Assembly: GCA_021786105.1 (NCBI GenBank)
Contig: JAJYNW010000025.1
Location: 1 to 13,893, forward strand
Source: a bacterium
GTDB lineage: Bacteria > Patescibacteriota > Microgenomatia > Daviesbacterales > UBA10151
Length of the DNA stretch: 13,893 bases
Reading direction: 5' to 3'
Positions 1 to 13,893 of this stretch are shown here, in pieces. The position numbers were made by a program, and so were the translations under genes. Within the stretch, counting starts at the first letter, position 1, and each line of letters starts with the position of its first letter. The notes under the pieces are model-generated. The model saw only the letters and a program-made list of their open reading frames with translations. It was not told the DNA's origin and did not search any database.

Positions 1-8
1 GTTTTCAT
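1..8 (-). CDS. 5' end of a gene running off the left edge (MKT...)
   Basis: Minus strand reads AAAGGAGG-aattg-ATG AAA AC: a strong Shine-Dalgarno (14-21) 5 nt before an ATG at 8-6. Only 2.7 codons are visible. Confidence 0.4.
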
Positions 9-135
9 CAATTCCTCCTTTCAGCTCAGATAATGATTTAATTCCAGCAAGTTTGAGTGCCGTTTTAATATACCTGAACCCCTTAATTCTAACTGAAAGG
101 TGTATATGATCCGCTAGCTCACCTACATAATTCAT

Positions 136-164
136 TTGACACTTATTATCAACCTATGTATGAT
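136..164 (+). promoter_or_regulatory. sigma70-type promoter
   Basis: TTGACA (136-141), 17 nt, TATGAT (159-164). The TTG 'start' at 136 in the ORF track is the -35 box. Confidence 0.75.
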
Positions 165-177
165 ACAAAAATCTATT

Positions 178-423
178 ATGGTTGAAAAAGGTGGAATAAT
201 TGGAACAACTGAGGTAACAAGTGATGATCCTATTCTTAAAGCAACAATAGGTAAAAACTATACTTTCCAAGACTTTAAAAATAGCTGTGTTGGTTTAACT
301 CCTGAGCAGATTGAAAAAGATTGGCTAGCGCAACTGGGTAATATAGCACTTTCCGACAAAGAGTGGCGGGGTTCAACTCCGGTTAAGGGGATGGCTTTTG
401 TTGAACAGGATGAACGCATTTAA
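178..423 (+). CDS. hypothetical protein (81 aa, accessory ORFan)
   Basis: Open frame; start moved from TTG136 to ATG178 because a near-consensus promoter lies at 136-164. No recognisable motif. Confidence 0.65.
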   Translation: MVEKGGIIGTTEVTSDDPILKATIGKNYTFQDFKNSCVGLTPEQIEKDWLAQLGNIALSDKEWRGSTPVKGMAFVEQDERI

Positions 424-470
424 CTATCTGAGTGAAGCTTGTACTTTTAATTCTTTCAATTTCCACATAA
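424..470 (-). pseudogene. orphan duplicate 3' end of the 500..805 gene (MWKLKELKVQASLR*)
   Basis: 468-445 encodes MWKLKELK, identical in protein to 577-554 of the neighbouring gene but with synonymous codon differences; ends at TAG 426-424. Confidence 0.75.
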
Positions 471-521
471 GGACCTTCTCGCTCGCAGTATGAGATATTT
501 TACTGCTCGCTTCGAAGAACC
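471..521 (-). repeat. imperfect palindromic element with tandem GA mismatches
   Basis: Minus strand GGTTCTTCGAAGCGAGCAGTA-aaatatctca-TACTGCGAGCGAGAAGGTCC pairs as GCAGTA/TACTGC, GA/GA, GC/GC, GAA/GA, CTTC/GAAG, GG/CC. It contains the stop codon of the 500..805 gene. Confidence 0.65.
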
Positions 522-805
522 TTGCCTCCCGCCTTCGGCGGGACGTAAACACTCTTCAGTTCTTTGAGCTTCCACATAAATACACGAGCCTTAGACTTAG
601 CGGAGGTGTAGCCTTTGGTAAAATTTAAGGCTTCTTCTAAAATATGGCGGTCAATGTTTTTGGCCAGTTTGATATAAAGCGAATAATGTTTGGTATCCTG
701 CAGGCTTTCTGCCAAGAAAACTCCGTACATTTGGAATTCTTTTGAAATGTTTCTAGGTCGGTCTTTAAACTTAACTTCCGCAATGGCTTTGGCGATGGAT
801 TTCAT
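500..805 (-). CDS. small basic hypothetical protein (101 aa); C-terminal tail derived from palindromic elements
   Basis: ATG overlaps the TGA of the upstream gene (ATGA at 805-802), consistent with translational coupling. The synonymous conservation in the duplicated 3' end supports real coding. Confidence 0.85.
   Translation of the reverse strand: MKSIAKAIAEVKFKDRPRNISKEFQMYGVFLAESLQDTKHYSLYIKLAKNIDRHILEEALNFTKGYTSAKSKARVFMWKLKELKSVYVPPKAGGKVLRSEQ
527..543. repeat. mini-hairpin TCCCGCC-TTC-GGCGGGA, translated in frame (VPPKAG)
   Basis: Perfect 7-bp GC-rich stem in AT-rich context; on the minus strand the loop is c-GAA-g (GNA triloop). Confidence 0.75.
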
Positions 806-2862
806 GGTTTAGCCGGAGCAGTTGCTTCTTTTAGCTGGGTTAGCGCTTCCAGGTAATCCGGCTTTAATTTAACAGCTTCCTGCAGGGCTTGAATCGCCTC
901 GTCTTTTTTGTTAACGGTATCCAGTATCAGGGCTTTGTTGTAATAAAGCTTGGGGTCGGTAGGAGCCAGTTTTATGGATTCATTCAAAACCTGCAGAGTC
1001 TTATCCGTATAGTTTTTGTCAATTACAGCAAGCTCAAAATAGGTTCGGATGGCAGTCCGCCAAAATGAAACATTTTTAGGATCACTTTTTAAAACTTCTT
1101 CGGTGTCGGCAATAGCTTCGTCTTTTAAGTCGGCAGATAAAGTAGCATCAGTATCTTTTAAGCTGGCTGCGGCTTGGGCTGCTACAAAACCAAGTTCTGA
1201 TTTATAAAATGGTTCACCGTTATTGAGTTCCGAGGCTGATTTGAGGGCGTTATATGCCCGGCCGGCATTGCCTATTTCACTTGCCCTTTCGCCTTGGGCA
1301 AAAAGCGTATCAGCATACCAGAGTTGAAAAATGGCATATATGAAGTATAAAGTAAAGAAAATGGTAATACCTTTGGCGGCTTTGGTATAAAAGGGGCGAT
1401 GGTAAATCAGGCGAAAGAGGCGGGAGGCAGGGTGTAAAGCGGAAGGTAATTTAAAAGGTTTGGTTGATTCTGTGGTGATAAAAGCCAGAGCCGGAAAAAC
1501 ATAGAAAAAGACGGCAATGATCACCACGGAAAAAAGAAAGAAATTAGAAATCAGGTAAGCGATATAGGCGGCAAGTAAGCAGGCGATAAATATTATGTGG
1601 GAAGTGTTATGTGTTTTTTGTCTTATACTTAATACCAAATACTTAATGCAAAATACTATAAAGGCTCCGATTACCAGCATATATGTCCCAAAACCCACTA
1701 TTCCGGTGGTGGCCAAGTAATTTAGGTACTCATTGTGGGCTTTGTTATATAAGAAGTCCCATTCGGAAGTTAAATTATGTTCGGCTGGACGGTATTGATA
1801 ATAAGAGTAAGCAAAAGTTTCCAATCCGGAGCCTAAAATTGGGTAATGTTTGAAAATATCCCAAGCTCCTTTCCACACAATCAGCCTGATCTGGCCAGAT
1901 TCGGAGCCGCCATTTTCCAGCTGGGTACCGGTGGGCGCTGGGGCGGCAGTAGGAATGTTTATTCCCGGTCTGGCCGGAGCAGCAAATTTAGAGATTAACC
2001 GGAAACTGGTTAAAGCTGAGCCAAAAAGCAGGTTAATGATGAGAAAGGATACGATAGTGGCAAGTAGCAATTTAACACTGTCATTCTGGGGAGGAGCAGA
2101 GCGACGACTCCAGAATCGATTCTGGACAAGCCAGAATGACATAAATACTGCTACCATCCCTCCAATCAATCCCACTGTCGGGCCGCGGGAATAGGTAAAG
2201 GTGAAGGCCAAGTAGTAAGTAGTAAGTAGTAAGTAGTAAGTATACTGGGTTGATCTTTTCGTCGCGGTTAGGAAGAAATAAAGTGTTGGGAAAATCAGCA
2301 TGGCTAAATAGGCAGCCAGCCAGTTCGGCTGGCCTAAAGTGGCAAAAACCCGGTCCTGGACTACCTGGATCCAGCAGGAAGCGTTAAATTCCCCCCTTAA
2401 AATTATACAAGAGGGGGAAACTCCAAAATGTTCGGAAATTCCCCACAAAGAAATAATAAAACCACTGGCCAGCCCAAATTTGAGGGCTGATTTAACTTTG
2501 GCAAAGTCCATATTGGAAACAAAAGCCCAAAATAATAATAGGTAGGAAATTATGGAAAGCAGGCCGCCGTTGGAACGGGAATAATAGCCCCAAATGGAAG
2601 TATGCGGGTCGATGGAAAAAATAGTGGATAGGATATTTGCTCCCAAAAACAGTAGTAAGGGAATATCAAGCGGAGTCCTTCTAAAGATTAAAGTTTTTTC
2701 AGAAATCATCTTTAACACCCAAGTCCCGACGATAAGCACTGTAAAGCCGTAAACTAAGATCATTTTGTTATATTCAAACAGCTCAAAATTTGAGGAGGTC
2801 CAAAAAAGCGGGGTTAAAAAGAAAAGCAGGTAAAAGGAATAAGGAATGATCCTGGTTAGCAT
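802..2862 (-). CDS. O-antigen ligase / oligosaccharyltransferase-like (Wzy_C) polytopic membrane protein with C-terminal TPR repeats
   Basis: Many hydrophobic segments. Motifs RVFATLGQPNWLAAYL, FTYSRG, RLIVWKGA..HYPILGSGLETF and KAHNEYL are typical of the O-antigen ligase family. TPR-like end (APTDPKLYYNKALIL...EAIQALQEAVKLKPDY). ATG2862 preferred; TTG2868 is possible. Confidence 0.88.
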   Translation of the reverse strand: MLTRIIPYSFYLLFFLTPLFWTSSNFELFEYNKMILVYGFTVLIVGTWVLKMISEKTLIFRRTPLDIPLLLFLGANILSTIFSIDPHTSIWGYYSRSNGGLLSIISYLLLFWAFVSNMDFAKVKSALKFGLASGFIISLWGISEHFGVSPSCIILRGEFNASCWIQVVQDRVFATLGQPNWLAAYLAMLIFPTLYFFLTATKRSTQYTYYLLLTTYYLAFTFTYSRGPTVGLIGGMVAVFMSFWLVQNRFWSRRSAPPQNDSVKLLLATIVSFLIINLLFGSALTSFRLISKFAAPARPGINIPTAAPAPTGTQLENGGSESGQIRLIVWKGAWDIFKHYPILGSGLETFAYSYYQYRPAEHNLTSEWDFLYNKAHNEYLNYLATTGIVGFGTYMLVIGAFIVFCIKYLVLSIRQKTHNTSHIIFIACLLAAYIAYLISNFFLFSVVIIAVFFYVFPALAFITTESTKPFKLPSALHPASRLFRLIYHRPFYTKAAKGITIFFTLYFIYAIFQLWYADTLFAQGERASEIGNAGRAYNALKSASELNNGEPFYKSELGFVAAQAAASLKDTDATLSADLKDEAIADTEEVLKSDPKNVSFWRTAIRTYFELAVIDKNYTDKTLQVLNESIKLAPTDPKLYYNKALILDTVNKKDEAIQALQEAVKLKPDYLEALTQLKEATAPAKP
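2079..2141. repeat. 63-bp REP-like inverted dimer, in frame within the ligase gene
   Basis: Perfect 11-bp terminal inverted repeats TGTCATTCTGG (2079-2089) / CCAGAATGACA (2131-2141) and a central 18-bp perfect palindrome TCCAGAATCGATTCTGGA (2109-2126). The length is a multiple of 3. Confidence 0.85.
2210..2242. repeat. heptanucleotide tandem repeat (AAGTAGT)x4.7 within a CDS
   Basis: Four perfect units plus AAGTA; encodes YYLLLTTYYL on the minus strand. Confidence 0.9.
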
Positions 2863-2873
2863 GGTCAAAAACT

Positions 2874-2902
2874 ATCCTAACAGAGATGGAGTGCTTGAGC
2901 AA
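2874..2902 (-). promoter_or_regulatory. sigma70-type promoter of the ligase operon
   Basis: Minus strand TTGCTC (2902-2897), 17 nt, TAGGAT (2879-2874), with an extended -10 TG. ATG follows 11 nt later. Confidence 0.55.
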
Positions 2903-2927
2903 GCGTTTGTGTAGTTGGTAAGAAACT

Positions 2928-2965
2928 GTTCACATTAATATTACGGCCGTATGTTTAATGTGAAC
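2928..2965. repeat. 38-bp near-perfect palindrome
   Basis: GTTCACATTAA-tat-TACGGCCGTA-tgt-TTAATGTGAAC; 32 of 38 positions are symmetric. Confidence 0.85.
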
Positions 2966-2974
2966 TATTTTGAC

Positions 2975-2995
2975 AAAAAACCAACGATCGTTGGT
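2975..2995 (-). terminator. probable intrinsic terminator of the 3007..3699 gene
   Basis: Minus strand ACCAAC-GATC-GTTGGT followed by TTTTT, starting 11 nt after the stop codon. Confidence 0.55.
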
Positions 2996-3006
2996 AAACG
3001 AGATAT

Positions 3007-3699
3007 CTATTCAATTGGGAAACGCGGTGCTACAGTTTTTTCTAAAACTTTAGTAAATAGAGTTTTTGGGATCGGGTATGAAACTGTGGCTGCATATACA
3101 TCCTGGATTTCTTTGAGTGCTAGGATATGTGACCAGTAAGAGAATCTTCTTGGGTACCATTGATCTCCCCAGGCACCATAAAAAAGAGTACAAAATTCCG
3201 CATTTATCCTAAACCAAGTTTTATCATCATTTTGCGGTAAGCTTTGTTCTTCTTCGCCGTTCTCTAGGTAAACTTGGGTTATATTCGCTAGATTTAGCGG
3301 CCATTGTAATTGGTCAAATCGTAGCGATGGAAAAGGAGGTAAAGTCACATTGTTATATCCAAAATCAGAATAGCTAGGACCAACCTGTAGACTAACGGAT
3401 TCTCCTGCATTTTGTGAAAGATTGGCTACTGCTATCGGGTTTCCAGTTTCCATTGGCCTATATTGGTGCGGTTTTCGAGAAATAGCGTCGATAAGTTTGC
3501 AAGCTTCTTTTAGGAATGTATCAGCTGATAGAGCGGTTTCCCAGGTCATTGAAAAGGAATCAGAGAAGTTTAAATTTATCGACATCAACGCTTTATCTGC
3601 AGTTTTAACTGTATAAATAGGAGCATAATGGAAAGCAGGTTTATCCGTTCTAACAAGAAAATAACCATTACCTAAATGTTCAGGCCGTCCAATTTGCAT
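3007..3699 (-). CDS. hypothetical protein (230 aa, accessory ORFan)
   Basis: Long open frame. Start moved to ATG3699 (MQIGRPE) because the 3759 start overlaps the ATPase and a promoter lies at 3712-3740. No family recognised. Confidence 0.7.
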   Translation of the reverse strand: MQIGRPEHLGNGYFLVRTDKPAFHYAPIYTVKTADKALMSINLNFSDSFSMTWETALSADTFLKEACKLIDAISRKPHQYRPMETGNPIAVANLSQNAGESVSLQVGPSYSDFGYNNVTLPPFPSLRFDQLQWPLNLANITQVYLENGEEEQSLPQNDDKTWFRINAEFCTLFYGAWGDQWYPRRFSYWSHILALKEIQDVYAATVSYPIPKTLFTKVLEKTVAPRFPIE

Positions 3700-3711
3700 A
3701 TTATGGGCGGG

Positions 3712-3740
3712 ATTATACTGAATAGGCAGTTTAGAATCAA
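3712..3740 (-). promoter_or_regulatory. sigma70-type promoter overlapping the ATPase stop codon
   Basis: Minus strand TTGATT (3740-3735), 17 nt, TATAAT (3717-3712); ATG 12 nt downstream. Confidence 0.7.
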
Positions 3741-5527
3741 ATACTAGCCCGGAGGGCATTTATGATTACTGCTACGTCAATTATTTCCTGAAGCCCGGCT
3801 CCAAAAATGGGAGGAATGTAACCAAAGCCAGCAAAAATCATGCCTAAAATGCTTAACCCAATGCCAAACAAAATGCTTTGGGTGGCAATTTTGATGGTTT
3901 TCCTGGCAATTTGTAAAGAAGTTAACACCAAAGAAAAATCTCCGCCCAAAAATACCACATCAGCCGCTTCCGAGGCAGCCGTTTGTTCTTCGTTGGAAAA
4001 AACTAAGCCCACATTGGCCAAAGCTAAAGCCGGTGCATCATTAATGCCGTCCCCAATCATGGCCACAGTTTTGCCGGAATTTTGCAAGTTTTTTACCCCA
4101 TTTAATTTATCCTGCGGTGACATTTGGGCAGTCAGCTCAATTTGTAAATTCAGCTGGTGGGCAACTCTTTCCGCTGCTGCCTGTCTGTCGCCGGTAAATA
4201 TTTTCAAATTTAAGCCCATTCTTTGCAGTTTTTGGAAGGAAGTTTTGGAGTCCAGCTTTAATTCGTCTTCAAACTTAAAAACGGCGAGCCTTCTTCCGGC
4301 GGAGGTCAACGCAATGGTCATGCCGATGTTGTCTTTCATTTTGGCCAGGGTAAATTTTTGTTTGTCGATGGTTCCGGAAATGCCGTGGCCGATAACTTCC
4401 TGGATCTCGGTTGCATATAAAACCGGAGCATTATTATCCCGGGCCTTGACGACGATGGCTTTGGCCAGAGGATGAAGGGAATTTCTTTCTAAAGATTCCG
4501 CAATACCCAGGATTTTTTGTTCATTAAATTGCCTGGTCAAGATTTCTATATGGGTTAATCTGGGTTGACCTAAGGTAATGGTGCCGGTTTTGTCAAAAAT
4601 CACCGTATCCACCTTAGCCAAAGTTTCCAAACTGGCCAGCTTTTTAACAATCACCCGTTTTTGGGCGGCTGAGGAAACCCCGCCCAACAGAGCAATCGGG
4701 GCGGCAATAATCAAAGGACAAGGAGTGGCAATGGCCAACACTGACAGCACCCGGGTTAGATCAAAATTTGAGGAAAAATAGGCAAAGGCGGCAATTACCA
4801 AAGTTACCAAGGTAAAAAAAACGCTGTACCTGTCAGCCATTCTGACAAAGGGTGATTGTTCTTTTTCTGCTTTTTTAACCAGCTCAATAATTTTGTCGTA
4901 AGTAGAATTGCCTTCGGTTTTGGTAACTGCTATGACCATGGGAGAGCCGATATTGACCGTGCCGGATCTTAAAACATCCCCTTTAATTTTGTCCAGGAAA
5001 TACGGCTCGCCGGTCAGACTGGATTCATCGGTTTGGCCGGCGGGCGAAATTAGCGTTCCATCCAAAGGGATAACCTCACCCTTCCTGATAAAAATCTGCT
5101 GGCCGATTTTGATATCTTTAAGCTTAGCTTTGTTGGTAGTTTTGCCTTTTTCCCATCTCAAAACTTCGTCAGGAATCCTTTCAATTAGTTTGGTTAAGGA
5201 CTCTTTGGCTTGGGTTACAGCATAGCTTTCCAAAGTCCTGCCGGAGGCAATCATCAAAGCCAAAATAGCTGCCACCAAAAAATGCCCGGTATATAAAGAA
5301 ACTAAGATGGCTAAAATGGCAATATAGTCCAAAGCAAAACGCTTTTCCCAAAGTTTTTTAAAGGTGTCAAAAAACAGCTGATAAGACCCTAAAATAGTGG
5401 TTAAAATGGCAATTACGTCAGCCGGCAGGGTAAGGTTTGCGAATTTGAGGATTAGGTAGATGATAATGCCGATCAGACAGATCAGCGGAATCCGAAAAGT
5501 CTCTGAAAACAATATCTTAATTTCCAT
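3737..5527 (-). CDS. heavy-metal-translocating P1B-type ATPase (P1B-5-like motifs)
   Basis: TGEP, DKTGT, HP, TGD and GDGINDAPALA motifs; membrane motifs TPCP and QEIID; no N-terminal CxxC metal-binding domain. Confidence 0.93.
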   Translation of the reverse strand: MEIKILFSETFRIPLICLIGIIIYLILKFANLTLPADVIAILTTILGSYQLFFDTFKKLWEKRFALDYIAILAILVSLYTGHFLVAAILALMIASGRTLESYAVTQAKESLTKLIERIPDEVLRWEKGKTTNKAKLKDIKIGQQIFIRKGEVIPLDGTLISPAGQTDESSLTGEPYFLDKIKGDVLRSGTVNIGSPMVIAVTKTEGNSTYDKIIELVKKAEKEQSPFVRMADRYSVFFTLVTLVIAAFAYFSSNFDLTRVLSVLAIATPCPLIIAAPIALLGGVSSAAQKRVIVKKLASLETLAKVDTVIFDKTGTITLGQPRLTHIEILTRQFNEQKILGIAESLERNSLHPLAKAIVVKARDNNAPVLYATEIQEVIGHGISGTIDKQKFTLAKMKDNIGMTIALTSAGRRLAVFKFEDELKLDSKTSFQKLQRMGLNLKIFTGDRQAAAERVAHQLNLQIELTAQMSPQDKLNGVKNLQNSGKTVAMIGDGINDAPALALANVGLVFSNEEQTAASEAADVVFLGGDFSLVLTSLQIARKTIKIATQSILFGIGLSILGMIFAGFGYIPPIFGAGLQEIIDVAVIINALRASI

Positions 5528-5562
5528 GATTTTTCCTTTTGTTCTAGACTTCTTTTTTTATT

Positions 5563-5605
5563 TCTGGAACAAGTCCAGAGATTCTTCGCTTCACTCAGAA
5601 TGACA
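5563..5605. repeat. composite REP-like element in the ATPase upstream region
   Basis: TCTGGA-ACAAG-TCCAGA hairpin (5563-5579) abutting GATTCTTCGCTTCACTCAGAATGACA. The latter reads ATTCT-GA-GT-GAA-GC-GA-AGAAT on the minus strand and has the same GAATGACA end as 2134-2141 and 6816-6823. Confidence 0.8.
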
Positions 5606-5638
5606 GACGCTTCTCATAGAAAATTAAGATACGAATTT

Positions 5639-5668
5639 ATATTAGCAAAAAAGGTTGTGGTAGATCAA
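5639..5668 (-). promoter_or_regulatory. candidate promoter for the P1B ATPase
   Basis: Minus strand TTGATC (5668-5663), 18 nt, TAATAT (5644-5639), with an extended -10 TG. Confidence 0.4.
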
Positions 5669-5675
5669 TCTCTTA

Positions 5676-5684
5676 TGTTAAACT
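5676..5684 (+). promoter_or_regulatory. extended -10 promoter predicting a leaderless mreB mRNA
   Basis: TG-T-TAAACT then 6 nt (CCCCTC, no Shine-Dalgarno) before ATG5691; TTGTGG lies 18 nt upstream of the -10. Confidence 0.6.
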
Positions 5685-5690
5685 CCCCTC

Positions 5691-6752
5691 ATGTTTGGGA
5701 AAATATGGGAACTGTTATCGTGCGATATTGGTATAGATTTGGGTACTGTTAATACTCTCGTTTTAGTTAAGGGCAAAGGGATTGCCATCCGTGAACCGAC
5801 CGTTGTGGCCATCCACAAAAAAACCCGTCAAATTTTAGCAATTGGTACTGAAGCCAAAAGAATGTTGGGTCGGACTCCGGCAGTCATCGAGGCGGTCAGG
5901 CCTTTGCGGAATGGGGTAATTTCCGATTTTGACACCACTGAAGCCATGCTGAAGTTTTTTATCCAAAAAGTTCACGAAAACCCAGGAAGAGGAATTTTTT
6001 CTTTGCCCAAAATTCCCCGACCCCGGGTGGTAGTGGGTATTCCTTCCGGGGTGACCGAAGTGGAAAGAAGGGCAGTGCAGGATGCCTGTTTGTCGGCGGG
6101 TGCGCGGGAAGCCTATTTAATCGAAGAGCCGATGGCAGCCTCAATTGGGGCCAAACTGCCGATTGAGGATCCGGAGGGAGTAATGATTGTGGATATTGGC
6201 GGAGGGACCACTGAGATTGCGGTGATTTCTTTGGGCGGCATGGTGGTTAATAAATCTTTAAGGGTGGCAGGAGATGAATTGGATCAGGAAATTATTAATT
6301 ATATGCGGATGCGGTATGGAGTGTTAATTGGAGAAAGAACGGCTGAGGACGTTAAAATTGAAATCGGCTCGGCGTATCCTGTCGGCAAAGATGACATGGT
6401 GACAGTAATTAGAGGTAGGGATTTGGCAACCGGTTTGCCAAAATCCTTAAAAATTACCACGGCTGAGATCAGGGAGGCGCTTGCTCCGACAGTTTCGCAA
6501 ATGATTACCGCCATCCAGGAAATTTTAGAAGAAACTCCTCCAGAGCTCCTGACCGATATAGTGGAAAGAGGGATATACTTGGCCGGCGGCGGGGCACTCC
6601 TGCGGGGTTTGGATAAAAGGATTGCCGAAGAAACCAAGCTGCCCGTTTATGTGGCAGATGATCCGCTGACTACCGTGGTTAGGGGTTGCGGAGAAGTATT
6701 AAATAACTTGAATTTGTTGTCGAAGGTCAAAGTGACAGGAGGCCTTCGTTAG
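5691..6752 (+). CDS. mreB: rod shape-determining protein MreB (actin-like ATPase)
   Basis: DIGIDLGT.NT, VRPLRNGVISDF, PSGVTEVERRA, IEEPMAA.IG, VDIGGGTTEIAVISLGG and GGGALLRGLD motifs. Confidence 0.97.
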   Translation: MFGKIWELLSCDIGIDLGTVNTLVLVKGKGIAIREPTVVAIHKKTRQILAIGTEAKRMLGRTPAVIEAVRPLRNGVISDFDTTEAMLKFFIQKVHENPGRGIFSLPKIPRPRVVVGIPSGVTEVERRAVQDACLSAGAREAYLIEEPMAASIGAKLPIEDPEGVMIVDIGGGTTEIAVISLGGMVVNKSLRVAGDELDQEIINYMRMRYGVLIGERTAEDVKIEIGSAYPVGKDDMVTVIRGRDLATGLPKSLKITTAEIREALAPTVSQMITAIQEILEETPPELLTDIVERGIYLAGGGALLRGLDKRIAEETKLPVYVADDPLTTVVRGCGEVLNNLNLLSKVKVTGGLR

Positions 6753-6764
6753 AAGATCGACTAA

Positions 6765-6823
6765 CATCCCGTACTTGATAGAGGGTGTGTCCTTCGTACA
6801 ACGGGATCAAGTCCGGAATGACA
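6765..6823. repeat. REP-like inverted dimer with nested insert
   Basis: CATCCCGTACTTGAT (6765-6779) and ATCAAGTCCGGAATG (6806-6820) are inverted repeats (13/15); the element ends in GAATGACA. Confidence 0.75.
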
Positions 6824-6833
6824 AAGAAACAAA

Positions 6834-7463
6834 ATGAAAAAAGCAGTGCTTTTTGATATTGACGGAACTCTGCTGGATGCCTGGAACTTTATTTTTGATG
6901 CGGTTAAACATACTGTCAGTGAGCATGGACAACCCTATCCTTCTGTAAAACTGATCAGGAAAGCTTTGGGAAAACCGCTGCTGGAATTTTATACAATCGC
7001 TTTGCCGGCTGCTGATCCAGAAATGCTGGCTAAAACCCACCACCAGTTTCAGCAACAAAACTTTTCCCTGATTAAGTTATTCCCCAAAGCAAAAAGTACG
7101 TTGAAGCGCATAAAAGATAAAGGTTTTCTGCTGGCAGCTGTCAGCAATAGAAGCCGGGGTAGTCTAATCCGGTCATTGAAACTGACTGGTATTTTTAAAT
7201 ATTTTGATGTCATAGTTTCTGCTGAAGATGTAGTCAATCCCAAGCCTCACCAGGAGCATTTGCTAACGGCGTTAAAACATTTAAAAGTCAAACCTATGAA
7301 TGCATTTATCATTGGTGATACAGACAAAGATATTTTAGCTGGTAAAAATGCCGGAGTAAAAACTATTGGGGTAACTTATGGCTTTTTGGGGGAAGAGATT
7401 AAAAAATATGAGCCTGATTTTGTGATTGATGATATTGAAGGAATTTTGGATATTGTAAAATAA
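6834..7463 (+). CDS. HAD-superfamily hydrolase (phosphoglycolate phosphatase / PpaX-like)
   Basis: Motif I FDIDGTLLD, motif II VSN, motif III KPH, motif IV IGDTDKDILAG. Confidence 0.92.
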   Translation: MKKAVLFDIDGTLLDAWNFIFDAVKHTVSEHGQPYPSVKLIRKALGKPLLEFYTIALPAADPEMLAKTHHQFQQQNFSLIKLFPKAKSTLKRIKDKGFLLAAVSNRSRGSLIRSLKLTGIFKYFDVIVSAEDVVNPKPHQEHLLTALKHLKVKPMNAFIIGDTDKDILAGKNAGVKTIGVTYGFLGEEIKKYEPDFVIDDIEGILDIVK

Positions 7464-7478
7464 TAATTGTCTTCCGAA

Positions 7479-7829
7479 ATGAACACTAATAATCAAACAC
7501 TGGTAAAAAGTTTAGAGAGAGATATTACCAACCTGCTTTTGTATAAACTGGAACATCTAGAAATAACTCCGGAAAGGGCGGCCCTGATTGCTCAGTTTAC
7601 GCTGGTTCATTTGCCGGAAAACTTGACTGATGAGCAGCTAAAACAGATTTTACCGGCGCTGGATGATGAATTCATTGAATTGGCCGGCATTATCCATCAA
7701 TATATGAACAAGTTTGAGGAAGAAACAAAACAAAAAATTGCCCAGGATGCACAAGCTTTAATAAAAAGTGGACATTTTGATAAGGCAAGTACTATGATGA
7801 GAGAGTATTTCAAAAGGAGGTTACCGTAA
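7479..7829 (+). CDS. hypothetical helical protein (116 aa)
   Basis: Open frame filling the gap in a same-strand gene run; ATG7479 preferred over TTG7467. Confidence 0.75.
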   Translation: MNTNNQTLVKSLERDITNLLLYKLEHLEITPERAALIAQFTLVHLPENLTDEQLKQILPALDDEFIELAGIIHQYMNKFEEETKQKIAQDAQALIKSGHFDKASTMMREYFKRRLP

Positions 7830-7832
7830 TTT

Positions 7833-8651
7833 ATGTCAGAAGTCAGACAGCCTGGCCCGGAAGAAATCCAAAAAACTAATCTGCGAGAACGTTTGACTAC
7901 AAAAGCAAAAGAGCTTCCGGCAGGAGTCAGGGCAGCAGTGGCCCGAGCCAAGACATTGTCGCCGCGACAGGCTTTATTGAATTTAGCCGGTTTAACTCCT
8001 GAAGCAAAGCAAAGACAGGCTTTGGCAGAACAAGAAAGACAGCAACAAGCAGAAGCTAGAGCATTAATAGTAGGAATTGACCGTCTTTTCCCAGAAAATG
8101 CAAAAAGCTATGGTTCTCGCGGACTCTACACAAAAGAAGAATGGAAAGAGGAGCGAAGGCTTAGTAAAATGGGTAAGTTTCCCTGGGAAAAAAGCGAACC
8201 TTGGCATCAAAGAGTAAAAGCTAGCGCCTCAATCAGGCTCTCTGATACCGATACAGTCTATTTTAACGAAGATAAGCCAAGTTACCTTAAGGTTAAGGGA
8301 GATAGAAAAATTGAATTGCAGAGAGATTATGTAGATAGAGATGGAATTAAGGCAAGAGAGATGATAGAGCTAACTGAATTGCCAAATGGTCATGTACGAC
8401 TCGAGTCTGGCAGTAGGCAGAAAATGACTGGTAGAGAAGCAATTTACAGTCGGGCCCTGGCTCGAGAAAAGGGTAAATTGCCTGTTGAGGTGACCGGTGG
8501 TATGTATGCAGGTACAAGACCAGCTTTCGAAGGAAGGACTTTATATAATCCAGCTGCTGTTTTAGCAATTGGAAAAGAAATTGTCGGGGTGGCAGCTAAA
8601 GGCAGAGAAGCGCAAGCTGCTCAATTTCAGCAGGCCTCAGGGAGTAAGTAA
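7833..8651 (+). CDS. hypothetical protein (272 aa, charged, N-terminal coiled-coil)
   Basis: Long ORF 3 nt after the upstream stop; AAGGAGGT at 7814-7821; no family recognised. Confidence 0.75.
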   Translation: MSEVRQPGPEEIQKTNLRERLTTKAKELPAGVRAAVARAKTLSPRQALLNLAGLTPEAKQRQALAEQERQQQAEARALIVGIDRLFPENAKSYGSRGLYTKEEWKEERRLSKMGKFPWEKSEPWHQRVKASASIRLSDTDTVYFNEDKPSYLKVKGDRKIELQRDYVDRDGIKAREMIELTELPNGHVRLESGSRQKMTGREAIYSRALAREKGKLPVEVTGGMYAGTRPAFEGRTLYNPAAVLAIGKEIVGVAAKGREAQAAQFQQASGSK

Positions 8652-8655
8652 GGAG

Positions 8656-8895
8656 TTACTTTATTCTGTGGGCTATTGAAGAAGATTGCAAAAAGATATC
8701 GTGTTGTATTTTTGCGGGAAATGTTCTAGCTGCCTTTTTGAAGAATTGTGAGGCATCCAAAATCTCTAGAAGTACAGCTTCCCTTTTAGGGGAAAAATGC
8801 ACGATTAAGTCACCCGATTGTTCTGCGTAATCAATGGGCTTTTTGTTTAGCTCAATCATTAAAACATCATCTTCTTTGTTGTATTTTAATTTCAT
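8656..8895 (-). CDS. DUF2283 family protein, putative antitoxin
   Basis: MKLKYNKEDDVLMIEL...DLIVHF...VLLEILDAS fits the DUF2283 pattern (MKIxYDxExDxLYI...GIEILxAS); 6 nt downstream of its partner gene. Confidence 0.8.
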   Translation of the reverse strand: MKLKYNKEDDVLMIELNKKPIDYAEQSGDLIVHFSPKREAVLLEILDASQFFKKAARTFPAKIQHDIFLQSSSIAHRIK

Positions 8896-8901
8896 TTTAT
8901 T

Positions 8902-9159
8902 TTAATAATACCTACCTTTTTCTGCCGGATAAAAAGTGATTATTTTAATTATACCATGCTCAGTTTTGTAGACAACCCGGATAATGTGCTTATTATCAAA
9001 GTTTTTAGAGGCAATAATTTTTGGATAATCAGATTCTTGATCGAGATGGTCTGGATTTCTTATCACAACCATAATATCCGCTTTATTTAAATGGAAATTG
9101 TGCTTTTTAAGTAATACAAATTTATCTTTTAAAGCATGCTTACTAAAGACTATCTTCAT
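8902..9159 (-). CDS. DUF4258 family / RelE-like putative toxin
   Basis: MKIVFSKHA...NPD...IRVVY...IKIITFYP; small basic protein; DUF4258 and DUF2283 are known to co-occur as predicted TA pairs. Confidence 0.78.
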   Translation of the reverse strand: MKIVFSKHALKDKFVLLKKHNFHLNKADIMVVIRNPDHLDQESDYPKIIASKNFDNKHIIRVVYKTEHGIIKIITFYPAEKGRYY

Positions 9160-9164
9160 AGAAT

Positions 9165-9178
9165 CAGTATACAGTATA
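9165..9178 (-). promoter_or_regulatory. -10 box of the TA operon, tandemly duplicated
   Basis: TATACT (9171-9166) 6 nt before ATG9159 (leaderless spacing); plus strand (CAGTATA)x2. No good -35 box. Confidence 0.5.
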
Positions 9179-9198
9179 TAATTAGTAAATTTAGATCG

Positions 9199-9212
9199 TT
9201 ATAGTCTATAAT
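9199..9212 (+). promoter_or_regulatory. consensus -10 box within a small palindrome
   Basis: TATAAT at 9207-9212, overlapped by TTATAG-T-CTATAA (9199-9211); an ATG follows 6 nt later. Confidence 0.55.
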
Positions 9213-9218
9213 AGCATT

Positions 9219-9254
9219 ATGGATCAGTTGTTAAATGAAGGGAATTCGGCATGA
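9219..9254 (+). CDS. candidate leaderless uORF MDQLLNEGNSA*
   Basis: ATG 6 nt after TATAAT; its TGA overlaps the next gene's ATG (ATGA 9251-9254). Confidence 0.4.
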   Translation: MDQLLNEGNSA

Positions 9255-10462
9255 ATACAGAAAATCCTAATCGTGATGTTCAAAGAGAGATGGTCTATCA
9301 ACAGATCCAAGATCCGATTTCTCGAGAGTTGCTAAGAAGTAGCATTCCTGGCGATAAAGTGCATGAATATAGACTAGCAAGTCCAGTAGGTCCACAATTT
9401 GCCCAAAATCTGGTTGAGCTATTAAGAAGAGAAAGGGGAAATGCAATTAGAGGTATTCTGGGAGTAGCTGCGACAGCCCAAAATCCTGCTCAGCTATCTA
9501 ATGCCCTAGGTACCTTCGGGTTACTAGCACATCAGGGTTTGCTAAGAGATGAAGCAAATCAGTTATTTGATCAAGCTCAAGATGAATTTTTACGACAACC
9601 GTCTGCAACCCCTTTTGCAACTGATGGTGCACGGGCACTGCAAGCCCAAATGATTGGAATGTGGAATGAAGTACATAATAGACAAGGAAGGTGGGATACG
9701 CCAGAAAGTAAGGAAGGGGATGTTATAAATTTAATTCATCATCTGCAGGACGAAATCTGCAAGGGACTCAAAAACAATTCAGGACGAGGTAAATATTGGG
9801 CTGAAGCTTATCTTTTGACAGTATTAGATCCCGGTACCCCCTTTGGATTAAGAAAAATATTGCTTTCAAAAACAATTAAACTCGATTTTGGTATCCAACA
9901 TTACGTCGTTTATTCATATTCCTACGGAAATCCCTACGGAGACGATCCCCGATTTAATCAAGGCGCCAGTATCTGGGGGTCAGCAAGTGCAGCATGGGTT
10001 TATCCAGAGATATTTGGATCCAATAAAGGCGGCGATGTTAAAGATTGGGAGATTGCAGGTCTTCGAAAAACAATCGCTTCCTTACAGCAACAACTTGAAC
10101 GTACTCCTCGGTCTGATGCTGGTATTGAACAAGAGCGGGCTCGGTTAAGAGAGTTGATGTTGAGTATGCAAAGGATGGTTACTGAAGGTGAGGCGAAATT
10201 GAGGATTTATAAAGAGATTGGTCAGCATCCTCTGGATGCTTTAGGTTTAGGTTATGATGTATGGAGAAGAACTGATATAGAAAGTAGAAAGAAGCTTGTT
10301 CTCGGTAATTATAGAGAGAGAGCTAAAAGGTATCATTACCAAATTCCCTCGTCAGATCCACGGTTTGATCCACTTTTACAAGAACTTGCTAATAAAGAAT
10401 TCGGTCGTTTAACCAAAGCTTATGACTATCTAAATCAAAATATTACTAAGGAAGAATTTTAA
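9251..10462 (+). CDS. hypothetical protein with coiled-coil and C-terminal degenerate J (DnaJ-like) domain
   Basis: HPLDALGL...NYRERAKRYHYQ...ANKEFGRLTKAYDYL follows the J-domain helix pattern (xxYxxLGL...AYRxLAxxYHPD...AxxxFxxIxxAYxxL) but has HYQ in place of HPD. Confidence 0.75.
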   Translation: MNTENPNRDVQREMVYQQIQDPISRELLRSSIPGDKVHEYRLASPVGPQFAQNLVELLRRERGNAIRGILGVAATAQNPAQLSNALGTFGLLAHQGLLRDEANQLFDQAQDEFLRQPSATPFATDGARALQAQMIGMWNEVHNRQGRWDTPESKEGDVINLIHHLQDEICKGLKNNSGRGKYWAEAYLLTVLDPGTPFGLRKILLSKTIKLDFGIQHYVVYSYSYGNPYGDDPRFNQGASIWGSASAAWVYPEIFGSNKGGDVKDWEIAGLRKTIASLQQQLERTPRSDAGIEQERARLRELMLSMQRMVTEGEAKLRIYKEIGQHPLDALGLGYDVWRRTDIESRKKLVLGNYRERAKRYHYQIPSSDPRFDPLLQELANKEFGRLTKAYDYLNQNITKEEF

Positions 10463-10463
10463 T

Positions 10464-11561
10464 ATGTTACAGGTACCTTTTTATGATCCCAATAAAAGTT
10501 ATGATGATAACTATGATCAAGGTCCATTTGGGGCATTTGCTGACGGAAAAGTCTTCGAGCAAGCAGGGGAGCCCTTCGACTACGCTCAGGGTGAACCAAG
10601 GTTCAATTTTTTGGGACAAAAAGTTTATCTGCCTTTTGGCATTCCGGCCGGACCTTTGGTAAATGCCAAGTTTTGCAAAGCTGCTTTTGAAAAAGGTTTT
10701 GATATCTGTGTTTATAAAACGGTGAGGACTGCTTACTTTCCCTGTCATCCTTTCCCTAATATTTTGGCGGTAAAACTCGAAGGTGATTTAACTTTAGAGA
10801 AAGCCCAAGAGAAACTTATTGCAGACAATAATTACTCTGAGCCTTTATCAATAACCAACTCCTTTGGCGTGCCATCCAAAGATCCAAGTGTTTGGCAGGA
10901 AGATGTTAAACAGGCCATTTCCTTTGCCGGTAAAGGCCAGATTTTGGTATTGAGCTTTATGGGTACGGTCCGGGAGAATCAAACGCCGGAAGAATTTGTT
11001 GCTGACTATGCTTTGGCTGCCAAATTATCCAAGGAGACCGGGGCCAAAATTTTGGAAACCAATTTATCCTGCCCAAATATCGGTAATGAGGGTTTGGTTT
11101 GTTACAACCTAGATATGACGGAAAAAGTTTTGGCCGCCATCAGGCAGGAAATCGGCGAGACACCGCTAATTGTAAAAGTTGGTTACTATCAAAAAGATGA
11201 AGATTTAAAAAGATTGGTGGAAATTGTGGGTAAATATGCTCAAGCTATTGCTGCCATCAATACCATCCAGGCCGAAATTGCGGACAAAAATGGTAATCAG
11301 GCTTTGCCGGGCAAAAACCGGGCCAGGTCCGGGGTATGCGGGGCCGGAATTGAATGGGCGGGACTGGATATGGTCAAAAGACTGGTGAAAATCAGAGATG
11401 AAGCCGGGGCTAGTGTAAAAATTATTGGGGTGGGCGGGGTAATGAAAGTTGAAGATTATTTTGAATATATGAAAGCCGAAGCAGATGCAGTGATGAGTGC
11501 CACCGGAGCCATGTGGAATCCAAGCTTGGCCCAGGAAATTAAACATCTTGCTATAAAATAA
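10464..11561 (+). CDS. dihydroorotate dehydrogenase-like FMN oxidoreductase
   Basis: PFGIPAGPL, YKT, NSFG, ETNLSCPN (class 1 catalytic Cys loop), IVK, INT, SG and IIGVGGV motifs. Confidence 0.85.
   Translation: MLQVPFYDPNKSYDDNYDQGPFGAFADGKVFEQAGEPFDYAQGEPRFNFLGQKVYLPFGIPAGPLVNAKFCKAAFEKGFDICVYKTVRTAYFPCHPFPNILAVKLEGDLTLEKAQEKLIADNNYSEPLSITNSFGVPSKDPSVWQEDVKQAISFAGKGQILVLSFMGTVRENQTPEEFVADYALAAKLSKETGAKILETNLSCPNIGNEGLVCYNLDMTEKVLAAIRQEIGETPLIVKVGYYQKDEDLKRLVEIVGKYAQAIAAINTIQAEIADKNGNQALPGKNRARSGVCGAGIEWAGLDMVKRLVKIRDEAGASVKIIGVGGVMKVEDYFEYMKAEADAVMSATGAMWNPSLAQEIKHLAIK
10572..10591. repeat. mini-palindrome CCCTTCGACTACGCTCAGGG in frame in the DHODH gene (PFDYAQG)
   Basis: Minus strand CCCT-GA-GC-GTA-GT-CGA-AGGG hairpin (GNA loop, GA mismatches); flanked by a repeated Gly-Glu-Pro 24 nt apart. 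Confidence 0.75.
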
Positions 11562-11584
11562 CCAACTTATTTTCTATTCAAACG

Positions 11585-12655
11585 ATGGAATCAAAACCTA
11601 GCGAAAATCCTTACGTTAATTTGATTAATGAGCCTTTGGGAAAAAGGGTGGAATTTGCACTTTCTGAAGTTGAAATAATATCTAATAGTTTGGTGGCAGA
11701 GATTGAAAAAAAGACACCGGGCCATCTCTATGGAGAAAGTAAAGCTACCCACATGAGACACTTAGCTTCTGAGGCTTCAACAATAGGAAAACTGGCAGAT
11801 TTAACAGAAGACGAAACCCAGCTATTAAGGGTAGTTTTAAGAATCCATGATTTTGGTCGTCACATTGAGGCTTTGACAGGTGAAAAGCCAAAATTAAGCG
11901 CGGGCAGACATGGTGATAAAAGCATCAGATTATTCAATCGGCCTGATGTTGATAATGTGATTCCTGCGGAAGATTTAACAGATTTTCCACCCGAGGCCAG
12001 AAATTTACTGGCGCATCCGATCGTTCAAGTTTTTTCTCCCGAGGAACGCTATGTTATAAACTATGCGACATTTTGGCATGCAGAAAGAGAAATGCCAGCT
12101 CTCAAACCCGATGATCCGGATTATAAACGTCTGGCAAATAAAATATGCTACTTACTGAGGGATCTTGATAAAGAGAGTATTTTTTTGGAGGGCGGGAGTT
12201 ATTTTAACGATCCGGTAAAAGCTGCCGGGGAATTGAGACTGCATTACCTTACTCTTGACGAGAGAGCTGTTTTAGATGCGAACCCTAAAGCCGCTGCAGA
12301 AGTTATTCATACCCTAGGACAATTATTGCAGAGTAATCAAATACCACAAGTTACGGAAACGCCGCCGGATTTACAAGCTAAAATTACTTGTATTATGAAC
12401 AGAGGGGTTGCTGATGGTGCTTGGACTGCTTTTAGAAACGGACAAACTGTACCACTTCCGGAAATCCAATATTCCTGGACCACTTATGCTTTTATGCATT
12501 TGGCAATGCTATTTGATATTAAATTACCAGGAATGCTCAAAAAGATTTATCAAAACCAAGAAAAGTACCTTGGTTCTCGTCTTGATTTTCTTAAACTGAA
12601 GGTCAGTGAAAAAGAATATCAGGAAATAACAAAAAGATTAGAAGATTTTTTTTAG
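11585..12655 (+). CDS. HD-domain metal-dependent phosphohydrolase
   Basis: H...HD...H...H...D pattern: KATHMRH, RIHDFGRH, RHGDKS, FWHA, LLRDLDK. Confidence 0.82.
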   Translation: MESKPSENPYVNLINEPLGKRVEFALSEVEIISNSLVAEIEKKTPGHLYGESKATHMRHLASEASTIGKLADLTEDETQLLRVVLRIHDFGRHIEALTGEKPKLSAGRHGDKSIRLFNRPDVDNVIPAEDLTDFPPEARNLLAHPIVQVFSPEERYVINYATFWHAEREMPALKPDDPDYKRLANKICYLLRDLDKESIFLEGGSYFNDPVKAAGELRLHYLTLDERAVLDANPKAAAEVIHTLGQLLQSNQIPQVTETPPDLQAKITCIMNRGVADGAWTAFRNGQTVPLPEIQYSWTTYAFMHLAMLFDIKLPGMLKKIYQNQEKYLGSRLDFLKLKVSEKEYQEITKRLEDFF

Positions 12656-12725
12656 AGATAAATTATCAATACCTCAGATCATCTAAGTAATAATCCTTAA
12701 TAAAGTGGTAAATCCATCAGTAGGA

Positions 12726-12734
12726 TGATATAAA
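12726..12734 (+). promoter_or_regulatory. candidate extended -10 (leaderless spacing)
   Basis: TG-A-TATAAA then 6 nt to ATG12741; last -10 base is non-consensus. Confidence 0.4.
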
Positions 12735-12740
12735 TAGGTC

Positions 12741-13646
12741 ATGCCAGAAGATCCCAAATGGATTGAACCAGAGCTAGAGAGAAGCGTAAAAGTATCACCT
12801 AGAGAATATGAAATTGTTGAGAAAAAACTACATATTCCTAGATCATACTTTGTTTCTCATGCTAGAGTGCTTTCAGTAGGCGAAGGACTGTCTGATTACT
12901 CAAAGAAACTAGGAAGGAAATATAAAGTTGATGCGATTGCTCTAGATCCAATTTATGAATTGGGGAAACGGATCTTAAATAAGGATCCAAAAAAAGTAGC
13001 TAAAATTCTACAAAAGGAATATGGTGAAGCAGTTGAGTATATAGGGCTGCAGCAAAACTTTGATAAGGTGCCTTTACCAGAGAAAAAGCGTATGATAGCA
13101 GGTAGTACATATAATTTACCTTTTTCAGATGCTGCTTTTGATTTGGTTGTAACAAACAGGATGGTTGAACATATTGATTTATCCAAGGCTTTGCCTGAGT
13201 TAGTAAGGGTGCTAAAACCCAGTGGTGAATTAAGAATGGCAGGAATGTTCATGGTAGCCCAGCTAGGCACCGGCACATTATATCCGTATCAAATAGAATT
13301 TTCAGGTAGTTTATTAGATTGGGGCTATCATACTATTCAAACCTTAGGTACAGATAAAGCGTTTGAATGGCTACAGTCGCAATCTGCATTAAAGGCATAT
13401 GTAGTTGCTGATAAGCTACCTAGGAGAAGTGAGGTTAGAGATGGATTCAAAGCCTATGAAGTTGGAGTATTGATGATTAGGAAAGATGATCAAATACCTC
13501 AAGTTGAGTCTTTGCCTCAAGAAGATATGCCTGCTGGTTTGGATAAAAAGTACCCTTATTTAGGTAAATTATTTAGGATTGGATTAGGTCCAGAAAAACC
13601 TGTTTCTACTCTACCTGTACTCTCTTTAAAAACAGATACGAAATAG
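12741..13646 (+). CDS. class I SAM-dependent methyltransferase (Methyltransf_11-like)
   Basis: RVLSVGEG (motif I), ALDP, GSTYNLPFSDAAFDLVV and ELVRVLKPSGEL. Confidence 0.85.
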   Translation: MPEDPKWIEPELERSVKVSPREYEIVEKKLHIPRSYFVSHARVLSVGEGLSDYSKKLGRKYKVDAIALDPIYELGKRILNKDPKKVAKILQKEYGEAVEYIGLQQNFDKVPLPEKKRMIAGSTYNLPFSDAAFDLVVTNRMVEHIDLSKALPELVRVLKPSGELRMAGMFMVAQLGTGTLYPYQIEFSGSLLDWGYHTIQTLGTDKAFEWLQSQSALKAYVVADKLPRRSEVRDGFKAYEVGVLMIRKDDQIPQVESLPQEDMPAGLDKKYPYLGKLFRIGLGPEKPVSTLPVLSLKTDTK

Positions 13647-13690
13647 AGGGAGTAAAGATTTCCTCTTAGACTAGAATCATTTATCTTCTT

Positions 13691-13719
13691 TTTACAAATA
13701 GATTTACTTAGTGTAAAAT
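13691..13719 (+). promoter_or_regulatory. sigma70-type promoter
   Basis: TTTACA (13691-13696), 17 nt, TAAAAT (13714-13719); ATG 9 nt later. Confidence 0.6.
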
Positions 13720-13728
13720 TGCCCTCCT

Positions 13729-13803
13729 ATGAGCACAGAAAGAAAATGTGGTGATTGTAAAGATTACGAAGTATTCTCCATAGAAATCCGACACTTCCAG
13801 TAA
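13729..13803 (+). pseudogene. 24-codon ORF with CxxC, probably a gene truncated by the adjacent element
   Basis: MSTERKCGDCKDYEVFSIEIRHFQ* behind a good promoter; a single CxxC half-site; stops 1 nt before the putative transposase ATG. Confidence 0.4.
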
Positions 13804-13804
13804 A

Positions 13805-13893
13805 ATGGAAGAAGTGAATCAATTAACTAAAATTACGATTGCCTGGGAACTCTATGAGCAGGAAGTTCCTAAGACCCATATAGCTAAACAGTT
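13805..13893 (+). mobile_element. N-terminus of an HTH protein, probably an IS transposase (partial, runs off the edge)
   Basis: MEEVNQLTKITIAWELYEQEVPKTHIAKQ(L/F): the 'ELYEQ.VP...IAKQ' pattern is the first half of a helix-turn-helix like those of IS481/IS3-type transposases. Start ATG13805 or GTG13814. No catalytic domain is visible. Confidence 0.5.

What the first reader, a model, noticed from the sequence alone, without database searches (positions are those of the whole stretch)
424..10598. A family of tiny palindromic elements spread through the locus and translated inside proteins
Seen: at least six GC-rich hairpin elements (471-521, 527-543, 2079-2141, 5563-5605, 6765-6823, 10572-10591) built from shared parts. 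These parts are GNA triloops (GAA, GTA), tandem GA/GA mismatches that pair on one strand only, CAAG-type loops, and a common GAATGACA end in three copies. Three lie wholly in coding frame and one supplies a stop codon. Established: REP elements, and Rickettsia palindromic elements that insert in frame in proteins; c-GNA-g loops and sheared G.A pairs stabilise single-stranded DNA. Inference: a non-autonomous, ssDNA-structure-recognised mobile repeat system that adds peptides to proteins in a probable CPR genome. No mobiliser is encoded in this window.
Basis: partly seen in the sequence, partly recalled or inferred. Interest (0 to 1): 0.8.

Follow-up and report, generated by a model that had tools for sequence, protein, structure and literature searches.

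The report
Ssn-type hairpin repeats inside genes
The small hairpins are copies of a known kind of bacterial repeat (CGTC-tagged REPs, the binding sites of small GIY-YIG single-strand DNA nucleases called Ssn), here found in a tiny, probably CPR genome, where many copies sit in frame inside essential genes.

Summary
Three of the six hairpins (2079-2141, 5563-5605, 6761-6823) belong to a real genome-wide family: 76 units against 4-12 in shuffles. A unit reads head YGTC, a stem starting AT, a loop, then C. Two types occur. One has a perfect 8-bp stem. The other has a 5-bp stem, a tandem GA/GA bracket and a mini-hairpin, often with a GNA loop. Most units form inverted pairs with heads outward. This anatomy matches the CGTC-tagged REPs of Di Nocera 2013 (which include Rickettsia RPE-4 and RPE-6) and the Ssn-related motifs of Chenal 2025. 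None of the five Y1 transposase genes has a unit nearby. About a third of loci lie in frame in housekeeping genes, and same-genus orthologues show empty sites and different elements at the same spots. 10572-10597 is a decayed 21-nt remnant. 471-543 is a separate genome-specific insert. This is a known kind, newly seen in this lineage, with a hairpin variant that the published search motif misses.

The parts
2079..2141 (-). Complete inverted pair of hairpin units with heads outward (TGTC...GACA), 63 nt. Left unit is 2079-2116: stem ATTCTGG/CCAGAAT with a 20-nt loop. Right unit is 2119-2141: the same stem with loop ACAAG. It is read in frame as SFWLVQNRFWSRRSAPPQND in a loop of the Wzy_C/TPR protein (ORF 802-2868, minus strand).
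   Evidence: Folding gives -12.8 and -12.5 kcal/mol, z -3.0 and -3.5. Among the window's locus and 11 same-genus loci, the window and two others carry the same element, two carry different type-A pairs at the same loop, and the rest show no element-type peptide. DNA was read for 9 of the 12. The same element subtype sits in UvrA and RecF of relative G201. There is no second copy in this genome.
5580..5605 (-). Single type-A unit. On the minus strand it reads TGTC-ATTCT-GA-GTGAAGC-GA-AGAAT-C. It lies between the divergent P-type ATPase gene (3737-5527, minus) and mreB (5691-6752, plus).
   Evidence: Ten other genomic copies at 90-96% identity over 27-31 nt. Its distal mini-hairpin has only one closing pair. 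Nearest-neighbour folding is no better than shuffles.
5563..5579 (.). Small hairpin TCTGGA-ACAAG-TCCAGA abutting the type-A unit. Similar CTGAA-ACAAG-TTCAG hairpins precede type-A units at C17 52342 and C3 4457.
6761..6823 (.). Decayed inverted pair just after the mreB stop (6750-6752). The right unit keeps loop TCAAG, arm TCCGGAAT and head GACA (6807-6823). Its inner arm, and the left unit's head and inner arm, have mutated.
   Evidence: A 20-nt exact match to the intact unit at C1 4693-4712. Minus-strand folding z -2.9. In the genus, three genomes have different intact pairs at this spot and one has a single unit. Six genomes with the same downstream HAD gene have no element.
10575..10595 (+). 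21-nt in-frame insert (FDYAQGE) in the DHO_dh-like ORF 10464-11561. It resembles the head-proximal half of a type-A unit but has lost the AT stem and the GACA head. Probable decayed remnant.
   Evidence: Of 13 same-genus orthologues, 11 lack it, one shares it and one has a different unit-like insert at the same place. Related 18-21-nt stretches occur at C17 32249-32269 and in the unit at C3 5687-5704. No significant fold.
424..444 (-). Probable decayed type-A unit at the older 3' end of the small conserved gene. It shares 12 nt (TCTGAGTGAAGC) with the unit at 5580-5605 and contains a TAG in the frame of the duplicated gene end.
   Evidence: Comparison by eye, with no statistical support. BLAST found no significant second copy.
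471..554 (-). 84-nt insert specific to this genome, bracketed by a duplicated gene end (446-470 and 555-579, 80% identical). It holds the hairpins at 471-521 and 527-543 and supplies the last 16 codons and the TAA stop (500-502) of ORF 500-805. It is not a member of the YGTC-AT family.
   Evidence: repeat D18; the 11 orthologues shown match only up to about residue 84-90; single weak second copies at C26 28100-28129 and C17 6205-6228. Folding z -0.8 and -1.4.

Best explanation
The hairpins at 2079-2141, 5563-5605 and 6761-6823, and probably the remnants at 10575-10595 and 424-444, are copies of the genome's CGTC/TGTC-tagged palindromic repeats. These are the same kind as the CGTC REPs of Di Nocera 2013 and the Ssn-related motifs (NTS-like repeats) of Chenal 2025.

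Anatomy. Each unit has an unpaired head YGTC, a stem whose first two pairs are A-T, a loop, and a C right after the palindrome. Units mostly come as inverted pairs with heads outward.

Partner gene. The cognate protein is a single-domain GIY-YIG nuclease of about 95 residues. Its gene sits between two inverted units, twice in this genome on other contigs. The short pairs look like internally deleted, non-autonomous relatives of that gene-bearing element.

Mechanism. By analogy with the tested Neisseria and Wolbachia enzymes, the nuclease binds the head strand of the hairpin as single-stranded DNA and cuts a few bases 5' of the head.

Spread. The elements have entered many sites. They persist where they do little harm, in spacers between genes and, in frame, in permissive loops of proteins, where they are translated as 7-30 extra residues.

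Shown here: the family, its anatomy, its link to the GIY-YIG gene, in-frame copies, and empty or differently filled orthologous sites.

Inferred: recognition as single-stranded DNA, cleavage, and nuclease-dependent movement.
For: Family size:
- 76 strict units against 4-12 in shuffles.
- Heads: TGTC 61, CGTC 9, AGTC 5, GGTC 1. C follows the palindrome in 40 of 40 type-A and 32 of 36 type-B units.
- 23 of 53 loci are inverted pairs with heads outward.

Match to published descriptions:
- PMC3733652 (abstract, section 15 and passages read): terminal CGTC, often TGTC; stems of 8-9 bp starting with AT; loops of 4-5 nt; tail CCA. The paper also reports intragenic copies in uvrA, polA, ligase and tRNA synthetase genes, and counts RPE-4 and RPE-6 as members.
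- PMC11893778 (sections 7, 8, 10, 17 and passages read): a 94-aa single-domain GIY-YIG, the NTS-ssnA-NTS architecture, a critical C after the palindrome, and cleavage of single-stranded DNA upstream of the head.

Link to the GIY-YIG gene:
- C9 18089-18433 and C3 5238-5720 each hold a 94-95-aa GIY-YIG ORF between inverted units (Pfam E 3e-16 and 6e-18).
- The C9 copy has the same CTCTAGATT...AATCTAGAG inner bracket as the spacers of the short pairs.
- Homologues occur in 83 of 201 genomes of the phylum, up to 5 per genome, some with internal stops.
- 16 of 29 loci have units with heads outward on both flanks. Unit density is 3.60 per kb near the gene and 0.27 per kb elsewhere in those loci.
- Of 80 named loci across phyla, 33 have both flanks and 16 have one. 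Many carry the ATTCCCGC...GCGGGAAT core.

In-frame copies: 24 of 53 loci fall inside crude ORFs. Of 18 tested, 14 lie inside single housekeeping proteins, plus Wzy.

Turnover within the genus:
- RecF: 14 of 18 sites empty, 4 filled with at least 3 different kinds of element.
- UvrA, Wzy, the mreB spacer and the DHO_dh-like gene behave likewise.

No orientation bias against transcription: single units 11 sense and 9 antisense, pairs 11 and 8.
Against: - The published SRM search motif finds only 8 sites here, against 0-4 in 10 dinucleotide shuffles. It overlaps 5 of 76 units and none of the 40 type-A units.
- Type-A units have 5-bp stems, not the 8-9 bp described for CGTC REPs.
- Assignment of the GIY-YIG proteins to cd10448, and direct homology to N. 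meningitidis SsnA, could not be tested. No PDB relative was found by sequence, and NCBIfam gives only weak group I intron endonuclease matches.
- The third small GIY-YIG gene (C14) has no units beside it.
- 6 of 29 and 31 of 80 homologous loci showed no flanking unit under the criteria used.
- No type-B-flanked nuclease gene was seen in this 92%-complete assembly, apart from a type-B pair nested beside the C3 gene.
- No target-site duplication or clear target was found. The only signal is a W-Y bias at positions -2 and -1.
- Different elements recurring at the same sites could reflect selection for tolerated sites rather than active insertion.
- Nearest-neighbour folding gives single type-A units no advantage over shuffles.
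Confidence: 0.82

Rival explanations
1. The repeats are REP/REPIN-type elements mobilised by an HUH Y1 transposase (a RAYT or IS200/IS605 TnpA) encoded elsewhere in the genome.
For: The genome has five Y1_Tnp matches: one 143-aa IS200-like gene and four genes of about 215-230 aa. Inverted pairs of hairpins resemble REPINs. Di Nocera 2013 left open that CGTC REPs might use other transposases (passage read).
Against: No unit, even by the relaxed definition, lies within 400 nt of any of the five genes. The head is YGTC, not GTAG. Di Nocera 2013 found no Y1 gene flanked by CGTC units. The units flank GIY-YIG genes instead.
Confidence: 0.04
2. The hairpins act mainly at the RNA level, as terminators, mRNA stabilisers or regulators. 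Their spread reflects selection for that role rather than a nuclease-linked selfish element.
For: 12 loci lie between genes on the same strand, often within a few bases of the upstream stop. Di Nocera 2013 argues that many REPs are transcribed (section 15 read). The 6761-6823 copy follows the mreB stop.
Against: There is no strand bias against transcription. A third or more of loci lie inside coding regions, where a terminator would do harm. No T-run follows the units. The conserved head and trailing C are the positions that matter for the DNA nuclease. Published Ssn does not bind RNA (PMC11893778, section 8).
Confidence: 0.08
3. The elements are domesticated. As in Neisseria, the nuclease-repeat pair mainly modulates recombination of incoming single-stranded DNA, and the copies no longer move.
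For: Chenal 2025 shows that SsnA and NTS modulate natural transformation in N. meningitidis and proposes domestication (abstract and discussion passage read). Many copies here are decayed (6761-6823, 10575-10595).
Against: Within one genus, different elements occupy the same sites and many sites are empty. The same subtype sits at non-homologous loci in two genomes. The nuclease gene is multi-copy with pseudogenes across the phylum. All of this fits recent movement. The two readings do not exclude each other.
Confidence: 0.2
4. The six stretches are unrelated chance hairpins in a compact genome.
For: Three of the five stretches folded do not fold better than shuffles.
Against: Longer motifs are enriched 7- to 30-fold. 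Units are enriched roughly 6- to 19-fold over shuffles. Distal stems covary. BLAST finds ten close copies of the 5580-5605 unit.
Confidence: 0.02

Closest known systems
Ssn-related motifs (NTS/dRS3-like repeats) with SsnA-family GIY-YIG single-strand DNA nucleases (Chenal et al. 2025, PMC11893778)
   Same: - Head HGTC followed by AT.
- A hairpin, with a C right after the palindrome.
- A single-domain GIY-YIG gene of about 94 residues flanked by inverted repeats.
- Many dispersed copies.
- Relatives of this genome's nuclease at 49-68% identity are flanked by the ATTCCCGC...GCGGGAAT core.
   Different: - The published degenerate motif misses 71 of 76 units here.
- About half of the units use a 5-bp stem, a tandem GA/GA bracket and a mini-hairpin.
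- Pairs almost always join an ATCC-type unit to an ATTC-type unit.
- The main text of that paper has no occurrence of 'Patescibacteria', 'Candidatus' or 'intragenic'. Its supplements could not be seen.
CGTC-tagged REP superfamily (Di Nocera, De Gregorio and Rocco 2013, PMC3733652)
   Same: - Terminal CGTC or TGTC.
- Stems of 8-9 bp beginning with AT, loops of 4-5 nt, tail CCA (type B here).
- Inverted dimers, including heterodimers.
- In-frame copies in uvrA, polA, DNA ligase and tRNA synthetase genes.
- No Y1 transposase beside them.
   Different: - That survey found them in five phyla, none of them CPR.
- It reported no dedicated enzyme.
- Type-A architecture is not among its four families.
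Rickettsia palindromic elements RPE-4 and RPE-6 (equated with CGTC-4 and CGTC-1 in PMC3733652)
   Same: Small palindromic repeats inserted in frame in proteins of a reduced genome and translated as short extra peptides.
   Different: Similarity of sequence to the Rickettsia copies was not tested here. The host lineage differs. The wider RPE-1 type elements are longer.
REPIN-RAYT systems (GTAG REPs with Y1 transposases)
   Same: Inverted pairs of hairpin repeats, a single-stranded hairpin as the likely substrate, and a small nuclease or transposase gene flanked by the repeats.
   Different: The head is YGTC, not GTAG. The partner is a GIY-YIG protein, not an HUH enzyme. Y1 genes here have no units nearby.

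Membership tests
CGTC-tagged REP superfamily (Di Nocera 2013) | Unpaired terminal tetranucleotide CGTC (TGTC or CCTC allowed) at one end of the palindrome | tested here: met
   Heads among 76 strict units: TGTC 61, CGTC 9, AGTC 5, GGTC 1. The window copies at 2079, 2141, 5605 and 6823 have TGTC/GACA.
CGTC-tagged REP superfamily (Di Nocera 2013) | Stem of 8-9 bp whose first two pairs are A-T, with a loop of 4-5 nt | tested here: inconclusive
   Met by type B. In one search's 76-unit set, 25 units had 8-bp stems, 1 had 9 and 3 had 7, with loops such as ATTC, TTTC, ACAAG and TCAAG. Not met by the 40 type-A units, which have a 5-bp stem, a GA/GA bracket and a distal mini-hairpin. The window pair at 2079-2141 has 7-bp stems.
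CGTC-tagged REP superfamily (Di Nocera 2013) | Short unpaired tail after the palindrome, consensus CCA | tested here: met
   Type-B tails: CCA 15 of 36, with C first in 32 of 36. Type-A tails: CTC 33, CTT 6, CTA 1 of 40.
CGTC-tagged REP superfamily (Di Nocera 2013) | Multi-copy and frequently arranged as inverted dimers | tested here: met
   76 units in 53 loci, of which 23 are inverted pairs with heads outward. How this maps onto the paper's HH and TT naming was not checked.
Ssn nuclease / SRM system (Chenal 2025) | Single-domain GIY-YIG protein of about 94 residues | tested here: met
   P0001 has 94 aa and P0002 has 95 aa. Pfam GIY-YIG E 3.1e-16 and 6.4e-18, with no other domain. Tyr, Tyr and Glu lie at 7/17/64 (P0001) and 7/18/65 (P0002), close to the Y6, Y17 and E64 mutated in the paper. 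This agreement is by position only, not by alignment.
Ssn nuclease / SRM system (Chenal 2025) | Membership of CDD family cd10448, or of the Ssn clade | not testable with these tools
   No CDD library and no N. meningitidis SsnA sequence were on hand. NCBIfam gave only weak matches. PDB search by sequence found nothing.
Ssn nuclease / SRM system (Chenal 2025) | Nuclease gene flanked on both sides by the hairpin repeats | tested here: met
   2 of 3 small GIY-YIG genes in this genome. 16 of 29 loci from the phylum. 33 of 80 named loci across phyla. The paper reports 42% with both flanks.
Ssn nuclease / SRM system (Chenal 2025) | Repeats fit the published degenerate SRM search motif | tested here: not met
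   8 hits in the genome against 0-4 in 10 dinucleotide shuffles. They overlap 5 of 76 units, all of type B. The head HGTCWY and the trailing C do fit. The stem positions do not.
Ssn nuclease / SRM system (Chenal 2025) | Binding and cleavage of the head strand as single-stranded DNA only | not testable with these tools
   Needs biochemistry. The tandem GA/GA bracket and GNA loops fall on the head strand. That fits strand-specific single-stranded recognition but is not a test of it.
REP/REPIN-RAYT | GTAG head and a Y1 (RAYT) gene flanked by the repeats | tested here: not met
   Heads are YGTC. 0 of 5 Y1_Tnp genes have a unit within 400 nt.
Rickettsia palindromic elements (RPE) | Palindromic repeat inserted in frame in protein genes and absent from orthologues | tested here: met
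   Wzy, RecF, UvrA, and 14 of 18 further ORFs by Pfam. Similarity of sequence to Rickettsia RPEs was not tested.

The most novel reading that the evidence does not exclude
In this lineage the short head-out pairs are active miniature transposons. They derive by internal deletion from a repeat-nuclease-repeat element and are moved in trans by the GIY-YIG single-strand nuclease. This would be a bacterial transposition system built on a GIY-YIG enzyme rather than an HUH or DDE enzyme.

It would have a hairpin variant (5-bp stem, tandem sheared G.A pairs, GNA mini-hairpin) readable on one DNA strand only. It would also prefer certain targets, which would explain why different elements land at the same points of RecF, UvrA, Wzy and the mreB spacer in sister species.
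Probability: 0.3. Interest if true: 0.7.

Novelty: new member of a known kind. Interest (0 to 1): 0.4.

Why it matters
This links a raw-sequence oddity to two published frameworks. It also extends them to a very small, probably CPR genome of 1.04 Mb.

In that genome about 70 units are present. At least 15 housekeeping proteins carry translated copies, among them UvrA, RecF, Pol I, DNA ligase, GlmS, MurB, MurT, PheT, CarB and PurL. That is a Rickettsia-like situation in an unrelated reduced lineage.

Three practical points follow:
- The published SRM search motif misses most units here, so surveys that rely on it will undercount these repeats.
- The type-A hairpins offer natural substrates for probing what Ssn enzymes read in single-stranded DNA.
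- Gene callers and protein databases will hold many odd peptides of the SEAKNL or SLRMT kind that come from these repeats.

The filled and empty sites within one genus give material to test whether the repeat-nuclease-repeat element really transposes. The 2025 paper raised that question but left it open.

Tried and rejected
- Rfam scan of the window at E up to 1: only one chance-level hit (uc_338, 21 bits against a gathering score of 120). No known RNA family covers the hairpins.
- Literature search by raw motifs: returned only primer-type noise.
- RAYT hypothesis: rejected.
- Four-helix-bundle (23S_rRNA_IVP) genes as partners: three matches in the genome, none listed near units. ORF 500-805 has no Pfam or NCBIfam match. 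Not pursued further.
- Target-site duplication: flanks of 23 pairs show no direct repeat, only a W-Y bias just outside the head. Head-to-head lengths are not multiples of three even for in-frame copies, so the true insert borders differ from the heads.
- Filled-versus-empty alignments in RecF, Wzy and the mreB spacer: exact junctions could not be fixed because the empty sites vary.
- Nearest-neighbour DNA folding to test the strand asymmetry of type-A units: both strands gave about -0.8 kcal/mol. This is uninformative, because sheared G.A pairs and GNA loop bonuses may not be modelled. The exceptional stability of the GCGAAGC mini-hairpin is my recollection and comes from no call.
- The script stopped at L048, so DNA of L048-L050 at the Wzy loop was not read. 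Only their protein alignment was seen.
- PDB sequence search for the nuclease: found nothing. No structure prediction was run.
- Supplementary files of both papers were not seen. They may list CPR genomes or type-A-like motifs, which would lower the novelty further.
- Taxonomic placement as CPR was not tested with marker genes.

Full report
**Setting.** The window is a whole 13,893-nt contig (C24) of a 1.04-Mb assembly with 26 contigs and 40% G+C, rated 92% complete. Its genes are ordinary:
- a small conserved ORF, 500-805 (minus strand);
- a Wzy_C/TPR membrane protein, 802-2868 (minus);
- a P-type ATPase, 3737-5527 (minus);
- mreB, 5691-6752;
- a HAD hydrolase;
- a DHO_dh-like protein, 10464-11561;
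- a methyltransferase.

No GIY-YIG or Y1 transposase match lies in the window.

Genome-wide, some of the proposed motifs are strongly enriched: TCGCTTCRCTC 20 against 0.6 expected, TCAGAATGACA 15 against 0.7, CGGAATGACA 12 against 1.6. GAATGAC alone is not enriched (94 against 135), and two motifs are unique.

Listing every occurrence of YRGRATGAC with its context showed an obvious family. I used a strict definition: a stem that starts AT and is followed by GAC, with either 7 or more perfect pairs, or 5 pairs plus a TC/TC bracket. It finds 76 units in 53 loci, against 4-12 in ten shuffles.

Read on the strand that carries the head, a unit is YGTC, AT, the rest of the stem, a loop, the returning stem ending AT, then C.
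- Type B (36 units) has a perfect stem, mostly 8 bp, and a 4-5-nt loop. Its tail is CCA in 15 of 36 units.
- Type A (40 units) has a 5-bp stem, then GA, a small distal hairpin, GA, and the returning stem.
- In 30 of 40 type-A units the distal part closes with at least two Watson-Crick pairs, against 7% for shuffled inner segments. These closing pairs covary (GC/GC, AC/GT, GGC/GCC, up to 8 bp).
- Loops are GAA 11, GTA 3, GCA 2 and GATTA 5.
- The base after the palindrome is C in 40 of 40 type-A and 32 of 36 type-B units.

Twenty-three loci are inverted pairs with heads outward. In 20 of them one unit is ATCC-type and the other ATTC-type.

**Which of the six belong?**
- 2079-2141 is a complete 63-nt pair.
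- 5580-5605 is a type-A unit with ten close copies elsewhere, preceded by a small hairpin at 5563-5579.
- 6761-6823 is a pair whose inner arms and left head have decayed. It keeps a 20-nt exact match to an intact unit on C1.
- 10572-10597 is a 21-nt in-frame insert. It is absent from 11 of 13 same-genus orthologues, shared by one, and replaced by another unit-like insert in one. It resembles half a type-A unit but has no head or AT stem.
- 471-521 and 527-543 are different. They lie in an 84-nt insert found only in this genome, bracketed by a duplicated gene end. The insert supplies 16 codons and the stop of ORF 500-805. They lack the head, and each has one weak second copy.

Nearest-neighbour DNA folding favours only 2078-2142 and the minus strand of 6761-6824 over shuffles.

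**What is it?** A literature search led to two papers.

Di Nocera et al. 2013 (PMC3733652; abstract, section 15 and passages read) defines CGTC-tagged REPs:
- terminal CGTC, often TGTC;
- stems of 8-9 bp that start with AT;
- loops of 4-5 nt and tails near CCA;
- mostly dimers, often heterodimers.

The paper found these repeats in five phyla and equates them with Neisseria dRS3 and Rickettsia RPE-4 and RPE-6. It reports some copies in frame in uvrA, polA, ligase and tRNA synthetase genes, and no dedicated transposase. Type B here fits that description point by point.

Chenal et al. 2025 (PMC11893778; sections 7, 8, 10, 17 and passages read) shows the following:
- Such repeats (NTS, generalised as Ssn-related motifs) flank the genes of single-domain GIY-YIG proteins of about 94 residues.
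- These enzymes bind the hairpin only as single-stranded DNA and cut a few bases upstream of the head.
- The C after the palindrome is critical for binding.
- RNA and double-stranded DNA are not substrates.

**Testing that link here.** The genome has three small GIY-YIG genes. Two lie exactly between inverted units.
- At C9 18089-18433, a 94-aa ORF sits between two type-A units. The inner junctions, CTCTAGATT...AATCTAGAG, match the spacers of the short pairs.
- At C3 5238-5720, a 95-aa ORF sits between two ATTGC-type units, with a type-B pair nested beside it.

Homologues of the C3 protein occur in 83 of 201 sampled genomes of the phylum, up to five per genome, several with internal stops. In the best locus from each of 29 other genomes, 16 have units with heads outward on both flanks, 7 on one and 6 on none. 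Unit density is 3.60 per kb within 150 nt of the gene against 0.27 per kb elsewhere in the same loci (a looser listing is). The stems differ between genomes but are often identical on the two flanks of one gene.

Among 80 named loci from many phyla, 33 have both flanks, 16 have one and 31 have none at a stem of 6 or more pairs. The phyla include CPR groups, Chloroflexi, Cyanobacteria, Proteobacteria including Rickettsiales, Bacteroidetes and Planctomycetes, and the proteins are 45-78% identical to the query. Many flanks carry the ATTCCCGC...GCGGGAAT core of dRS3/NTS.

By contrast, none of the five Y1 transposase genes has even a relaxed unit within 400 nt.

**Points against simple membership.**
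- The published degenerate SRM motif finds only 8 sites here (0-4 in shuffles). It covers 5 of 76 units and no type-A unit.
- The cd10448 assignment could not be tested.
- One GIY-YIG gene (C14) has no units beside it.

**Translated copies and turnover.** A crude ORF set places 24 of 53 loci inside ORFs. Pfam on 18 of these shows that 14 lie within or between the domains of one recognisable protein: GlmS, MurT, PheT, UvrA, FemAB, MurB, YchF, peptidase M1, DNA ligase, CarB, RecF, Pol I, PurL and a SpoU methylase. Four are ambiguous. With Wzy that makes 15.

Orthologues in the same genus give empty and differently filled sites.
- Wzy loop. The window and two relatives share the ATTCTGG-type pair. 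Two relatives carry different type-A pairs, read in other frames. The remaining loci show no element-type peptide. DNA was read for 9 of 12 loci.
- RecF. 14 of 18 sites are empty. This genome has a type-A pair, two relatives have an ATTCTGG-type pair, and one has a decayed unit.
- UvrA. This genome and G201 carry different pairs at the same point, two relatives have decayed single units, and a second hot spot lies about 90 residues downstream.
- mreB-HAD spacer. There are three different intact pairs, one single unit and this genome's decayed pair. Six genomes have the two genes abutting with nothing between.

The element subtype found in the window's Wzy gene is single-copy in this genome. 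It sits in UvrA and RecF of relative G201.

Orientation is unbiased relative to transcription, which argues against an RNA-level role as the main function. No target duplication was found, only a W-Y bias just outside the head.

**Mechanism.**
- Shown: family, anatomy, nuclease-gene association, in-frame copies, presence/absence turnover.
- Inferred from published biochemistry on homologues: the GIY-YIG protein binds the head strand as a single-stranded hairpin and nicks 5' of the head.
- Inferred from the shared inner bracket and from the turnover: the short pairs are non-autonomous derivatives that move, or once moved, with the help of that enzyme.

How a single-strand nick leads to insertion is unknown, here and in the literature. 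A domesticated role in handling incoming single-stranded DNA, as in Neisseria, is compatible and untested.

**Verdict.** The system is a known kind (2013 and 2025 papers).

What is new is modest:
- its presence and density in a very small, probably CPR genome;
- a type-A hairpin variant that the published search motif misses;
- evidence within one genus for repeated colonisation of the same protein loops.

Interest is 0.4.

Noticed in passing
window 446-579: The last 25 nt or so of ORF 500-805(-) are duplicated (446-470 and 555-579, 80% identical) around an 84-nt insert that gives the protein a new 16-residue tail and stop. The orthologue in relative G206 (L092) has a separate insert of about 100 nt with the same kind of duplicated gene end. 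The mechanism is unexplained.
   Followed up: partly
window 8656-8895 (-) and 8902-9159 (-): Two adjacent small ORFs, one DUF2283 (E 1.1e-8) and one with a weak PBECR3 RelE/barnase-like nuclease match (E 5.7e-5, below the cut-off). They may be a toxin-antitoxin-like pair.
   Followed up: no
window 2211-2244: An 8-nt unit (AGTAGTAA) repeated four times inside the Wzy ORF. It encodes YLLLTTYY, which is conserved in orthologues, so the repeat may simply follow from the peptide.
   Followed up: partly
G000 C23:7582-8013, C20:58066-58716, C12:11952-12641, C26:8911-9555, C14:12228-12899: One 143-aa IS200-like TnpA and four Y1_Tnp-like genes of about 215-230 aa in a 1-Mb genome. None lies near the hairpin units. 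Their own ends and role were not examined.
   Followed up: partly
loci L101, L103-L105, L108, L109, L111 (UvrA orthologues, near query residue 234): A second point in UvrA where several same-genus genomes carry extra peptides of the repeat type (for example VIASEAKQS...SAPRNDK).
   Followed up: no
G000 C14:30962-31297 (-): A third small GIY-YIG gene (111 aa) with no hairpin units beside it. It matches UvrC-type and intron-endonuclease models more strongly than the other two genes do, so it may belong to a different subfamily.
   Followed up: partly

Follow-up and report, generated by a model that had tools for sequence, protein, structure and literature searches.

Why does the end of a small core gene occur twice in close succession in a genome of the Daviesbacteria family, and which of the two ends is the native one? 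The window analysed here is the entire 13,893-nt contig C24 of a genome of 1,037,274 nt (1.04 Mb) in 26 contigs, which is 92 % complete. The relevant features, in window positions, are as follows.

802-2868, minus strand: O-antigen-ligase-like/TPR gene, 688 aa, lying 5' of the 101-aa ORF
500-805, minus strand: core small gene, 101 aa, no putative function named; conserved through ...FMWKLKELK, with the last 17 codons lying beyond the copy
554-577, minus strand: copy 1 of the eight codons MWKLKELK; the functional copy, continuous with the gene body
500-553, minus strand: new C-terminal tail SVYVPPKAGGKVLRSEQ and stop codon, element-encoded from codon Y onward
467-549, minus strand: two-hairpin repeat element, delimited by BLAST, contig matches and copy alignment
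424-468, minus strand: orphan gene end MWKLKELKVQASLR and stop codon (copy 2); its ATG shares AT with the terminal TTAT of the element
178-423, plus strand: convergent ORFan, a neighbour outside the mechanism; stop at 421-423, and a longer start gives 136-423

Codons 77-84 of the gene read ATG TGG AAG CTC AAA GAA CTG AAG (577-554, minus strand), and the second copy reads ATG TGG AAA TTG AAA GAA TTA AAA (468-445, minus strand), continuing as GTA CAA GCT TCA CTC AGA TAG, which encodes VQASLR and a stop (426-424). The start-to-start spacing of the copies is 109 nt, placing the orphan in the +1 frame relative to the gene, and the six base differences between them fall in four codons (two Lys and two Leu), all six being synonymous; the repeat described in the initial annotation was thus confirmed on the minus strand. 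Uninterrupted identity is confined to TTATGTGGAA (470-461 versus 579-570) and breaks off at 470/471, the end of the 471-521 palindrome, as had been reported. The hairpin also folds as described: the 166-nt region around it had a predicted energy of -47.8 kcal/mol (z = -3.5), matched by none of 200 shuffled sequences. At the DNA level the repeat is weak when taken alone (20/25 identical, with chance pairs of similar quality), so that the case for it rests on in-frame peptide identity at the end of a conserved domain. The pattern MW[KR]L.[EQ]L had two matches in the six frames of the 1,037,274-nt genome, both at these two copies, and the MWKLKELK repeat exceeds chance.

Homologues of the 101-aa protein were detected in 94 of the 96 family genomes, the relatives being named Candidatus Daviesbacteria or Patescibacteria by their sources. 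Each of the 120 listed homologues has a conserved part that closes with FMW[KR]L.. and gives way to a short variable tail; most were 86-91 aa long, and the 17-residue tail of the window was the longest among the 120 listed. Joining the gene body to the orphan end gives 90 aa, the usual length in the family. Neither the 101-aa protein nor the ORFan matched a Pfam or NCBIfam family, and the protein atlas gave only unnamed CPR clusters. Relatives with the ending KELKVQASLR were also sought and none was found, although this is weak evidence, as the search gave nine word-sharing candidates, none of which scored.

Three simple origins were ruled out: tandem duplication, by the unrelated sequence beyond the two copies; an insert translated in frame, or readthrough as far as the orphan, by spacings that break the frame; and a diversity-generating retroelement, by the T/C and G/C changes (CTC/TTG, CTG/TTA) and the 24-nt repeat.

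The junction itself was recovered in independent contigs. Logan contigs from three runs in two studies crossed 470/471 with 0 differences: record 1 of run X1 (150-508), record 4 of X3 (150-524), and records 12 (338-480) and 13 (451-1000) of X5. X1 and X3 may be source samples; X6, X7 and X8 covered small shares of the stretch only, gaps in the coverage by X5 and X6 carry no weight, and the junction evidence is that of X1, X3 and X5. The contig graphs break within 479-508 because the hairpin is a repeat, and no contig spans the element with at least 31 nt on each side; at least four further contigs in X3 resemble the window over 467/468-527 only, the sequence beyond being unlike it. The element is thus repeated in the community, and these de Bruijn breaks are what would be expected if two strains or species had been joined via the shared 60-nt repeat. 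Against such a chimera, record 13 of X5 runs unbroken from position 1000 through the entire element to 451, including 17 orphan-specific bases, with 0 differences, the depths on either side of the element in X1 are alike (20.5 and 24.7), and the same architecture is present in the assemblies of 11 other species. The junction cannot be put down to an artefact in the assembly of this one contig, and a chimera is scarcely credible as the explanation.

The two-hairpin element

The sequence separating the copies comprises, on the minus strand, TTTACG (544-549), hairpin 1 (CCCGCC GAA GGCGGG, 528-542), a conserved AGGCAAGGTTCT, hairpin 2 (471-521) and a terminal ...AGGTCC TTAT with TTAT at 467-470, giving a unit of about 83 nt. 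The gene enters it at codon Tyr87, and the host stop codon lies within hairpin 2.

BLAST searches with 464-531 gave matches at E ≤ 1 in 60 of the 96 family genomes, with one to seven per genome, and these almost always spanned query positions 5-65, corresponding to 527-467 of the window. The flanks of the copies revealed a longer unit consisting of ..TTACG, a small hairpin, AAAGGCAAGGTTCT, a long hairpin with a GTA(A/T)AAT loop, and CAGGTCC TTAT, with conserved ends (..ACG on the left and TTAT on the right). The stem of the small hairpin varied in sequence among copies with compensating changes, and RNAalifold analysis of 53 aligned copies predicted 17 pairs, of which 12 had double compensatory changes. 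Further copies in the genome of the window were located at C26:28080-28143 and, more weakly, at C8 and at the end of C26. A scan of window positions 1-1200 against Rfam 15 gave no match to the element, the one hit being a chance SNORD29 match elsewhere (E = 0.61). Most genomes of the Daviesbacteria family thus contain members of this element family. The palindrome had been regarded as the joint at which two alleles were spliced; it proved to belong to a conserved repeat family with co-varying stems, of which 70 copies were examined, and not to be a unique recombination scar, whilst the allele-like character of the two ends was upheld (see below).

Recurrence at the 101-aa gene and at other genes

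The C-termini and downstream genes of the homologues were compared at 92 places retrieved from family genomes, of which 91 hold the gene. Twelve of these 91 loci carry one or two extra downstream MW[KR][LV].. cassettes, 60-116 nt apart. The bearers comprise four genomes of the same genus (G000, which is the genome of the window, G077, G084 and G083) and representatives of eight other genera (G054, G028, G029, G003, G062, G064, G002 and G066). The full element is present in G000, G084 and G054, whereas in the others a shorter hairpin that has the same termini (ACTCAAGGTYCT ... GGTTCTT) provides the tail, for example ..ATQGP followed by a stop. The joint is ...CTT/ATGTGG throughout, with two exceptions at CCT. 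Arrays of three cassettes were found in G002, G062 and G064, and the spacing of cassettes in the other genomes varied in its frame relation to the gene. At some loci (L089, for example) the hairpin tail was present with no recognisable cassette, and L165 keeps only ATGT after the hairpin. Among 80 metagenome loci, 74 of which had at least 250 nt of downstream sequence, five carried a cassette, three of them duplicating genome cases.

The usual downstream neighbour of the gene is def, a def-like motif being found within 700 nt at 52 of 86 loci. The distance from the last orphan to the start of def is 53-98 nt at seven of the 12 loci with an orphan, and the normal gene end occupies the position just before def in element-free relatives. 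The comparison of G083, which is filled, with the empty loci of G088 and G089 revealed one extra unit of 66 nt; what follows it in G083, namely the orphan, a promoter-like TACAAT and def, lines up with the normal gene end in the empty loci. The orphan thus lies in the native position. In G054, both copies carry a lineage-specific MWKV, which three congeners lack, and are identical at 19 of their first 20 nt; past these 20 nt the working copy leads into ..LRK, a stop and the element, and the orphan into a full, native-looking tail before def. The orphan looks like the resident end, since its def-proximal position matches that of normal ends in element-free relatives, and the working end with its element looks like the newcomer.

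These comparisons bear directly on the proposal, made in the initial annotation, that the accessory ORF at 178-423 came from another lineage and brought along a piece of the donor's flanking gene, with the palindrome as the joint. Three observations speak for it: the stop of the orphan directly abuts that of the convergent ORF 136/178-423 (423/424), the orphan codons are AT-richer, and the ORFan is unique to the genome of the window (no homologue of ORF 178-423 in the 95 other family genomes). The orphan architecture, however, is present in 11 other genomes that lack this ORF, the orphan lies directly before def at most orphan loci as noted above, the orphan and element of G084 resemble those of the window although the downstream DNA differs, and the palindrome is a dispersed repeat. 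Arrival of the ORFan with a donor gene end was therefore not borne out and is considered very unlikely.

The pattern goes with the element and is not restricted to the 101-aa gene. The 70 element copies examined (30 loci from BLAST hits and 40 further copies that were fetched) included seven with a flanking direct repeat of 13-46 nt that begins with the TTAT or TTAC at the end of the element; in each of them none of 300 shuffles scored as well. One locus, L032, was borderline (p = 0.017), and the remaining 62 copies had no flanking repeat at p ≤ 0.01, which counts against a general rule; duplication is therefore not obligatory in insertion. Five of the seven repeat-flanked copies lie at gene ends, namely the 101-aa gene twice (the window and G054), a citrate-synthase-like gene, triosephosphate isomerase (TIM) and serS, the gene identities being assigned by Pfam. 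The 3' end of the citrate-synthase-like gene reads FIIARAPGLCAHFINNS and stop, against LIIARAPGLCAHYINNI and stop in its orphan (34/46 nt, with differences spaced by three). A 33-nt repeat flanks the element at the 5' end of the TIM gene; here the orphan retains the native overlap with an upstream methyltransferase-like gene as well as its own N-terminal residues, and the working TIM gene begins differently, its start lying 13 nt away from the element. The match at the start of serS covers 16 nt (15/16), with 15 nt from TTAT identical. The sixth copy is at the rpsB start in G026 (12/13) and the seventh is a 16-nt case that is unassigned. The intact gene was always on the TTTACG side of the element, and in the stem subfamily to which the window belongs six of 12 copies lie at such gene ends.

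Other orphan gene ends, for which the initial annotation had proposed a search, were found in the genome of the window. The rpsB start is duplicated around a structured insertion (ATGTATAAG ... CTT/ATGTATAAA, C6:28153-28250). A scan for C-terminal 7-mers of ORFs of at least 70 aa that were repeated at most 400 nt downstream gave eight loci, against none in the reverse-strand control, and two of these were clear in addition to the 101-aa gene. The first was a class II-type ribonucleotide reductase (Pfam), whose KKCHSCGYSMC and stop recur 63 nt downstream with six silent differences in 36 nt. This orphan was present at four of 30 loci (G000, G077, G090 and G029), always as ..L/KKCHSCGYSMC and stop, and is separated from the gene by a different two-hairpin spacer ending in ..GTYCTT; a RAYT-like Y1 gene adjoins the reductase across the family. 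The second was a PD-(D/E)XK nuclease-family gene (Pfam), whose KKDVYYL recurs 28 nt downstream with five silent codon changes and one replacement, each copy having its own matching terminator arm. As the 28-nt spacer of the nuclease-gene orphan does not contain the two-hairpin element, a more general recombination process may operate.

Divergence and decay of the orphan ends

Fourteen comparisons of orphans with their cognate ends at 11 GTDB loci (G054, missed by the search pattern, was left out) gave 44 synonymous and 22 non-synonymous codon differences, and base differences of 35, 15 and 58 at the first, second and third codon positions, respectively. The replacements in orphans of the 101-aa gene sit at positions that are also variable among the real genes. 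The four reductase orphans differed from their cognates at 6-13 of 36 bases, with none of the 37 differences in total causing a replacement, and their identity to their own gene (23-30/36) was within the between-species range (mean 27.9). Because the differences in the window are all silent and the reductase orphans are as far from their own genes as species are from each other, working and orphan ends behave as two alleles and not as a fresh slippage duplicate.

A purely local event, whether a long target-site duplication or slippage, followed by divergence in place with no contribution from other lineages, would have the repeats start out identical. Perfect or near-perfect repeats do exist, at serS, at rpsB in G026, at L244 (15/16) and in G054, and these young repeats indicate that duplications arise locally. 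A freely drifting orphan should, however, take most of the changes, about three quarters of them protein-altering, whereas no change was protein-altering in the four changed codons of the window or in the reductase orphans, and orphan-versus-own identity was no higher than between-species identity. A local origin is accordingly regarded as improbable.

The likeness between G000 and G084 is uneven: the elements are alike at 58/61 and the orphans at 21/24 positions, and the working copies at only 14/24. This does not fit a simple model in which the working copy travels with the element, and would require either that the working copy was replaced later or that a breakpoint fell within the element. 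A mosaic in the gene body that would separate donor from resident was sought, a search that is powerless at the 79 % DNA identity of the closest relative of the genome of the window.

Most orphans are intact, which also fits selection acting on them. It might be supposed that the cassettes are functional mini-genes, encoding peptides of 11-19 residues that copy the C-terminal helix (Cys-rich in the case of the reductase), translated by coupling to the stop in the hairpin and maintained by purifying selection. Every cassette of the 101-aa gene begins with ATG, many have AAGG 5 nt upstream in a stem that a terminating ribosome would open, and their divergence is biased towards silent changes; all four reductase orphans are identical in protein sequence, and the reductase spacers of G029 and G090 are identical at 63 of 64 nt though the adjoining codons differ at many silent sites. 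Several cassettes are broken, however: the third, distal cassette in L093 (W>R) and in L094 (stop), that of L137 (stop) and the TIM orphan in L033, with TAG at a Trp codon. Furthermore, AAGG is absent at L083, L093 and L010, the frame relation to the gene is inconstant, an ATG is lacking at the junction of the reductase and citrate-synthase orphans, and the cassette is kept in only 12 of 91 genomes. The same geometry also occurs at 5' ends (TIM, serS and rpsB), where a mini-gene would be senseless. Such a function is doubtful, and the orphan is most likely non-functional.

Formation of the architecture and its relation to known systems

As to how the architecture formed and where the allele-like divergence came from, we infer that the orphan is the displaced native 3' end and that the working end is an allele-like replacement linked to the element, a reading to which we assign a probability of about 55 %. 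The element lies within the end of the gene, where codons 76/77 (TTT ATG) provide the TTAT. Its left (TTTACG) side is linked to the second, allele-like copy of the last eight conserved codons, which keeps the gene intact and then reads into the element to give the new 17-residue tail, and on its right (TTAT) side the old gene end would be left behind. With the orphan as native end, the element-free allele would read ...FMWKLKELKVQASLR and stop, and the insert would be 109 nt.

In the mechanism that we prefer, the right end of the element would be joined at a target TTAT, and its left side would bring a stretch of the same gene end. The source of that stretch may be a diverged relative that already had the element beside this gene, entering by one-sided homologous recombination combined with an end-specific illegitimate joint, or it may be an aberrant mobilisation of the element together with its 5' flank. 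The divergence may have grown further if the working copy was afterwards exchanged for another allele. The observations fit a small mobile or recombinogenic element that, once inside the end of an essential gene, occurs only alongside a second copy of that end, and without such a replacement an insertion there would not be expected to survive; the displaced end would stay on the TTAT side and decay slowly, and repeated events would stack cassettes.

The element might instead be a minimal 'homing' module that lacks an ORF and has repeatedly entered the same codon of essential genes across genera, always with a recoded replacement end, achieving in less than 150 nt what integrating phages and mitochondrial endonuclease elements do. 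Entry could then be directed by a single-strand nuclease acting in trans or by base pairing between the carried fragment and its target, and older ends would be pushed downstream as a 'conveyor' of decaying cassettes. We regard homing of this kind as unlikely, if conceivable. A simple import model, for its part, is weakened by the failure to link any enzyme to the element: different hairpins flank the Y1 genes of the genome (IS200-like and RAYT-like), and the TnpB zinc-ribbon family had no match. The lack of a ComEC match (see below) and the nuclease-gene orphan without the element point the same way.

Displacement of a native end by an element-linked replacement can be set beside several known systems. 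Small bacterial repeats that extend reading frames are known (Delihas, 2011). The element resembles MITE, REP/REPIN, ERIC, BOX and RPE sequences in being a short non-coding hairpin repeat into which a host ORF reads, gaining a C-terminal tail. It differs in that a minority of copies are flanked by variable repeats of 13-46 nt that restore a whole gene end and have allele-like arms, of which the descriptions consulted make no mention. Its copy number is also low, at one to seven per genome, and it lacks the fixed-length target-site duplication of a classical MITE, the repeats being mostly absent and otherwise of variable length. Inserts of the Rickettsia RPE type are multiples of three and are translated inside the host protein, whereas here the spacing is 109 nt, the frame varies and the host ORF stops inside the element.

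Y1 HUH enzymes of the IS200/IS605 and RAYT types act on single-stranded hairpins and insert next to a tetranucleotide with no target duplication. The element shares with REPIN/RAYT and IS200/IS605 systems the two hairpins, co-varying stems, conserved flanks and, mostly, the lack of a target duplication. RAYT-like genes were detected in 81 of the 96 family genomes, and the RAYT-like protein in the genome of the window scored 55 bits against an NCBIfam cut-off of 80. As in REP/REPIN systems with a cognate RAYT, there is a short dispersed palindromic hairpin; however, no inverted repeat of the element flanks a RAYT gene, the four RAYT-like genes and the IS200-like gene carrying hairpins of the CCACC..GGTGG type, and in place of tens to hundreds of copies per genome there were one to seven at E ≤ 1. 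Non-autonomous IS200/IS605 elements have subterminal hairpins at both ends, a conserved short sequence at the left junction and no target duplication. Here the picture is mixed: there are two hairpins and a conserved left ..ACG and right TTAT, and 62 of 70 copies lack a flanking repeat at p ≤ 0.01, yet seven copies have long repeats. Moreover, the ends of the element are not those of an autonomous element encoding TnpA, the IS200-like gene at C23 having other end hairpins.

Phage e14 in icd and islands in tRNA genes reportedly bring a look-alike 3' end with them, the old end persisting on the far side. Such integrating elements are kilobases long and encode an integrase. The architecture described here is similar in that the target is kept intact by a look-alike end with mostly silent differences and an orphan lies on the far side, but it has only about 85 nt, with neither an ORF nor a recombinase gene between the copies, and 5' ends are treated likewise.

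In fungal mitochondria, partial C-terminal duplications of atp6 and cob are found beside homing-endonuclease ORFs (PMC6279837). These too are partial C-terminal copies just downstream of an intact core gene and beside mobile DNA; here, by contrast, the host is a bacterium, no endonuclease ORF is present and the dimensions are some hundredfold smaller. Homology-facilitated illegitimate recombination in natural transformation, which needs homology at one end but only 3-10 bp of microhomology for the joint at the other, works even with DNA that is about 20 % diverged (PMC6382021). It would give an allele-like copy together with a retained resident end, but in the present case the joint always coincides exactly with the element's end, suggesting a step specific to the element, and the ComEC family had no match in this 92 %-complete genome, which is not proof of absence. 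A literature search gave no description of long, variable, allele-like gene-end repeats flanking bacterial repeats of less than 100 nt, which likewise does not prove that none exists.

Annotators should mistake these short orphan ends neither for assembly errors nor for new genes, and the architecture accounts for odd C-terminal tails and for upstream mini-ORFs (rpsB, serS and TIM) in these genomes. If the end-specific joining is enzymatic, an undescribed site-specific activity on single-stranded DNA would be implied. From the trail of displaced ends, insertions can be traced and dated, as possibly can recombination among CPR lineages that have not been cultivated. A tiny repeat can thus live in the ends of essential genes of a streamlined genome and not kill its host, because a spare, allele-like end accompanies it.

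Repeated gene ends at other loci

A second copy of a gene end was also seen at two other loci of the same genome (G000). The end of the ribonucleotide reductase gene, KKCHSCGYSMC*, recurs 63 nt downstream (contig C26, ~9780-9915; fetched loci L206/L239), and the two copies are separated by 6 differences, all of which are silent. This orphan, the downstream copy, was present at 4 of the 30 ribonucleotide reductase loci of the family. Pairing is possible between the opening codons of the working copy and the bases directly after the stop, and family genome G029 has a compensating change in this pairing. The open frames of the reductase reach ~1250-1700 aa in several family genomes, compared with ~880 aa elsewhere, which suggests the presence of inteins or other large inserts.

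In a gene of the PD-(D/E)XK nuclease family (C17, ~2700-2790; L203), the last codons, KKDVYYL, appear again 28 nt downstream. Between the copies, 5 codons differ silently and 1 by an amino-acid replacement, and each copy possesses a matching terminator arm of its own; there is no repeat element between them.

A RAYT-like Y1 gene beside the reductase

A RAYT-like Y1 gene of 214 aa (C26:8911-9552) is convergent to the ribonucleotide reductase gene, an orientation seen across the family, and occupies syntenic places in many family genomes. Paralogues were found in 81 of the 96 family genomes, with up to 12 per genome, and every one of them has CCACC..GGTGG hairpins of its own on its flanks.

Neighbours of the small gene

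No def gene adjoining the 101-aa small gene was found in G000. One further open frame lies in the same window:

Positions 1-135, minus strand: ORF of 45 codons that has a strong Shine-Dalgarno sequence, AAAGGAGG, and continues past the contig end

No family match was obtained for this ORF. In genomes G091, G078 and G079 (L002, L004 and L006, respectively), the place of def, just downstream of the small gene, is taken by a conserved non-coding stretch reading ...TTAATTTATCCTAAAGGACAT...GCCCTAC.TAGCACGTTTAAAGC..., which looks like a putative structured RNA gene on the opposite strand.

Possible further copies of the hairpin element

In the sequencing run X3, whose Logan contigs match the window, one community contig, separated by 6 differences from the element in the window, jumps back 80 nt at the window joint 547>468; it probably represents two elements in tandem from another organism or locus.

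The rpsB start, ATGTATAAG, is present twice in G000, around a structured insertion of ~95 nt (C6:28153-28250) that terminates in ..AAACTT, and G026 (L277) carries the full two-hairpin element at the same site. The TsaD gene of G000 (C17:6150-6260; L205) encodes ~40 additional residues in-frame, the DNA of which includes GTCCCGCCAAAGGCGGGAC, which matches hairpin 1 in the window's element at 22 of 24 positions, together with the motif CGAGCGAAGCGAGCG. The extra stretch may be a further hairpin repeat, translated within a core protein.
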